Shown here: positions 1-64,000 of the stretch, piece by piece
Layout of the letters: the number at the start of each line of letters is the position of its first letter
Numbering within the stretch: position 1 is the stretch's first letter
Position numbers and translations under genes: made by a program
Virus record (IMG/VR): IMGVR_UViG_3300028886_000057
Coordinates: 32,001-96,000 of that record
Length of the DNA: 64,000 bases
DNA from: a virus
Lineage: Duplodnaviria; Caudoviricetes
Strand: one strand, 5' to 3'
The notes under the pieces: model-generated
Seen by the model: only the letters and a program-made list of their open reading frames with translations
Database searches by the model: none
Told to the model about the DNA's origin: nothing

Positions 1-3000
1 TTCTTGTACACTTTCGGAATGAATACTGAGCCGCGGCTAATGCCGGTGATCAACAGGTGAGTTCCTTTTTCAAAGAAGCTCGGACCATTCGTTTCATTCG
101 CGTAGAACGCGAACAAGTCTTTATATAACTTTAACACAATTATGCCGTCTGGCGCCTGTACCGTAACTAATCCTTTTGTTGTGTTCTTATTTAACACCGT
201 GCCAACCAACGTGTACAAATGCATCTTCGGCACGCGTTTACCTTTAATATTGAAGAAGCCATCAATCGCCCCTTCTTGAATGTCGCCGACCAAATCGGTC
301 TCGACCGGGATCTGCGGCAAGATGTCCCACAATGGACTCTTCGACTTATAATAGTTGAGCGCGTCCAACTCCCAACTCTTCTCATCACCCGCGCCGTATT
401 TATTCCAATCATCCATAAAGAGATGATTATTTAACTTCTTCAGTAACTCGGCTTCATGCGCCTTAATATACGCCGTGGTCCGTACTTTACATCCATTATA
501 AACGTAAGCATCCCATCTTGCGCTGTCAATCGCTTCAACCACTCGACCGTTCGGCAATTGGATTGCTTCAATTTCAGCCTTACTCAATACGTAATCACGA
601 TCGACTGTATCGCCCATCATATAATATGATTCACTATCATCTCTATACTTGCGCAACTCTTTCGTCACCTTGAAGCACTTCTGCTCCTCTGCCAATTCCG
701 GCGGCAACAAACCAAAGTCAATTAACATATTCGCATTCTGCATAGTTAATCGGCCCTTTTGGTCCGCGGTCGACAAAATATATGCTTGTAAGATTTCTCT
801 TACGCTCTTGCCTTCAATTGCGTTAAAACAGCCCGCCTTAATCAAGTTAACGACTTTCGCACGGTTTACAATTCGCTTGTTCACCTTTTGCACGAAGTCT
901 GCCAAACTCGCATATGGACGATGTTCCATAATCTCTTGAATAACCGGTGACGTAATCATTGTGATGCCCTTCAAGCCGTACATAATTTCGTTACGTTCAA
1001 CGTTCGGCATAAAGCCCAACTTCGACTTATTAATATCCGGTGAGGTAATCGTACAAATATCTTTGAAACGGTTAACCGCCAAAATAATCTTGCTGACGTC
1101 CGTCTTACTCTGGTCGCGCTTATCGGCTTCATCCGTTTCTGCCAAGTCGATGATGCCTTCGTCCAACAAGTTGTCGAAGTCACTTTCATCAATAGCGGAA
1201 CTATCGACCGACAAACAGGCGCAGTTCCAATAAATAATCGGCCATCTATATGCCAAGTTCATTTCCTGAACCGCCAAGATCGAGTAACCTGTCGTGTGAA
1301 CGATTGAAAAAGAGTAGCCCAAGCTCTTTTTAACCTGGACGTCCCAAACGTAGTTTAAGATCTGGTCACTATTACCCAACGCACGACCCTTTTCCAAGAA
1401 CAACTGATGAACCTTTTCGATCTGGTCAAATTGCTTCTTAGCAATAGTCTTACGGAGTTTATTCGCCTCTACCATTGTGAAGCCCGCAATTTTCGGGTCC
1501 ATCGACAACTCCATAACGATTTCTTGGGTCGCTGCGACGCCATAGTACTGCAACAAGTACTTCTCCAACGTCTTGACTTCATCTTCGTTCAACCCATACA
1601 TCGCCATTTCTGAATACCACTGGCTAATATCGCGCTTAAATCTAACATATGTATCAAGAGGCAATTCACCCTCACACATAAGTCTCATAACCGCGTTTCC
1701 TACCGCTAACTCCATTAAGTTGCGCGGCTGAATGGCCTTAACGGCTTGACTACCTACTGCGGTATCGAACTGGAACAATGCCGTAATCTCACCATTATCG
1801 ACCATATCCCACATCTTCTCGCTGGTATAATCCAAAACTTTCGGGTTCAAATATTTATCATAAGTCGACTTCAAGTCACCTTGCCAGTCGATCTCATGGT
1901 TTTCTAACAAATAGTTGAAGCACTGACGAATACGATCCAACGCCGAAACCGTTAACATATCATACTTAATTAAGCCGCACGCTTCAGAGTCGTGGAGTTC
2001 GAGTGCCGTTACTAACGTACCGCTTCTCGTCTGCATGATACTGTTGTAGTCATTAATATCGCCATTAACGCAAACAATACCAGACGCGTGCTGACCCAAG
2101 CTAACCACCAAACCTTCAATTTTATGAGCAACCGCCCAAAGATCAGGATACTGGTCTATCTCTTCTTTAAAAGCGGTAATGGCATTGTGTTCCTCATCGC
2201 CATAATAACACTGGTCCAGAGTCCAGTCGAAACCACGCTCATTCGGGACCATTGAGCCCAAATATGAGACGATTTCTTCATCAATGCCGAGACCACGAGC
2301 AGCCGTCTTCAATGCATTTTTCGTACCGCACGTACCAAATGTGCAAACCGCGTAGACGTCGCCGCCGATACTTCTAAAGTAATCACGAATCTTATTAAAA
2401 ACCTTGACACGCTTAAAAGACTCCGTGTCGAAGTCAATATCAGGATAGTCGGGACGCTCCGGGTCCAAGAAACGCCAAGCCGCCATGTGCGCCGGCTGCT
2501 CCAACGGGTTCATTTGCGTAATGCCCAACAAATAGTTGATAAGGAACGCACCTGCCGAACCACGACTCGGACCGACTAACGAGTCAGCCTCATGCCAAAT
2601 AATATCCATTAACTTCGCCATTGTGGTGAAGTAGTCAGCCATATGAACGCCCTTATTTTCAGAGATAAGGTGAATGGTGCGAAGCTCGGTTTCCAACTCC
2701 TCGATGTACTCCGGCAAACGTGCTTCGGGAATCTGCTCTTTAATCCAGCCCCTCGTCACCAACTTCATAAAATATGAGTCGATTTCGTCGGTGGTGGTTG
2801 CAAAGTATCTCAAATGTTCATGGTCTGCAAGGTAAGGTTCAAAAACTTTGCAGTTCTCAAATATTTCATTTCTTACAATATACGGAATCTGTTGCGGCTT
2901 ACGAAGATCGAACGGCTTAATCATATCATAGATACGCAACGTATTCTGCGCCATTTCTTCCATCTGCTCAGCAGTTACATAGTCTTTGAAGTAGTCCCAG

Positions 3001-3770
3001 ACTTCTTCATAACTCATCATATACGCCGATGCATAAAACGAGTCGACCTCACGATCACCATTCTTCGAGTTCAAAAACGCGCGATGAATCGGACGATCTT
3101 CCTTCTTCAAATAGTGCGAGTCGGTGGTGAAGATAAATGGCATCTTACCCCAAAACGTCTTAATCAAATATTTATTATATGCAATTTGGTCCTCTTGGAA
3201 CGACGGCTGCAATTCAATATACCAATTGCCTTTACCAAACAACTCTTGCATAGCTCCGGCGAAACGTTCGATCGACGCGAAGTCGCCATCTTTAAACTTA
3301 CGGCCCAAATAACCACCGATACAAGCCGAGCTTGCCACCAAGTGACCGCCCTTTACCAATTCATATAAATCGTTCGGAGTCGTCCAAACACGTGTCATAA
3401 ACGTGCCGAAACCACGTTCCCAGGCACGGCTGCTTAATTGCCGCATCTGGTGATAGCCTTCCATATCTTTTGCTAATAAGATAAAGTGAAAAAATGGCTC
3501 GCCCTTTTGATAGTTTTCGGCCGTCAAATCATTTCTAGCTATATAAATCTCGTTGCCGAGAATAAGTTTAAAATCAGTATCTTTATATTTATCAGCCCAA
3601 TACGCCATCGCCTTAACGTGACCAGACAAACTTTCATGGTCGGTAATGGCTACGCCTTTAAGCCCAATTTCATAGGCATAATCAATTAAATCATTTGGTT
3701 TATTAATACTGTCGATCAATCGCAGGTTGCTGTACATCGTGTGGTTATGTAATGAAACGTAAGTAGACAT
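1..3770 (-). CDS. dnaE: DNA polymerase III alpha subunit (3' end runs off the window)
   Basis: Absent from the ORF track because there is no stop in the window. ATG at 3770 with AAGGAG RBS. Reads MSTYVSLHNHTMYSNLRLIDS (PHP domain), VGPSRGSAG, RPDYPDIDFD, GYSFSIVHT. The same frame ends ...LITGISRGSVFIPKVYK at position 3. Confidence 0.95.
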   Translation of the reverse strand, partial: MSTYVSLHNHTMYSNLRLIDSINKPNDLIDYAYEIGLKGVAITDHESLSGHVKAMAYWADKYKDTDFKLILGNEIYIARNDLTAENYQKGEPFFHFILLAKDMEGYHQMRQLSSRAWERGFGTFMTRVWTTPNDLYELVKGGHLVASSACIGGYLGRKFKDGDFASIERFAGAMQELFGKGNWYIELQPSFQEDQIAYNKYLIKTFWGKMPFIFTTDSHYLKKEDRPIHRAFLNSKNGDREVDSFYASAYMMSYEEVWDYFKDYVTAEQMEEMAQNTLRIYDMIKPFDLRKPQQIPYIVRNEIFENCKVFEPYLADHEHLRYFATTTDEIDSYFMKLVTRGWIKEQIPEARLPEYIEELETELRTIHLISENKGVHMADYFTTMAKLMDIIWHEADSLVGPSRGSAGAFLINYLLGITQMNPLEQPAHMAAWRFLDPERPDYPDIDFDTESFKRVKVFNKIRDYFRSIGGDVYAVCTFGTCGTKNALKTAARGLGIDEEIVSYLGSMVPNERGFDWTLDQCYYGDEEHNAITAFKEEIDQYPDLWAVAHKIEGLVVSLGQHASGIVCVNGDINDYNSIMQTRSGTLVTALELHDSEACGLIKYDMLTVSALDRIRQCFNYLLENHEIDWQGDLKSTYDKYLNPKVLDYTSEKMWDMVDNGEITALFQFDTAVGSQAVKAIQPRNLMELAVGNAVMRLMCEGELPLDTYVRFKRDISQWYSEMAMYGLNEDEVKTLEKYLLQYYGVAATQEIVMELSMDPKIAGFTMVEANKLRKTIAKKQFDQIEKVHQLFLEKGRALGNSDQILNYVWDVQVKKSLGYSFSIVHTTGYSILAVQEMNLAYRWPIIYWNCACLSVDSSAIDESDFDNLLDEGIIDLAETDEADKRDQSKTDVSKIILAVNRFKDICTITSPDINKSKLGFMPNVERNEIMYGLKGITMITSPVIQEIMEHRPYASLADFVQKVNKRIVNRAKVVNLIKAGCFNAIEGKSVREILQAYILSTADQKGRLTMQNANMLIDFGLLPPELAEEQKCFKVTKELRKYRDDSESYYMMGDTVDRDYVLSKAEIEAIQLPNGRVVEAIDSARWDAYVYNGCKVRTTAYIKAHEAELLKKLNNHLFMDDWNKYGAGDEKSWELDALNYYKSKSPLWDILPQIPVETDLVGDIQEGAIDGFFNIKGKRVPKMHLYTLVGTVLNKNTTKGLVTVQAPDGIIVLKLYKDLFAFYANETNGPSFFEKGTHLLITGISRGSVFIPKVYK

Positions 3771-3882
3771 ATAACTCCTTTCTGATGGCCTTTCTCGCAT
3801 AGCGAAGGTTTATACCATAGAATTTATCTTTACTATATTTTAAGCTAAAAAGTCGTTCTTAGCAAATAAAAAAGATGGAAGT

Positions 3883-4383
3883 TTACACTTCCATCTGTTC
3901 AATAGCATCGGTACAAATCGCTGCCACATCAATATTTAAAAGCTCAAATATTTTAAGCATGATGCCCATTAACACCGCATAATCAAGACGCTGATGTTCG
4001 CTATCGGCGTTGGTGGCTACTAATCGAACCAACTCTTGCGCGCTATTCCACACATTGTCGTCACTTTGTAAACCTTGTGCTACTTCAAATGTGCGATTCA
4101 AAGCATTGATGCGTGGCGTTTCGACGTTATCGTCCGTATATTTGATTTCCGCGGGGAATGTAGAAAGCACAGAAGCATAATCGTACAATATGTCGATCGC
4201 TAGAGTACGATCGTAATTCAACGTCTCTGGACATTCACTGGGGTAACTTAAATGAAGTTCACGGAACATGCAGAAAATGTCGGTACGTAATGAGGTGACG
4301 CACCATAAAACATCAGGAGTTTCCTTTTGATGGTCGACCACCGTTTTAACAAGATTAGTAAGAAGTTCTTTAGTAAGATGCAT
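3883..4383 (-). CDS. hypothetical protein
   Basis: 166-aa ORF, co-oriented with the replication block. Confidence 0.7.
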   Translation of the reverse strand: MHLTKELLTNLVKTVVDHQKETPDVLWCVTSLRTDIFCMFRELHLSYPSECPETLNYDRTLAIDILYDYASVLSTFPAEIKYTDDNVETPRINALNRTFEVAQGLQSDDNVWNSAQELVRLVATNADSEHQRLDYAVLMGIMLKIFELLNIDVAAICTDAIEQMEV

Positions 4384-4555
4384 TAGAAAAGCCTTTCTAT
4401 TTTCGGATTAAATACATCCTCGATGGCAATATCATTAAACAGTTTAATAATATCAGAAGTTGGTAGCCGTGCGATCGCTAATAACAAATCCATCTCAGTT
4501 TGCACAATCTCTATATTATATTTTGCCGCGATTTCGCGCATAGTTTCAAAATTCA

Positions 4556-6367
4556 TTATATCAAATCCAATGCGCTAATTTCCTCGATTGGAGCGGCAAT
4601 ATCGAGGCTATCTACAACAATTTGCACAGAGTTGCTATAACTATTAACTTGCGCTTTACCTACGCACGTGATGCGAGTTTTGACCGAGTTCTTGAGTTGC
4701 CGCGCCAAGCCGGGTTGCTTAAACATAACGAACTCGACGCCACCACGAGAGAACTTAATTGTATCATGTTCTTTACCGATGAAACTAAATTCACTTGCGT
4801 TCATACTGAATGAGAACGCAAAGCGCGGCTGCGGGATACCGTTACCATATACATACATACCTCTTGCAAAATCTGATAAGAGGTTGCCGGCGACCGCGTC
4901 TTTAAACCAATAGTCAACTTCAATATATTCGGTAGTAAAGTCAACATTTTTCATGGCATTGTCGGCATATTCAACGAAGGCTTTGAGCCCCTCTGTAGTA
5001 AAACCGCAACCTGCGGCGAATGGGTGACCCTCGGCCCAGCCGTCGCCCGATGTGTTAATCATTTCCATCAAAGATGGAACGGGGCGAATCTGTCCATCGA
5101 CCGTTTCATAATATTGATCGGCGCGAAGTGAGCCGCTATAAGTAACCTTGCCTTCATCGCTGCACGACTCACGCAAAACCATAACCGGTTTATGATACTC
5201 TTTGCTCAACTCCATGGCAGTCAAGCCGGTGAGAGTCGGCAATACTAAGTTTTGCTCGTCCGCGGTGACAGGAATTGCAATAACTTGGTGTTCATCTAAG
5301 TGATGCTTAACTATTTTTTGTTTAAGTAAGGCACTGCCACGTTTTTTGGCGCTGTCTTGGCGACCTTTAGCGTTAGCCGCCAAACGAACTGCATACTCAT
5401 AAATGGTTTCGGTGCGTGGCGTGCCGCGGTTATCTGACGTAAATAGCTCCGTGCAGTTATCTTCAACCATGGCACGGAAGAAGAGTTCTTTTTCCTCTTG
5501 CGAGCCACTGCGAATCAAACCGTTAATAAGCGGCGCTACGTAAAACGCCACGTCAGTTTTCGTTGGGTGCGCGATATTCGCAATAGAATAAGCGCGGCTT
5601 TTGAGAATCTCTTGCAAAATTTTGTTGCGGATGCGGCCCAAACCGCGTCGAATAATATAGTTGTTGCCCAGAGTACGCGTATCCATAACGTCAGCAATAA
5701 TACCGACAGCAGCCAGGTCCAAATATTTTTCCCACATATGTGGAACATAAGAGTCTAACACACTGATGATGCCATATTTCTCTTCATATGCCTTAACAAA
5801 CATTAATACAATACCGGCACCAGACATGGCTTTATTGTTGAAATCCGGACTAGCTTGGTTGTTAACTACAATTACATCCGGATGATTAAACTCGCCGCTA
5901 ACTTCGTGGTGGTCTAAAATGACAACCCACTTGCCTTGTTTGGCTAACTCTTCCTGTTCGGTTAGCTGCATAGAACCGGCGTCGGGAATAATGACAATGC
6001 CCGCATCGCCAACTTTATCCATTTCGATACCATGCTCTTTTCCAGCATGTACGCCCCAGACTAACTCAATATCAGGGGCGGTTTCGCGCAAAAAGTGGCA
6101 AAAGATAGAGGCAGAGGTGAAACCGTCGGTGTCGCAGTCCACTTGCACATAGAACTTCTTTTTCGCCGCAATGGCATCATGCACTTTGTCTACCGCAGCT
6201 TCCATATTACGGAGCTGCCATGGATTGTCCAAGTCTTTAATTGGCGGCTCTTCAGTCAGGAAGCTGGCAACGTGATCTTCTGTGATACCTAATGTCATTA
6301 AATAATCACGTAAGTAATTCGTGCTGCCAATTTTAATACTGTTGTCTTTTACTTTGATCTCTTTCAT
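4556..6367 (-). CDS. recJ: RecJ-like DHH-family ssDNA exonuclease
   Basis: DCDTDG, ILDHH, DLAAVGIIADVM, GSLR and GHPFAAG motifs. Confidence 0.9.
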   Translation of the reverse strand: MKEIKVKDNSIKIGSTNYLRDYLMTLGITEDHVASFLTEEPPIKDLDNPWQLRNMEAAVDKVHDAIAAKKKFYVQVDCDTDGFTSASIFCHFLRETAPDIELVWGVHAGKEHGIEMDKVGDAGIVIIPDAGSMQLTEQEELAKQGKWVVILDHHEVSGEFNHPDVIVVNNQASPDFNNKAMSGAGIVLMFVKAYEEKYGIISVLDSYVPHMWEKYLDLAAVGIIADVMDTRTLGNNYIIRRGLGRIRNKILQEILKSRAYSIANIAHPTKTDVAFYVAPLINGLIRSGSQEEKELFFRAMVEDNCTELFTSDNRGTPRTETIYEYAVRLAANAKGRQDSAKKRGSALLKQKIVKHHLDEHQVIAIPVTADEQNLVLPTLTGLTAMELSKEYHKPVMVLRESCSDEGKVTYSGSLRADQYYETVDGQIRPVPSLMEMINTSGDGWAEGHPFAAGCGFTTEGLKAFVEYADNAMKNVDFTTEYIEVDYWFKDAVAGNLLSDFARGMYVYGNGIPQPRFAFSFSMNASEFSFIGKEHDTIKFSRGGVEFVMFKQPGLARQLKNSVKTRITCVGKAQVNSYSNSVQIVVDSLDIAAPIEEISALDLI

Positions 6368-7431
6368 AGCACTAACCTTTCTGATAATAGCTTCTCAAAA
6401 TACTCTTTGCCGCCCTCTAATGGACTACTCTTATACTCTAGTTTAAGGTCCCAATCAAGTAAAACGCTAACTTGAAAGTACTTCGTAAGTATGTTTGCTA
6501 ATTTGACATACTCCTCACGCTTCTGCCGCAACTCATCTTCAGTTTCGTAGTCGGCGTCATAGGCCAGCACAACTCGACGAACGCCGCATTGCTGGAGCAG
6601 TAAGATCTGCGATGGCGTGATATTTTTACCTAGCGTAGCCACACAGATATTGTCTTTATAATAATCGTTATAGTGAAGGACACTCTTTTCGCCTTCAACG
6701 ATAATCGCCATATGCTTTTTCATAATCGACTGGCGATTCTGATACAAGCCGTACAACGCTCGGCCGCTCGGGTGCCGCAAACAGGTATCACCATCATAAA
6801 GCGGTCGATACTTGCCGTACTTATTCGCCACTTCTTCGTCGAGGAAGCGACCGCGCACGCCAATTAGGTTACCATCCACGTCATAGTTGGGAATAACTAT
6901 TGCGTTATCTGTAGGTGAGTACAAAATACCAAACTTACGCATGGCCTCATAACTAATGCCCTCATTATACCATGGACTTAACCCTGCGCGGTTGAAGGTG
7001 TACTTCTCCAACACCGACTTATCATACGTCGGCACTGGCGGCAACTGGTCCGCGGAGACCGCGCGTTCCAGTCGTAACATATACCGATAGTCTTCCAACT
7101 CACTTTGGTTATAATCAATTTCGTTCTCTGTATCGAGATCACAAAGAACGACCGCGTCATGCAAGGTAATGTCCTTGCCACGCAATTTCATCATCTTCAA
7201 CAATAAGTGGAAGATGTCGAAGGTTTCGGAACATTCGGTGTAACAGTGGAAGAGATGGGTGTTCTTGTAATAGTAAAGTTTCGGACTACCGCCCTCTAAG
7301 TTGTGGCAGCAGGTTGGGAAGATAATAAAGGCTTCAGTCTCGTCGAACGGTACGACGTTAAACTGTTCGAGAATACCTTTAACTGTTTCTTCGCTCATGT
7401 CTTCACGAAGATCGCGTAGCGTTCTACTCAT
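6364..7431 (-). CDS. dnaG: DNA primase (Zn-binding + TOPRIM)
   Basis: CCHN...FHCYTEC zinc site; IIVEGEKS and LAYDAD TOPRIM motifs; adjacent to the helicase. Confidence 0.85.
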   Translation of the reverse strand: MSRTLRDLREDMSEETVKGILEQFNVVPFDETEAFIIFPTCCHNLEGGSPKLYYYKNTHLFHCYTECSETFDIFHLLLKMMKLRGKDITLHDAVVLCDLDTENEIDYNQSELEDYRYMLRLERAVSADQLPPVPTYDKSVLEKYTFNRAGLSPWYNEGISYEAMRKFGILYSPTDNAIVIPNYDVDGNLIGVRGRFLDEEVANKYGKYRPLYDGDTCLRHPSGRALYGLYQNRQSIMKKHMAIIVEGEKSVLHYNDYYKDNICVATLGKNITPSQILLLQQCGVRRVVLAYDADYETEDELRQKREEYVKLANILTKYFQVSVLLDWDLKLEYKSSPLEGGKEYFEKLLSERLVL

Positions 7432-9034
7432 TGACTTCCACCTCCTTTACTAATGTTTCATAATCGGGATAAATCTTTTCGTATTCAACTTTCGCCGCCC
7501 TTGGCAATGGCTTGTCATCTATATATAAGTATGGTTTATAGTTTGTGTCGGTTACAAATAAGTCGGTCGTTCGGCAAGTGCCGTGATCGAAGTAACGGAA
7601 CAACTTTACTGCCGTAACACTGCCGTTACGGTTCTTATAAATATCGACTACCTGGTTCGGCGTTTTTGGATACACATTTTGCGCTAAGATTTCGCTAATC
7701 GCTTCCATCTCCTCGCTGCCGGGCAACAGTCTCGTAATAACACAACCATAGTCGACTTTATTTGCTACAGCCTTCGATCCTTCGATACAAGTTTCATCAC
7801 GATATGCTTTTTCTGTTGCTGATCGGTTGACCTGCGTTGCACTAATAATAAATACATTATAAGTGGTGCAAACCTCTTTCAACTTCGTAGCCAACAATCT
7901 CAAGATAACATCTTCACGAACGCCGGCCTTATTCGCTTCGCTCAATACACCACTGCTACTATTGATATAGTCATAACCGATATATTGAATACCGTCGCGC
8001 AAAATGTGCCGCGCTAATACAACGCCAGTTGCCTCGATAGTTGGGTCTGGCACAATTTCGACGCCCAAGTTCTTACCATAACGCCGCATAATCTTTAAGC
8101 CCAGTTCAACATCCGCCTGTTCTTCAGGAGATAATGGGTCAACGTTAATAAACTTTTCAGCGTTAATACCGGTGATATGCGCTAAGATTAACGGATATAA
8201 TTCATTTAATTGTTGCTCCTGCCCAAAGTACATTGTCTTGACATACCCTTCGCGGCTTACAATCTTATGATTTACAATATACGGCATTGATAACGTACAC
8301 AAAGTATCAATAATTTGTCGAGTTTTACCGACACCAGTGCTTGCGCTAAATAAGAATAACTTACCCAATGGCGCGCCTTTCGTAATGGTATTAAGATATT
8401 CACCATCCATTGGCAAACCAATAGTAGATGCATTTACTCGGTTACTCCACCACTCATCTACTCCGGCGTCAACCGTTTGATAGCTACTTGCGCGCTTACC
8501 GACGTTCTTATCTTCGATGCCGACCAACTTTTCACGGATACGATTAATAATCTCGTCGCCGCTAATCTGGTCTAACTTTTCATCTTCTTCGTCGCGATTT
8601 AACAAGTCCTTTGAAACGTCGTAAAAATCGGCAATATCAATACCTGCTCGAACCAATTCACGAAGAATACTAAATTTCTTTAACCTAGTGTAATAATACT
8701 TAAACTGATTACTGTCGCCATTTTCAGTCAAGTTGTATGTAGTCTGTAACCACTCATATCCTTTATTCTGCAAGTAGTAATCATAAACTTGCGGCTGCGT
8801 TTTAATATATAAGTCAATATCTTGTGGAGTTAAATGTTCGGCGCCATTTTTCTCCATATTATAAATCGACGTGAAAGTGATACGCTGCAACGGAGAAGTG
8901 AAGTCATCCGGCAACAACGTATAATCTTCCTCTAACATCTGCGGTTTACGCATCAAAGTCGATAAAACGTATAATGCAGAAGAGGTGTCTGACAACTCTT
9001 TATTTATGTCCATTGTCGCCCTCACCTCCTTCAT
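7424..9034 (-). CDS. dnaB: DnaB-like replicative helicase
   Basis: Walker A ASTGVGKT, YDYI, SATQVNR, YKNRNG. Confidence 0.9.
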   Translation of the reverse strand: MKEVRATMDINKELSDTSSALYVLSTLMRKPQMLEEDYTLLPDDFTSPLQRITFTSIYNMEKNGAEHLTPQDIDLYIKTQPQVYDYYLQNKGYEWLQTTYNLTENGDSNQFKYYYTRLKKFSILRELVRAGIDIADFYDVSKDLLNRDEEDEKLDQISGDEIINRIREKLVGIEDKNVGKRASSYQTVDAGVDEWWSNRVNASTIGLPMDGEYLNTITKGAPLGKLFLFSASTGVGKTRQIIDTLCTLSMPYIVNHKIVSREGYVKTMYFGQEQQLNELYPLILAHITGINAEKFINVDPLSPEEQADVELGLKIMRRYGKNLGVEIVPDPTIEATGVVLARHILRDGIQYIGYDYINSSSGVLSEANKAGVREDVILRLLATKLKEVCTTYNVFIISATQVNRSATEKAYRDETCIEGSKAVANKVDYGCVITRLLPGSEEMEAISEILAQNVYPKTPNQVVDIYKNRNGSVTAVKLFRYFDHGTCRTTDLFVTDTNYKPYLYIDDKPLPRAAKVEYEKIYPDYETLVKEVEVNE

Positions 9035-9443
9035 CTATATCGTCGAATTTAAGCGGCTCCAATCTATAAGGCTTTTTACGGCCTTTCAAAATCTGGCGTA
9101 CATTAAAAACGACCGTGTCGCCTTTGGTCTCGAACTTTTTCGCATCTTGACGCCGCTCTTCTTGCCTGCGTTCTAACTCCGCCCAATACCGAGCCGACTC
9201 CTTGCGATACTTGCCTACAAACCAAATACCGTACAGGTCGTTATAATTACCCTTTTTAATCTCGATATAATAATATATACCGCGGCCAATCTCTTTATAG
9301 GAGAAGCCTTCGTTTAACACATATTTAGCAATCTGACGATCCACCATGGTTGGGAATGGATCGTCAGAGTTTATTTTGAGTTCATCGCGTATAAATGCTT
9401 TAAGTTCTGGTAATCCGTAATTATCTTCTTTTATCGTTGACAT
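9000..9443 (-). CDS. hypothetical protein in the replication operon
   Basis: 147-aa ORF overlapping both neighbours. Confidence 0.7.
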   Translation of the reverse strand: MSTIKEDNYGLPELKAFIRDELKINSDDPFPTMVDRQIAKYVLNEGFSYKEIGRGIYYYIEIKKGNYNDLYGIWFVGKYRKESARYWAELERRQEERRQDAKKFETKGDTVVFNVRQILKGRKKPYRLEPLKFDDIDEGGEGDNGHK

Positions 9444-10216
9444 GCTTCTTCAATGCCGAGTAAGAACTGTTCAATACGATAAAGTTCTACGAACTTATCT
9501 AGTGTGATGGCGCTGATCTTGGTGCTGACCTGCGACTGTACATACTTAACAATCTGGTCACTATATTCACTGGCATACTGCTGAATCAGTCCAGTAACTG
9601 CCGCCATGTGAGCGTCAAAACGGCTCATCTCTTCCGCCGGCACCGATTTAATGGCATTGCACTTTTTCGTTAATGCATCCCAATCAATGACAATCGGCTC
9701 AGCTTCCGGCTCCTTTTCGCCCGCATAAATATACAAGCCAAGACCATGCATAGCCGCCGCCTTTACGAAAGCACGCTGTTGCGCCCTATTAATATCAACT
9801 GAAGTTACAGCGTCTGCGCGAATCGACTGATTCTTCATATTCATAATCGGAAGAGTAACAATCTCTTCATGACCATTCAAAATCAAACCGACTTTAACAT
9901 AACAAGTCTTACCATCGGTGAAGTAGTTAACTTCTTCATCATGTTCGCTCGTGACAGTACGCTCCATACCCTCCATCGTTGTTTTAACGGTTTCAGTTAA
10001 ATGTACAGTATGTGTATAAATCTTCTGTTGCGCATCGGGGAAGCGCTGCTTTAAAATCGTCCAGGCCCATGCCCAGTTCAAATAAGTAAGACCCATCTTA
10101 TCATCGGTCTTACCTTTCAAATCAATTTTATTAAGTTCGTCGAACATTTGACCTAATACCTCTAATGTCGGTCCTGGGCGTTCGATATTTATAGTTTGAT
10201 GTGATTCATTATTCAT
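9431..10216 (-). CDS. ssDNA-annealing protein (Sak3/DUF1071-like)
   Basis: LTYLNWAWAW, LPIMNMKNQSI, QRAFVKAAAMHGLGLYIYAGE. Confidence 0.8.
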   Translation of the reverse strand: MNNESHQTINIERPGPTLEVLGQMFDELNKIDLKGKTDDKMGLTYLNWAWAWTILKQRFPDAQQKIYTHTVHLTETVKTTMEGMERTVTSEHDEEVNYFTDGKTCYVKVGLILNGHEEIVTLPIMNMKNQSIRADAVTSVDINRAQQRAFVKAAAMHGLGLYIYAGEKEPEAEPIVIDWDALTKKCNAIKSVPAEEMSRFDAHMAAVTGLIQQYASEYSDQIVKYVQSQVSTKISAITLDKFVELYRIEQFLLGIEEACQR

Positions 10217-10321
10217 AAATGTTTCCTTTCGATTGCTTAGTTTATTATACGAAATATAACGCCTTTAATCAAATAAAAAATACCTGTCATATTTCTTGAC
10301 AGGTATTGTTGGGTTTACCGA

Positions 10322-11206
10322 TTAAAGCAAACTAGCAGCTTTGCTGGTGAGAGGAGCTTCGTTGTCGGCAACGGCACCAGAAGACTTGGCAGAGCTGATA
10401 AGCTCGGCATCTTCAGCGCTACGCGCCTCTTTGAAAGCCTGCATATCCGGCATGGTATATGCATTTGGATCGCCAGCAGGAAGCGGCTGAGTGGCATGCT
10501 TAATATAGTAGTAACGATAGGTGTTGACAACCGTTTTCTTCAACGGAGTGCCAAACAAATCATCGCTCGAATCGGCAACGATTTCACGCTGTTCGGTGAT
10601 GTAACGAATATCACCATCAACACTTACAGTAACGCCCGGCACATAGGCTTTCGCCAAGGCACGCTGATGTTCAACTGCGTCGAGAGGGAGGTTGAGATAG
10701 AACATTTGAGCGGAGTCACCACGATAATTGGATTGCCCGAGAATAATCTCAAATAAGTAGGTTTCACCGCTCTTGTTCTTTTTCTCTTCCAAGCCACGAG
10801 CGACATAGCCGTTCAAACGGAAGGTCGCGGCATCTTGCTCACCAGGTTTCGCTTCGTTAACAAAGCGGCCACGGATACGCTGAGTGCGGACGACTTCGCC
10901 CTTCTGACCAACATAGCGGTGCTCTTCGAGAGCCGCGCCGGTGAAGGTGAAGCGCTGACCGACCTGTGAAGGGAGTTTGGAATAAGCTTCGAAAAGCTTG
11001 GACTGCTCGCCCTTCTGGGTTACTTCGCTAGAGAAAAGAGAGATGGGGATGATGTTTTCAGCGCCGTCGAGGATGCATTTGACAAGAACTTCGCCGCTGA
11101 CATACTGTTTGCCGATAGACTGACCTTTTTTGAAGATACCAGTTTTAACTTTGCTGGCATCGACAAGAGTACCAGTAATGTTGATTTCGTTAATAATATT
11201 TTCCAT
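10322..11206 (-). CDS. putative ssDNA-binding protein (OB folds)
   Basis: NEINITGTL start, two OB-like halves, next to the annealing protein, strong RBS. Confidence 0.6.
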   Translation of the reverse strand: MENIINEINITGTLVDASKVKTGIFKKGQSIGKQYVSGEVLVKCILDGAENIIPISLFSSEVTQKGEQSKLFEAYSKLPSQVGQRFTFTGAALEEHRYVGQKGEVVRTQRIRGRFVNEAKPGEQDAATFRLNGYVARGLEEKKNKSGETYLFEIILGQSNYRGDSAQMFYLNLPLDAVEHQRALAKAYVPGVTVSVDGDIRYITEQREIVADSSDDLFGTPLKKTVVNTYRYYYIKHATQPLPAGDPNAYTMPDMQAFKEARSAEDAELISSAKSSGAVADNEAPLTSKAASLL

Positions 11207-11276
11207 GTTTCTTCCTTTAAAATGTTTTTTCTAGCCGTTTAGCGGGGAGCCGAAGCTCCCCATTAAATTGCTTGAA

Positions 11277-11558
11277 TTAGTCGATCTTAACAGCGCGGCC
11301 CGCGTCGGTAAGCATATAGGTAACATACGGCTTATCAGCGGTTTCACCTTTCTTGTTGGTGAACGGACGGACCTGGGAACCCTTCTCGACGTAGCCACGA
11401 CGAACAAGAGAGTTCATAACGGGGTGGATGCCACGGACATCGGCGGCTTCGCCAAGGTCAGCACCGACCCATTCCTGGTCGTTCTCCTGAAGGAAAGCAA
11501 GAGCTTTCTTCGCGTTATCGGTAAGAGGGGTATCCATGATGGATTTCTTTTCTGCCAT
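11277..11558 (-). CDS. small winged-helix-like DNA-binding protein
   Basis: LTDNAKKALAFL...MNSLVRRGYVEK...YMLTDAG pattern; AAGGAG RBS. Confidence 0.6.
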   Translation of the reverse strand: MAEKKSIMDTPLTDNAKKALAFLQENDQEWVGADLGEAADVRGIHPVMNSLVRRGYVEKGSQVRPFTNKKGETADKPYVTYMLTDAGRAVKID

Positions 11559-11720
11559 GTTAAAATTTCTCCTTTATTGACAAAATGTTATTTATAAACA
11601 TCAGAAATCTTCGAGTTCCGAAATCGGCTAGATTATTTCTTTCCTTTTTCATTTCTGATAGTTTAATTTATCTGAATGGTTGAGTTTTTTCAAAATAGTT
11701 TAGCTATTTTTTAATTTTGA

Positions 11721-13895
11721 TTAGATGATTTTTTCGATAGCCTTGGCGGTCAATGCGGCGCCTCCAGCGGTTTTTGATTTCATACTAACCTTTTTAGCGA
11801 GGTCGATGGAGGCAATCTTGCCTTTAGAAAGGTAATATACCGTATCACGCCCAGTCACATTGAGCATGAACTTGTTACCTTCATTAATCGTTTGGCCTTT
11901 TGAGGTGCGGCTTCCAACCGTAAAGTCGCCCGTAGCCACTAATTTGCCTTTGCCGTCTTTATCGACGAATAAGATTGAGTCGTTCGCGCTCGCCACGACG
12001 GCTGCAACAATTCCGTCAAGCGCCGTAGCCAAGCCTTGCGTCATTTTCGACGCCGTGTTAAGCTCGTCAACCGCCAGCTTCAGCAACTTACCACTCTTGC
12101 CGAGCAATAGTACAAAGTCGGAGCTATCCGCAGTATCGGCCATGAGCAGCTCATCACCCTCACGAACCTTTAAAAGCTTACCTGCGCGATCAAAGTTCAC
12201 ATCCGCAGCCGCCGTTTTTTTCACGTAACCATCTTTGGTAACGGTGATAAGGAACTCACGGTCATTGCGGCCTACGCCAATCTTGGCTTCGGTACCGAGT
12301 GAGCCATCGGCGGCATAAGTAAACAGCTTTTTAGCACTGTTGCTTAATACGCATTGAAGCGCACCGCTGGTAGGCGGCAAAATGTCGCTCAAACGATCGG
12401 AATAGACAAAGAACTCGCGAATCGGCGCGGCGTGTTCGTCCTCAACCGCTTCGCTGCGGATCTCGGTACGACGTTTATCGCCGCAAAGCTTCGCCATTTC
12501 GGCCAACTGTGCCTTAATGATGCTGTTGCGACGCTCCTGATTTGCGATAATATCATTTTGGTTAACGATTTCGTTCTCCAAGTCTTTCTGTTGCGTTTCG
12601 AGGTCGGCAATATCGAGTCGGCTGAGGCGGCTTAACTTCATATCGAGTACTGCATCAGCTTGTTCTTCATTCAACTCAAATTCTTTCATCAACCCAGCTT
12701 TGGCGGCAGCGCGATTGTCCGCGCCACGAATCAAAGCGATTACTCGGTCGATGTTCGACATGCACTTCTGCAAGCCGATAACGATGGTCAACTTGTGTTT
12801 GACTTTTTCGAGATCGGTGCGCGCTACGCGAATGAGACAATTGTTGCGGTGTCTCAAATATTCTCTAATCATTTCGATTAGACCGAGCTGCCGCGGCTCG
12901 CCTTGAACCAACACAGTGTTGTTAATTTTAACTGTCTGCTCCAATTTCGTTTTGGAGTAGAGCAAGGCAAGTGCAATATCCGGGTTAACACCCTTATTCA
13001 AAACGACATGGAACTCGACATGCTTGTCGTCCGTATTATCTTGATAGTCATAGAAGAGGTCGCAGTTTTCCTCATTGACCAATTTCTTTAGCGGCACAAT
13101 AACACCGCTTTCTATTTCGACTTGATATGGCAAGTCAGTGAAAACAATCTCGTCACGCCCGTTCGTTTTGCCGAGACGGTAGTGCGCGCGGCAAGTGACT
13201 GAACCACGACCGCTTGTATAAATGCCGCCGAGCTTTTCGCCATCTACGATAAGCGCTCCCTCCGGAAAGTCCGGGCCGGGAATATATTTCATCAACTCGG
13301 CAACAGTAATTTCTGGGTTGTCAATACAAGCCGTAATACCAGCTACCACTTCATTAATATTGTGCGGCACTAAGCTCGCGCTTAAACCAACCGCGATACC
13401 CAACGAGCCATTGCAGAGCGTATTCGGAAAGATAGACGGCAACAAAACTGGTTCTTCTGTGGTGTCATCATAGTTCGGACGGAAATCAACGGGGCGCTTT
13501 TCCAAGTCGCGCAACATAAGTTCGCCCACTTTTGATAGGCGGCACTCGGTGTAACGCGAAGCAGCGGGTCCGTCGCCCAAAATGTTACCTACGTTACCTT
13601 GAACATAAACAAGTGGATAACGCATTTTCCACGGCTGGCCCAAGTGAATAAGCGCATCATAAACAGATGCATCGCCGTGCGGATGGTAGCTAGCAATAAC
13701 AGAACCGGTTACTTTGGCGCACTTAACTGTGGGCTTATTTGGCAACATTTTACCTTCATACATAGCCCACAAAATGCGGCGGGTAACGGGCTTCAAATTA
13801 TCCTCGACGTCACTGATGGCGCGGCTCTTAATGACCGCACCAGCATAAGTAAGGAAGTTTTCTTCTGCGTTTTTAATAAAATCTGATTTACCCAT
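11721..13895 (-). CDS. gyrA: type IIA topoisomerase subunit A (GyrA/ParC-like)
   Basis: LKPVTRRIL, YHPHGD, catalytic AASRYTE, GPDFP, degenerate C-terminal pinwheel. Confidence 0.93.
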   Translation of the reverse strand: MGKSDFIKNAEENFLTYAGAVIKSRAISDVEDNLKPVTRRILWAMYEGKMLPNKPTVKCAKVTGSVIASYHPHGDASVYDALIHLGQPWKMRYPLVYVQGNVGNILGDGPAASRYTECRLSKVGELMLRDLEKRPVDFRPNYDDTTEEPVLLPSIFPNTLCNGSLGIAVGLSASLVPHNINEVVAGITACIDNPEITVAELMKYIPGPDFPEGALIVDGEKLGGIYTSGRGSVTCRAHYRLGKTNGRDEIVFTDLPYQVEIESGVIVPLKKLVNEENCDLFYDYQDNTDDKHVEFHVVLNKGVNPDIALALLYSKTKLEQTVKINNTVLVQGEPRQLGLIEMIREYLRHRNNCLIRVARTDLEKVKHKLTIVIGLQKCMSNIDRVIALIRGADNRAAAKAGLMKEFELNEEQADAVLDMKLSRLSRLDIADLETQQKDLENEIVNQNDIIANQERRNSIIKAQLAEMAKLCGDKRRTEIRSEAVEDEHAAPIREFFVYSDRLSDILPPTSGALQCVLSNSAKKLFTYAADGSLGTEAKIGVGRNDREFLITVTKDGYVKKTAAADVNFDRAGKLLKVREGDELLMADTADSSDFVLLLGKSGKLLKLAVDELNTASKMTQGLATALDGIVAAVVASANDSILFVDKDGKGKLVATGDFTVGSRTSKGQTINEGNKFMLNVTGRDTVYYLSKGKIASIDLAKKVSMKSKTAGGAALTAKAIEKII

Positions 13896-14193
13896 TAATT
13901 TGCTCCATGAATGTTTTAAACCATTGTTTATGTTGTGCTACTAGTTCCTCGAAATTAGAACCAGTGAAATCTACAATACCTAATACTTGTCGGTTTGTCT
14001 CCCAAGTATCATCACCAGGCTCTTCTGGCGCCCAATCACTATATTCTTCGATAACTTGATTGTCTTTAATATAAAGGTCGCATTGGTTAAGAGTTCCCCA
14101 ACTACCAAAATACTTATCGTCACAATCATGTACTATATGTAGTTGATTGTTTTGATCGTGATATGCTACGTACATTACCAAGTTATCCTCCAT
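13888..14193 (-). CDS. hypothetical protein
   Basis: 101-aa ORF between gyrB and gyrA. Confidence 0.6.
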   Translation of the reverse strand: MEDNLVMYVAYHDQNNQLHIVHDCDDKYFGSWGTLNQCDLYIKDNQVIEEYSDWAPEEPGDDTWETNRQVLGIVDFTGSNFEELVAQHKQWFKTFMEQING

Positions 14194-14456
14194 TTATAGT
14201 GTCTACACCACTGACACGGCGAGTCGCCGACCATTGGATTACCAAATGCATCTCTTGGTCCATCTCGATTGGGACAGGTTAAGCACGGATCATTTGTGGT
14301 CGCGCCATTAATATTAATAATATAAATATTAATGTCGTTTTTTATATTATCGAACTGATCCAGGAAATCCAAAGTTGGAATCGCATCTTCATTGATATAC
14401 TGACGCCAATCAATATTATAACTATTCTTCACTGTCATCTTCATACGAATCTCCAA
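14175..14456 (-). CDS. small Cys-motif protein
   Basis: CLTC...CQWC; start may be 14444. Confidence 0.55.
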   Translation of the reverse strand: MEIRMKMTVKNSYNIDWRQYINEDAIPTLDFLDQFDNIKNDINIYIININGATTNDPCLTCPNRDGPRDAFGNPMVGDSPCQWCRHYKWRITW

Positions 14457-15048
14457 TCTCGCCCTTAATCTTGTGGCTTAAAATGAAGGAACGGCGTTTC
14501 TCGGCACTCTTGCCCATTAACGTATCGAACGCCAATAAGTCGGCTTCAATATCGTCAGGTTTAAGTTGAATGAGGTGACGACGTTCAGGATCGAGACAGG
14601 TGTCATATAACTCCTGCGGCGCCATTTCGCCCAAACCTTTGAAGTGAGTGCGCTCGCCAACCTTGTTACGAGCATCTTTTTCAGAGTAGTAGTAGTTCGT
14701 GCCGCGTTGGTTGGTAATACGGTAAAGAGGCGGCACAACCCTATACACTTTGCCGGCTTCAATTAGCTTCGGCAAGTGGCGAAGGAATAGCGCCTCAATA
14801 AGCAGCTGAATGTGGCCGCCATCGGGGTCAGCATCACTGAAAATAATGATCTTGTCGTAACGCAAGTTATTGATATTAAAGTTATCACCAACGCCGCAGC
14901 CAAGTGCGGTCAAGATATTCTTAACCTCTTGACTTTCAAGGGCGTCTGCGAGGTCGCGGCTCCAAGTGTTCAAAATCTTACCACGCAAGCCAAGAACCGC
15001 CTGATTCTGCTTGTTGCGCATAATACGCGCGTTGCCACTAGCTGAGTC
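14422..15048 (-). CDS. gyrB: topoisomerase subunit B, exon 2 (TOPRIM)
   Basis: Begins GAC TCA GCT AGT GGC (DSASG) in frame with the 14422..15021 ORF; LRGKILN, DADPDGGHI, FKGLGEM. Confidence 0.93.
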   Translation of the reverse strand, partial: DSASGNARIMRNKQNQAVLGLRGKILNTWSRDLADALESQEVKNILTALGCGVGDNFNINNLRYDKIIIFSDADPDGGHIQLLIEALFLRHLPKLIEAGKVYRVVPPLYRITNQRGTNYYYSEKDARNKVGERTHFKGLGEMAPQELYDTCLDPERRHLIQLKPDDIEADLLAFDTLMGKSAEKRRSFILSHKIKGEIGDSYEDDSEE

Positions 15049-15128
15049 CGAGCGCTAGCTACTCGCTGACTATTTCTTCATCTATATTATAGATGCCTAA
15101 CATTTCGAATTACGTACCAATAGTAATT

Positions 15129-15941
15129 CTACTCCCCAACAACGGGGATAGTCGATACAGGTATGTTATGCAATTCAGATAAATACTGCTGATGTAATGC
15201 TTCTATCTTGGCTTTATTTTTCGCCCTGCAACGATAGCCAGCATTACCATATAATGGATCCACAATGGACTGGCATACTTCTTGAAAAGTTTGCCAATCC
15301 ACTACTTGTTTAAATAATGGATACACCTTATTGTATTTAATTGGACCATAATATTTAAATATAATTACTAATTGATTTTTATCATTATCAGTTAATTGAT
15401 TACGACGTTTGGTGGCATATACTGAATGATCTGGTTTTGGATATTTGCCTACGTATTCTGGACAAACATCAAACCAACAATCATGCAGCCATACTTTACT
15501 AAATCCATTTCGCACTCCGCCAGGCATTTTGGCTTCATAATCTTTATATACATCTGATAAACGCTCTCCATTCATGCGGCGTCGACGAATTTCTCGAACG
15601 TCATCTTCAGTAATCAAGGCACGTGGATTATTCTCCCCTTTGACGCTAGGTAAGTTGCTAACATCATCACCGCCTAGAGTAGCATTATATCCATCATAAT
15701 AAGAATTATATATTTGAATATAATGTTGCTCTAATTGTTTCGCCTCTTCTCTAGTTTCGCATTGATCAATTATATCAACGGTGAAATTCTCCCATCCATA
15801 TTTTTGAATACTTAAATCAATAGGAGATTGAGGTGCGTCGTGTCCAGCACGATGTTGTTGCATACGTCGTTGGATGTTAACTGTAATACCAATATATGGT
15901 TTATTGGTAATTAAATTTGTAATTTTATAGATATATTGCAT
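15129..15941 (-). CDS. intron-encoded GIY-YIG homing endonuclease
   Basis: YIYKITN...YIGIT...R...H...E...GYNATLGG; AT-rich; looped out of P6a (GTTATGCAA/TTGCATAAC). Confidence 0.9.
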   Translation of the reverse strand: MQYIYKITNLITNKPYIGITVNIQRRMQQHRAGHDAPQSPIDLSIQKYGWENFTVDIIDQCETREEAKQLEQHYIQIYNSYYDGYNATLGGDDVSNLPSVKGENNPRALITEDDVREIRRRRMNGERLSDVYKDYEAKMPGGVRNGFSKVWLHDCWFDVCPEYVGKYPKPDHSVYATKRRNQLTDNDKNQLVIIFKYYGPIKYNKVYPLFKQVVDWQTFQEVCQSIVDPLYGNAGYRCRAKNKAKIEALHQQYLSELHNIPVSTIPVVGE

Positions 15942-15972
15942 AACTTCCCACGAGACTCCTTATTACTATATT

Positions 15973-16002
15973 AGTATAGTAATAAGTTACCCTCGTTAGC
16001 AA
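15973..16002 (-). promoter_or_regulatory. class-2 promoter inside the intron (TTGCTA-N18-TATACT)
   Basis: Same spacing and -10 as the other class-2 sites; lies just upstream of the endonuclease RBS. Confidence 0.65.
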
Positions 16003-16067
16003 ATCCGGTTGCAGAATCCGAACTTACCCCAGTGGTTACTGGATAGAAAGGTAAGGGCAACTCATTC

Positions 16068-17345
16068 ACCCTCTGTAATAAACAGTTCGCCGTGGCGGTC
16101 GGGGCAGTCACTCAACTTCTCTGGCATGTCGCGCAAAGTATTAAGGTTTTTACCGCCACTGACAACCTTTGCGGCTGCCGCTTTAGCACGTTTCGCAGCA
16201 TCTTCGGCCTTCTGTTCGACCTGGACTTTCTTAATAATTTCGTCTGCTTGTGTCTTGGTAAGAACTAACTTACCTATTGCCTGGGAACAGGCGGTGCGTG
16301 CTTCAGGACTGGTCAGCTTGAGCTTCGTTTGCTCTGCAAACTGCGGCCGCTGAACCATTTTTACACTTAGAATACAGAGGAGGCCGCGTCGGATAATCGA
16401 ACCATCAAAATTTTCACCTTCTTTGATAAATTCGAGCTCTTTGGCCTTCTTATTAATAAGCGAAGTAAAGCCGCTACGGAAACCCGTAACGTGAGTGCCT
16501 TCATCTGGGTTGTAGCCACCATTCGTGAAGGCGTAGAAGTGCTCGCCCGGCTTATCAATATATTGGAACGCATACTCGATGATGAACTCATCTGGCGTTC
16601 CTTTTGCTATTTCAACTTTGTTATAAATAGGTTTGGTTATAACCTTTTCGCCCTCGGCCTTTAGCGACAACATGTCTTTAATGCCGTTAGTGTAGTAGAA
16701 GTTGGCAATCTCTTTTGCTTCATGTCCTTTTTCTTCAACCAGTAGACGGAAGCGGATACCATTATTAAGTAGAGCGTGATACTGGAGTTTTTCTTTAATC
16801 AAATCAATATCCCACTTAATACCTTTAAACATAGTATCGTCAGGAATAAAAGATACTGTCGTACCGGTGTGTTTATGAGGCCCGTCTTTAATAATCGGCA
16901 ACCCCTCACCATTTTTAAATACGACTTCACACTCACCATCTTCACGAACTGAAATAACATGCATCCAGCTAGATAATGCATTGGTGACCGTGCCGCCTAC
17001 ACCATTTAACCCTAATGCGGATTTATAAGCTGTGTCGCCCTCAAATTTGCCACCAGCGTGCAGTCCTTGATAAACGGACAAGATGGCATATTGCCCATCT
17101 TTATTTTTACGGAATGGAACACCACGACCATGATCACGCACAATTGCCATATTACTTTCTGGTACAATAGTAACTTCTATACAGTCTCCATATCCGGCGG
17201 AGGCTTCATCCATTGCGTTACACACAATTTCCTCAAGCAAATGATGTAGCCCATTTACATCACAAGCCCCTATATACATCCCGGTGCTTCCCCGGATGCC
17301 TTCTCGCCAACTTAGTTGACGAATTGAATTTTCATCATATGCCAT
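16068..17345 (-). CDS. gyrB: topoisomerase subunit B, exon 1 (GHKL ATPase + transducer)
   Basis: GMYIG, EIVCNAMDE, DHGRGVP, LHAGGKF, GLNGVG, ends ELFITEG; spliced product 634 aa. Confidence 0.93.
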
Positions 17346-18120
17346 TAATGTTCTCCTTTATTCGTTGCTGATAATATTCTATTTGTTCTTCATTATAATC
17401 TTTTGGGAAAATCCAAGTTTTTTTACGTTTTAGATAAATTGGCAAATGTCGCCAGTTTTGACCGGAGATAATTGCGACAATTGTGCGTTGATGAATGTGT
17501 GCATATTTTTTAAATAAATATTCTCGATTGTAATGAACATAGTCTAATCTAATCTGAAAAACTTCTTCAGATTTTAATTCAGCTGAAGTATTATTTTCAC
17601 CCCATTGATTAGAAGTGCGACGATTATTATTTAACTGTTTATAATAATAATTATTATTTTCTTGAGTAAAAACTTCGGGCATGACCCAGCTCCATAAATT
17701 GCCCTTAAAAACTTCTCGGAAACTTTGTTCGTTGCCGTGTCCATATTTTTCAAAAACCTCTTTAAAGGATTTATAGTCGTGATTAGCGTAAATAGTTCGT
17801 AATTGTTTGATCTCGTCAACAGTATAAATGACATTGCTGCTAAGTCGACTGCCACGACCACCAATAGTACAATTATAACCATTATTATAAGTATCTAATG
17901 CGCTTATCCAATAACCTTCACGTTCATCTAACTGATCAACTGAACACTCTTCTATAATTTCCCAATGAAAATGTTCGGTTCCATATTTTTTAATAGCTAA
18001 ATCAATAGCAATATTGTCTTTACAACTAAAATGTTGTTTAATGCGTTTGATAATATTAACAGACTGCCCTACATACTGTAGTCCATTAATATCATTAGTG
18101 ATTACATAAATGCCAATCAT
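17335..18120 (-). CDS. free-standing GIY-YIG endonuclease
   Basis: GIYVITN...YVGQS...GYNCTIGG; GGAG RBS favours ATG 18120; overlaps the gyrB start. Confidence 0.88.
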   Translation of the reverse strand: MIGIYVITNDINGLQYVGQSVNIIKRIKQHFSCKDNIAIDLAIKKYGTEHFHWEIIEECSVDQLDEREGYWISALDTYNNGYNCTIGGRGSRLSSNVIYTVDEIKQLRTIYANHDYKSFKEVFEKYGHGNEQSFREVFKGNLWSWVMPEVFTQENNNYYYKQLNNNRRTSNQWGENNTSAELKSEEVFQIRLDYVHYNREYLFKKYAHIHQRTIVAIISGQNWRHLPIYLKRKKTWIFPKDYNEEQIEYYQQRIKENINGI

Positions 18121-18298
18121 ATACACTCTCCATGTATATTAATGTACATGACATGTGTATATTAAGGCAAATTTACTTGTCATTTTTTGCTCCTATAACT
18201 TTTACTAAAAACACGCCTAATATTGCCCAATTGAGGACTGCGGCGCATTCTGCTAATGTTGCCCATAAACCAATCATAAAGTACTCCTTTCTTCTATA

Positions 18299-18529
18299 TT
18301 ATGATTTAATTGTATATCCATGAGCTTGTGCCCATTGTACACACTCTTCTTCTGTGTCGGCTGCACAGATAACCCGTCTCTTGTCGCAAACCCAAATATC
18401 GCTAAGATAACCATGCGCTACGATCGCAAAATATGGATAAATATGCGCAATATTGTTGCCGGCATCTGTTACTATATAACCATTTTCATAATGACACCCG
18501 GTCGATGGGAATATAGTCTTTTTTAACAT
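18299..18529 (-). CDS. hypothetical protein
   Basis: 76 aa; AAGGAGG RBS; upstream TTGACT-N17-TATACT. Confidence 0.6.
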   Translation of the reverse strand: MLKKTIFPSTGCHYENGYIVTDAGNNIAHIYPYFAIVAHGYLSDIWVCDKRRVICAADTEEECVQWAQAHGYTIKS

Positions 18530-18624
18530 TATTATCCTCCTTATATTATAAGTATAAAAAAGACTTTCGTTGAAGTCAAGATATTTCTATCACAACTTCT
18601 TCAAAAGTCTGAAAAATAATAGTT

Positions 18625-18885
18625 TTAATGGCGCTTTTTGCGACCTTTTTGCACAATTGCGGTAATTAATAATACAACGCCGCTAATAATCATACAGAGT
18701 AGAACGATGCCAAGTCCGATCGCCGGACAAATCCAAAACGGGAACGTAGCCCAGAACCAGCCAATGTCAATAGTACCAACACCCTGCAAAATACAAAGAA
18801 TGATGCCGACGATAACGCCGACGCCGCTTAACGAGCTAGTGGGACCTGCGGCAACAGCGATTGCTACTGAACTATCTGACCGCAT
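18625..18885 (-). CDS. small membrane protein
   Basis: Two hydrophobic segments and a basic C-terminus. Confidence 0.65.
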   Translation of the reverse strand: MRSDSSVAIAVAAGPTSSLSGVGVIVGIILCILQGVGTIDIGWFWATFPFWICPAIGLGIVLLCMIISGVVLLITAIVQKGRKKRH

Positions 18886-19228
18886 TGGCCACCTTCTTTA
18901 CGGCGTCACCTGTCTTTTTTAATTTTTTCATTTCGTCCTGAGCAATTTGTTTGACATTGGCGAAAAATTCACGCTGCGCAGCGCGGTCGGTGCAAGGGAT
19001 TGTGCAGAAACGAGCCCAGAGCAATTTATAGTCGGCACGAACGCCGCGAGCCTGCATAGAAATGCAGAAGTCGTCAAATGAAGAATATTTGTTAAGGACG
19101 CCAGTTTTAGCGATAGCCATACGGGTCGCCTTGGGAAAGACGTCATGGTCAAGATGACGTTTTGGGCCGTGATTTTTGCGACCATTTGCGCCTTTAGAAA
19201 CTTTAGAAACGGGTTTACCTTTTGCCAT
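18872..19228 (-). CDS. basic hypothetical protein
   Basis: 118 aa, Lys/Arg-rich N-terminus, coupled to the glycosyltransferase stop. Confidence 0.65.
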   Translation of the reverse strand: MAKGKPVSKVSKGANGRKNHGPKRHLDHDVFPKATRMAIAKTGVLNKYSSFDDFCISMQARGVRADYKLLWARFCTIPCTDRAAQREFFANVKQIAQDEMKKLKKTGDAVKKVANAVR

Positions 19229-20415
19229 TATTTTTGTTCTCCTTTTTGTGTGGTAACAGGTGCGGGACCTTCGTGGATTACAAAGTCCCGTAAAATATTT
19301 TCAATCATATTATCAGGGGCGCCGAAGGCTTTACTGCATAGCTTGTAGTCTTCACCCGTGCGATGCGCGCCTAATAAGTGGTAAGCAACTGATAGGATTA
19401 CATACGGCATATAAGTCCAGCTAAACTCACGTTCGCACCAGAGACTCATTTTTACGCCGACACGCAAACCGGTCATGACCTGCTCAATTGCGCTTTGGCA
19501 ATCGCCGGAATAAATAAGGTCCCAAGCAAGTCCGAGATAGCCGTCGCGAGCGTTGGGAAGCGTGGCGATAGCCATGCGGTGGTATTCTTGCGCCTTGTCG
19601 AACTGACCAAGAGCACGATAGGCGTCGCCAGTATAGAGCAAGACGTCAGGCATACTGGCCTGATCCTTGTATTTGCGTGACCAAATGGCTGGAATAGCCT
19701 CATTGAGCGAGAAATCAACAACTTCTTGATACTTACCTTCCCAGAACTTCTGTGATAAGATATAAGTATAACTGAATACTTCATTTGGGAATTCGCGCAT
19801 ACGAAGTTTTAGAAGCTCGCCGTAATCAGCTTGGCGGCTTTTTTCAGGATCAGGGAAATGCTCCAGGAATGGCACAATATCATTAATATAAAGGCCACGG
19901 TGAATTTCAGCTAAATCATCATCAATTGTACCGATAGAAATACACTCATGAACCGGATACTTCCAGAAGTGCTTATGGTCGTTAGCGTGACATTTATCGT
20001 AAGTAAAAATCTTCGCCGGCATACCATTCTCGGTATGAGTCCAAGCGTATTGATACATGACACGGCTCTCGCCATTCCAACGGCTGCGAAGCACGTCTGC
20101 CCAACCAGCGACAAGCAACTCGTCGAAGTCAGTGCATAAGCATAGATCGGCGTCGTCAGGAATCAAAAGCATTGATTCGTTACGAGCGACATCAAAGCGC
20201 CAAGGAGTGATGACCTTTTGCTTAATAATACACTTTTGATAACCGGCCTGAGCATTAATTTTTTCAGCAATTGCCTGTAAATAGGCGTAGAACTTTGGTT
20301 GACTGCCAGTATCAAGAACGGTAATGTAGTCTGCCGGAGCTACATTTTGAAACCATTGGTCAACATATTTATTTTCATCTTTACAGATGGCATATACACA
20401 AATTTTTGTTGGCAT
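19228..20415 (-). CDS. GT2-family glycosyltransferase with TPR-like C-terminus
   Basis: ICVYAICKDE, VLDTGS, FDVARN, DxD (TDFDE), WKYPVHE, helical TPR-like repeats. Confidence 0.85.
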   Translation of the reverse strand: MPTKICVYAICKDENKYVDQWFQNVAPADYITVLDTGSQPKFYAYLQAIAEKINAQAGYQKCIIKQKVITPWRFDVARNESMLLIPDDADLCLCTDFDELLVAGWADVLRSRWNGESRVMYQYAWTHTENGMPAKIFTYDKCHANDHKHFWKYPVHECISIGTIDDDLAEIHRGLYINDIVPFLEHFPDPEKSRQADYGELLKLRMREFPNEVFSYTYILSQKFWEGKYQEVVDFSLNEAIPAIWSRKYKDQASMPDVLLYTGDAYRALGQFDKAQEYHRMAIATLPNARDGYLGLAWDLIYSGDCQSAIEQVMTGLRVGVKMSLWCEREFSWTYMPYVILSVAYHLLGAHRTGEDYKLCSKAFGAPDNMIENILRDFVIHEGPAPVTTQKGEQK

Positions 20416-20506
20416 ATCTTCCCTTTCATTAGTTATTTTATTCTATTCGATTAAATCGCTGAAATCAAAATAAAAAGCGCTCAAGTGAGCGCTTAGTAGA
20501 TTTGGC

Positions 20507-21835
20507 TTACTCGGCCTTCTTTGGTCGCAAGATTATATTAAGCAAGATACCAATAATCATTGCAAGCGCAATGCCGGTAAACTGGAAGTCCTTAATCTGA
20601 ATGAAGAGACCGCCAACGCCAGCGGTAAGCGTGACCGCGGCGATAATTACATTGCGGCTTTCAGTGAGATCGACTTTTTGCAAGTTGCGGAGACCGGAAA
20701 TTGCGATGAAGCCGTACAAGATAAGCGCGGCGCCACCGAAGACGCAATAGGGAATGGATTGAACCCAAGTCATAACCGGGGCCATCCAGCCAAGGGCGAT
20801 CGCCAAGATCGCGGCGCCCAAGACGGGCCAGATACTGGCGACTTTAGAAACGCCAATGACGGCTACATTTTCACCATAAGTGGTGTTGCCCATGCCGCCG
20901 ATAAGCCCACCGACCGCGGTAGCAACGCCGTCACCTAGTGCAGTGCGGCTTAAGCCAGGATCCTCAAGCAAATTCTTTTCAACAACAGTAGAAAGGTTAA
21001 GATGGTCGCCGATGTGTTCGCAGAACGCGACTAGCGCGACTGGTACGGCGACCAAAATGATACTAGGCAATTGCGCGACATTAAAGCCGTTAGCCTCAAC
21101 GCCATCAAAGGCGAGTTGTAAACTGAATTTCGGCAACCATTCCATGTGAGTAAATGGCGTGAAGTCAACTAACTGCATAGTTGGATCGTTGACTGCGTGA
21201 CCAATGCCGGTAACGGCGAGCGCAAGTAGATAGCCGCCAATAATGCCGACCAAGAACGGTAGTGTGCTCAACTTACCTTTTGCATAGTGGGAGATAAGCG
21301 CGATACCAAGCATGGTAGTGAGCGCGACTCCAATGGCCCAACCATTCCAATCGACGCCGTTGTTGAACATGGACCAGTTGGTGGCGAAGGCGGCCAAGTT
21401 AAGACCGATAATGGCAATGACCGGACCGACCACGACGGGCGGCAACAGTTTCATTAACCATTTTGTGCCTACAAAGTGAGTTACTACTGCGAGAATTGCG
21501 TAGACAAGCCCAACAGTGCCGAGACCGATGATAACGGCGATAAAGTTACCGTGAACCATGCCACCCATTGCCAAACAGGTTGACATGACGGGGATGAGTG
21601 CGGCGCTGGAGCCAAGAAATACTGGACTCTTGAATTGCGTTATAAGTAAATAGATAATAGTGCCGATACCCGCGGACATAAGCGCAGCCGGAACCATATT
21701 ATAGCCATAACCGCTATATACGATAATTGCGATAAGGGCATTAGCGACAAACATGGCGAGACAGTGCTGAACGGAGTAGAGGATAGTATTTCCGATGCCA
21801 AGCTTGTCGGAGATGTTGTAGCGTAAACTAGACAT
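20507..21835 (-). CDS. uracil/xanthine permease (NCS2/NAT family)
   Basis: QH motif in TM1, FLGSS, EHIGD, TTYGENVAVIGVSK signature, many TM helices. Confidence 0.92.
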   Translation of the reverse strand: MSSLRYNISDKLGIGNTILYSVQHCLAMFVANALIAIIVYSGYGYNMVPAALMSAGIGTIIYLLITQFKSPVFLGSSAALIPVMSTCLAMGGMVHGNFIAVIIGLGTVGLVYAILAVVTHFVGTKWLMKLLPPVVVGPVIAIIGLNLAAFATNWSMFNNGVDWNGWAIGVALTTMLGIALISHYAKGKLSTLPFLVGIIGGYLLALAVTGIGHAVNDPTMQLVDFTPFTHMEWLPKFSLQLAFDGVEANGFNVAQLPSIILVAVPVALVAFCEHIGDHLNLSTVVEKNLLEDPGLSRTALGDGVATAVGGLIGGMGNTTYGENVAVIGVSKVASIWPVLGAAILAIALGWMAPVMTWVQSIPYCVFGGAALILYGFIAISGLRNLQKVDLTESRNVIIAAVTLTAGVGGLFIQIKDFQFTGIALAMIIGILLNIILRPKKAE

Positions 21836-22337
21836 TTAAACTCCTTATGTATTCGATGGCGTCGTCAATATTACTAAAGAGTGCGCCATACTTTTTAATT
21901 AACCCGGTTACATAGAGGTTTTGATAACTATACTGTTGTTCGCCCAATTCGGCGGCGCCAGCATTATCTTTCTCTTGACTATGAGTTAAATAGCATTGAC
22001 GATTGTCGGTGCAAATGCCCACGATATGCTGACCAGAGTTGAGGAACTCACAGCGAGCAGCCATATAGCCAATCTCGGCGCAGCTGCCGCTGGGCAGAAT
22101 ATCGCCATCAATGCAAACGATTAACACATCTGTTTTGTCGAGTCGAGCATTATCCCCTTCAACTATTGCTCGTGAGCCGGCGCACTTTTTCTTTCCTTCG
22201 GCGCCATTAATTTCGGTATTCTCAATGGGCGAGTACAAGTTTATATGCGGAAAGGCGGCTCGTATTTTGGCCGCCCATTCCGTATTTCGTAGCACATCGC
22301 CATAGTAGAATATAGATCCTGCTAGGTATGCGTTCAT
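21828..22337 (-). CDS. nucleoside 2-deoxyribosyltransferase-family protein
   Basis: YLAGSIF, LYSP, D..RLDKTD, SGSCAEIGY. Confidence 0.85.
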   Translation of the reverse strand: MNAYLAGSIFYYGDVLRNTEWAAKIRAAFPHINLYSPIENTEINGAEGKKKCAGSRAIVEGDNARLDKTDVLIVCIDGDILPSGSCAEIGYMAARCEFLNSGQHIVGICTDNRQCYLTHSQEKDNAGAAELGEQQYSYQNLYVTGLIKKYGALFSNIDDAIEYIRSLNV

Positions 22338-22347
22338 TTAAACTCCT

Positions 22348-23346
22348 TTATGCAAGTGTAATTACGATTTGGGTAATGCGCACCTGATTAGATGAAGCGG
22401 TAAATGACACCGTGTCAGCATTACCAGTCCACGTTCCAGTCTTTCCGTCACTCTCAAAGGTATAGCCATCTGGCGCCCCAGACCCGAAGCAGCCAGGGCC
22501 TTGTTTTGTTGTACCATTAGCAGTACATGTAAACACAATTGAAGTCATGATAGGACCGCTGATTGTTAATGTCGCATTTTTATATACACGCAATTCAGTA
22601 ACTGTGTTAGTGCCATAATCACTAGTATTGTCAATAGATATTCCCTGTTTAGTTACTATTGGATTGGCCTTAAGTTCTTGTTGATTAAAAGTTACGGTTT
22701 TACTGACTGGAGCGGCGGATTCTGAAACGCTTGAAGTGGTTGACTCTGCAGCGCTCGAAGTGGTCGATTCTTCAGAAGAGCTTGCTGGTGCATGTGAGGA
22801 CTGGCTTAAAAATTTTATACAATTGTCTGCAAAGATGCCCTCTTGTGCGGCACAATCTCTAGTCGTCCAAACCTCATAATCTATATTTAATGAAGGTACG
22901 CTATATTCTCCACCTATATTAGAAACCGCATAGTTTTTAATAATATCAGAATCTCCACCGCGATAAATCAAAGCACGACTTGAGTCACCAATGGGAGATA
23001 ATTGATATGGGTGGAAAGCGGTCCAAAACGTAGGACTTGAAGAAAAAGACAAATCAGCGGAAGAGTTATGAAGATACAGTCCATCAGACATTATATAAAA
23101 TTTTGTATAATCATTGTCCACCCACTTCATGATTAATTCTTGTGTGGTTTGACTTTTGATAAAACCTTTTTTCTTAGCGTTGAATGCATACCTGTCTTTT
23201 AACACTAAACTGTGTTCAAAAGTGTCTTTTACAGGCACATTTGCCTGAGCAACAACGCGATGCATTGGTCGTGAACCAAAGACAATGCCGGTTACTGCCA
23301 GCGCCACAACAGCGCAAGTAGCCATAATTTTAGTTCTTAGCATCAT
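22348..23346 (-). CDS. secreted/surface protein with Ser/Thr linker and beta-rich C-terminal domain
   Basis: Signal-peptide-like N-terminus; SSSEESTTSSAAESTTSS linker. Confidence 0.7.
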   Translation of the reverse strand: MMLRTKIMATCAVVALAVTGIVFGSRPMHRVVAQANVPVKDTFEHSLVLKDRYAFNAKKKGFIKSQTTQELIMKWVDNDYTKFYIMSDGLYLHNSSADLSFSSSPTFWTAFHPYQLSPIGDSSRALIYRGGDSDIIKNYAVSNIGGEYSVPSLNIDYEVWTTRDCAAQEGIFADNCIKFLSQSSHAPASSSEESTTSSAAESTTSSVSESAAPVSKTVTFNQQELKANPIVTKQGISIDNTSDYGTNTVTELRVYKNATLTISGPIMTSIVFTCTANGTTKQGPGCFGSGAPDGYTFESDGKTGTWTGNADTVSFTASSNQVRITQIVITLA

Positions 23347-23501
23347 TTATTAAATCCTCTTTTTCAGTCTTTCTGATTTTACACCGCAAACCCGAAGACT
23401 CTAATATAGCCGCGGCCTCTTCAGCATCTTCGCGCGAATTATACTCGCCTAAAAGCTGCAATGAGCAACTACACTCTTCAACTACTTGATACTTCTCCAT
23501 C

Positions 23502-23729
23502 TCACTCCTTGAACAACTGTTTCAAAGCAGGGGTGGGTTCGGCTGATGCCGCGGCGAGCAACTGTTCATAGGCATCTGCATCGCATTCAATTACCTCTTG
23601 CAACGCCTCAATTCGTAAGGCATGCAATAATGCGGCGGCCTCGTCTGGCATTAACCATAGATAATCGCCAACATTGGTTTCTACGATGTTGTTCAACTGC
23701 GTCATCAGTTTTTCTCTATATTTATTCAT
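23502..23729 (-). CDS. hypothetical protein
   Basis: 75 aa, coupled to the ligase stop. Confidence 0.6.
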   Translation of the reverse strand: MNKYREKLMTQLNNIVETNVGDYLWLMPDEAAALLHALRIEALQEVIECDADAYEQLLAAASAEPTPALKQLFKE

Positions 23730-24898
23730 TATTTTTCCTCCGGATAACGGAAGCGAACAAATACAGGATGACGAATTGCGCCCTTGTCATTTGTGCTCAT
23801 TCCGCGTACAACCGCATAAAGTGCCTTGCTTTGAATCAAGTTGTATGCTTCTTTTGTGGACAGCCAAGCTTTGTCGTCATCGGTTAAACCGCTCGCAACA
23901 TCCACTTCTATACCATTATACAACACACGGACTGCACTTTTCCAACCGTAGAAATAGGGTTTGGTAACGGCTTTAACTTTGACAGTATAGCCGAGGTCCT
24001 TACCGTAACTTTCATTGAAGGTTTTTTCAAATTCAAGCGCTTCGGCAGCGCCATTAAAATTATGCATGGTTGGGTAGTCACCATCGTCGGGATACGCCAA
24101 CCAATATTTCCAGGTATCAATTTCCGTACCATCGTAAGCGACAGTCGGCTCAAGCGCGGCAATGACCAGAAGTTCCATTTCCGGCAACTTCTGTTTCAAT
24201 TTCAAGGTTTTCCATGCGGTACGGGTGCCGGGCCAGTAATGGTTATCTTTTTTCTGAATAACCAAACCTTCACCACCGGCCGCGATAATACGATCGGCTT
24301 CTTCGGCAAAGTCGTATCCATCTGCATACACTGTGGTGCAGCAGAAATGGTCGGCTCCATAATAATTATCAGCAAACTTATCGTTTAGTAACGCTTCCAG
24401 CTCCATAATGCGGACGAGATACGGCGTTTCGGTAAAGTCCTCACCATTCCACATCAACAAATCGAAGCCCCAGAACTTAACCTTGGTGGTTTTCTGGCGC
24501 TCTACTGCCTTCTCCGGTAAGCAGCGCAAAATAGTGCCGATGGTGTTAGCATTAACACCTTCGCCATCTACACAGATTTCAGCCAAGATGACCGTATTAT
24601 CTGGCCACTTATCCATAACTTCGATGGCGGTCGGCAGCTTCGCGGTATAGTCGCCGTAAACACCGGTAATTTTGCTGATCGAGCGGCTGCGGATTAGGTT
24701 GTTACCCTTGGAATAGTGAATGAACATACCCCAGTCGCCATCATGCTTAACGGAGGCAATGTATTCATTACCTTTATTATCAATAATATCTTGACGCTTT
24801 TGTTGAAGTGTTACGGTTTTCGGTTCAGGATTATCATAATACTTCATTGGCTCCATTAGAGCGAAATCATTAATTGTACGCATGGCCCCAAACTCCAT
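23729..24898 (-). CDS. ATP-dependent DNA ligase
   Basis: KHDG adenylation motif, FDLL, GEGLVI, KLK, VASGLTD, IRHPVF. Confidence 0.9.
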   Translation of the reverse strand: MEFGAMRTINDFALMEPMKYYDNPEPKTVTLQQKRQDIIDNKGNEYIASVKHDGDWGMFIHYSKGNNLIRSRSISKITGVYGDYTAKLPTAIEVMDKWPDNTVILAEICVDGEGVNANTIGTILRCLPEKAVERQKTTKVKFWGFDLLMWNGEDFTETPYLVRIMELEALLNDKFADNYYGADHFCCTTVYADGYDFAEEADRIIAAGGEGLVIQKKDNHYWPGTRTAWKTLKLKQKLPEMELLVIAALEPTVAYDGTEIDTWKYWLAYPDDGDYPTMHNFNGAAEALEFEKTFNESYGKDLGYTVKVKAVTKPYFYGWKSAVRVLYNGIEVDVASGLTDDDKAWLSTKEAYNLIQSKALYAVVRGMSTNDKGAIRHPVFVRFRYPEEK

Positions 24899-25115
24899 AT
24901 TTTACGGCAGCATAGTGTCCAATACTGCCGTTAATTTGTGTCTCATCGCCGGCTACGTCGCCGCATGGTAACCAAGTAACATCCAGCAACTGCAGCCGCT
25001 GTCCATCTATAGTTCCCATTAATACTTGTTTATCACCAACTTTAGCATGTTGAAATTGTTTAAGCCACTCGTTGAGTTCATCTACTGTTTTAAAAATTTT
25101 GTATTGAATATACAT
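24870..25115 (-). CDS. hypothetical protein
   Basis: 81 aa with GAGGAGG RBS. Confidence 0.6.
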   Translation of the reverse strand: MYIQYKIFKTVDELNEWLKQFQHAKVGDKQVLMGTIDGQRLQLLDVTWLPCGDVAGDETQINGSIGHYAAVKYGVWGHAYN

Positions 25116-25117
25116 GG

Positions 25118-25621
25118 CTATTCCTCCTCGTGTGCCTCGTGCGCCTTTAAATCGGCAACCGTTAACGTCTGTTTACGATCAACCTTTTGAATGATGCACC
25201 GATTCCACATGACGTCAACGATATATGAATTGCCAAACTCAACTTCGATAGATAAAGTGCCCCAACGCACGCTATCCAGTTTTTTACAGCCATTAATAAA
25301 CCATTCGGCAATTTCTTGCACATCCTCGTCGCACTCGCCAAAGTCGCGCAAGTCGCCTTCAATGGAAATAAGCGAACCTTCACCGAGGATGGTCCAACAA
25401 TCATCTTCATCCGCCTTCTCGACAGTGTCCTGTAAATGCCAAACGATAGTGCCTTCCGACCCGGTTGGAATTCTAACAGGGCTTTGGACATGACGATAGT
25501 ATCGCTCGGTATGATTCATCATATCATTCCACGTTTTCGGCACACCAAATGCTTTTTCGACCTCTTCTTGCGTTACGGGGTGGGTCTGAACAACCCCAAT
25601 TACATGTGTCCACTGACTCAT
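25118..25621 (-). CDS. hypothetical protein
   Basis: 167 aa with AAGGAGG RBS. Confidence 0.7.
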   Translation of the reverse strand: MSQWTHVIGVVQTHPVTQEEVEKAFGVPKTWNDMMNHTERYYRHVQSPVRIPTGSEGTIVWHLQDTVEKADEDDCWTILGEGSLISIEGDLRDFGECDEDVQEIAEWFINGCKKLDSVRWGTLSIEVEFGNSYIVDVMWNRCIIQKVDRKQTLTVADLKAHEAHEEE

Positions 25622-25624
25622 CGT

Positions 25625-25792
25625 TTAATCCTCCTTGATTAACAACCCTAGTTCTATTGCCTTATTTATGTCTAATGTAAAGTATGTACCACCGAACTGA
25701 ACTACGTAATTTATAGTTAACTTATTACCATTCGCCACGATACGTGTAGCCATAGTGCCATGATATGTAGTACCGCGCTCCTCTTCATCCAT
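25625..25792 (-). CDS. small hypothetical protein (55 aa, not in track)
   Basis: MDEEERGTTYHG...; follows the TTGACT-N17-TATAAT promoter. Confidence 0.5.
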   Translation of the reverse strand: MDEEERGTTYHGTMATRIVANGNKLTINYVVQFGGTYFTLDINKAIELGLLIKED

Positions 25793-25897
25793 AAGGTTTT
25801 TCCTTTCTTATCTTTAATATTATTATACGTGTGAATAGCGTTAAAGTCAATAAAAAATGGGCCGACAGTTACAAGGAACTGTTGCAGCCCACGCAAT

Positions 25898-26326
25898 TTA
25901 CTTGCCTGTCGAGCCGAAGCCACCAACCCTTTCTCCAAAGGCGGCGTCATCACTCGTAATTAGATACGGCACAAATATACCTTGGCAGAAGCGGTCGCCA
26001 GCCTTAATAACCAGCGGCTCTTCTGAGCGGTTTTCGAGAAAAATGGCAATCTCGAAGCCGCAATAGTCAGCGTCAATTATGCCGACCGTATTAACAATGG
26101 CCATGCCGCGCTTAATTGCCATAGAAGAGCGCGGATACGCCTGCAATACCCAACGCATTGTATCGGCGTTGTCGAGTGCCACGGTCACATTGGTCGGTAT
26201 TTTTATTTTGCCATGCGGCTCAATCGTATAGTCGGCGGGTGAGAAGAAGTCATAGCCGGCACTATTCGCAGTGGCGCGCATCGGCAATTGGGTTTCTTCT
26301 TCGGGTCTAACTAATTCAAAATGCAT
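25898..26326 (-). CDS. dut: trimeric dUTPase
   Basis: SAGYDF, PRSS, GIIDADY, GDRFCQG, RVGGFGSTG. Confidence 0.95.
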   Translation of the reverse strand: MHFELVRPEEETQLPMRATANSAGYDFFSPADYTIEPHGKIKIPTNVTVALDNADTMRWVLQAYPRSSMAIKRGMAIVNTVGIIDADYCGFEIAIFLENRSEEPLVIKAGDRFCQGIFVPYLITSDDAAFGERVGGFGSTGK

Positions 26327-26610
26327 TATTTTTCTCCTTTCGGTTGTTCATGCAATATAACTTCGATGTCATAGCCGCGCGGCTGAATAAACCAAACAAA
26401 ATATTCTCCATATTTGTTGGCGGCCTTGACGCGGTTCATAGTGCCATGAAAATGATCGACTTGAACCATAATACGGTCCGGCAATAAATGCAACAAGTAT
26501 TTAAGTCGCACAGAGCCGCCCATTAACATTTTCGCCTCGCGGCGCTTACTTAACCACTTCATATAAACCGCACTCACATTCTCCCGGCTCTTGCCGTGCC
26601 ACCCGCTCAC
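26326..26610 (-). CDS. hypothetical protein (start uncertain)
   Basis: Fills the gap between the FTR-like gene and dut. Confidence 0.5.
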   Translation of the reverse strand: MSGWHGKSRENVSAVYMKWLSKRREAKMLMGGSVRLKYLLHLLPDRIMVQVDHFHGTMNRVKAANKYGEYFVWFIQPRGYDIEVILHEQPKGEK

Positions 26611-26728
26611 GGAATTGGCGGCACATGCACTTTGTGTCCGGGCATCTTTCTAATTTGCAGGGGCAATAGCCGTCGTTTTTGCGCACGGCTTCCGCGGCCC
26701 CGTTCTTGTCGATTCGTAAGATTTTCAT
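26546..26728 (-). CDS. ferredoxin-thioredoxin reductase catalytic (beta) subunit-like protein
   Basis: GYCPC...CMC...GECECGLY resembles the CPC/CPC/CHC pattern; ATG 26728 with AAGGAG. Confidence 0.75.
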   Translation of the reverse strand: MKILRIDKNGAAEAVRKNDGYCPCKLERCPDTKCMCRQFRERVARQEPGECECGLYEVVK

Positions 26729-26729
26729 G

Positions 26730-27278
26730 CTAGCTCCTTTTTGCGTCGGCCGCTCCAAGCCCTTGTAACCACTCAGTTCGATCGGCTTTAATTTGCTCTT
26801 CCTGTTGTGGCTTCCACTCATTCTCCTTCGTCCAAAACATCGAAGTAATGTTGGTAAAGAGGGTCGGTGAGTCGTGGCGGAAGAGGGCTTGGTTGGTAGT
26901 GCGGCAGTTTAGCGGACCGCGACTTTCGTCCCAGTGGCCGACTTTATAGTAGTTGAGGTGTAACTGGAGGTCCATATCCCACGCGTCCATGCCGCTATAG
27001 AACGCGGCTTTGCGACCAAGCCAACGAATCCAGTCGGCGAGCCGCGAAACTTCCCAGTGGTCATTATCACCACCCATTAACAAAATGCAAGTGGCGTAGG
27101 GGTAGAGTTTAATAGCCTTCGCTAATTTCTCAAAGGTTAGTTCATATTTGCCGCGCTCCCAAAGCCACGGACTTGAGCAGCCGTGGCAATGGCAGGGGCA
27201 ATCACAGATATAGAAGGTTAAACAAATTTCACCGGGGATGGAGCGTAAATCAACTTCGTAATCGGTGAAAGTTAACAT
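26730..27278 (-). CDS. nrdG: anaerobic RNR activating radical-SAM protein
   Basis: CPCHCHGC (CxxxCxxC), LMGG, TTNQ; adjacent to nrdD. Confidence 0.9.
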   Translation of the reverse strand: MLTFTDYEVDLRSIPGEICLTFYICDCPCHCHGCSSPWLWERGKYELTFEKLAKAIKLYPYATCILLMGGDNDHWEVSRLADWIRWLGRKAAFYSGMDAWDMDLQLHLNYYKVGHWDESRGPLNCRTTNQALFRHDSPTLFTNITSMFWTKENEWKPQQEEQIKADRTEWLQGLGAADAKRS

Positions 27279-29140
27279 TAGTCAAGCTCCGATCCGTCGT
27301 GGAGACCCGGCTTGGTATAGGCACGTCGTGCGGCCTCATCTTGGCGTGCGGCGCTAAAGTTGGACACTCTTTTTAGGTAACCTATGATTCTCGTGCAATA
27401 GTCGAGATTTTTGCTATGGCAGCGCGGGCACTCATCAAGAGTGTGTTTGCTAATATAGCCGCAATCGTTGCAGATGGTATTGCGGACGTTGTAGGTGAAG
27501 TAGTTACAACCAGCTTCTACTGCGACATCCATGAGTTTGCGGTAAGTCGCGGCGTCCAAGTGCTCTTCAAGGTTGTTGTGGAGGGCAACGCCGCCGCTGC
27601 ATTGATCCGCGAAACCGGTGCCTTGATAGTAGAAGCGGAGGACCGGGTCAATATTATCTTCGACAACGTAGAAGTAGGAATTGTAGCAGTTGCGGCTGCT
27701 CGGCACGGAGTAGCCATCACGCTTATCCCAGTTGTAGAACTTGACGGCGAGATTCTCGGCTGGGACGAACTCGGTATTGAACTTTGTATGCTCGGTTTTA
27801 TGTTCTTCGTTGAGTCGGCCAATTGTGCCAAGTACGTCGGCAGCGAGTTGACGATATTCGGCGCTGAACGGGCTAACTTTAATGCCAAGGAACTCGGCGG
27901 CTTCGACAAAGCCATTAATACCAACAGTAAGGTACTGCTTGTCGAGTTCGATGAAGCCGGCTTTGAAGATGGTCAACATACCATTGTTATAATCGTCCCA
28001 AAGTTTGTTATTGAACGCGGTTAGATATTTATGAATACGAGTAGTGGTCGCGGCAATGTATTCGGAGAACGGGCCTTTGCGACCTTCGCGGTCCCAGTCC
28101 TGAACGAGGCGGTTCAAGTTCATGGTTATAACGGCCTTTGAACCTGTTTCTACACCACCGGCGCCAAGCGTGTAGGAGAACGGTTCCCGTTCTACTGCAT
28201 TGCGAAGGCGGCAGCAAGAGCTGAGGGCGTCGACAGAATCACTTTGATACATGAAGAAGGAAGCGCCTTCTGACCACATTTCGGAGAAGAAGCTGGCCAT
28301 TTCCTCATCTTTGTAGTGGCCGTTCTCAACAAGGATGTTTGCGGTTTCAACAGGGAAGGTAAGAATGGTGCGAAGACGCTCATTATTAAACCACTTCATA
28401 AAGAGCTTCTGCAGCACTTTGGTAGATTCCCAGCACGGTTCGTCGCCATCGGGGAAGAAGAAGCCGTTAAAAATGGATTCAAAGTAGTAGCGATCGAAGT
28501 AGGCAATGTTCCAGAAAATGGACTGGTTGCCACGAGCGGCGGCGGGCTGATTAATGCTATAAATAATTTGGCCGAAATGCTTTTCGATCTTGTCGCGCAA
28601 CGTCATGCCGCGACTCGGTTCGATAACGTCATCAAGGTGGAGGTAATAGTCCTGACCGTAATCAATGCGCATAAAGTGATCGAAATAGGTAAGGAACTCT
28701 GGTGTCGCCACTGCACCAGCAAATTGTGCGGCAACGATGAAGAGGAGGTTGATGAAGCCGCCGCAGAACTCTTCTATATGTTTGGGTGCAGTGCTGCCGC
28801 CGCCAACCTTTGTAAGCCCATCCAATAGGAAGGGATACATAGTCATAGCGACGCAATACGGGAAGCCACCCGCACCAGTGGTTTCGTCATGTCGGTAGAT
28901 AATGTGGTGGCTCAAGTCTTCCTCATACTGAGCCGCCAATTCAGCGCCAAAATACTTGGTTAAATAGTTCTTCATAACGGCGCGCTGAAGCAGAATATGG
29001 TCGGCCTTATTAAGTTCGACGGCGAGGGTTGCGATATTCTTTTCCGTTACGTTCGCATTGGGGTCTACTTCAGAGCCGGTAGCAGCATTGCGAGCGCCAC
29101 GATACTCTTCCATAAACCGAAGTTTTTCGTCTATTGTCAT
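27278..29140 (-). CDS. nrdD: class III anaerobic ribonucleotide reductase, no ATP cone
   Basis: PYCVA, TFPV, SSCCRL, EFVPAE, CxxC...CxxC, glycyl-radical RIIGYL. Confidence 0.95.
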   Translation of the reverse strand: MTIDEKLRFMEEYRGARNAATGSEVDPNANVTEKNIATLAVELNKADHILLQRAVMKNYLTKYFGAELAAQYEEDLSHHIIYRHDETTGAGGFPYCVAMTMYPFLLDGLTKVGGGSTAPKHIEEFCGGFINLLFIVAAQFAGAVATPEFLTYFDHFMRIDYGQDYYLHLDDVIEPSRGMTLRDKIEKHFGQIIYSINQPAAARGNQSIFWNIAYFDRYYFESIFNGFFFPDGDEPCWESTKVLQKLFMKWFNNERLRTILTFPVETANILVENGHYKDEEMASFFSEMWSEGASFFMYQSDSVDALSSCCRLRNAVEREPFSYTLGAGGVETGSKAVITMNLNRLVQDWDREGRKGPFSEYIAATTTRIHKYLTAFNNKLWDDYNNGMLTIFKAGFIELDKQYLTVGINGFVEAAEFLGIKVSPFSAEYRQLAADVLGTIGRLNEEHKTEHTKFNTEFVPAENLAVKFYNWDKRDGYSVPSSRNCYNSYFYVVEDNIDPVLRFYYQGTGFADQCSGGVALHNNLEEHLDAATYRKLMDVAVEAGCNYFTYNVRNTICNDCGYISKHTLDECPRCHSKNLDYCTRIIGYLKRVSNFSAARQDEAARRAYTKPGLHDGSELD

Positions 29141-29226
29141 AAAACTCCTAATAAAAAAACTAACACTATCGTGCTAGTTTTATTATAGACAAATGTTTTG
29201 AAATAAGCAAGTTAATTTTGCGTTTG

Positions 29227-29442
29227 TTAGTTTTTGCGGGCTGCGAAAAATGCCTTGGCTTGACCGAGATTCATAAGCGTGCCGTCCTCAAATTCAATCC
29301 AGGGTACGGCTTTAAAGCCTTTAGAGCGCATGAGGTCGGTATCAGTGTTTTCGGTCCAGGTATAGCCGTTCTGTTTCAAGAGAATGGTCATAGCAGTACA
29401 AGCGGGGCAGTGCGTGGTGTAAAGGGTTACATGTTTTTCCAT
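29227..29442 (-). CDS. glutaredoxin/NrdH-like redoxin
   Basis: LYTTHCPAC and AVP motifs. Confidence 0.85.
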   Translation of the reverse strand: MEKHVTLYTTHCPACTAMTILLKQNGYTWTENTDTDLMRSKGFKAVPWIEFEDGTLMNLGQAKAFFAARKN

Positions 29443-30110
29443 TATTCTTTATTCCTTTCTTCATAAGCGAGCAAGCTTTCATAAACCGCTTCTGGGTAAT
29501 GCGCCCCGACACAATGCGGCCAATGATAGTTTTTAGTAGATACGCCTTTGCCAATATGTAAGATTTCAGCAACATGGCGATAGATAAATAGTACGGGCGG
29601 CACATGAGTTACAATATCGTTCTTGTTGCGAATAATGCGGAAATGTTTCCAGCGTTCACGCAACTCTTTCTTGAGATGCCAGCCGAAGAAAATGCGCGGG
29701 GCTTCAAAACCAAAACCGGCTAAGCCATATTCACGCAGATCGGGGCGATAATACCAAACACATTCGTGGCAGAAAGTAGCAAGCGCACCACCATGGGAGT
29801 AGCCGACAACCACGATTTGTTTCCAACGGTATCCATTATCGTCGGTTTCTAAGATTTTGGCGATAATGAGATCTTCGACTTCTTTCCAAGCGGCTAGAAA
29901 GCCACGATGAACTCGATATGGCACAGCCATATCTTTGTACGGACGGGCTGGGAATAAGAAGTTGCGAATCCAATCGGTAGTAGAGGAACTACCTTGGAAA
30001 TAGATGTAGAGGAGGTCACCACTTTCTACAAATGCGTAATTTACGTCATGGCCGACTGTTTGATATTGTACATCATATGCACACCGATGAAAGAGGGTGC
30101 TTAATTTCAT
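29442..30110 (-). CDS. class 3 lipase-like alpha/beta hydrolase
   Basis: FQGS, VHRGF, GYSHGG, PRI, DIVTHVPP. Confidence 0.85.
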   Translation of the reverse strand: MKLSTLFHRCAYDVQYQTVGHDVNYAFVESGDLLYIYFQGSSSTTDWIRNFLFPARPYKDMAVPYRVHRGFLAAWKEVEDLIIAKILETDDNGYRWKQIVVVGYSHGGALATFCHECVWYYRPDLREYGLAGFGFEAPRIFFGWHLKKELRERWKHFRIIRNKNDIVTHVPPVLFIYRHVAEILHIGKGVSTKNYHWPHCVGAHYPEAVYESLLAYEERNKE

Positions 30111-30198
30111 AAACTTCACCTTAATTTTAAAGTTAAATGTAAAATTCAATTGACCTATTTAATTGTGGCGGAAATACAATGGGAATGTCAAATATATA

Positions 30199-31785
30199 TT
30201 AAGCAGTATGATAATGTTCGCCATCTATAATTGTTTGATCGGTGTACACGGATTGATCTGAAGAGTCTTGTAACATAACGCCATTAACTTTTACAAATGA
30301 ACGCTGCCCAACATTTTGTGACTCTAAAGTTAAACCATATTTTTTTAAAGTAAATGGTGTGCTACTAAGAGCGCTGGTTTGTGTATTCCAAGTATCTCCT
30401 GTATTAAAGGCAATAGCATAACGTATATCGTTAATATACAAAACACGAGTATTCGATAACCCCGCGCGAACAGCATTTTGAACGTCGGGTAAATGACTAC
30501 AAAAACTTAGAATATTTTCTGTGCTATTGTAGGCATACGCCATTAACAATTCAGAATTGCCTCCGACAATATATTCTTTAGTGATATAAGTAGAGCCAAG
30601 AGAGGTTGTTTCCGTAGGATTTGATGAAGAGGTTGTGTCCCACACCAATTTGCCTTCACTGGAATAGTTATGTAAGTACATCGGGCAGAGGTTTTTATAT
30701 TGTACGTATGGGGCGCGATCTGAAGCATGGACATAGATTTGGGTGTCATCAGCTAAAACGGAAGTGTAATTACTTGATAAAACTTCATATTCCAATGCTG
30801 GGGTCGTCCAATATGGGGATAAAATAGAAAAACCCTCGGTTGTTGGAAGCGCTGAACATTTTGCGCTGCCGAAGGTCGGACCTTCAGAAAAACCCTCAAC
30901 GGAATAGTGATCTTGATCTAATTTTAGCCCATTAGCAACGCCAGTACCAGAGAAAATTGCTTGCGCATAAGTTGAAATAAGGTGGTTAGATATATGATAA
31001 TTATGATTAATTGTGTATAATTGAGACACGTTTTTATCCTTTAAACCATGTCCGCCAACTAATAATAATTTATTAGGCGCTAGAGATTCATGTGGACAAA
31101 TAGCGATCCAGTGACTGCCATATACGGTTGAGTTTACTGCATAATCGGTAGTTGTCCATTCTTGTTTAATTTGTAGATTTGCCCAATCTATACTATATTG
31201 CGCCGTGCCCCTGGCATCCACATATTGATGTCGCGTAAAGCTCCAAAAAGCGGTGATATTAGACATCCCAGGACCCGTCACTACTGCATAAATACAGAGA
31301 GGCATCCAATAGTGAGATAATAGATGGGCCGGAGGTTGTAAGCGAGCCAGGTGGTTATCCATTGGTATAATATATTTTTGAGAATTACTGTCTAATGTAT
31401 ATGGAAATTGGTACCATTCATCTTTCAAACCTATCGCTACATCATCATATTGTGGCGAATCTGTGGTAATCATATTGCCGGCCACAACTGTACATTGATA
31501 TGGGGCCGGTACATTTGATTGTAACACTAAACGAGAACCGGAATAAGTAATATTAGCATAATAACTATCCTCAGTGTTGGTTATGTTAACTGACTTCCCC
31601 TTGTGTAAAGAAGTTGTGATTGCAAGCCTATAATTAGTAAAAGTAACATCTAATTGAAGTGGGTCTAATTGAATGGAACTTGGTAACTCCCATGCACCGT
31701 CTTCGGTATATATGTGTGTGGCCTGTAAACGTTTGACCGTTAGTGCGCTACCATATGAAAAACCTGTCGAAAAAATAATAGCCAT
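30199..31785 (-). CDS. putative virion/fibre-associated protein
   Basis: 528 aa, Ser/Thr/Tyr-rich, downstream of the fibre-like genes. Confidence 0.55.
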   Translation of the reverse strand: MAIIFSTGFSYGSALTVKRLQATHIYTEDGAWELPSSIQLDPLQLDVTFTNYRLAITTSLHKGKSVNITNTEDSYYANITYSGSRLVLQSNVPAPYQCTVVAGNMITTDSPQYDDVAIGLKDEWYQFPYTLDSNSQKYIIPMDNHLARLQPPAHLLSHYWMPLCIYAVVTGPGMSNITAFWSFTRHQYVDARGTAQYSIDWANLQIKQEWTTTDYAVNSTVYGSHWIAICPHESLAPNKLLLVGGHGLKDKNVSQLYTINHNYHISNHLISTYAQAIFSGTGVANGLKLDQDHYSVEGFSEGPTFGSAKCSALPTTEGFSILSPYWTTPALEYEVLSSNYTSVLADDTQIYVHASDRAPYVQYKNLCPMYLHNYSSEGKLVWDTTSSSNPTETTSLGSTYITKEYIVGGNSELLMAYAYNSTENILSFCSHLPDVQNAVRAGLSNTRVLYINDIRYAIAFNTGDTWNTQTSALSSTPFTLKKYGLTLESQNVGQRSFVKVNGVMLQDSSDQSVYTDQTIIDGEHYHTA

Positions 31786-31863
31786 ATTAATTCCTCATTA
31801 TCATTTTAATATAACATAAATAAAAAAGCGTCAGCAAACTGACGCTTTGTAGACTGATTTACA

Positions 31864-34800
31864 TTAATATCCCATTGAGTTCCAACTTGAGCCCCAGGCA
31901 ACATTACTGCACGGTCGACACTGGAAGCTATACGACCAGGTAGTAGGAGCCTGCAATGAGTGGCTGCCAAGAGTAATTGACGCACCTGCCGCCAACTCAG
32001 ATGTAATAATAGCGGCACTAGGCATATATGTAGTGCCACCAGGCGCTGCGATATAGAATCGACCATATATCTCCACTGGGCAATCATTTGGATTATATAG
32101 TACCAATGTAGCGCTAGCTTTGTTACGATAAACGGCAGGTGGATAGCACGTCGTATTTCGCACACGGTACAAATCATAAGGGCATCTAATACCGCCAGTG
32201 CTGCCGCGCACCGCTAAGGTCAAAGCGGTGCTGCTCGAAGTAATGGTGTAAGTGACAGACCCTCCCGTTACCGTTGCAGTGCCAGTTTTGCTGGAAGCAG
32301 TTGTTGGGGTAATTTTAGCAGGAGTTTGTGCCATCCAGTATGTACCAGAGGCTGCCATAGATGTGGAGACTGTTGGGCCATAGGCTGGTATGTATATTGA
32401 ACCATGAGTCTCTGCAGTAACCCAATCATAAGAACTGGTACGATTAATAGTAATATAGGTGCTAGTACCAGGTGCAAAAGAGCCTGAAGCGGCAGGCCAG
32501 TTAGTAGCAGATGCCGCAGCCCATGTAACCGTCGCACCACGCCAGACAGTAATAGCATCATAGGTATTATTTGACATTAAGTTATTGGTAGCAAAACCGC
32601 CATGTGTTATTGTTTGTGTTGCGCCGGTTACATCACGATATGTGACAGTGAATTGACGACCGTCTGGACCGGCTTGCAATTCACAAATACGACTTCGCAA
32701 GCCGCCATTCAAATTAACTGTTTTGTTGCCAGATATAGTAGTAAAGGTGTATGCACTTGTGGAAGATGTATAAGAATCTGAAGCTGTACCATAATTATCA
32801 TTTGCCGAACTCAATAAGCTGCTGCCAGACATTGAGCCAACATATTGTGCATAAATGCTGGTTTGACTACCATTATTTTTATTTTTATATTTATAAACAG
32901 TTTGAGTACCGAAGCTGGGTGACAAAACTAATGTATCATTATAATATACATTACCACGTGTGGTACTATTAATTGTGATACGATAGTATGGAGCGTCGGT
33001 TAATTTGCTACTTAATACAGTGGCTGTTGTGCCTGATAATGAGAAATTAGTGGAATTTAATACCAAGCTCATGGTTGATACGGTAGAACCTGTATCATTA
33101 AAATAACAGTTGCTCGACACCTGACGTATATAAAGGGTTGTGTTATATGCCGCCGAAGTAATTGGATTACTACCGCTTGATGCTGCGGCCGATGTGGTAT
33201 GGAAAGTAACCGTACCTAGACCCCACGCTTCGGCCAAAATATAGGTCTTGGGGCTTGCGGTCGGAGCAATTGAAACCGCGACTTCGTTATCAGCCTTTGC
33301 GATTGTGCCACTAGACTGATTTAGACTATAACCTGTTGCAGCGCTTGCGTTCCAAGTAATATCATTGCTGCTCCAAGTATTGTCGATTGAGCCTGGGGTT
33401 GAGGTTGAGTGGTATCCACTATTATCATAATAAAATGCTGTAATAGCAGAAACATTACTATTTTTTGTAATAGTGAGTGTGCGAACTTTATGCTCCGCTG
33501 TTGGAGAAACAGAACGATCATTTTCTTGTGCGGGAATAGTAGTCGTACCAACTGTTTTATAATAGGTCGCTGCTACTGGTGTGTATGTAATCGGATCGCC
33601 TGTCCATGCAAGACCAGCAACAGCCGCAGATTCAGTAAAAGTTGTTGTAGTACTACCGTATTTTACGGTGATTTGATTAATATTGCTATTTAATGTAACA
33701 CTAAAATTTTTGAAATATTTTTGAGAAGTTACATTAATGGTTTGAGCATCATAGCCCGGGCTGATGGTGCCGCTACCATTTCTTAAAGTATAATAGGTTT
33801 TACGCACTGCAGACCATGTGACGTCCGCACCAGACCAAATATTAGTTTTTGTCACACCAGATGTACTGCCGGCTGCAGCTACAGTAGTGTTCGTATTAGA
33901 GGTAGGGGTATAAATCATTTGGCTTGATTGAACATTACTATCGTGTTTGATTGTAATGCTACGAGGAGTTGGTGTCGCAGCGGCGGTAGTTACTGTTCGA
34001 GCATTTAAAGAAGGTGCTAAAGTACCAGAACTACCGGTCCAATATGCAGCTGCACTAGCAGTATAGGTAATATAGCTGCCGCACCATACATCCGCAATAG
34101 TTGTAGCGCCATCCGTGCTAATTGTATGCTCGGCATCATTGGTATCTCGATAGGTGATATAAATAGTATCAATATGTTCAAGTTTGTGTGCTACCCAAAT
34201 AGTTTGGGGGATACGACTCGCGCTTACGGTTATTGCCGCAGCACTAGTACTCGCGGTTTCACCACCAGATGTGTCGCCTGACCAATACTCATTCTGTAAT
34301 GTTGCCGTCCATGATAACGCGCCGCCAGCCCAAACATCTCCTGGACTAGCATTGGCTGTAACTGTTGCGGGTTGCCCATTGGTAGAAGAGGTGTATGATA
34401 AAGTCGCGGCGCTAATACCATCACTTTTATTAAAACTTACACTACGTACAACCATAGTAGCGTCATCACACGTCAAGGTTTGTGCGGAAACGACATTAAA
34501 ACAAGCATTAGTTACTGCATTCGCTAAATACCAAAAACTGTTTTCGGCGCTAGTACTATATGTAAAATAGTGTCCTTGCCATGCACTATAAGTTGTTGTT
34601 GCATACGTGGTATTGCTAATCTTAGAACCGCTATCGTTATAATATTGTACCGCAAATTTGGTATGTGTACCGGGCTTAACAGTGATACCATGTGTAATTC
34701 GATGTGATTCGAGGTTAATTGAATACGTTGCTAAAGACGGATCTGATGACCCAGCAAGAGTACCGGTCCAGTTAGCATCATATGAAGCAGTCCAACTCAC

Positions 34801-35316
34801 TGTATATGGTGCTGAAACCTGTATTGTTGCACTAGCGTTGGCTTGGTATTGGCTAGATGCGGCGGCTGTGCCAGTATAATAGTTAACCGATGCTACATTA
34901 ATATGGGCATCAGTGGTAACATTGACAGTACGACTTTTAGGAGATCCGGTCACACCAGATAAACTTACACCATTGGCGGTAGTGGTTGCTAAAAAATTGA
35001 TGGAAACTGTTGGAGACGAGCAATCCGCCATCCAAAAATTATTTAATGGAGTCGCTGAAAATGACAGGGTGTCGCCATGAAAAACCGTTCCGCCCGTGGG
35101 AATCGTAATATTGGTGGTTGCAGTAGGCTCCAGTGTAGTTGTGCGCGTTGCCGCTAATGACGCTACTCCCAATGGTAAAGTGCCTGTATTATATATCCCC
35201 CTTCGGGCATATATAAAAGTATCGTTTAGGTTAACGGCCGTAACGACTTTATCATTATCGTTTGTATCGTTCCAAACAACATCATTAACATTATTAGTTC
35301 CAAATTTTATTGCCAT
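31864..35316 (-). CDS. large Ser/Thr-rich repeat protein, putative receptor-binding/adhesin
   Basis: 1150 aa; repeated ~75-aa units (V/IW.G..I.W/Y.A); N-terminal MAIKFGTNNVNDVVWN adaptor-like motif. Confidence 0.65.
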   Translation of the reverse strand: MAIKFGTNNVNDVVWNDTNDNDKVVTAVNLNDTFIYARRGIYNTGTLPLGVASLAATRTTTLEPTATTNITIPTGGTVFHGDTLSFSATPLNNFWMADCSSPTVSINFLATTTANGVSLSGVTGSPKSRTVNVTTDAHINVASVNYYTGTAAASSQYQANASATIQVSAPYTVSWTASYDANWTGTLAGSSDPSLATYSINLESHRITHGITVKPGTHTKFAVQYYNDSGSKISNTTYATTTYSAWQGHYFTYSTSAENSFWYLANAVTNACFNVVSAQTLTCDDATMVVRSVSFNKSDGISAATLSYTSSTNGQPATVTANASPGDVWAGGALSWTATLQNEYWSGDTSGGETASTSAAAITVSASRIPQTIWVAHKLEHIDTIYITYRDTNDAEHTISTDGATTIADVWCGSYITYTASAAAYWTGSSGTLAPSLNARTVTTAAATPTPRSITIKHDSNVQSSQMIYTPTSNTNTTVAAAGSTSGVTKTNIWSGADVTWSAVRKTYYTLRNGSGTISPGYDAQTINVTSQKYFKNFSVTLNSNINQITVKYGSTTTTFTESAAVAGLAWTGDPITYTPVAATYYKTVGTTTIPAQENDRSVSPTAEHKVRTLTITKNSNVSAITAFYYDNSGYHSTSTPGSIDNTWSSNDITWNASAATGYSLNQSSGTIAKADNEVAVSIAPTASPKTYILAEAWGLGTVTFHTTSAAASSGSNPITSAAYNTTLYIRQVSSNCYFNDTGSTVSTMSLVLNSTNFSLSGTTATVLSSKLTDAPYYRITINSTTRGNVYYNDTLVLSPSFGTQTVYKYKNKNNGSQTSIYAQYVGSMSGSSLLSSANDNYGTASDSYTSSTSAYTFTTISGNKTVNLNGGLRSRICELQAGPDGRQFTVTYRDVTGATQTITHGGFATNNLMSNNTYDAITVWRGATVTWAAASATNWPAASGSFAPGTSTYITINRTSSYDWVTAETHGSIYIPAYGPTVSTSMAASGTYWMAQTPAKITPTTASSKTGTATVTGGSVTYTITSSSTALTLAVRGSTGGIRCPYDLYRVRNTTCYPPAVYRNKASATLVLYNPNDCPVEIYGRFYIAAPGGTTYMPSAAIITSELAAGASITLGSHSLQAPTTWSYSFQCRPCSNVAWGSSWNSMGY

Positions 35317-35375
35317 AGTTTATAACCTATTTCAGTATATCAAACATATAAAAAAGGAGTCAAGCTATGACTCCT

Positions 35376-37394
35376 TTAGTTTGTTTTAATTGTCAATATA
35401 CCAGTACTAGCGTCATAACTAAATGTAGTGGCTATATTACTAGTAATAGCATTATAAACACCTTGAGCAGTAGGAATTTGAGCTGCAGTTGAAGAACTAT
35501 TAACCGTTGATGTGATTTCAGTAGACGACGCTGCAACGGTTGGTATAGTATTAACAGATGGCAAAGACATATAGTGCGTAGTTGCGCCAACTTTGGCATA
35601 AGATACAGGCGTTCCCCAGACCAAGGTTGTATTTTCTTCAAACGACGCGTCTAACGATACAGTAGAGGTGTTGCCACTAGTAGTTACTTTTAAACCCGCA
35701 CCCGCGGCAACAGTATGCGTACCAGTATTTAATTGCTGCCCCATGACTGTAAAATTTGGTAGTGCAGGCAATTTAATATTATATGTTGTACCACCAACAA
35801 CGGCATAAGAAGTGGTTCCGCCAAATGTTAAAGTAGCAGTGTTAAAGGCGGCATTTAACGATACGGTGCGCGTTGCACCAGTACCAGTAACTGAAATGCC
35901 ATTGCCATATGTTACATCGGTTAAGAACGTTGTTCCACTAGTTACGGTTAAAGTTTTATCAGTAGCATTGTATGTAATTTGTGTTACAGCGTTGCCCGAA
36001 CCTGCTGTAGCTATTCCGCCAATGCCAGGAGCTAAAGTTTGAATTGCGTTATATACAGCCCCGGCAGTCGGAATATCTGTAGATGTGGCTGACGCGGGCA
36101 CCGTATCTGTAATAGCAACGCTAGAAGCGGCGACGGTCGGAAGAGCGTCAAATTGTATTGAAGTATTGGCGCTGCCGTCAAAGGTATGAACATCGCTACC
36201 AGCGGCAATAGTTAGTGTTTTATCTAATTTACCGGTAATATTGGCGTTCACCCACTTCGACGCAGAACCTGCGCTCGCAGCGGTATCAGCCCACTTTAAG
36301 CTATTAGCTGTATCTGCGCCAATCGGTGATAATGCAGGCGTATCAGGACCCACGGTAGTGGCTGTAACCTGATTGGGTGTGCCTAAAATATAACCGGCAG
36401 CAGAAGCGGTGGCTTTAACTGAACCGGCCGCAGCGGCAAATTTATAAACTGCGCCTTCGGTGGGTATGTTTGTAGAGCTAGCGGCGCCAGAAGTGGTACT
36501 AATATTATCTACAATTGCGACACTTGACGCAGCCACCGTTGGAATAGTATCAAATTGAATAGCTCTACTAACAGAGCCATCAAATGTATATATAGTACTA
36601 CCCGCGGCAATAGATAATGTTTTATCCAACTTACCAGTAATGTTGGCACTAAGCCACTGAGACGCTGCTCCGGCATTACTAGCAGAGTCGGCCCATTTGA
36701 TCGTATTGCTGCCAACTGGCGCAAGTGTTTGCGTAGTAGTGGTGGGCTGTTGCTGTACGCCTACTAAGTAGCCGGCAGTTGCTTCTGTCATATTTAATGA
36801 ACCAGCAGAAGCCGCGAATTTATGTACTGCACCAGCAGTGGGAATATCAGTCGAGGAATCGCTGTCAGGGATTTCAGTTACTATCCCAACGCTAGATGCT
36901 GCTACAGTGGGAATAGTATCAAATTCTACAGTTACGGCAGCAGACCCATTATAAGTATAGGTGATGTTACCGAGAACTAATTGTAAAGTCTGCATTGGCA
37001 GACCGCTGGCATAATAAATTTTAAAGCCAATTACCGTGCCTGCTTGCTCAACCGGTATTAATAGACAGGCTTTAGCGTTTTGCAATTCTTGTTGTGTTAA
37101 ATCAGAGCTATCTGCTGCACGAACATATTGCGGCAAAATATCATATTCAACAGATTGTCCGTCACGATGAAATGAAAGATGGTCCGCTGCTGGATTAGTA
37201 GATGAACTTAGGTCCTCAATACTGCTTAATTGTAATTGAATATCTTCACCGCCGCCACCGCTAGCAACAATAGCATTACCAAGGTCTTTGAAAGTAACTA
37301 CACGATTATCGTTCGTCTGGATACCAATATATACATTTCGGTCAAATTGATAACCGAGATTAGTTTTCTTTAAATTATTATCATAAATTCCCAT
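35376..37394 (-). CDS. tail-fibre-like protein with internal repeats
   Basis: Four (I/L)PTVAASS...IPTA/E repeats; ends FSYDASTGILTIK; start probably ATG 37394. Confidence 0.65.
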   Translation of the reverse strand: MGIYDNNLKKTNLGYQFDRNVYIGIQTNDNRVVTFKDLGNAIVASGGGGEDIQLQLSSIEDLSSSTNPAADHLSFHRDGQSVEYDILPQYVRAADSSDLTQQELQNAKACLLIPVEQAGTVIGFKIYYASGLPMQTLQLVLGNITYTYNGSAAVTVEFDTIPTVAASSVGIVTEIPDSDSSTDIPTAGAVHKFAASAGSLNMTEATAGYLVGVQQQPTTTTQTLAPVGSNTIKWADSASNAGAASQWLSANITGKLDKTLSIAAGSTIYTFDGSVSRAIQFDTIPTVAASSVAIVDNISTTSGAASSTNIPTEGAVYKFAAAAGSVKATASAAGYILGTPNQVTATTVGPDTPALSPIGADTANSLKWADTAASAGSASKWVNANITGKLDKTLTIAAGSDVHTFDGSANTSIQFDALPTVAASSVAITDTVPASATSTDIPTAGAVYNAIQTLAPGIGGIATAGSGNAVTQITYNATDKTLTVTSGTTFLTDVTYGNGISVTGTGATRTVSLNAAFNTATLTFGGTTSYAVVGGTTYNIKLPALPNFTVMGQQLNTGTHTVAAGAGLKVTTSGNTSTVSLDASFEENTTLVWGTPVSYAKVGATTHYMSLPSVNTIPTVAASSTEITSTVNSSSTAAQIPTAQGVYNAITSNIATTFSYDASTGILTIKTN

Positions 37395-37457
37395 AATATA
37401 GTATAGCATGCGTATGACTATTCGCCCAATTTAAAAGAAAAGGCGGGTTAAACCACC

Positions 37458-38117
37458 TTATTCTAATGCACTAAGTATTTCGTCAACCTCAACGCACCAT
37501 GGGGAACGCATCGGCTTTTTCAACTGCACGTACCCAACATACGGCAGATCTTTAAGCGCATCAATAACACGCTGGAAATCGCACACCGGAGCGCGCGCCA
37601 AGTGTCGATCGTCAATCTGACGGGTCGAGCCGATAATAATAATCTTACTATACTCGCAGCCACGCGTAATAATGGCATTTAGCGTCGCAACGCTACAGTT
37701 CTGCGCTTCGTCCACAATACAAATAGTATCATCAGCAATATTAATACCGCGCATAAAAGCAAGCGGCATAATCTCGAATTTATCTAATAAATTCCCGGCG
37801 TTCAAGTGATCCGCGCTTTTAGTAACTAGCGACTCAATCGTGCAACGCAGCGGCGCCATATATGGCTCATTCTTTTCCTCCGCGTCGCCCTTCAAAAAGC
37901 CGATGGACTCGCCAAGCTGAACCGGGTTTCTTGTGTAAATAATCTTCTTGTACTTCTTATCAAGCACCATCTCCAGCGCCGTCGCAATAGAAATAAAGTT
38001 TTTACCACTACCCGCCGGACCTTCGCAAAATATAATATGTTTGCGTTTTTCTTGAATGAGTCGCGCTAATTCCTGCTGCTCCTCATTTCCCTTCAAACTA
38101 ATGCCTAAAACAGACAT
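37458..38117 (-). CDS. phoH: PhoH-family ATPase
   Basis: GPAGSGK, IGFLKG, AFMRG, IVDEAQN, GSTRQID. Confidence 0.92.
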   Translation of the reverse strand: MSVLGISLKGNEEQQELARLIQEKRKHIIFCEGPAGSGKNFISIATALEMVLDKKYKKIIYTRNPVQLGESIGFLKGDAEEKNEPYMAPLRCTIESLVTKSADHLNAGNLLDKFEIMPLAFMRGINIADDTICIVDEAQNCSVATLNAIITRGCEYSKIIIIGSTRQIDDRHLARAPVCDFQRVIDALKDLPYVGYVQLKKPMRSPWCVEVDEILSALE

Positions 38118-38192
38118 GTATGTCCTCCGAGCCTAAGCCCTATAACATAGTATAGAAAAACCCTCGTCTGCTGTCAAACGAGGGCGCCTTAT

Positions 38193-39458
38193 TTACAATA
38201 GGTAAAGATTGCTGGCCTGGAGGCAGTTTGTAATCTGTGGCAGACTGGCAACAAAAAGGCCATCACGCGCACGAGTTTCGCCAACGTACATGACGTTAAG
38301 GTCGTCGATGCTATTAATTTCGCAATCGACCAGCACCACGTTATCGTATTCCAAACCCTTAGCCTGGTGAATAGTGGACACCTGCAAATAGCCGAGGTTT
38401 TTAATAGTCTCAACCATGCGGTTGGTGCGGCAAAGAATCATGGGGCGCTTATTGATGAAGGAGGTAAGCGTCGGCATTAAATCGACATACTTACTACTAT
38501 TGTGCAAACAGCTACCGAATGGATCGGCCACCCAAATGTCGCCGCCTAAGCCGCGAGCGCAACGAATATCGCAGGGCGCGCCGAACGAAATGTCACTGCA
38601 GTTGAAGCGTTGCCCGGTGGCTAAATATCGCGTGCCTTGGGTATAGAAGTTCATCGCCAAATCAATAATCTCCTGCTTGCTACGATAGTTGTTGCGTAAC
38701 ACATAAGAGGTAAAGCCTTCTTGAATTTTATCGAAGATGTCAGGAGATGCGCCGCGGAAAGCGTAGATCATCTGCTTCTCATCACCGATATAGAATTTCT
38801 TGCGGGCCTGAACGCGGCTGAATACGAATGACTGCTCATAGTCAATGTCCTGCAACTCGTCAACGAAAAGCGCGTCTACGTCGAAGATAAATTCGTCGTA
38901 GCGCATCAGAATATCATATAAGTAAAGCGGATAGTCCGTGAAGTCGTAAAGCGCGTTTTCGCGCTTGTAGGCAATATAGCGGCGCTCAATGGCGTCATAG
39001 GTCGCCTTAATGCGCTCCGGCACGTTGGAACGGAAGCCGCCGCAAATATATTTATATACCGGCTCAATATCTACTTTCTTGCGATAGTTGGCGATAATGC
39101 GGTGCAGAATATCTCTAATATCATTCTCGTAAATAATCCGCAATTCAAAGTTGTAGAGGGCGGCGTAAATGCCGAGGAAGTTGCGGGCCCAAACGTGAAT
39201 TGTGCTAATGTTTACGTCAGTAACGCCGCACTCAGCCAAACGGTTACGCAACTCGGCAGTGGCGGCGCGCGTAAAAGTAATAACGTCAATACGCTCTTTC
39301 GGATGGTCTTGGCGGTACTTTACTACGGCCCCAATTAGGCAATGCGTTTTGCCGCTGCCCGCGCTGGCACGTACCAGTTGATTTGCGTCGGCCGCAACAA
39401 TTACATCGCGCTGCTCAGGATTGTATTCTTCTAAATTTAATTTAACTTCGCTTGGCAT
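38193..39458 (-). CDS. short UvrD/Rep-family SF1 helicase
   Basis: ASAGSGKT, TFTRAA, STIH, VDELQD, GDEKQMIYAFRGA, NYRS, STIHQAKGLEYD, YVGETRAR. Confidence 0.92.
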   Translation of the reverse strand: MPSEVKLNLEEYNPEQRDVIVAADANQLVRASAGSGKTHCLIGAVVKYRQDHPKERIDVITFTRAATAELRNRLAECGVTDVNISTIHVWARNFLGIYAALYNFELRIIYENDIRDILHRIIANYRKKVDIEPVYKYICGGFRSNVPERIKATYDAIERRYIAYKRENALYDFTDYPLYLYDILMRYDEFIFDVDALFVDELQDIDYEQSFVFSRVQARKKFYIGDEKQMIYAFRGASPDIFDKIQEGFTSYVLRNNYRSKQEIIDLAMNFYTQGTRYLATGQRFNCSDISFGAPCDIRCARGLGGDIWVADPFGSCLHNSSKYVDLMPTLTSFINKRPMILCRTNRMVETIKNLGYLQVSTIHQAKGLEYDNVVLVDCEINSIDDLNVMYVGETRARDGLFVASLPQITNCLQASNLYLL

Positions 39459-39901
39459 AAGTTTGTTACTAATTCAACGATTTGCTCAACCGATCCGCCG
39501 GCAGTATATTCACCGGCGTCCGTAGTGTAAAGATGATTTACAATAGGGCCAAGATCGGGGTCATCGCCGTACAATTCTTGTAACTTTGCGACCTGTAAAT
39601 CCTGAATTGCTTCTCCTTCCTCGTGATGGATATTCACGTTAATGATGACGTCAAAGGCGACCGCTTTATCGCAGTTGCCAATTATAATGCTGTTGGGCGT
39701 ATTGAGCGCGAAATCTTTGGCGGTGGTAAGCGCCATTAAAATCGACTGCTCGAAGTTTTTGGCAAGACCCACGGTTTTGAGGTAGTCTGCATAGCTCGGT
39801 ATGGAGAGCGTATCGAAACCGCGCTTGGTAAGCCCTACCATGAGGTTCATAGCGATATGCTCAGAACTTTCGTGAAGCGGCAAAATGATTAACGCTCGCA
39901 T
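39437..39901 (-). CDS. hypothetical protein
   Basis: 154 aa, overlaps neighbours. Confidence 0.65.
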   Translation of the reverse strand: MRALIILPLHESSEHIAMNLMVGLTKRGFDTLSIPSYADYLKTVGLAKNFEQSILMALTTAKDFALNTPNSIIIGNCDKAVAFDVIINVNIHHEEGEAIQDLQVAKLQELYGDDPDLGPIVNHLYTTDAGEYTAGGSVEQIVELVTNLCQAKLN

Positions 39902-40380
39902 GGTACTTCTGCTCCAATTAGTTCGTACTTTAACTGATCGTCGGCCGTAGTAATAAATACGTTAAGATTGCGGTTGCGCCAGCCGACCTGCGCGGCGCGC
40001 AGCAGCGTAGTAACATCGCAATGAACACGGTCCGCGAACATGGGCTTAAGCACCCAGCGATTGGACGGCAACTTATTGAGGACGAACTTCTTTTCCTCAT
40101 CGGTGCGCACCTTTTCCTCAATCATATTGTTTTGGAAAATGGCGGAAATCACGCTTTCGCAAATGATCTCGAAGTCGTCTATATTAGGGTCTGCCAAACT
40201 CACGGTGACGCGATAGACCACTGACGGCGTTTTATATGAGCAGGCGAGCAACTTCTGCAAGTAGGAGCGCCCTTCACTAAGCGGCGCGTCTAAATATGCG
40301 TCTCCGTCCAACTTAATTTTGAGGGTGGAGAAGCGGTTCATATTTACTATTTTATATTGGGAAACATCAACAAATTCCAT
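39889..40380 (-). CDS. hypothetical protein
   Basis: 163 aa, overlaps neighbours. Confidence 0.65.
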   Translation of the reverse strand: MEFVDVSQYKIVNMNRFSTLKIKLDGDAYLDAPLSEGRSYLQKLLACSYKTPSVVYRVTVSLADPNIDDFEIICESVISAIFQNNMIEEKVRTDEEKKFVLNKLPSNRWVLKPMFADRVHCDVTTLLRAAQVGWRNRNLNVFITTADDQLKYELIGAEVPCER

Positions 40381-40912
40381 CTTTACCTTCCAAGTCCTTT
40401 AGATAACTATATACGCCTACAGTAAGCCAAGCGTCGAGATAGGCGTTATGCTCGATGGCTGGATAGATGCTGGCGTCGCGTGCGAGATCGTCTAATGAAA
40501 GCCGCGTGAGACGCCCCAAAATATGTTTAGCCTTTTCAAAGGTACAGAACTCAGCGGCGTGGCGCAAGGTAATACCATTGCGCTCCAGGACGCTGAGGTC
40601 GCTGTGAAGCCCGTGACTTACAAGAAGCACGTCGCCGTTTACATCTTTTAATAAGCAATCGCTTATCTGCCACTTCGCGTCCTCCAGCGTAACACCATAC
40701 TCTGCTAGGAAGGAAGAGGTAAGTTGGGTGTATCGTGTGAAGATAGCGGTAACAGGCTTTTGAATATATACGTTAAGCGAACGGTAGATAGCGTAATTGT
40801 TGTCACTAACGCGGCGTAACAAAATGCCGGCGAATTGGATAAGCTCCTGCTGATCAAATTCCGTGTCCAATACTAAGATATATTCGTGCGATTCATTATT
40901 AAAATTAAACAT
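40367..40912 (-). CDS. DEDDh 3'-5' exonuclease
   Basis: VLDTE, SHG..SD, EHNAYLDA. Confidence 0.85.
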   Translation of the reverse strand: MFNFNNESHEYILVLDTEFDQQELIQFAGILLRRVSDNNYAIYRSLNVYIQKPVTAIFTRYTQLTSSFLAEYGVTLEDAKWQISDCLLKDVNGDVLLVSHGLHSDLSVLERNGITLRHAAEFCTFEKAKHILGRLTRLSLDDLARDASIYPAIEHNAYLDAWLTVGVYSYLKDLEGKDGIC

Positions 40913-41019
40913 ATTTTACAACCACTACAATATAACACAGCACACACTGAAAGTCAGTTCTGCGCTATTTCTGGTCCAAATTTTGTGGTAATAAAAAAGG
41001 AGCGTTGCGCTCCTTTTAG

Positions 41020-41370
41020 TTACTTGTTCGCTTCATTCATGCGGTTGTGGAAGGCCACACAATCGTCGATGTAGGCGCTAAGCTGGTCAATGAAGGCTGA
41101 AATGTCAAGGCCCGCGGCTTCGCAGGTTTTCTTGACCATTTCCATCGCAATCTTTTTCGCATCGCCGCCATAGACTTCGAGATGTTCGACCTCTTCCATG
41201 GCCGCGTCGGCTGCGATCATAATGGTATTCCAAACTTCCTTGGCGGACTTCTGCTTCATCAACTTAATCCAGTTGCGGATGGCGAAGAACGCGCCAATGC
41301 CCGTACCGATTAAGCCGCAAAGTCCGGTTAACAATGCGATAAGTCCATTTGCTGTAGTAATCCAATCCAT
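41020..41370 (-). CDS. putative holin
   Basis: Single N-terminal TM followed by a helical domain (GDAKK.AM...YIDDCV). Confidence 0.6.
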   Translation of the reverse strand: MDWITTANGLIALLTGLCGLIGTGIGAFFAIRNWIKLMKQKSAKEVWNTIMIAADAAMEEVEHLEVYGGDAKKIAMEMVKKTCEAAGLDISAFIDQLSAYIDDCVAFHNRMNEANK

Positions 41371-41381
41371 ACCTTACTCCT

Positions 41382-41891
41382 TTACTTTAGTGGTATTCTG
41401 TAGAAATCTTCCATGAGATGATCAACGAAGGAATTGCCGTGCAAGCGGTGATACTGTGCGTATAGCGCTTCCATGTTAGAAGTATCCCATTCGGTGCGGA
41501 ACTTCTGCCAATCGTGGCAGCGCCAATAGTTGTTGAGAATATCATCGCGCAGACTGCATAACGTGCTATCTTTTAGCTCGTCCAAATCATTGCGCACTAT
41601 ACTCATGGTTTCGCCTAATTGTGAATGAACTTTGCCCATTTCTTCACGAATGGTTTGCACCTGTATGTCGCAGCGCTTGTTCATCATCTCGTCCATTTGC
41701 CGCACTTTTTCGGCCTCTTGTAATTTGGCGAGCTGCTCATCACGTTCGCGGCGCTCTGTTTCGGCCTGATCACGTTTTTGATAGCGTTTTTCGATGTGTC
41801 GGGTAACGATTACGGTAACGGCCGCAATAACAGCGGTATTAAGAACGAGCCCGATCGCAGTCACTAACCAACTAATAACTGTAGAATCCAT
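41382..41891 (-). CDS. membrane-anchored coiled-coil protein, lysis-cassette associated
   Basis: N-terminal TM; LRDDIL...LYAQYHRLHGNS; directly upstream of the holin-like gene. Confidence 0.6.
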   Translation of the reverse strand: MDSTVISWLVTAIGLVLNTAVIAAVTVIVTRHIEKRYQKRDQAETERRERDEQLAKLQEAEKVRQMDEMMNKRCDIQVQTIREEMGKVHSQLGETMSIVRNDLDELKDSTLCSLRDDILNNYWRCHDWQKFRTEWDTSNMEALYAQYHRLHGNSFVDHLMEDFYRIPLK

Positions 41892-41972
41892 TAAAACTCC
41901 TGACGAGTATTAGGGCTCGTCTCCTTACTCGATTTAGTATGAAAAGAAACAGAGTTTAAATGCAAGTCCCGA

Positions 41973-42311
41973 CTACTTATCGGACCCCTTATGGGCTTTA
42001 GGGTCGGTGTACAGTTGATTCACGCGAATCTCCTGCTTGTTGTAGCCGCGCTTGGGATCGAAACAGTGGTAATAGTCGCTCCAATATGCTTCGCGCTCAC
42101 CCAGCCGTTCAACGGGGCAGATCTCCAGCATTTCCCACTTAAAGTACTTCCAGTCGGTTTTGAAATCGCGCTGCATAGCTTTGTTGCCATGCGTGCCCTG
42201 CTTGAGCTTGCGCATATGCTGCTTAATGCGCTCGCTAACATGGACGGACTGGCCGACATAGCGCTTACCATTTTTTAAATTAGTTATACAATATATTCCA
42301 GAACGCATCAT
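41973..42311 (-). CDS. small stand-alone GIY-YIG nuclease
   Basis: SGIYCITN...YVGQS...R...H...E...GYN; no DNA-binding tail. Confidence 0.8.
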   Translation of the reverse strand: MMRSGIYCITNLKNGKRYVGQSVHVSERIKQHMRKLKQGTHGNKAMQRDFKTDWKYFKWEMLEICPVERLGEREAYWSDYYHCFDPKRGYNKQEIRVNQLYTDPKAHKGSDK

Positions 42312-42318
42312 ACAATTT

Positions 42319-42405
42319 AGTTTATAAAGCTTGCCCACCTACTGTCAATCTTGCCGCGCCTATATTCGTCCCGTTTTGCTTCAAAAACCAAGCCGATGAG
42401 ATACT
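42319..42405. promoter_or_regulatory. divergent pair of class-2 promoters
   Basis: Minus strand TTGACA-N18-TAAACTAAA (42348-42319); plus strand TTGCTT-N18-GATACTAAA (42376-42405). Confidence 0.6.
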
Positions 42406-42447
42406 AAACTAATGTATGGAGCATTTGTTTAGCTCCGGGAGGAAGTA

Positions 42448-42780
42448 ATGAACAGAGGAGATGCACAAGCCGTATATCTCAATATTACGGTTGACGGCAA
42501 TCCGATCGATCAATACTACGCCGATGAGATTGAAGTTACATTTAACCCAGAGCTACACGGCCATTCGGTTAGAAAGACGCTATCTTCCGGCGACGTTTAT
42601 TGGGATGATGAACAAAACCAATATGCGCTAGTATTGAGTCAAGAAGATACGTTTATTTTACATCCTGGCAATAATACGTGGCAGTTGAGATTGATGAAGG
42701 ACAACTTCGTTATTTCTTCAATTATCGGCAAAATTGCGATTGGTGATGTAAACTCTAAGCGAATCCTTGAATCGGAGTGA
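42448..42780 (+). CDS. small BppU-like adaptor protein, first gene of fibre cassette A
   Basis: MNRGD...LSQEDTF...WQLR pattern; GGAGG RBS. Confidence 0.6.
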   Translation: MNRGDAQAVYLNITVDGNPIDQYYADEIEVTFNPELHGHSVRKTLSSGDVYWDDEQNQYALVLSQEDTFILHPGNNTWQLRLMKDNFVISSIIGKIAIGDVNSKRILESE

Positions 42781-42784
42781 GTTA

Positions 42785-43399
42785 ATGCCAGTCATCACAG
42801 CCACACTAAGCTTCCGTATGCCAGAATTGGCGGTATCATTAGTAAGTAAAGGTCCTCACCTTGACGTTGCTATTGATCCCCATGTATTGGTTGCAGGAGT
42901 TAAAGATGTACGAATTGACGATCAAAGCGTAGTCGATCGCCCAACTCGTATCGCCAACATTGAGTTAGGCGATGGGCTTGAATATAAAAACAAAAAGCTT
43001 AATGTTAAGGGTGGAGCGGTACAGCGCATTATCGTTGACGCCGAGCCCGGCACCGAATCATATCTTACTCCTGCCGAGTTGGCGGCCCTGCTTGCCAACC
43101 CGCAAAACGGACTGGTATATGATTCCACAATATATTATCCCAGCGTTCGAGACGGCGCAGTAACTATTTATAGTACGGCACGTGTTGGCGCAAGATACAA
43201 TACCATTAATGTTAATACATCAACCGGCGCGTTTATTATCGGACATGAAATAGCACCAGACTTGGAAGCGCACATCAACAATACCGATATTCACATTAGC
43301 GCAGTTGAACGACTTAAATGGAATAACAAAGTTTCCGCTGAAGTGGTCGCAGACGGTGAAGATATTCATGACCACAAATTAATTTTAAGAAGAGGTTAG
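42785..43399 (+). CDS. fibre-associated protein
   Basis: HINNTDIHISAVERLKWNNK fibre motif. Confidence 0.65.
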   Translation: MPVITATLSFRMPELAVSLVSKGPHLDVAIDPHVLVAGVKDVRIDDQSVVDRPTRIANIELGDGLEYKNKKLNVKGGAVQRIIVDAEPGTESYLTPAELAALLANPQNGLVYDSTIYYPSVRDGAVTIYSTARVGARYNTINVNTSTGAFIIGHEIAPDLEAHINNTDIHISAVERLKWNNKVSAEVVADGEDIHDHKLILRRG

Positions 43400-43402
43400 G
43401 TT

Positions 43403-44686
43403 ATGCCTGAAAACAACGAAGAGACAAAATTATATATTAGTAAAGTCGAGCTTCCTGATAATGGCGGAACGTTCTATATTAAAGACGAAGAAGCTCGCGC
43501 AGCCATGGGGTTGCACTTCGTCCGCAGTACCAACGCCGGCAATACCCCAAAAGGCGTTACGTGGGACGATGATGGTACACTCATCACTGGTACTTTAGAG
43601 GCCGATGATGCACAAGACGCTATTTACCTTGTTCCTTCTAAGAACGGAATGGGCAAGGACGTCTTTGATGAATATGTACGCGTTCTTGAAGACGGCGCCG
43701 TTAATTACTACTGGGAAAAACTTGGCGACACCGATATTGACTTCGATGACTTACAGAAGTTAGTTAAAACTGTTACTGTAAGCGGCACATCGGCCAATGT
43801 TCTCGGTGCCGGTGCGACTTTCCAAGCACCACAACAGACGGTTAGTGTTACTGCCCCAACCGCTTCTGTTGTCCAGTCAGTAAGTCCGACCAGCACTAAG
43901 CTCGTAACTGCCAACATTAAACCTGCTGGCGCAGATGTTACTGTTTCGGTCGTTTCGTCTGTTACCAATTACAGCGCTACTTATGTAACATTCAACCCGG
44001 ATGTTACGGCTCACTATGTTACCGCTACTTCACATAATGTTTCCTATATTGAAGCGACAAACACATCGGCTTCGCGCATAACCAGCTCTCCGTCTATAAC
44101 CTTTACTCCGGTTGCTGGACAGGTTGCTGCTTGCGATATTAGCTATGACGCTTCGGCGGCGGCTTCCGACTTGAACAAAGTCGTTTATCGCACCTATGTT
44201 GAAAATGAGACCTTGAAGTTTGGTCGTGCAGCGGTTACACACGCTTCTGTCGCTACAGCCGCTACACAATCCATTACCGCGGTGCAGAGTATTTCTTACT
44301 CCGCCATTAGCGCGTCTTACATTACATCCAATGTTACGCACAGCGTTGATAGCGTATCATTGACTGCTCGTACCGTTCCGCAAATTGCCGGTGCCGTTAC
44401 GCACAGCGTCAGCGCCGTTGTTACTGAGCAGAAGGTTCTTACCGAACCAGCTGCAGATACAGTTGCCGTTGCAACTGGTGCCGTTTCTACCAATGGTGCA
44501 GGTGCAGTTGTTGTTACTGGTGTTACTTCTACGCCGACCAATGTTGTTACGAGTGTTACTGGTACCGTTCCTTCCCACAACATTACTGTTACCAACAAAG
44601 ACCAGAAAACGGCGGTTACATCGGTTACTACCACTGCAACCAAAGTCGACAGTACGACTCAAACAAGCACATATCCAAACAACTAA
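43403..44686 (+). CDS. Val/Thr/Ser-rich fibre-like protein
   Basis: YIKDEEAR and AIYLVP...FDEY...WEKLGDT motifs; low-complexity beta-rich body. Confidence 0.7.
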   Translation: MPENNEETKLYISKVELPDNGGTFYIKDEEARAAMGLHFVRSTNAGNTPKGVTWDDDGTLITGTLEADDAQDAIYLVPSKNGMGKDVFDEYVRVLEDGAVNYYWEKLGDTDIDFDDLQKLVKTVTVSGTSANVLGAGATFQAPQQTVSVTAPTASVVQSVSPTSTKLVTANIKPAGADVTVSVVSSVTNYSATYVTFNPDVTAHYVTATSHNVSYIEATNTSASRITSSPSITFTPVAGQVAACDISYDASAAASDLNKVVYRTYVENETLKFGRAAVTHASVATAATQSITAVQSISYSAISASYITSNVTHSVDSVSLTARTVPQIAGAVTHSVSAVVTEQKVLTEPAADTVAVATGAVSTNGAGAVVVTGVTSTPTNVVTSVTGTVPSHNITVTNKDQKTAVTSVTTTATKVDSTTQTSTYPNN

Positions 44687-44699
44687 TAATTTCATTAAC

Positions 44700-44726
44700 G
44701 GGCGGGCTTTTGCCCGCCCAATTTTT
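44700..44726 (+). terminator. intrinsic terminator
   Basis: GGGCGGGC-TTTT-GCCCGCCC followed by AATTTTT. Confidence 0.7.
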
Positions 44727-44739
44727 GTAGGAGGTTTTT

Positions 44740-46089
44740 ATGCCTGAATTTTTACATAAAATCCATGCTATTGAAGATAGTGATGGCGTTACACAGGAAA
44801 TTGTGCCACTTGGTCTTCAAAATAATGGTTATACGGCAACCTTGCCTACTTTAAGCGCGGACGCAACAATTGCGCTTGCTGGCGACTTCCCTACCGTTAA
44901 TAATGGTATTTTAACGATACAAAAGAACGGAACACAGGTTGCGACATTCTCCGCTAACCAAAGCGAGAATGTTACTGCCAACATTACCGTTCCCACTACC
45001 TTAGACGACATCAGCGACGGTTCTACAAGAAAATTAAGTAATTATTTACCACGTTCTGGTGGTTCTGGAAGTCCATTAACAGCGCCAGTATATGTTAATC
45101 ATGCAGACTTAACGTTCATTGGTACAAAGGGCGCTTTTGGATTCAGAGCAACAAATCCATCCGTGTCAAGCAAGCATTTAGGACAAGTCAATATTAGCAA
45201 AAACTTTGGTGGAGATGGAAGCCAATATGGCGTTCAAATGTCTGGCTTAGACATTACCAATAACGTATATAACCAATTTAGAGTATATCAATCAGGTATT
45301 GCATATCAGCAATATAACAATGCTAGTGGTGCGACTACGAATATATTTACTGTAGATACAACTGGTATGCTGCAAACCCTTTCTGATATATACGAGGGCG
45401 GCACAGCCGAAGCTAATAAATTATCGAATAAGTATTTAGGTAAGACCGCTAAAGCCGCAGACTCTGATAAATTAGACGGGCAAGATGGCAGTTATTATTT
45501 AAATTATAATAATTTAACAAATAAACCAACAATCCCAACCGTTAATAATGCTGCTCTTACTATTCAAAAGAACGGTACCACAATCGCCACTTTCTCGGCC
45601 AACCAAGCCACTGCAGTGACGGCCAATATTACTGTTCCTACTACTTTAGACGACATCAGCGATGGTTCTACGAGAAAATTAAGTAACTATGTCCTTTTAA
45701 ACGGCAGTAACACCGGCTCAGGCGATCTATCTTATGAGCAGACTGTGACTGTTGAAGGCGTTACTTATACAAAAGGCGCGTATATAGATTCTGAAGCGGT
45801 AGGTGCATACGAGCATAATCTTAGCACTCATGCCCAATACGCCGCCCATTTGTATCCAACACATATCGTATATAACGATACAGAAGGACATGCTTGCGCC
45901 CTTTCTTTTGAAAATGCTAATTCTGGCACAATTGCTGTTACAAGTGATCTCGCGACAAAGCAAGACACACTCGTTTCAGGTACTAATATTAAAACCATCA
46001 ACAGTCAATCTATCTTAGGTTCTGGTAATTTAGAAATCACGGTTTACGATTATGCAACCAACGCTGAGATAGACGAAATATTCGCTTAA
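44740..46089 (+). CDS. tail fibre protein
   Basis: Duplicated PTVNN..LTIQKNGT module, AADSDKLDG, KQDTLVSGTNIKTIN. Confidence 0.75.
   Translation: MPEFLHKIHAIEDSDGVTQEIVPLGLQNNGYTATLPTLSADATIALAGDFPTVNNGILTIQKNGTQVATFSANQSENVTANITVPTTLDDISDGSTRKLSNYLPRSGGSGSPLTAPVYVNHADLTFIGTKGAFGFRATNPSVSSKHLGQVNISKNFGGDGSQYGVQMSGLDITNNVYNQFRVYQSGIAYQQYNNASGATTNIFTVDTTGMLQTLSDIYEGGTAEANKLSNKYLGKTAKAADSDKLDGQDGSYYLNYNNLTNKPTIPTVNNAALTIQKNGTTIATFSANQATAVTANITVPTTLDDISDGSTRKLSNYVLLNGSNTGSGDLSYEQTVTVEGVTYTKGAYIDSEAVGAYEHNLSTHAQYAAHLYPTHIVYNDTEGHACALSFENANSGTIAVTSDLATKQDTLVSGTNIKTINSQSILGSGNLEITVYDYATNAEIDEIFA
44893..45690 (+). repeat. ~153-bp imperfect direct repeat (44893-45045 and 45538-45690)
   Basis: Both copies encode TVNN..LTIQKNGT..ATFSANQ...VTANITVPTTLDDISDGSTRKLSNY. 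Confidence 0.85.
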
Positions 46090-47335
46090 GGAGAATTAAA
46101 CAATGGCAGGTGTAGTATGTGACGTTTATATAAATAATTCACATGTAGCTCAAACTAATACTTCACAAACCTGTGAGATAACAGAGACTGGGTTGAAACT
46201 AGGCGGCTCGGTTGTGTGGACGCACTCAGGAACAAGGGTCTTTAAGGGGTTTGCGGCCTCTCAAGGCGTTTCGTCTCCAGCGACGGGGCTGGAGGTTGGT
46301 CAAACACTGACAGTGGGCGATGTCTCCGCTCTTACAGGGCAATCATATGACATAATCCATATCTATTCCGTCGAAAGCGCCCCGAATAGAACTATATCGC
46401 TTGAGAACCTTTACGAGTTCAAATATAAACTAGATGAAGTAAAGCAAGATAAGCTCGTCAGCGGAACTAACATTAAAACAGTTAACAGCCAAAGCATTCT
46501 CGGTTCCGGTAACATTAGTACTCCCAACACGAATTACTACCATGTCGCAGGTTCTTGGAGCGGCTTATCCTATATTTTAACTGGTAAAGGCGGCGCATCT
46601 AATATTGTAATCACTTTACCGACTGGCACCAGCTCGACGACTGTTGCCGCTGGTAATCATAACCACAACTCGTTATATTTAGGTATTAATGCCAAAGCCA
46701 CAGACTCAGACAAGTTAGATGGCTATGACTCATCTCACTTCCAAACAGCCTTATCTACGCAGACAGCATATTCAGCTAAAGGTAGTGCAACAAAGGTTCC
46801 GCAAATTACAACTAATAGTTTAGGCCAAGTAACTAATATTACTGAAGTGGCTATTAGCAATACTTGGCGTTCTGTTCAAATTGATGGAGATGAAAAATTA
46901 GGCAGCGGCATTTCTACAGGAGCGCTTAACTTTCAATCAAGTTCCACTATTCAACCGTTGTTTAGCACCACGACTAATAGCTTTTCTTTCCAAAGCACGA
47001 TTTGGAGATACACAAGTTCAACATACGAGGCAGAAACAGAAGCTAGAATAAACATCGGTCGATACTTAGTAATTTATGACGATTATAGAAATGAGGCGGC
47101 CCCTACAGCTCGTCCAGCCAGTTTTACTGGAATGTCAGATCCTGATGCATATTTTTATTGCACAGGCATAACTATCCATGATGGTAATGATGGAGCAGCT
47201 GATATAACACTAAGTTACCCAGACCATAGCGGTGTAATCGTGGTGACCAGCGACCTTGAAACAAAGCAAGACACGCTCGTTTCAGGAGCGAATATCAAAA
47301 CAATCAACGACCAAAGCCTTCTCGGTACTGGCAAC
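45958..47335 (+). repeat. three copies of a ~72-bp module across two genes (45958-46029, 46442-46513, 47264-47335)
   Basis: KQD(T/K)LVSG(T/A)NIKT(I/V)N(S/D)QS(I/L)LG(S/T)GN. Confidence 0.85.
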
Positions 47336-47380
47336 ATTAACACAAAAATTGAAATCGTGGATTTAACTGTATTATCCTAA
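46103..47380 (+). CDS. tail fibre protein
   Basis: Shares the KQD.LVSG and DSDKLDG modules; VAAGNHNH motif. Confidence 0.75.
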   Translation: MAGVVCDVYINNSHVAQTNTSQTCEITETGLKLGGSVVWTHSGTRVFKGFAASQGVSSPATGLEVGQTLTVGDVSALTGQSYDIIHIYSVESAPNRTISLENLYEFKYKLDEVKQDKLVSGTNIKTVNSQSILGSGNISTPNTNYYHVAGSWSGLSYILTGKGGASNIVITLPTGTSSTTVAAGNHNHNSLYLGINAKATDSDKLDGYDSSHFQTALSTQTAYSAKGSATKVPQITTNSLGQVTNITEVAISNTWRSVQIDGDEKLGSGISTGALNFQSSSTIQPLFSTTTNSFSFQSTIWRYTSSTYEAETEARINIGRYLVIYDDYRNEAAPTARPASFTGMSDPDAYFYCTGITIHDGNDGAADITLSYPDHSGVIVVTSDLETKQDTLVSGANIKTINDQSLLGTGNINTKIEIVDLTVLS

Positions 47381-47394
47381 AAAAGAGAAGAATT

Positions 47395-47979
47395 ATGAAA
47401 TTTAAACTTGCTAATGGAGGAGTCATAGCTTCAACTAAGCAGCCCCTCCAAAATAAAAATTTTGATCGAATTGAAATTAGTGATGATTATGATGGTACGG
47501 CGCTAGAAGACCAAGGACTAGGTGATGGTGATGTTCAATTTACAGTAACATTGTACAACCCATCTACCAGAATGATTAGAAAAAGCTATAATAGACCTTT
47601 CGGTATTAGTATAGGGGTAGAGACCCTAGGGAATACTGGAGGTGGGTATACTACAAAACACCCTTACATGGGGGAGAACTTTCCTCAAATTGCATTAACG
47701 AATTTAAATTATGGTTCTATAATTGAGGTATACTTCTATCCACGGTTGGCGTTTTCCAAGTCTCATTATAGCCATACAGTCAATCCGTTAACAAAGGCGA
47801 CTGGTTGGACAAAAGGTGATATAGTTGATCATTTTATTTCAGAAGAGTATGAGTATCAATATGAAGTACAGGTTAGAAGTACTGCGTCGATAGGTGGAAG
47901 AAACTCAAATCGCCGTTCTGATTGCAGAAGGATCGTAAGAAGAATACCATACAAAATTAAATACAAGGTACACAACTAA
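47395..47979 (+). CDS. hypothetical protein with very basic C-terminus
   Basis: 194 aa ending RNSNRRSDCRRIVRRIPYKIKYKVHN. Confidence 0.65.
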   Translation: MKFKLANGGVIASTKQPLQNKNFDRIEISDDYDGTALEDQGLGDGDVQFTVTLYNPSTRMIRKSYNRPFGISIGVETLGNTGGGYTTKHPYMGENFPQIALTNLNYGSIIEVYFYPRLAFSKSHYSHTVNPLTKATGWTKGDIVDHFISEEYEYQYEVQVRSTASIGGRNSNRRSDCRRIVRRIPYKIKYKVHN

Positions 47980-47981
47980 GT

Positions 47982-48044
47982 ATAGACCCGGAGTGAGGTC
48001 CAGATGTTGATTACTCCATCTGTTGGTAGTGGGGCAGGGTTTAT
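47982..48044 (+). ncRNA. candidate structured RNA (pseudoknot or kissing hairpins)
   Basis: GC-rich island in an AT-rich spacer; ATAGACCC/GGGTTTAT, GGAGTGA/TTACTCC, CAGATG/CATCTG, GACC/GGTC. Confidence 0.45.
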
Positions 48045-48076
48045 TTAATAATAAACATAAAGAATAAGGAGGCGTC

Positions 48077-48553
48077 ATGGCAAATCCAACATTACAAAAA
48101 ATAATTAAACTGACGCAAGCGCAGTACAATACTCTCGATGCAGGCGGCACTGTTGGCGGTTATACTGGATTAAATGATAATTATCTTTATTTAATTCAAA
48201 GCGATGATACTCCAGTATTACTTTGGCAAAATACTAATCCTTCATCAGCATTTGCAGCACAGACAATAACTATTAGTAACAGTGCCGCATATCAATATTT
48301 GGTTATTGGCGTAAAAAATTACATGAATTGGACTAGTTACAATTTTATCAAAATAAAAAATACTGTCGGAGGTAACGCAATGCTTTATTCTATAGAAACC
48401 GACGGCACTAAGTTTATAGGAACAAAGTCAAGAAAAGTAACTATAACGAGCAATACGCGTATTACATTCTCGGCCGCCTGGGACACGAATAATAATGTGC
48501 AAAACAACGGTGTTTGTACGCCAGTAATCATATACGGAACGAATGTCTTATAA
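48077..48553 (+). CDS. small fibre-tip/receptor-binding protein
   Basis: LTQAQYNTL...NYLYLI followed by LLWQNTNPSSAFAAQTI...IYG. Confidence 0.65.
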   Translation: MANPTLQKIIKLTQAQYNTLDAGGTVGGYTGLNDNYLYLIQSDDTPVLLWQNTNPSSAFAAQTITISNSAAYQYLVIGVKNYMNWTSYNFIKIKNTVGGNAMLYSIETDGTKFIGTKSRKVTITSNTRITFSAAWDTNNNVQNNGVCTPVIIYGTNVL

Positions 48554-48564
48554 AGGTATGTAGC

Positions 48565-48948
48565 ATGAACGAAAAACTTACTAAAAACCTCATAAGCGTT
48601 ACGCCCACCTCGCGTTTTAATGCGCAGTCCTTTCCTCTAGTCAAAGGGCAAGTTATCAAACTCACGCAGGAAGAGTTGGACGAAATCGGCAAGACCAAGC
48701 AGTTTGACCTTGAGAACCTGCGCATAATCGACTACGACCCAGAAACAGATCCAGAGGCAATAGAACAGCGTAAGCAAGAGGAAATAGCAGTCCTCAAAGC
48801 ATATCTGGCCTCAACGGATTGGGTAATAACGAAAATCTCCGAAGCGGATACAGTGGAAGAGCAAACGGCACTGCGCGAAAAGTATGCCGATACTATTGCG
48901 CAACGTAAGGCGGCAAGGGCTAGGATAAACGAGCTAGACCTAATATAA
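48565..48948 (+). CDS. tail-fibre assembly chaperone-like protein
   Basis: LKAYLASTDW...RKAARARINEL motif; last gene of the cassette. Confidence 0.6.
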   Translation: MNEKLTKNLISVTPTSRFNAQSFPLVKGQVIKLTQEELDEIGKTKQFDLENLRIIDYDPETDPEAIEQRKQEEIAVLKAYLASTDWVITKISEADTVEEQTALREKYADTIAQRKAARARINELDLI

Positions 48949-48969
48949 CTGCCTAAAGGCCATACAGTC

Positions 48970-48995
48970 AAAGGGTTCTTACGAACCCTTTTTTC
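48970..48995 (+). terminator. intrinsic terminator ending cassette A
   Basis: AAAGGGTTC-TTAC-GAACCCTTT followed by a T run. Confidence 0.8.
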
Positions 48996-49011
48996 TTTTA
49001 CCTCTCCATCC

Positions 49012-49041
49012 TTGCAATCAAATCTCGTTCCCTTCTATACT
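49012..49041 (+). promoter_or_regulatory. class-2 promoter for cassette B
   Basis: TTGCAA-N18-TATACTAAAAT. Confidence 0.65.
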
Positions 49042-49066
49042 AAAATAAGTACTGTGAGGTAAAATC

Positions 49067-49441
49067 ATGGCAAATAACTCCACTATTAAAGCCGCCAAAG
49101 CCAGTCCCCGCATTGAGGCCGGCAATTTAAAATGGTACGTTGGCGACTCGTTCCAAATAATTTGGCAAATAGAACTTATCCGCGAAGACGAACCCATCGT
49201 CTACGACCCCGAAGACCATATCGTCTTTTCTTTCTTCACCGCCGAACGTGACCCCAAACCTGTCCATACGTTCGACTTTTCCAATATCCAAAACAATACC
49301 GTAACGCTCGACTTTACGCCCGAAATTTCGGCCAAATTTAAAGCGGGCACTTACTCCTTCTGCGGCAAATATATTGATAAAGACGGTCGCCCCATTACGA
49401 TCTACGCCAATGAGCACGTGGAGGTTCAACCATGTCACTAA
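49067..49441 (+). CDS. small BppU-like adaptor protein, first gene of fibre cassette B
   Basis: WYVGDSF...LDFTPEISAKFKAGTY pattern. Confidence 0.6.
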   Translation: MANNSTIKAAKASPRIEAGNLKWYVGDSFQIIWQIELIREDEPIVYDPEDHIVFSFFTAERDPKPVHTFDFSNIQNNTVTLDFTPEISAKFKAGTYSFCGKYIDKDGRPITIYANEHVEVQPCH

Positions 49442-50709
49442 AAATTAATGACAATATTGATTTACCCAACTCAATCACCGCGCATAACCGTATTTCCCTT
49501 AACTCGGTAAGTGTCAGTGGTGGCGGTGCGTCGCCCGAACTAATCGCGCGTGTCGCGAAGTTGGAGCGCACGGTTACTAAGCAACAAGGCGCCATTGAAG
49601 AAATGGACCGCGATCTTGATGGTGTGCATGGTACGCTGGAATCGGTCGACACCGACATCACCGAACTCGATACTGCGATGACTGCGGCTGAAGGTGAAAT
49701 CGACGCTATTCATAATAAAAACGCCGCGCAAGATGTAGTTATCGCTTCCAAGCAAGACCAGCTTACATTCGATGCCACGCCCACTGAAGATAGCGGCAAC
49801 CCCGTTACTAGTGACGGTATTTTTAAGTCGCTCGCGGATGTAATAGAAATTGCGGAAGGCAAGACAAGTTCCTTTACTCTTTCGGCGCAGACGGTCGGCA
49901 ACGAGGCGTTTAACTCGCAAGCCGGATCTATTGAAGTGACGTTGTTTACGGATATTAACGGTAATGAAGTTACGGCCGATAAGTTAAAAATTGGCGATAT
50001 TATTTTAGTTACGGAACTTGATGTGCCGGATCGCTGGGTTGGTACAGTAGGAGAAACTGTTACACTTTACCGGATGGAAACGGCGAAAGTGGACTTAACG
50101 GCATATTATACCAAAACAGAAGCGGACGCATTGTTGAGTGGCAAAGTTGACAATACGACACTCGATGAATATTATACGAAATTGTTAAGTGATGCTAGAT
50201 ACTTTCGCGTTATCGACCCTCCCGCAAGCACGACTTTGACTGATGAGGAAGTGGAATTGTTCAAACAAGGTGCGCAAATTAATGGGACATTTGCCGGGTT
50301 TGAAAAGCCAACCATCTTTCCTTTATTTGATATGGCATTTGCTAGCCTTGATTCATATTGTGGTATGATGTGCGGTAATGTTGTGAACGCTGGAGGAGTG
50401 TTCAAATTTAAACAATACAGGCTAAACAAAACTACCAAGGTTTTCACTACCAAATCGGATGGTGCAGGACAATTATCTTTTGGTCTATGGGATGGTGAAT
50501 ATGTTGATTTAGGAACGAGAGTCAACATAAATCAAAAACGCTGGCCTCCTTCATGGCCTGCTGCTGGTATGATCACTAAACTAAGGTATGCTAACCATGT
50601 TATGTCTTGGGCAGATGATTATGATTTCATTACCTTAACCCAAGCCGATTACGACGCTATGGCAAGTCATGACGATAACACCTTTTACTTCATTCCGGAG
50701 GAAGAGTAA
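49432..50709 (+). CDS. tail fibre protein (coiled coil plus fibre modules)
   Basis: KQDQLTFDATPTEDSGNPVTSDG, VPDRW, YYTKTEAD, C-terminal LTQADYDAM...NTFYFI. Confidence 0.75.
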   Translation: MSLKINDNIDLPNSITAHNRISLNSVSVSGGGASPELIARVAKLERTVTKQQGAIEEMDRDLDGVHGTLESVDTDITELDTAMTAAEGEIDAIHNKNAAQDVVIASKQDQLTFDATPTEDSGNPVTSDGIFKSLADVIEIAEGKTSSFTLSAQTVGNEAFNSQAGSIEVTLFTDINGNEVTADKLKIGDIILVTELDVPDRWVGTVGETVTLYRMETAKVDLTAYYTKTEADALLSGKVDNTTLDEYYTKLLSDARYFRVIDPPASTTLTDEEVELFKQGAQINGTFAGFEKPTIFPLFDMAFASLDSYCGMMCGNVVNAGGVFKFKQYRLNKTTKVFTTKSDGAGQLSFGLWDGEYVDLGTRVNINQKRWPPSWPAAGMITKLRYANHVMSWADDYDFITLTQADYDAMASHDDNTFYFIPEEE

Positions 50710-51930
50710 ATGCCGATCTACAAGAGATTTGATCGACTGCCTGCGGAGTACCAAGAAGTAGAATATATAGAGTCGACTGGGACGCAGTGGATTGATAGCG
50801 GAGTAGTTGCGTCTCGCTCCTTAATTTATGAATTATCTTTAAGAATTACCGCAACAGGAGCTGTAATTGGCATCATGGGCGCAGGCGACTGGGCTGGCTC
50901 CTTTTATGTAAATGGATCATATGCTTTTGAGATGACGCTGGCATCAAGATACGTATCGTGGGATAATGTCAATACATCAGAACGCATTCACGTCATTTTT
51001 GATAATGCCAATCCGAGAATAAATGATGAAGCGCCGACAAGGATCACGTCTTTTAGTTCAGCATATAGCGGTAATGTTACGATGTTTAAAATCGGTAAAT
51101 ATAACATCAAAGCGTCTGCTTTATTATATTTCTGCAAAATCTACGATAGCGGCAATCTTATCCGCAACTTCGTTCCTTGTTACCGTAAATCAGACAACGT
51201 CATCGGCCTGTATGATTTAGTCAACGGTGTTTTCTACGTTAACCGAGGAACTGGAGAATTTCTTAAAGGACCGAATGTATACCCTACACCGAAAATCGCC
51301 ACTATTTACAAAGGTAACGTTAAGATCGGGAAGGTATACAAAGGGAATACACTTATTTATTCAAGTAATGCATTGCCTTCGGCTTATCAAAAAGTAGAAT
51401 ATATTGAAAGTACTGGTACGCAGTATATTGATACTCAGGTATTTCCAAACCACGGTCATACATATGGAGCATTAATAGATTTTCAAGCGACACTAGCGCA
51501 GCATGAAAATTGTGTATTTGGTGTATATACTGGTTCTAATACACAACTTAGATGGAGAGCAGGATATTATAGTGGAGGTTATTCTGGAATTGGTTTTACT
51601 TTTTCCGAGTTATATCCGAATAGAACTACCGCAACATCATCAAACCAATCATTTTCAATTCAAAACAATGTAACCATGAGCGTCTTCCTTTTTGCACAAA
51701 ATGAAAATGGACAAATAACACACATTAACACGTCGAAAGACAAACTATATTCTTGCCAAATCTCCCAAGATGACGTACTTGTCAGAAATTTCATTCCCTG
51801 CTACCGCAAGTCTGATAACGTCATCGGTCTATACGACCTTGTTACCAAAACCTTCTTCACCAACCAAGGAACCGGTACCTTCCTCAAAGGTCCAGACGTA
51901 AATCAAAAACGGTCGAACCGCCCCTCCTAA
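50710..51930 (+). CDS. receptor-binding protein with two tandem lectin-like domains
   Basis: Two copies of LP..YQ.VEYIESTGTQ.ID...RNF.PCYRKSDNVIGLYDLV...FLKGP. Confidence 0.7.
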   Translation: MPIYKRFDRLPAEYQEVEYIESTGTQWIDSGVVASRSLIYELSLRITATGAVIGIMGAGDWAGSFYVNGSYAFEMTLASRYVSWDNVNTSERIHVIFDNANPRINDEAPTRITSFSSAYSGNVTMFKIGKYNIKASALLYFCKIYDSGNLIRNFVPCYRKSDNVIGLYDLVNGVFYVNRGTGEFLKGPNVYPTPKIATIYKGNVKIGKVYKGNTLIYSSNALPSAYQKVEYIESTGTQYIDTQVFPNHGHTYGALIDFQATLAQHENCVFGVYTGSNTQLRWRAGYYSGGYSGIGFTFSELYPNRTTATSSNQSFSIQNNVTMSVFLFAQNENGQITHINTSKDKLYSCQISQDDVLVRNFIPCYRKSDNVIGLYDLVTKTFFTNQGTGTFLKGPDVNQKRSNRPS

Positions 51931-51949
51931 CCGAGTTCGGCAGACCACG

Positions 51950-51979
51950 AAAAAAGCCGCCCTATTCGGACGGCTTTTC
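51950..51979. terminator. bidirectional terminator at the convergent junction
   Basis: AAAAGCCG...CGGCTTTT. Confidence 0.65.
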
Positions 51980-52180
51980 TAATTCGTCGTTAATCAACTG
52001 CTCAAGCGTGGCCGCCCGCCAGTGCGATGGTAGCCAAGCTCCTTTGGTCGAGGCAATGCATTGGTATAGTAGACCATTGTACGTCACCACATCCCCATAG
52101 GTATACACTACAGTTGTGGCATATTCCGGAGCGTGATAAGTGACTGTCAAACCGCAGTTATATTTAACTTGCGCGCTCAT
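51962..52180 (-). CDS. small CBM5/12-like carbohydrate-binding protein
   Basis: YTYGDVVTYNGLLYQC...W....W. Confidence 0.55.
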   Translation of the reverse strand: MSAQVKYNCGLTVTYHAPEYATTVVYTYGDVVTYNGLLYQCIASTKGAWLPSHWRAATLEQLINDELEKPSE

Positions 52181-52383
52181 TACTCTTCCATTAAATCAAG
52201 AGTGACGGCGTAGAGCCAGAACTCATCAACGATTTCGCCTTTCGACTTTTTCGTTTTGTAGTCCTTTTTCTCTTTAATGACGGTGAAGGACGGGTTCTCT
52301 TCGCAAGCTTTGTTGCGCGCGGCCTCCATGTCACTTTCCGAATCGCAGCGGAAAACGATGGTCTTTTGTTTGGTGTAGTACAT
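52180..52383 (-). CDS. hypothetical protein
   Basis: 67 aa; upstream TTGTCA-N17-TATAAT. Confidence 0.65.
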   Translation of the reverse strand: MYYTKQKTIVFRCDSESDMEAARNKACEENPSFTVIKEKKDYKTKKSKGEIVDEFWLYAVTLDLMEE

Positions 52384-52444
52384 AGTTTCTTCCTTTCTTA
52401 TATTATTATAGCCTTTTCAAGCATAGTTGACAAATATTTTTTTA

Positions 52445-52705
52445 TTATACGCCGTACATAATGTGGGCCAACCTATCTTTCAGTGCCACTACATCAGTAT
52501 TGGCGTGAACATAGCAAGAATGCGGCGCGGCATAGCCACCACACGGCGTCCAGCAAAGTTTCACAACGCAGTCATTTTCGACGGCATACGCGTAGGCTTC
52601 ATCAATCTCTTCCGGTTTGGGTGTGCTGCTGGCAGTGGCGGTACGATTCATATCCTCTGCCACAATCCATTCAACCACCGGATGCAGTCGCTTAGAAGTC
52701 GCCAT
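52445..52705 (-). CDS. hypothetical protein
   Basis: 86 aa, overlaps the sigma stop. Confidence 0.55.
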   Translation of the reverse strand: MATSKRLHPVVEWIVAEDMNRTATASSTPKPEEIDEAYAYAVENDCVVKLCWTPCGGYAAPHSCYVHANTDVVALKDRLAHIMYGV

Positions 52706-53684
52706 TTAAATCACCCTTCCTTTGCGCGCGCACGCGGATTGTCAGCAATGCGTCCGCTTCCAATTGACGAATACGCTCCCTAGTGAAGCCGAGCGCCTGA
52801 CCGACCTCTTCCAGCGTATACTCGCGCTCATAGTCGCCCAATGCGAAGCGCATCATCAAAATGTTCTTCTGAATTTCCGGCAATTCGTCCAAATACTGCA
52901 TCAACATATCGTGCAACTCATTCTGCCGCACATATGTTTCCGGCGTCATGGATGTCTCGTCTTCGACCAGGTCGCCCAGCTCGGTGTCTTCTTCGTCGCC
53001 AACAATAGTATTCAACGAAGTCAACGGCTGCGCGGCTTGCTTATACAATGCTACGTTCTCCGCAGTCAACTTGCCGCCGCTAAGTTCGGCAATCTCTTCA
53101 TTGGTCGGCTCAGCGCCTTGATGGTCCTGACCGTACTGCTCGACAATTTTGTTGATGCGGCTAATGCCTTCAACAACGTGCGCTGGCAAACGAACCGCTT
53201 TGCGGCCCTGCATGACGAAGCGATAAATCTGCTGGTTAATCCAAGGTACGGCGCAAGTTGAAAACTTGAAACCACGCTGAGGGTCGTACTTATCCGCCGC
53301 GGTCATGCAGCCAATAATACCCTCCTGCACCAAGTCCGCCATTTCCATGCGATAGCCTTGGTAACGCTTCGCCACGAAAACAACCAACTTAATATTATGA
53401 AGGACGAGATCATCTTTTGCTTCTTTGCCGTCCTCCATTAAAAATTTAATATCTTTTTGGTCTAAAATTTCAGCATTTTGAAACTCCTTGACCAAATCCT
53501 CAAACTCCTCGGCTTCCTCGGAATTTCGGTCCTGTTTCGCCTGAAGTTCGATATAGCGAGCCATGCGTTTCGCGCGCAAACCGGCCTGAATACGCGTACC
53601 CAACTCCAACTCCTGATCGAAAGTGAGCTGGTCCTGCGGCGCGCTGTTAATCATCAATGATAGTGTAGATTGTGTAGTTGCCAT
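52692..53684 (-). CDS. RpoD-like sigma-70 factor
   Basis: NIKLVVFVAKRY, DLVQEGIIG, DPQRGFKFST, VRLPAH, TLEEVGQALGFTRERIRQLE. Confidence 0.92.
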   Translation of the reverse strand: MATTQSTLSLMINSAPQDQLTFDQELELGTRIQAGLRAKRMARYIELQAKQDRNSEEAEEFEDLVKEFQNAEILDQKDIKFLMEDGKEAKDDLVLHNIKLVVFVAKRYQGYRMEMADLVQEGIIGCMTAADKYDPQRGFKFSTCAVPWINQQIYRFVMQGRKAVRLPAHVVEGISRINKIVEQYGQDHQGAEPTNEEIAELSGGKLTAENVALYKQAAQPLTSLNTIVGDEEDTELGDLVEDETSMTPETYVRQNELHDMLMQYLDELPEIQKNILMMRFALGDYEREYTLEEVGQALGFTRERIRQLEADALLTIRVRAQRKGDLNGDF

Positions 53685-53725
53685 TTAGTTCTCTCTTTCC
53701 TTTTTCTATAATAATTATAAGACAA

Positions 53726-54040
53726 TTACTCGTTAACGTCAATAGAAAAATGGTCGATGCCCATCAAATCGAGCATGACATATTCATCGCATGCCGCCCT
53801 ATGCGCCTGAACGATAGTATCGTATGCACGTCCTCGTTCATCTGTTGCGACCAGTTCGTACTGTTGACGCTGGCACCAAAGATCGGTTGCCAACAGCTGC
53901 GCGGCGGTAGAAACACTAATACAAGCGATATTATCACTGTGTAGCGCCTTTTCAATTAATTTAACGATTCCTTTCGTTTCTTGGCCGAACGGAAAGCGCG
54001 GGCCAGATAAAGGGTCTAATCGTGCAATAACCTTTTTCAT
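53726..54040 (-). CDS. hypothetical protein
   Basis: Start MKKVIARL inferred from RBS and overlap. Confidence 0.55.
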   Translation of the reverse strand: MKKVIARLDPLSGPRFPFGQETKGIVKLIEKALHSDNIACISVSTAAQLLATDLWCQRQQYELVATDERGRAYDTIVQAHRAACDEYVMLDLMGIDHFSIDVNE

Positions 54041-54246
54041 ATTTTTTCTTCCCTTTCTTCGGCAAATTTGGCGCCGCAATATGGGCAGTAGTGTGGTAAG
54101 CCATCGCATTTATCACCGAGTTTGGCATACGAGACGCTTGTGATGCGTCCGCAGCCGGAGCAGGTTATGATTGCCACGCCTGCTTCTCGAAACGGCTCGC
54201 CGTAGGCGGTGAACGAAGGTACGAATTTAACAGTGTAAGTAGTCAT
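54037..54246 (-). CDS. small zinc-ribbon protein
   Basis: CSGCG...YCPYCGAK. Confidence 0.65.
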   Translation of the reverse strand: MTTYTVKFVPSFTAYGEPFREAGVAIITCSGCGRITSVSYAKLGDKCDGLPHYCPYCGAKFAEEREEKI

Positions 54247-54416
54247 TTTTCAGTCAGCCCCTCATTAAATTCAAATTCCATATCGCCGGCACTGTAAAGG
54301 TCCCGAATCGTCGGGCATTCACAGGCGTACAATGGGCAATCCCAGCAACGTGTTATCTCACAATGGGCGATCAATTCGCCTATTGTCATATCTTTTAGCT
54401 TCTTCTTTATTTTCAT
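54243..54416 (-). CDS. small Cys-rich protein (57 aa, not in track), paralogue of the upstream gene
   Basis: MKIKKKLKDMTIGE...CWDCPL; TAATG and ATGA couplings. Confidence 0.6.
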   Translation of the reverse strand: MKIKKKLKDMTIGELIAHCEITRCWDCPLYACECPTIRDLYSAGDMEFEFNEGLTEK

Positions 54417-54616
54417 TACTCTTCTCCTAATTCTATTTCGGTTGTATCTAAATCAAAATCTTCGATGTCTTTACAATAACAACACGCCAACATACCAGTA
54501 ACTGGTGATTTTATATAAAAGGGACATGACGAACAATTATATAGCGCTCCGCATTGACAGTTGTGACAGATCTTTTCCGCTTCACCGATGGTTATATCTT
54601 TCAGCTTCTTTTTCAT
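54416..54616 (-). CDS. small Cys-rich protein
   Basis: MKKKLKDITIGE...CSSCPF. Confidence 0.6.
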   Translation of the reverse strand: MKKKLKDITIGEAEKICHNCQCGALYNCSSCPFYIKSPVTGMLACCYCKDIEDFDLDTTEIELGEE

Positions 54617-54945
54617 TCTGCCGCTTCCTCCCATGGATTTTCAATAGCGTTTAACTGGTCACGGAATTTAATCGCCCAACGCAAGTGCTTTTGCAAGAGA
54701 AACAATTTATCATTAATAAAGGCGTCCTCAGTCGCCGGGGATGGGCGGGCGGCGTCCAATGAAATGATGTAGGGATAACCAACGCTCAACTCGAAGTGTC
54801 GGCCAGGTTGCACATATACTTCATCATAGCCATAGAAGCCGTCATCGTCATGAAAGCCGTAAACAACAGTGCCCACGGGATACCGCTTCTTTTCAGCCAA
54901 GCCATGGTCAATTAAAAACTTCTCAAGTTTAGTCATCGGCTTCAT
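54613..54945 (-). CDS. hypothetical protein
   Basis: 110 aa in a coupled small-ORF operon. Confidence 0.6.
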   Translation of the reverse strand: MKPMTKLEKFLIDHGLAEKKRYPVGTVVYGFHDDDGFYGYDEVYVQPGRHFELSVGYPYIISLDAARPSPATEDAFINDKLFLLQKHLRWAIKFRDQLNAIENPWEEAAE

Positions 54946-55105
54946 CCTCTACTAATATTTGAATTCGTTTCAGCAAATCGTTCGCATCATTAATGGTCAT
55001 GCAGCCGCAGTCCTTGCCTTCAACTCTGACGGTGCATCGTGTATAAGCGACGTCAACCAACGCCTGTACAAACTGCTTAATAATGAAATACTCTTTATTT
55101 GTCAT
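54929..55105 (-). CDS. small hypothetical protein (58 aa, not in track)
   Basis: MTNKEYFIIKQF...; GGGAG RBS; TTGTAT-N17-TATAAT promoter. Confidence 0.55.
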   Translation of the reverse strand: MTNKEYFIIKQFVQALVDVAYTRCTVRVEGKDCGCMTINDANDLLKRIQILVEDEADD

Positions 55106-55248
55106 TGCGCTTCTCCCTCTTTTCCTTTTCTATAATAATTATACGCCCAACGACCGTTATATACAACCTTTTTCAGTTAAAAAGCAAAAATAAAAAGTGC
55201 GCTTTCCTCAATCTAGGTTGAGGTAAGAACGCACTAGTTTGTACTCGT

Positions 55249-55464
55249 TTAGGCGCATAGCTCGTATCGAATATGGAACCAGCTGCGATACTGTTCCATA
55301 CGATAAACGTCGTCGCCATGAAGTTTATATTCATCCGCAAGCTGCAAATGGTAGTCATCCATAATACGATCCATAGCCATCTGAGCTTTACGCGCGGTAG
55401 CATAATGCTTCACGGGGAGCTCTCGTCCATTGACGGTAGCGATCAAAATATAAGGCTTCTTCAT
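55249..55464 (-). CDS. hypothetical protein
   Basis: 71 aa; AAGGAGGT RBS, own promoter. Confidence 0.65.
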   Translation of the reverse strand: MKKPYILIATVNGRELPVKHYATARKAQMAMDRIMDDYHLQLADEYKLHGDDVYRMEQYRSWFHIRYELCA

Positions 55465-55581
55465 ATTCTTTCTTACCTCCTTACATATATATTATGGAGG
55501 GAATTTTGCCGCCCAGCAACTTGGAAGCGCTTTCAGAATTTTGGAAAGCGCTTACATAAACAAAAAAGACCCATCAGGGTC

Positions 55582-56052
55582 TTAATTCCAATAGCCTTTG
55601 TGTAAGCCTTTTTTAAACCAACTAGTGCCCCAATCAGTTGCCGTGCGCTCGAACCAGACACTATCGTATGGAGAAAGCTCTTTACCTTTACGATATTGCC
55701 GATCGCGCCACCAGAAGCGGATTACACTGGGAATGAATACAATGAACGGGTGAAGCGGGCCGCATAGCAATGCCTGCGGTATGTTATGCCCCCATTCGTG
55801 ATACAATAGGTAGCCACGATTCCAAATACTGTTTGTGTTAGAGAAGATGAAAATACCGCCTTCAAGACCCCAACCGCTTTCGGTTATCGAGTGTGGCACT
55901 TCAACCACAATACAATGCGCTACATACCCAATATGCAGCTTTTTGCCGTATCGAATAAGGAAGAAGAGAAAGACAAAAAGTCCAATTAGACTATCTAAAA
56001 TACACCATGTAAGGCGCATAACCCACATGAGTCCACCAATAATATATTTCAT
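55582..56052 (-). CDS. membrane protein with HExxH motif
   Basis: TM segments, YHEWGHN, WFER.A; GAGGTG RBS. Confidence 0.6.
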   Translation of the reverse strand: MKYIIGGLMWVMRLTWCILDSLIGLFVFLFFLIRYGKKLHIGYVAHCIVVEVPHSITESGWGLEGGIFIFSNTNSIWNRGYLLYHEWGHNIPQALLCGPLHPFIVFIPSVIRFWWRDRQYRKGKELSPYDSVWFERTATDWGTSWFKKGLHKGYWN

Positions 56053-56181
56053 AATACACCTCGGAGAAAGAGGATAAGGCAGAATTGGGGTAGGCGGCAG
56101 CAGATACGCTAGGCCGGACAAGGACTAGTATAGCCCTCACCTCTTTCTATTTCAGTATAGAGTAGCGGCAATAGAGCATGC

Positions 56182-56206
56182 AAAAAGCCGCCCCATTTGG
56201 AGCGGC
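56182..56206 (-). terminator. hsp20 terminator
   Basis: GCCGCTCC-AAAT-GGGGCGGC-TTTTT. Confidence 0.75.
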
Positions 56207-56233
56207 GCTAGGTTATAGTATAAAGTAATTTAA

Positions 56234-56596
56234 TTATTCAGCGTATTCGATAGAAACCTTACGCGGCTCTTCAAAATGGAAGTAAACGTAAGTGAAACCA
56301 TCGGCATTTTTCCAAGTAATCTTGGAAACTTTGCGCTCCTTGCTGAGACGGAACGAATAGTTAACAGAAGATTTGTCCTTGATGTCGGCGTTTTCGGTCT
56401 CGCCAACGATGGTGAGAACGTCGCCGCTCATATCCACTTTCAGGTCCTCTTTAGCAACACCAAGAGTGTTAGCGACCAAGACCGAAGTGTTTTCGTCAAC
56501 GTTATAGATACGGTAACGTTGGACCTCTTTCATTGGGCGGCTAAAAGTGCCGTCAACCCAACCAGAAAGTAGTAAATTAAGTTCATCAAAACCCAT
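56234..56596 (-). CDS. small heat-shock protein (Hsp20)
   Basis: LGVAKEDLKVDMSGDVLTIVG...ADG alpha-crystallin pattern; GGAGG RBS. Confidence 0.8.
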   Translation of the reverse strand: MGFDELNLLLSGWVDGTFSRPMKEVQRYRIYNVDENTSVLVANTLGVAKEDLKVDMSGDVLTIVGETENADIKDKSSVNYSFRLSKERKVSKITWKNADGFTYVYFHFEEPRKVSIEYAE

Positions 56597-56694
56597 AGTA
56601 ATAACCTCCAAAACAATAAGGTAAAAACAAAATATTACTATAACCTATAGTTTATTATAGCACACTTTAAGCTCCGAGCCAAAATTAAAACCCC

Positions 56695-57459
56695 TCATTC
56701 AGAGGGGTTCGATTTATCGGCTTCGGCGTCAACATCGGCCTTAGTGCGCTGCGGCTCCGTGGCGTGATCTTTGAGGAACTCTTCCATTTCGTCATTATAG
56801 CGCTGAAACAGCAACATAGTTAACTGCTTATAAAGGACGGTCAAAATGTTGCTAGGCCGCTTCTGCCGCATTAAATACGAAGTTAAGAATACACAAAGCG
56901 TAATAAGAACGGAACCGGTGGAACGGTCCTTCATTTCTTCAATTGCCGCGGGAGACATAGCGATACGCTGCAAATTGGAGAGCAGCTCGGCGGTGTCGTC
57001 TGCCAAACTCAGTTCTAACCTCTTAGCTTCCAATAGAAACTTAACTAATGCCTTCTCATTATCCCTGCGAATAACGCGGCGCAACTCCTTACACTCACCT
57101 TCGGCTTCGTCATGCTTAGAATAGTGCAGGTCCAGCGTATTGCGGCGCCAATTAATGGCGCAGCGCAAGAGACCATTAGTTGTGCCATAGTTGATATAGG
57201 AAATGGCATAATCATCACTAGAGTAAACATGAGGATGGCCCTCTGCAGGGATAATGTCGCCAATCCAATACTCGATTACGGTCATAAGGGCCGCCGCCTC
57301 TTCACTGCGATAGGTAGAGGGTTTAGTTTCGCCTTCTTCGGAGGAAATGTACTGCAAACTATTGCCCCCGAAACGGTAAAGCGCCCAACCCATCAGACCA
57401 ATGACGCAAAGGATGATAATAAGGACTACTATTAGTTGCATTGCTGTACCTCCCGACAC
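56695..57459 (-). CDS. membrane-anchored hypothetical protein
   Basis: N-terminal TM helix. Confidence 0.65.
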   Translation of the reverse strand: MSGGTAMQLIVVLIIILCVIGLMGWALYRFGGNSLQYISSEEGETKPSTYRSEEAAALMTVIEYWIGDIIPAEGHPHVYSSDDYAISYINYGTTNGLLRCAINWRRNTLDLHYSKHDEAEGECKELRRVIRRDNEKALVKFLLEAKRLELSLADDTAELLSNLQRIAMSPAAIEEMKDRSTGSVLITLCVFLTSYLMRQKRPSNILTVLYKQLTMLLFQRYNDEMEEFLKDHATEPQRTKADVDAEADKSNPSE

Positions 57460-58286
57460 CAGTCGGCAAGCGATAAGCGGCGTCCCTCAAGATATACTTG
57501 GGGTTCGGCGTCTGATTCGTAAACGTAGACATTTACCTGATCGCTAATACTGGTGCAAGAATCTATTGCAATATAGTTTGCCGTTTCATATGGTGAAAAG
57601 TCAATTGCCGAAAGCTCGGTGATCGTTTTGAGATAGTCACCAACACTTTGGTGCAAATCAAATACAACGCGTAAACGCCATGCGTGCCAATGACCGACGA
57701 TAAGCTTTTTGTCGGGAAAGCGCTTCAAACGAATGTGCGCCTCGGTATTGGCCCAAACCGCATCATTCCATTGCCGCTTGGTGGCGGCTTCGATTGGAGT
57801 TAAATTACCGTATTCGTCAATGGGGAGCCAGCCGTGTACGCCGATAAGGTCGGGGAACTCGATGCCCCACACCGACTTGCGCATATAATAGAAGAAACGC
57901 GGCAAAGTGTGCTGGAGAGTAGGGTTGTTACCCTCCTCGATTAAATGATTCGTGATATAGAGTTTATCTTCATTACAGGCGCTCGGCTCCCAACCGAGGA
58001 AGGACGCGAAAGTAGCGCCTACTCCATTATGTTTATCATAATTGTGAGGATAATCCTCGCCTTTGAGCAGCTCTAAATCACGCACATCATGGTTGCCGCG
58101 AATAGCAATAAGGTGCGGCACATCAAGCAAGTAGTCAAGCAGCTGACGCGCAAAACGGCCACGATCCACAATGTCACCTAAAACGACCAAAGTATCATGG
58201 TCGCGGTCGAACCCTTTGGCTTTAAGCGCAATATCCACCAGGCCGGGTTCGCAGCCGTGCAGGTCGCTAATGAAAAAGTATCTCAT
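57432..58286 (-). CDS. calcineurin-like metallophosphoesterase
   Basis: SDLHG, LGDIVDRG, RGNHD, VHG, VGHWH. Confidence 0.9.
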   Translation of the reverse strand: MRYFFISDLHGCEPGLVDIALKAKGFDRDHDTLVVLGDIVDRGRFARQLLDYLLDVPHLIAIRGNHDVRDLELLKGEDYPHNYDKHNGVGATFASFLGWEPSACNEDKLYITNHLIEEGNNPTLQHTLPRFFYYMRKSVWGIEFPDLIGVHGWLPIDEYGNLTPIEAATKRQWNDAVWANTEAHIRLKRFPDKKLIVGHWHAWRLRVVFDLHQSVGDYLKTITELSAIDFSPYETANYIAIDSCTSISDQVNVYVYESDAEPQVYLEGRRLSLADWCREVQQCN

Positions 58287-58561
58287 TGTGCAAATGGAAA
58301 CCGCATCGGCTTCCCCTCCTTATATGCAATGTAACCCCAAATATTGACTTTACGGTCAACTCGGTGGTCAGTATAGATGTCGTATAAAATGCCGCCACGC
58401 AACTCGACGCCAATGCCGAGCGGGTCATGCTCATTAATAACAATAGTCCAGGATTTCATGCCCTTGGATTTCATGAACGCTTCAACTTCGTTACGCTTCA
58501 TACGGATCATGCTCCCATTCGATGTCATCGGGTAAGAGTATTGACGTGTTTTCAGGACCAA
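58283..58561 (-). CDS. hypothetical protein (start uncertain)
   Basis: Co-oriented small ORF. Confidence 0.5.
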   Translation of the reverse strand: MVLKTRQYSYPMTSNGSMIRMKRNEVEAFMKSKGMKSWTIVINEHDPLGIGVELRGGILYDIYTDHRVDRKVNIWGYIAYKEGKPMRFPFAQ

Positions 58562-58745
58562 AATTCATGAGGCGTTCTCCACCATTGGAGTCTAACTCGG
58601 TAAAATCGCCATTCGTATAAATAACGGCCGCGCACTCATCGCCAGAAACAGTGTAGCGATAGATACACATAATATCTTCTACATTCTCAACTATAAAGTA
58701 TGCATCGTCTCCGTCGAAGGTACGCAATTTCAATGTCTTATTCAT
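58491..58745 (-). CDS. hypothetical protein
   Basis: 84 aa; upstream TGGACT-N17-TATAAT. Confidence 0.6.
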   Translation of the reverse strand: MNKTLKLRTFDGDDAYFIVENVEDIMCIYRYTVSGDECAAVIYTNGDFTELDSNGGERLMNFGPENTSILLPDDIEWEHDPYEA

Positions 58746-58813
58746 ACTCTTTCCTACTTTCTATATATATTATACGGCTTACAAACGTAAAAGTCCAGCG
58801 TTTTCGCGCTGGA

Positions 58814-59698
58814 CTAAGCAACTTTCTTGCAGAACTCGGTTTCGTCGGGCCGCTGGTTAGTGACATAAATATGCCATGAAACTGCATACGAATCAAGCCA
58901 AATATTTTGGTCTCTATATTGGTCGATAAAAGCCTGTATCTGTTTTTCTCTCTCTTCCCAGCCCTCACAGTCTCCGATATAAATATGATCGGGTTCAGTG
59001 GTTGGCGAATATACAACGAACTCGTAGCGTGGCGACCAGCATTCACCTCGATCAAAGAGAAACACTTCTTCGCCTTCATCAAGACTCTCCCGCAATGTTT
59101 CGAGCACAAGTCGTTGATTAAGTTGGATGAGTTCTGCGTTAGCTTTCTTCTCTAATGCAGTATCCGCCACCCATTTATCAAAGACCTCTTTCGCTTCTTC
59201 GCGAGTATGGTATTCATGGTTATAGTCCCAATAGCAATAGTCGCGGCAGAAAGCGAGATAAGGCTCATCACGGATAAATGTTAAGTCTTGCTCAACGTGA
59301 ATATCGAGGTCGCTTTCTTCATGGACATAACAGGTCTGTCCAATTACTGATGCTGAGGGTTTGAATTTATCAATCGTCTCTTCATATTGGGCAAAGAAGT
59401 CGCCAGTTACATAATTTTGTTCAGTCTCCTTCGGCTCGTTCCACCAAATACCGAATTTCCAGCCAGGACATTCTTGTACATGGAAATGCAAGACACTATT
59501 CGAGCCAGATCCAAAAATATAGTAACCGTCTAGATATTCAATGTCGGTGGCATGGAAGCCGCTCTCGGCCATTTTCTGCACTATGGTATCCGAGGCATGT
59601 TTCCATAGTTCGGCATAGCCTTTCTTGTCCTGTTCATCCACTTGCTGTTGAATTATATCGTGGATGCCTTGTAAAATTTCTTTAAATGTTTTACCCAT
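58814..59698 (-). CDS. hypothetical protein
   Basis: Acidic and aromatic-rich; start MGKTF overlaps the upstream stop. Confidence 0.7.
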   Translation of the reverse strand: MGKTFKEILQGIHDIIQQQVDEQDKKGYAELWKHASDTIVQKMAESGFHATDIEYLDGYYIFGSGSNSVLHFHVQECPGWKFGIWWNEPKETEQNYVTGDFFAQYEETIDKFKPSASVIGQTCYVHEESDLDIHVEQDLTFIRDEPYLAFCRDYCYWDYNHEYHTREEAKEVFDKWVADTALEKKANAELIQLNQRLVLETLRESLDEGEEVFLFDRGECWSPRYEFVVYSPTTEPDHIYIGDCEGWEEREKQIQAFIDQYRDQNIWLDSYAVSWHIYVTNQRPDETEFCKKVA

Positions 59699-60380
59699 TG
59701 TGTTTTTCCTTTCGTGCAATAGCGTTGTCAATAGTAATACGATGAATGTCGACAATATCTTTGAGCAAGCCGTCCTTCACAATTGATGCAATAGAAACTG
59801 GTGTATAGTTAATATGCTCTGCGCAAAGGTTAAGGTGGCGGCTGCCAGTGAACCAGTTACTGTGGTCATGACCGTGAATGTTGAAGAGCCATTCCGGGAG
59901 GTTAGGAATCGGCTCGTGTGAGAGAATAATTTTAGGGCTAATCATCAAAGCGCCCTCGTAAACTTCATCGAAGAGGTGGTTGTCTTCAATATTGAACATC
60001 TTTTTGTATTCCGGATGTTCTTCGAAATGTTTTTTCCAAACATCGGTATAAGGTGCTGAGTGAAAGGTATTATACACAAATGGACCATTAACTGTTGCAA
60101 CTCTCTTATAATTAGAGGCGCCAGAATCATGATTGCCCATGATAAGTACTTTATAGCCATGGAGCTTGCGCACCCATTCAACGTCGCCAACATCGCCCAA
60201 GATAACGAGGGTGTCATTACGGCCGACTTTGCTGTTAATGCGCTTCACCTGCTCGGCGTCGCTAATGTAATCTTTGCGGATATGCTCCATTTCGGGATCG
60301 CCAAAATGCGGGTCGCTATAGAACCAAATAGTGCCACCGCGATACCAGCGCGCAAATGAATCATATAAATGTTTTTCCAT
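59691..60380 (-). CDS. calcineurin-like metallophosphoesterase
   Basis: SDPHFG, ILGDVG, MGNHD, LSHEP, IHGHDH. Confidence 0.9.
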   Translation of the reverse strand: MEKHLYDSFARWYRGGTIWFYSDPHFGDPEMEHIRKDYISDAEQVKRINSKVGRNDTLVILGDVGDVEWVRKLHGYKVLIMGNHDSGASNYKRVATVNGPFVYNTFHSAPYTDVWKKHFEEHPEYKKMFNIEDNHLFDEVYEGALMISPKIILSHEPIPNLPEWLFNIHGHDHSNWFTGSRHLNLCAEHINYTPVSIASIVKDGLLKDIVDIHRITIDNAIARKEKHNG

Positions 60381-60443
60381 ATTCTTTTCCCTTACACTAT
60401 AATTATACGCCCTTGAGCGGGCGCAGACAATAAAAAACGGCCT

Positions 60444-60647
60444 TTAGGCCGCAATTTCGATAGGAGGCCATGACGGGTCGTCCGGATCGTCGTTTTTGTC
60501 TTCCATCGTCACTTCGATAACTACATCGGTAGCGCCTTCGGTAAGACGACGACGTGCTACGCCATTCGCAATAGTAAACGAACGCGCGCAATCGGACGCA
60601 CGACGACGGCCTTCTGCCGTAGTGTACATAACACGATAACGAAACAT
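60444..60647 (-). CDS. hypothetical protein
   Basis: MFRYRVMY...; AAGGAGG RBS just after tRNA-Leu. Confidence 0.6.
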   Translation of the reverse strand: MFRYRVMYTTAEGRRRASDCARSFTIANGVARRRLTEGATDVVIEVTMEDKNDDPDDPSWPPIEIAA

Positions 60648-60666
60648 AGCAATTCCTCCTTTTATA

Positions 60667-60748
60667 TGGTCGGGGCGGAGGGATTCGAACCCACACGCTT
60701 TCGCACGTGCTTCTAAGGCACGCGTGTCTACCATTCCACCACGCCCCG
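60667..60748 (-). tRNA. tRNA-Leu(UAG)
   Basis: Acceptor CGGGGCG/CGCCCCG-ACCA; anticodon arm CGTGC-CTTAGAA-GCACG; long variable arm; GGTTCGAATCC. Confidence 0.95.
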
Positions 60749-60752
60749 AAAT

Positions 60753-61217
60753 TTAGTCGCTCCAGCTCTGAACGTGCTCAGCGACGTAAGTAAATAATTC
60801 AGTTAATTTGTCCTGCGGGAACTCAAAACCGTTCTTTTCCATATAGGCCATGCACTCAGTAACTAACTGCCATGCATAATTAACCTGCTCACGAATGGGC
60901 GCCGCGTAATCTTCCGTTGCCCAAACATTATAGCCAGCGTTCCAATACTCGTGGCAGCGCTCAACGAGATCAAACAGTACTTTTGGGAGAGCGTAGAAAG
61001 CACCATAAGGATGTGCGTTCTTGAGGTCTTTCCGAGCTTGCGCATACCAGCGTTTGTGCTGGTAGTAGTAAACTTTGCGCGCATAGCGATTATGCCGTTT
61101 CCAAAGGCGGTTGCTGACCTTACGAGGGTCATGCGCCAACTCAGCCATTTCAGCTAGTTTTCTATAGCGTTCAACGAGCCGCATCCAGCGACCCACACGA
61201 TACTTTGCGAATAACAT
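60753..61217 (-). CDS. hypothetical protein
   Basis: 154 aa, coupled to the upstream ORF. Confidence 0.65.
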   Translation of the reverse strand: MLFAKYRVGRWMRLVERYRKLAEMAELAHDPRKVSNRLWKRHNRYARKVYYYQHKRWYAQARKDLKNAHPYGAFYALPKVLFDLVERCHEYWNAGYNVWATEDYAAPIREQVNYAWQLVTECMAYMEKNGFEFPQDKLTELFTYVAEHVQSWSD

Positions 61218-61576
61218 TAGTTGTTCTCCTTTTCGATAATGGCTTTAAGTTGGACCTCCAGGTCGCGCATAATGGCCGCCCATTCGGCCACTTTCATTTT
61301 GTGGCAAAGCGGCAAATAGCGGAGCCATTCGCTAGCAACCATGAGTTCGTAGTCGCTGCGCTCTTCATCCAGCATCATAGCTAGGGCCGCTGCGGTCAGC
61401 TCGTCAAGGCTATAGTCATGAGGGCCACTCATTTCGCTCATAGCTTCATCATAGCCTTCCCAACAGTCTACTCCATAACGCTCCAGATAACGAAAACGCG
61501 TCGCATTCCGAACCAAATCGAGGAACTCTGGAATAGTAAGAGTAACAGTACCGTCCACAATATTGTAGCTTTTCAT
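61217..61576 (-). CDS. hypothetical protein
   Basis: LERYGVDCWEGYDEA motif; AAGGAG RBS. Confidence 0.7.
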   Translation of the reverse strand: MKSYNIVDGTVTLTIPEFLDLVRNATRFRYLERYGVDCWEGYDEAMSEMSGPHDYSLDELTAAALAMMLDEERSDYELMVASEWLRYLPLCHKMKVAEWAAIMRDLEVQLKAIIEKENN

Positions 61577-61585
61577 AAATCTCCT

Positions 61586-61945
61586 TTACCAAGTTGGGTT
61601 TTGATAGTCGTCCGGGTCGCGGCTCCAAGGCGGCAACCTATATTTACGGCGCACTTCACGTAAGCGCGGCAGGTCGTATGTCTGCTCCAAGTTCAGTAAA
61701 CCGGCTCGGTTCGCAATTTCTTCTCTATTGCGCGGCTGAAACCAATGTATTTGCCAACCTTCAGGGAACATTTCATCCAGGAACGCCGTGAAGTCTTGGG
61801 CAGCGTCTTGCAAGGCCCATCGTCGGCTACTGCACCACATACGCCAGAGAATGGAGTAGGTGCCGTTATGCGGCCAAAGCGCCACATAGTACTGGGCTTC
61901 GATCGGATGGGTAGTGGTTGGGCAGAGCAATAAGTCAGTTTTCAT
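61586..61945 (-). CDS. hypothetical protein
   Basis: Co-oriented ORF; start uncertain. Confidence 0.5.
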   Translation of the reverse strand: MKTDLLLCPTTTHPIEAQYYVALWPHNGTYSILWRMWCSSRRWALQDAAQDFTAFLDEMFPEGWQIHWFQPRNREEIANRAGLLNLEQTYDLPRLREVRRKYRLPPWSRDPDDYQNPTW

Positions 61946-61977
61946 AAAAGAAAGGGGTGGCCTGCGCCACCCCAGAC

Positions 61978-63051
61978 TCATTTAGTCGGTTCGACGGGCG
62001 CAGCTGCGGTCGGGTTGGCGAAGTTGAAGTTGAAGCCGCCGTTCATGAGGAGCATGAGCTTCATGATGTTGTCGCTGTCGCCGCCCTTGTCAAGCAACAT
62101 GAGAGGAAGCAGGTTGGCCATGTTGTTGCCGCCATTGCCATTGGTATTGGCAATGTTGCCAAGCATATTGCGGACAACGGAATAGAACGTCATGCCGAAG
62201 CAAGAAACAGGAACATATTCAGCCTTCAAGCCAGTCGTAAGGCTGATGAAGGATTCGCCGTCGTAATAAGCGGCGCCGCTATTAAAGACAACGATGTCGC
62301 CTTTCTTAATAGAGGTGGTCGGCATGATGAAGAGGAAGTCGCCAGCATCAAGTTCGAAGCCTGCGGTTTCGACTAGAGATTTGCCGTTGAAGGAATGTCC
62401 TTTATAGGTGATGGCGCCATCAAAGAGCGAAATGCCAAAGCCAGGGCCAGCTTTGCCACAGTGGATGTTTTTCAAGAGGGTGTTCGACAGATTCAGATTC
62501 ATTGTATTGTTCTCCTTTTTTGGTTCTGAAGTGATTGGTACAGGGCCCGAAATTGTTCGGTCAAGGTAGTTTTGAAATGCGTAACCACTATCCTCAGCCT
62601 GTGCGAGGATGCCAGCGTCCGTTAAGATCGACACTAGCTCGGTTTCGACATTATCGTCGGTCAAGATAGCGTGGCGTAGAGTGTCAAACAATTTGTCAAT
62701 TGAAACAGTAAATACAGGACCGTTGCCTAACTGATAGTCGTTCTCTGTTTCTTCGGAAGACGTCAAGATAGCATAAAGGTAATTGTTTTGAATACCTGCA
62801 AGAACTACCTCGGCTTCGCCTGTTTCAACATAGTTTGTATAGAGACGACGGAACTCGTCGCCGCCCACTACTAACCAGCCGTATGGACTATTGAAATAGG
62901 CGCCATCGGTCAGTGTGTAGTAGCGCTGTCCTCTAACAGTGAAAGACATGCCGCGACCGCCCGTTTTAGCTAATGATAGGACGTCGTCGCCATCAACCGG
63001 TTCGGTAAAGGTGTTATACAATTTAACTGCAAGCAGTTTACCGGTAGTCAT
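61978..63051 (-). CDS. hypothetical protein with a probable internal start at 62502
   Basis: 357 aa; AAGGAG RBS at both starts; Met/Asn/Gly-rich C-terminus. Confidence 0.7.
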   Translation of the reverse strand: MTTGKLLAVKLYNTFTEPVDGDDVLSLAKTGGRGMSFTVRGQRYYTLTDGAYFNSPYGWLVVGGDEFRRLYTNYVETGEAEVVLAGIQNNYLYAILTSSEETENDYQLGNGPVFTVSIDKLFDTLRHAILTDDNVETELVSILTDAGILAQAEDSGYAFQNYLDRTISGPVPITSEPKKENNTMNLNLSNTLLKNIHCGKAGPGFGISLFDGAITYKGHSFNGKSLVETAGFELDAGDFLFIMPTTSIKKGDIVVFNSGAAYYDGESFISLTTGLKAEYVPVSCFGMTFYSVVRNMLGNIANTNGNGGNNMANLLPLMLLDKGGDSDNIMKLMLLMNGGFNFNFANPTAAAPVEPTK

Positions 63052-63140
63052 AGTTTTTATTTTCTCCTTTCCTTTTCTATAAATATTATAGACTTTTTAC
63101 TGCGTTTTGTCTACCTATTTTTAGGTAGAATAGGAAAAGA

Positions 63141-63404
63141 TTAGTCCTCGATTTGATCGAGTGTAAGCCCATTAAAGGCAACATGACCGGTTTCCATGAG
63201 TTCGTTATTAAGGCGCGGCAAAACCATTTCACAGCGATGGTTAAATTCGCCAAGCCACTCGTCCGTAATCAGGGTGTTGCCCCACATATCGGTGTACCAG
63301 CGGTACGGGAAGCGGTCGTAATACCATTTGCTAATGAGGGCTTTAAGACCCTGTTCTTTGGTTTCAAATTTGAGTTTGGTATTGCCGACAGTTAATTGAT
63401 ACAT
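63141..63404 (-). CDS. hypothetical protein
   Basis: 87 aa downstream of tRNA-Leu(CAA). Confidence 0.6.
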   Translation of the reverse strand: MYQLTVGNTKLKFETKEQGLKALISKWYYDRFPYRWYTDMWGNTLITDEWLGEFNHRCEMVLPRLNNELMETGHVAFNGLTLDQIED

Positions 63405-63425
63405 TAGTTTTTTCCTTTCTATGAA

Positions 63426-63509
63426 TGGTGCTTATGGAGGGATTCGAACCCACAGTGCCGAAGCAACGCATTTTGAGTGCGTCGCGTCTACCAGTTGCGC
63501 CACATAAGC
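63426..63509 (-). tRNA. tRNA-Leu(CAA)
   Basis: Acceptor GCTTATG/CATAAGC-ACCA; anticodon arm ACGCA-CTCAAAA-TGCGT; long variable arm. Confidence 0.95.
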
Positions 63510-63510
63510 A

Positions 63511-63720
63511 TTATAAGTATGGGATGAGGCCGCACTCGAAAGTGACGGCAATGATGGTAAGAAGAATTATACAGCCCAAGAATACCGCCCACTTCATATC
63601 AAGCGGGGAACGGTGATGCCTGCGCCAATAAATGGTGAATGGGATGAGGATACATAAGGCGAGAAGATAGATGATGACTATGGCGATCATGGCGGTGACT
63701 GCAGCGTCGTGTAATTTCAT
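63511..63720 (-). CDS. small two-TM membrane protein between tRNAs
   Basis: 69 aa; two hydrophobic helices with a basic loop. Confidence 0.55.
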   Translation of the reverse strand: MKLHDAAVTAMIAIVIIYLLALCILIPFTIYWRRHHRSPLDMKWAVFLGCIILLTIIAVTFECGLIPYL

Positions 63721-63722
63721 AA

Positions 63723-63798
63723 TGGCACCCCGGAGAGGACTCGAACCCCCATTGAACGCTTTAGAAGAGCGTTGTGTTTTCCATTACACCACCGGGGT
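63723..63798 (-). tRNA. tRNA-Arg(UCU)
   Basis: Acceptor ACCCCGG/CCGGGGT-GCCA; anticodon arm ACGCT-CTTCTAA-AGCGT. Confidence 0.9.
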
Positions 63799-63800
63799 AA

Positions 63801-63876
63801 TGGCGGCCCGACTAGGAGTTGAACCTAGAACATCCATTTTAGGAGAATGGCACTCTTTCCATTGAGCTATCGAGCC
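63801..63876 (-). tRNA. tRNA-Arg(CCU)
   Basis: Acceptor GGCTCGA/TCGGGCC-GCCA; anticodon arm CCATT-CTCCTAA-AATGG. Confidence 0.92.
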
Positions 63877-63877
63877 G

Positions 63878-63954
63878 TGGCCTCCCGTGTAGGACTCGAA
63901 CCCACAACCTACTGGTTCGAAGCCAGTCGCTCTGTCCAGTTGCGCTAACGAGAG
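63878..63954 (-). tRNA. tRNA-Arg(UCG)
   Basis: Acceptor CTCTCGT/ACGGGAG-GCCA; anticodon arm ACTGG-CTTCGAA-CCAGT. Confidence 0.92.
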
Positions 63955-64000
63955 ATTAGCCGTCTACGCCACATAGAACAATAAATGGAACGTCGGCATC

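Follow-up and report, generated by a model that had tools for sequence, protein, structure and literature searches.

Selfish elements of several kinds occupy conserved parts of type II topoisomerases. The T4 topoisomerase genes for gp39/gp60 are split by mobA, as Aeh1 NrdA is by mobE, both being endonuclease-split genes (PMC2988022), and inteins are known in GyrB and GyrA (PMC4760082). In T4 39/60 the endonuclease is free-standing and the products are separate polypeptides, and inteins act by protein splicing, whereas the phage gyrB gene described here would be restored by splicing at the RNA level. Among phage group I introns, T4 td with I-TevI (review: PMC2988022) is likewise an IA-type intron with P7.1 and P7.2, has a GIY-YIG ORF looped from P6, and also interrupts a gene of DNA metabolism at a conserved catalytic region; the orf142 group I intron of phage Twort is an IA2 ribozyme whose crystal structure has been solved (Landthaler and Shub, 1999; PMC22036).

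Phage gyrB has itself been described as an intron host. 'DNA gyrase B' stands among the intron-split phage genes in Supplementary Table S1 of a 2025 catalogue (PMC11878797), and the entries of that table include Korn et al. 2021 (J Virol 10.1128/JVI.02391-20), concerning Staphylococcus jumbo phages. In GenBank MW349128 (Staphylococcus phage Machias) gyrB is annotated as a two-exon join, and we find there an ORF-less intervening sequence of ~170 nt at DAD|DDG (site C). Machias, Madawaska, and MarsHill, all Staphylococcus jumbo phages, have gyrB annotated as exons to be joined, the break lying in a catalytic motif of Toprim. A gap near KGLGEM in Machias gyrB proved to be an in-frame insertion domain rather than an intron.

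Interruption of gyrB within the EGDSA motif

The locus described here comes from an uncultured phage, represented by a complete 130-kb virus record (IMG/VR IMGVR_UViG_3300028886_000057), of which we analyzed one stretch of 64,000 nucleotides, hereafter called the window. PHROGs analysis of the genome gave matches to phage replication and tail proteins; a megablast search of 50,697 phage records with the locus returned no match, and the GyrB protein has less than 60% identity to every deposited phage GyrB. The gyrB gene lies on the minus strand and is broken at 16068|16067 and 15049|15048, inside the catalytic EGDSA motif, which is intact in Machias. The insertion is very probably a mobile phage IA-type group I intron that has the P7.1/P7.2 extension and lies between GyrB codons Gly426 and Asp427. 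The initial annotation of this DNA had already proposed a group I intron with a GIY-YIG ORF splitting gyrB at EG|DSA, and that proposal was borne out by the ORFs, Pfam, relatives, and a covariance model. The features of the locus are:

16068..17345, minus strand: gyrB exon 1, 426 codons; covers the GHKL ATPase, the transducer, and Toprim as far as its first strand, which ends E-G (ORF and Pfam)
15049..16067, minus strand: probable group I intron, 1019 nt, G16067 to terminal omega-G 15049 (intron-less alleles, P1/P10, covariation, covariance model)
15129..15941, minus strand: ORF of 270 aa and a stop for a GIY-YIG homing endonuclease, within the P6 loop (Pfam)
14422..15048, minus strand: gyrB exon 2, 208 codons and a stop; begins DSA... 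and includes the DxDxDG metal site, KGLGEM, and the C-terminal domain (Pfam)
13895-11721: gyrA, downstream of gyrB, intact

Exon 1 ends in ...ELFITEG (codons GAG GGT) and exon 2 begins at 15048 with GAC TCA, encoding DSASG..., such that the joined exons (426 + 208) specify a GyrB of 634 aa. Pfam identified HATPase_c and DNA_gyraseB on exon 1, and Toprim (from profile position 15) and DNA_gyraseB_C on exon 2; once the exons are joined, the GHKL ATPase, the transducer, Toprim (E-G-D-S-A, DxDxDG), and the C-terminal KGLGEM lie in one chain. A search for intron-less relatives, suggested in the initial annotation, found gyrB uninterrupted in nine of 10 IMG/VR relatives (~50% identical), and in most uninterrupted relatives the exon 1 match stops one base before the exon 2 match (...EG|DSAA...). 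The gyrB of L003 is an intron-less allele. When aligned with the solved E. coli GyrB (6rks_B), exon 1 matches residues 4-425 and exon 2 residues 426-546, the break corresponding to Gly425|Asp426 of that protein. The junction GAGGGT|GACTCA, as first annotated, agrees with both the intron-less relatives and E. coli GyrB, and the 634-aa product and the 1019-nt insert are likewise confirmed.

An arrangement without splicing, in which the gene is in pieces and GyrB consists of two polypeptides (residues 1-428 and a C-terminal fragment), has a precedent in the endonuclease-split phage topoisomerase and RNR genes (PMC2988022), and an in-frame ATG is present at 15021. This arrangement is nevertheless highly improbable, since the break falls inside E-G-D-S-A and a fragment starting from Met 15021 would be without DSASGNARI, inspection by eye shows no evident Shine-Dalgarno sequence preceding the 15021 ATG, and a conserved, co-varying ribozyme lies on both sides of the endonuclease ORF. 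Moreover, the relative L007 carries an ORF-less insertion of 240 nt at the same site, which is inexplicable by endonuclease insertion.

A conserved and co-varying ribozyme fold

The elements of the group I fold, by coordinate, are:

16053..16073, minus strand: P1, exon GAGGGU (16073-16068) with guide GCCCUU (16058-16053); U16068.G16058 at the splice site
16064-16059 with 15048-15043, minus strand: P10, UGAGUU (intron) with GACUCA (exon 2), 6 bp
15947..16051, minus strand: 5' core, with P3 5' strand at 16051-16046 and J3/4 UAA (RNAalifold, pair counts, MFE)
16042-16029 (a) and 16028-15998 (b), minus strand: 5' hairpins, P3.1/P3.2-like
15996-15991 with 15955-15950, minus strand: P4
15986-15959, minus strand: P5, a 12-bp hairpin
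15949-15947, minus strand: P6 5' strand, GGG
15049..15163, minus strand: 3' core, with P6' CCU at 15161-15159, conserved GAAAU, and J8/7 AAGAA (covariance model, covariation)
15153-15148 with 15073-15068, minus strand: P7, GACUAU with AUAGUC
15147-15134 and 15129-15107, minus strand: P7.1 and P7.2, between the P7 5' strand and P3'
15101-15096, minus strand: P3', GUUAGG
15095-15079, minus strand: P8
15066-15052, minus strand: P9, short

The P7 region includes AAGAAAUAGUC, and the MFE fold of the ORF-deleted intron reproduces the 5' core helices. The window contains the RNA signature GCTAACGRGG..CYCGTGGGAA a single time, and none of 100 shuffles contains it. Covariation was examined in 55 family cores with RNAalifold and pair counts. 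Many compensatory pair types were observed in the two 5' hairpins, P5, P7.1, P7.2, P8, and P9, and in P4 a compensatory change at one pair; P6 and P7 are invariant across these cores, and are thus conserved but outside the reach of a covariation test. In the 3' half, 95.2% of cells were paired as compared to ~35% when slid (0 of 500 shuffles), with a covariation score of 0.62 vs. 0.06-0.12 when slid, and two-sided changes across the family affected all P7.1 pairs and 6 of 7 P7.2 pairs. P3 was 81% paired vs. 28-59% when slid, a value reached by 0 of 300 shuffles. For P3 we preferred the strand following the guide sequence over the textbook strand just 5' of J3/4, which was 62% paired with a covariation of 0.16.

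The guide sequence co-varies with the exon, as in GAAGGU/GGCCUUU of L013, GAGAGU/GCUCU of L031, and many others, with ...GGGU/GCCC being the commonest P1 in the whole family; in L007, P10 shows a compensatory change (exon GAUUCA with intron AGAAUU). An automatic P1 finder returned 4-bp helices in about half of the members and helices of at least 5 bp in 27 real vs. 13 shuffled cases, and since it is unreliable for about half of the members, clear cases alone were used as evidence.

A covariance model, R1, built without the window and without L007, matched at 15163-15041 with a score of 85.7 bits (E 3.7e-16) and had no other match anywhere in the 130-kb genome, the window included. A scan with group I covariance models, as the initial annotation had proposed, succeeded with the family model, whereas Rfam release 15 gave no group I match to the region at either the gathering threshold or a limit of E<=10. 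Rfam likewise returned no match at E<=1 for the ORF-less relatives in L002 and L001, which indicates that its negative result reflects poor model coverage more than absence of an intron. The lack of an Rfam match would also fit a chance resemblance or some other element (a group II intron, intein, or IS), but this explanation is effectively refuted by the shuffles, the model E-value (4e-16), and the covariation of the 3' half. In addition, GIY-YIG is the sole domain found by Pfam, with no intein or reverse-transcriptase domain, and the exon ORF stops two codons into the insert, indicating that the insert is not translated in frame.

R1 also matches phage Twort, at 17094-17203 with 49.8 bits and a second time with 37.4 bits, in the 3' half only. 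We take the Twort match to be, probably, the validated orf142 ribozyme, on the basis of its sequence and its position in an unannotated gap. The 3' half of the window's intron is related to the Twort intron; common to both are P7 GACUAU/AUAGUC, P7.1, AGUAG, P7.2, CGAAAU, P3', P8, and a P9 hairpin, together with J8/7 GAUAUAGUC. The 5' layout differs: in Twort, P1 and P3 are separated by P2, and the P3 5' strand adjoins J3/4 (textbook order), whereas in the window's family P3 stands right after the guide sequence and two P3.1/P3.2-like hairpins come before J3/4. With both hairpins placed beyond the first P3 strand, the family has no P2 proper; P3.1 counts among the recognised optional elements (PMC3873408). 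The earlier classification as a T4-type IA2 intron thus holds for P7.1/P7.2 and the Twort-like 3' half and gives way at the 5' side; the intron may be of IA2 or of IA3-like type. T4 td differs from the window's intron in host gene and 5' layout as well, and BLAST of the latter against T4 td detected no nucleotide similarity.

Whereas P1 with its U.G pair, P10, P4, P7, P7.1, P7.2, P8, and the terminal G are all present as initially annotated, P9 is present but short, a 4-bp stem without the GNRA loop found in most family members; it departs from the family consensus, and its three outer pairs fail in the model alignment. P3 (CCUUUC/GUUAGG) is also weak, with two U-U mismatches, and the combination of a weak P3 and a short P9 suggests that self-splicing could be inefficient or cofactor-dependent. 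The same features would be expected of a real intron that is decaying or impaired in splicing, in a gyrB gene that is poorly expressed, cofactor-dependent, or becoming a pseudogene, and the closest relative, L007, has the same odd P9 and a last intron base that is A, not G, under the canonical 5' splice site. We nevertheless consider decay to be quite improbable. The invariant core is retained throughout (P7, J8/7, GAAAU, J3/4-P4, J6/7), the R1 bit score of the window is the highest among the loci tested, the exons are intact and in frame, the downstream gyrA is intact, and the endonuclease ORF is full length with the whole GIY-YIG domain matched. Furthermore, L007 shares a U-U in P3 at the equivalent position, suggesting that the mismatch characterizes the lineage and is not recent damage.

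The endonuclease gene and the predicted splicing pathway

The Pfam GIY-YIG profile (PF01541) matched residues 2-86 of the endonuclease with E 2.4e-13 over profile positions 2-78 of 78, and the translation shows the IYK...YIG, Arg, Glu, and GYN motifs. Endonucleases encoded in other phage gyrB introns share ~33-36% identity with this protein. The initial annotation had the ORF enclosed by P6, and it does occupy the P6 loop, but its 3' end (the last ~11 codons) overlaps P6', J6/7, P7, and P7.1; this entry into the core also distinguishes the window's intron from T4 td. ORF-less L007 has a 17-nt hairpin loop where the window has the ORF. A free-standing GIY-YIG gene, specifying a protein of 263 aa, is located just upstream, and is most similar to the endonucleases of gyrB introns at the DAD|PDG site.

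We infer both splicing and endonuclease activity, and the target of the endonuclease, along the following lines. Transcription of gyrB through the intron would be followed by RNA folding, whereupon P1 would present U16068, paired to the G of the guide GCCCUU, and an external guanosine would attack after U16068. Exon 2 would then be aligned by P10 (UGAGUU with GACUCA) and the terminal G15049, and exon ligation would yield an mRNA for a continuous 634-aa GyrB, the predicted spliced RNA joining ...ACAGAGGGT to GACTCAGCT. The GIY-YIG protein would presumably cut the intron-less gyrB of co-infecting relatives near the EG|DSA site, and repair of the cut allele would copy the intron in (homing).

Relatives of the intron and its sites in gyrB

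The window's intron belongs to a large phage family colonising conserved motifs of replication genes. Host genes of the family include DnaB, NrdD, GyrB, Toprim, DHH, Pol III alpha, and GyrA-type genes, and primase too, a range typical of homing introns. Approximately 20 of the 117 viral contigs retrieved by the RNA signature alone have the intron in gyrB, where the family occupies three sites (EG|DSA, DAD|PDG, and KG|LGEM). Phage gyrB introns of this family are therefore common and the host gene is already annotated, neither being novel; the suggestion in the initial annotation that a topoisomerase host gene might be new is overturned by these contigs, by MW349128, and by Table S1 of PMC11878797. 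The EG|DSA case extends the insertion sites to the catalytic Glu-Gly of Toprim. Insertions, of a kind not assigned to the RNA family, also occur at a fourth gyrB site, GLNG|VGG; GyrB is thus interrupted at four conserved motifs, three of them held by one RNA family, and gyrB is evidently a frequent intron target. A search with R1 inside Machias gyrB gave no match.

The nearest relatives of the window's intron are L007, at the same EG|DSA site and with ~70% core identity, and gyrB introns at KG|LGEM. Introns of the same RNA family interrupt gyrB at KG|LGEM in L029, L070, and Lactococcus phage LW81, and the primase Toprim at EG|E in Enterococcus phage EF1, L031, and L064. These introns and that of L007 share with the window's intron the signature (GCUAACGRGG...CYCGUGGGAA), an alignable region from P7 to P9, and the guide GCCCUU or a close variant, pairing with ...AGGGU; they differ from it in site or gene (apart from L007), in the presence or absence of an ORF, and in the core, which is 55-70% identical.

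The EG|DSA lineage is nested within the KG|LGEM gyrB introns (tree support 100/97), and A(A/G)AGGGU, which pairs with the guide GCCCUU, precedes each of the two sites. Together, the nesting and the common guide sequence suggest a move within gyrB, a modest new point. A common guide at both sites is the pattern expected from guide-sequence-directed transposition by reverse splicing, which was proposed long ago and of which natural cases, to our knowledge, have rarely been documented. Tentatively, and as a rather unlikely course of events, the lineage may have moved from KG|LGEM to EG|DSA by reverse splicing and not by homing, with the upstream GIY-YIG gene targeting DAD|PDG (collaborative homing); the target of that gene might be the DAD|PDG motif of competing phages. 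In a small way, the data set offers a natural test of the routes by which group I introns get to new sites, and leaves the current understanding of group I introns and homing unchanged.

We also considered whether an intron had recently passed between the EG site of the primase Toprim (EF1, L031, L064) and that of gyrB, since the GAGGGT 5' exon is the same in both and BLAST gave an 87% match; the results do not support this. Identity in the core is 0.58-0.60 with the primase introns, no higher than with others, and the tree separates the primase and gyrB EG introns, with one forced clade costing 30 lnL (AU p 0.054, borderline).

Gene callers would report such a locus as two gyrB fragments and a "hypothetical" endonuclease, as is deposited for LW81-type Lactococcus phages; the initial annotation had anticipated this two-fragment outcome, and the gyrB of LW81 indeed stands as two CDS. 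Since Rfam misses the whole intron family, phage replication genes are systematically mis-called.

The gyrB junction

A minus-strand ORF of 427 codons (17345..16062) ends in ...GELFITEG, one further E codon and a stop, and the same GyrB protein resumes after 1019 nt as DSASGNARIMRNKQ..., with its stop at 14422; joined, the two parts give a predicted spliced product of 634 aa, and gyrA comes after gyrB in the window. Pfam matched HATPase_c and DNA_gyraseB in exon 1, and Toprim (from profile position 15 only) and DNA_gyraseB_C in exon 2.

Features of the gyrB region
17345-16068, minus strand: gyrB exon 1
16067-15049, minus strand: insert
15941-15129, minus strand: 270-aa GIY-YIG ORF within the insert
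15048-14422, minus strand: gyrB exon 2
17335-18126, minus strand: free-standing GIY-YIG gene, 263 aa, directly upstream of gyrB, whose start codon is overlapped by the final codons of this gene

In a comparison with ten IMG/VR relatives of the window gyrB (~50% identity), the gene was uninterrupted in nine, supplying the intronless relatives for which the initial annotation had advised a search, and in most intronless relatives the match to exon 1 directly abuts the match to exon 2 (...F[CV]EG|DSAA..., the bar marking the insertion site). Residues 4-425 of the E. coli GyrB structure 6rks_B align with exon 1 and residues 426-546 with exon 2, which puts the break between Gly425 and Asp426, inside one continuous Toprim fold. 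The coordinates and junction originally proposed were exact.

Identity and fold of the insert

Rfam gave no group I intron match for the insert, permissive filters included, and Rfam release 15 gave none for the related introns of Enterococcus phage EF1 and Lactococcus phage LW81, including the ORF-less LW81 copy. The only part of the insert matched by BLAST was a 62-nt stretch 3' of the ORF, found in Enterococcus phage EF1/EF5 and in twelve Lactococcus phage records (LW81/AM1/P1048 group), where the DNA is unannotated. The LW81 and EF1 inserts have long blocks in common with that of the window, and locus L007, a relative of the window gyrB, carries a 240-nt ORF-less version at the identical insertion site. 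A signature derived from these inserts (GCTAACGRGG-N15-45-CYCGTGGGAA) occurs once in the window, in 0 of 100 shuffles of it, and in at least 117 viral contigs.

Sixty complete cores (55 unique) were aligned with their ORFs excised computationally. The consensus fold, with pair counts over the 55 cores, comprises two 5' hairpins, P4, P5, P6, P7, P7.1, P7.2, P8 and P9; compensatory pair types are many in most helices, with one variable pair in P4 and none in P6 and P7, which are invariant. A formal test of the 3' half gave 95.2% paired cells versus ~35% with strands slid (0/500 shuffles), and covariation of 0.62 versus 0.06-0.12. For P3, which forms a pseudoknot with P7, the strand directly after the guide sequence (the P1 strand pairing with the 5' exon) pairs with the one that follows a conserved GAAAU, at 81% paired versus 28-59% slid and with 0/300 shuffles as high; a P3 5' strand at the textbook position failed the pairing test. 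Additionally, P1 varies along with the exon (GAGGGU/GCCCUU, GAAGGU/GGCCUUU, GAGAGU/GCUCU, CAGGU/GCCUG, UUGGU/GCCAA and others).

A covariance model of P7-P9 built from 39 copies, with the window and L007 left out, scored 85.7 bits (E 3.7e-16) at 15163-15041, its sole match in the complete genome, window included; the covariance scan that had been recommended succeeded with a family model and returned nothing with those of Rfam. All intron elements could be placed in the window insert, and most of them were recovered without family information when the RNA, its ORF deleted, was folded by minimum free energy. The family covariation, the model match and the element placement show the insert to be a group I intron of phage IA type, as initially read, with the caveats that P3 contains two U-U mismatches and that P9, a stem of 4 bp, lacks the GNRA loop found in most relatives; L007 is alike in both respects.

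The same model scored 49.8 bits on phage Twort at 17094-17203, an unannotated gap whose sequence displays P7, P7.1, P7.2, J8/7 and P9 and which we take to be the crystallised orf142 ribozyme. Unlike Twort, the family lacks P2 and has two covariation-supported hairpins between P3 and J3/4 (55 cores; window 16051-15998). P3.1 is known as an element that may or may not be present (PMC3873408), and a 2025 study describes phage "IA2" as a mixed group with some overlap with IA3 (PMC11878797). Of the T4-type IA2 classification first offered, P7.1 and P7.2 are present, while the missing P2 and the two extra hairpins leave assignment to IA type only.

The L007 intron (5282-5521) ends in ...CUUCGAUA|GAUUCA. 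Read with the canonical 5' splice site, after GAGGGU, it has A instead of G as its final nucleotide; moving the two splice sites by +1 puts a G back at the end but takes the U away from the 5' splice site. A defect in the intron, a mistake in the assembly or an atypical omega nucleotide could each account for this.

Host genes, insertion sites and precedent

Host genes were assigned to 51 family copies by Pfam matches on the upstream exon.

Host genes among 51 family copies
DnaB_C: 9
NRDD: 7
DNA_gyraseB: 5
Toprim: 4
DHH: 4
Pol III alpha: 2-3
DNA_topoisoIV (GyrA-type): 2

By tblastn, gyrB was interrupted in ~20 among the 117 matches listed, at four recurring motifs.

Insertion sites in gyrB
Site A, GLNG|VGG (ATP-lid motif): loci L127 (902-1756), L092 (10282-11147) and L128 (7659-7903), 245-866 nt, and L013
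Site B, EG|DSA: window, L007 and L100, same RNA family; also L013, with a different, Twort-like core
Site C, DAD|PDG: most frequent among the listed matches; same RNA family
Site D, KG|LGEM: L013, L029, L070 and LW81; same RNA family

The P4-P6 family signature was absent from the site A insertions of L127, L092 and L128. The L013 gyrB (~200-3600, minus strand) holds three insertions: one near residue 100 (~354 nt), one at EG|DSA (214 nt), whose guide sequence GGCCUUU fits the exon GAAGGU, and one at KG|LGEM (982 nt), with a family core (66 bits with the P7-P9 model).

A topoisomerase gene had been suggested as a possibly novel host; this is contradicted by GenBank MW349128 (Staphylococcus phage Machias), where gyrB is annotated as a two-exon join, and by Supplementary Table S1 of PMC11878797, where DNA gyrase B figures as one of the phage genes split by introns. 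gyrB is therefore already known as a host gene, through both annotated and catalogued precedent. The Machias intervening sequence (L138, ~2200-2370) is stop-rich, ~170 nt long and placed at ...ITSDAD|DDGLHIQ..., and EGDSA is intact in the translation. Immediately 5' of the Machias gyrB is a CDS for a transposase. Our literature search, which covered few subscription journals, found no paper on an intron at EG|DSA specifically. The present analysis adds to this, modestly, the precise EG|DSA position, an overview of the family and the relationship between sites of one gene.

In LW81 (KY554777) the matching DNA is flanked by two CDS, each carrying the name 'subunit B of ATP-hydrolyzing DNA topoisomerase', which is the two-fragment annotation that had been foreseen; the records of AM1-AM12 and P1048 also have gyrB as two CDS. 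What separates the LW81 CDS is a family intron that has no ORF (locus L002, 2315-~2627), in the KGLGEM motif (...YSRSKG|LGEL...), and the frame is regained when exon 1 ends with U2314 and the intron with G~2627. In EF1 (MF001358; locus L001, 1196-2159) a family intron with a 223-aa GIY-YIG ORF splits a gene after AIVFEG (GAG GGT), exon 2 starting again with EKSVMKMDD. All EF1 CDS are annotated hypothetical; the host looks like a DnaG-type primase, with the insertion at the same Toprim E-G codons as in the window gyrB. This primase site is occupied also in two other loci (L031, L064) and empty in ~30 other primases.

A possible move within gyrB, and the endonuclease genes

A maximum-likelihood tree of 55 cores (210 columns, guide sequence left out; a short tree with an arbitrary root) pairs the window with L007 (support 100/98) and nests the pair among the site D introns of L029 and L070 (100/97), with LW81 next, weakly supported. 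A single clade of primase-EG and gyrB-EG introns was not supported: the two lie apart in the tree, and forcing them together costs 30 lnL (AU p 0.054, borderline). The guide sequence GCCCUU and the 5' exon end A(A/G)AGGGU are common to the window, L070 and LW81. This nesting and the shared guide sequence and exon ends suggest that KG|LGEM was the source of the EG|DSA lineage, through a move inside gyrB either by guide-sequence-directed reverse splicing or by illegitimate homing. Since the L013 site B core differs, that site was colonised at least twice.

The ORF reported inside the intron was borne out by Pfam, which found a complete GIY-YIG domain. It starts six bases past the P6 5' strand, overlaps P6', J6/7, P7 and P7.1, and stops at the first base of P7.2; at the fetched loci, the proteins nearest to it (33-36% identity) are endonucleases that other phage gyrB introns encode, in most cases introns at DAD|PDG. 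The window insert, with its homing endonuclease, is a genuine and well-formed mobile group I intron lying in a catalytic motif of phage gyrB.

The window covers bases 32001-96000 of an IMG/VR virus record of 130,088 bp, rated 100% complete. PHROGs gave matches to phage helicases, a RecJ-like nuclease and, weakly, a tail fibre. The free-standing 263-aa protein encoded upstream of gyrB is 33% identical to the enzyme in the intron; its identity to endonucleases that other phages carry in gyrB introns at DAD|PDG is 38-39% (E 1e-43). Neither the signature nor the covariance model, run over the window, revealed a ribozyme core flanking its gene, and the DAD|PDG site of the window gyrB is intron-free. 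This enzyme could target the DAD|PDG site in competitors (collaborative homing). Furthermore, a third GIY-YIG-like segment was located.

Further endonuclease segment
42039-42320, minus strand: 94 aa, PHROGs homing endonuclease (E 3e-17), 42% identity over 87 aa to the enzyme upstream of gyrB
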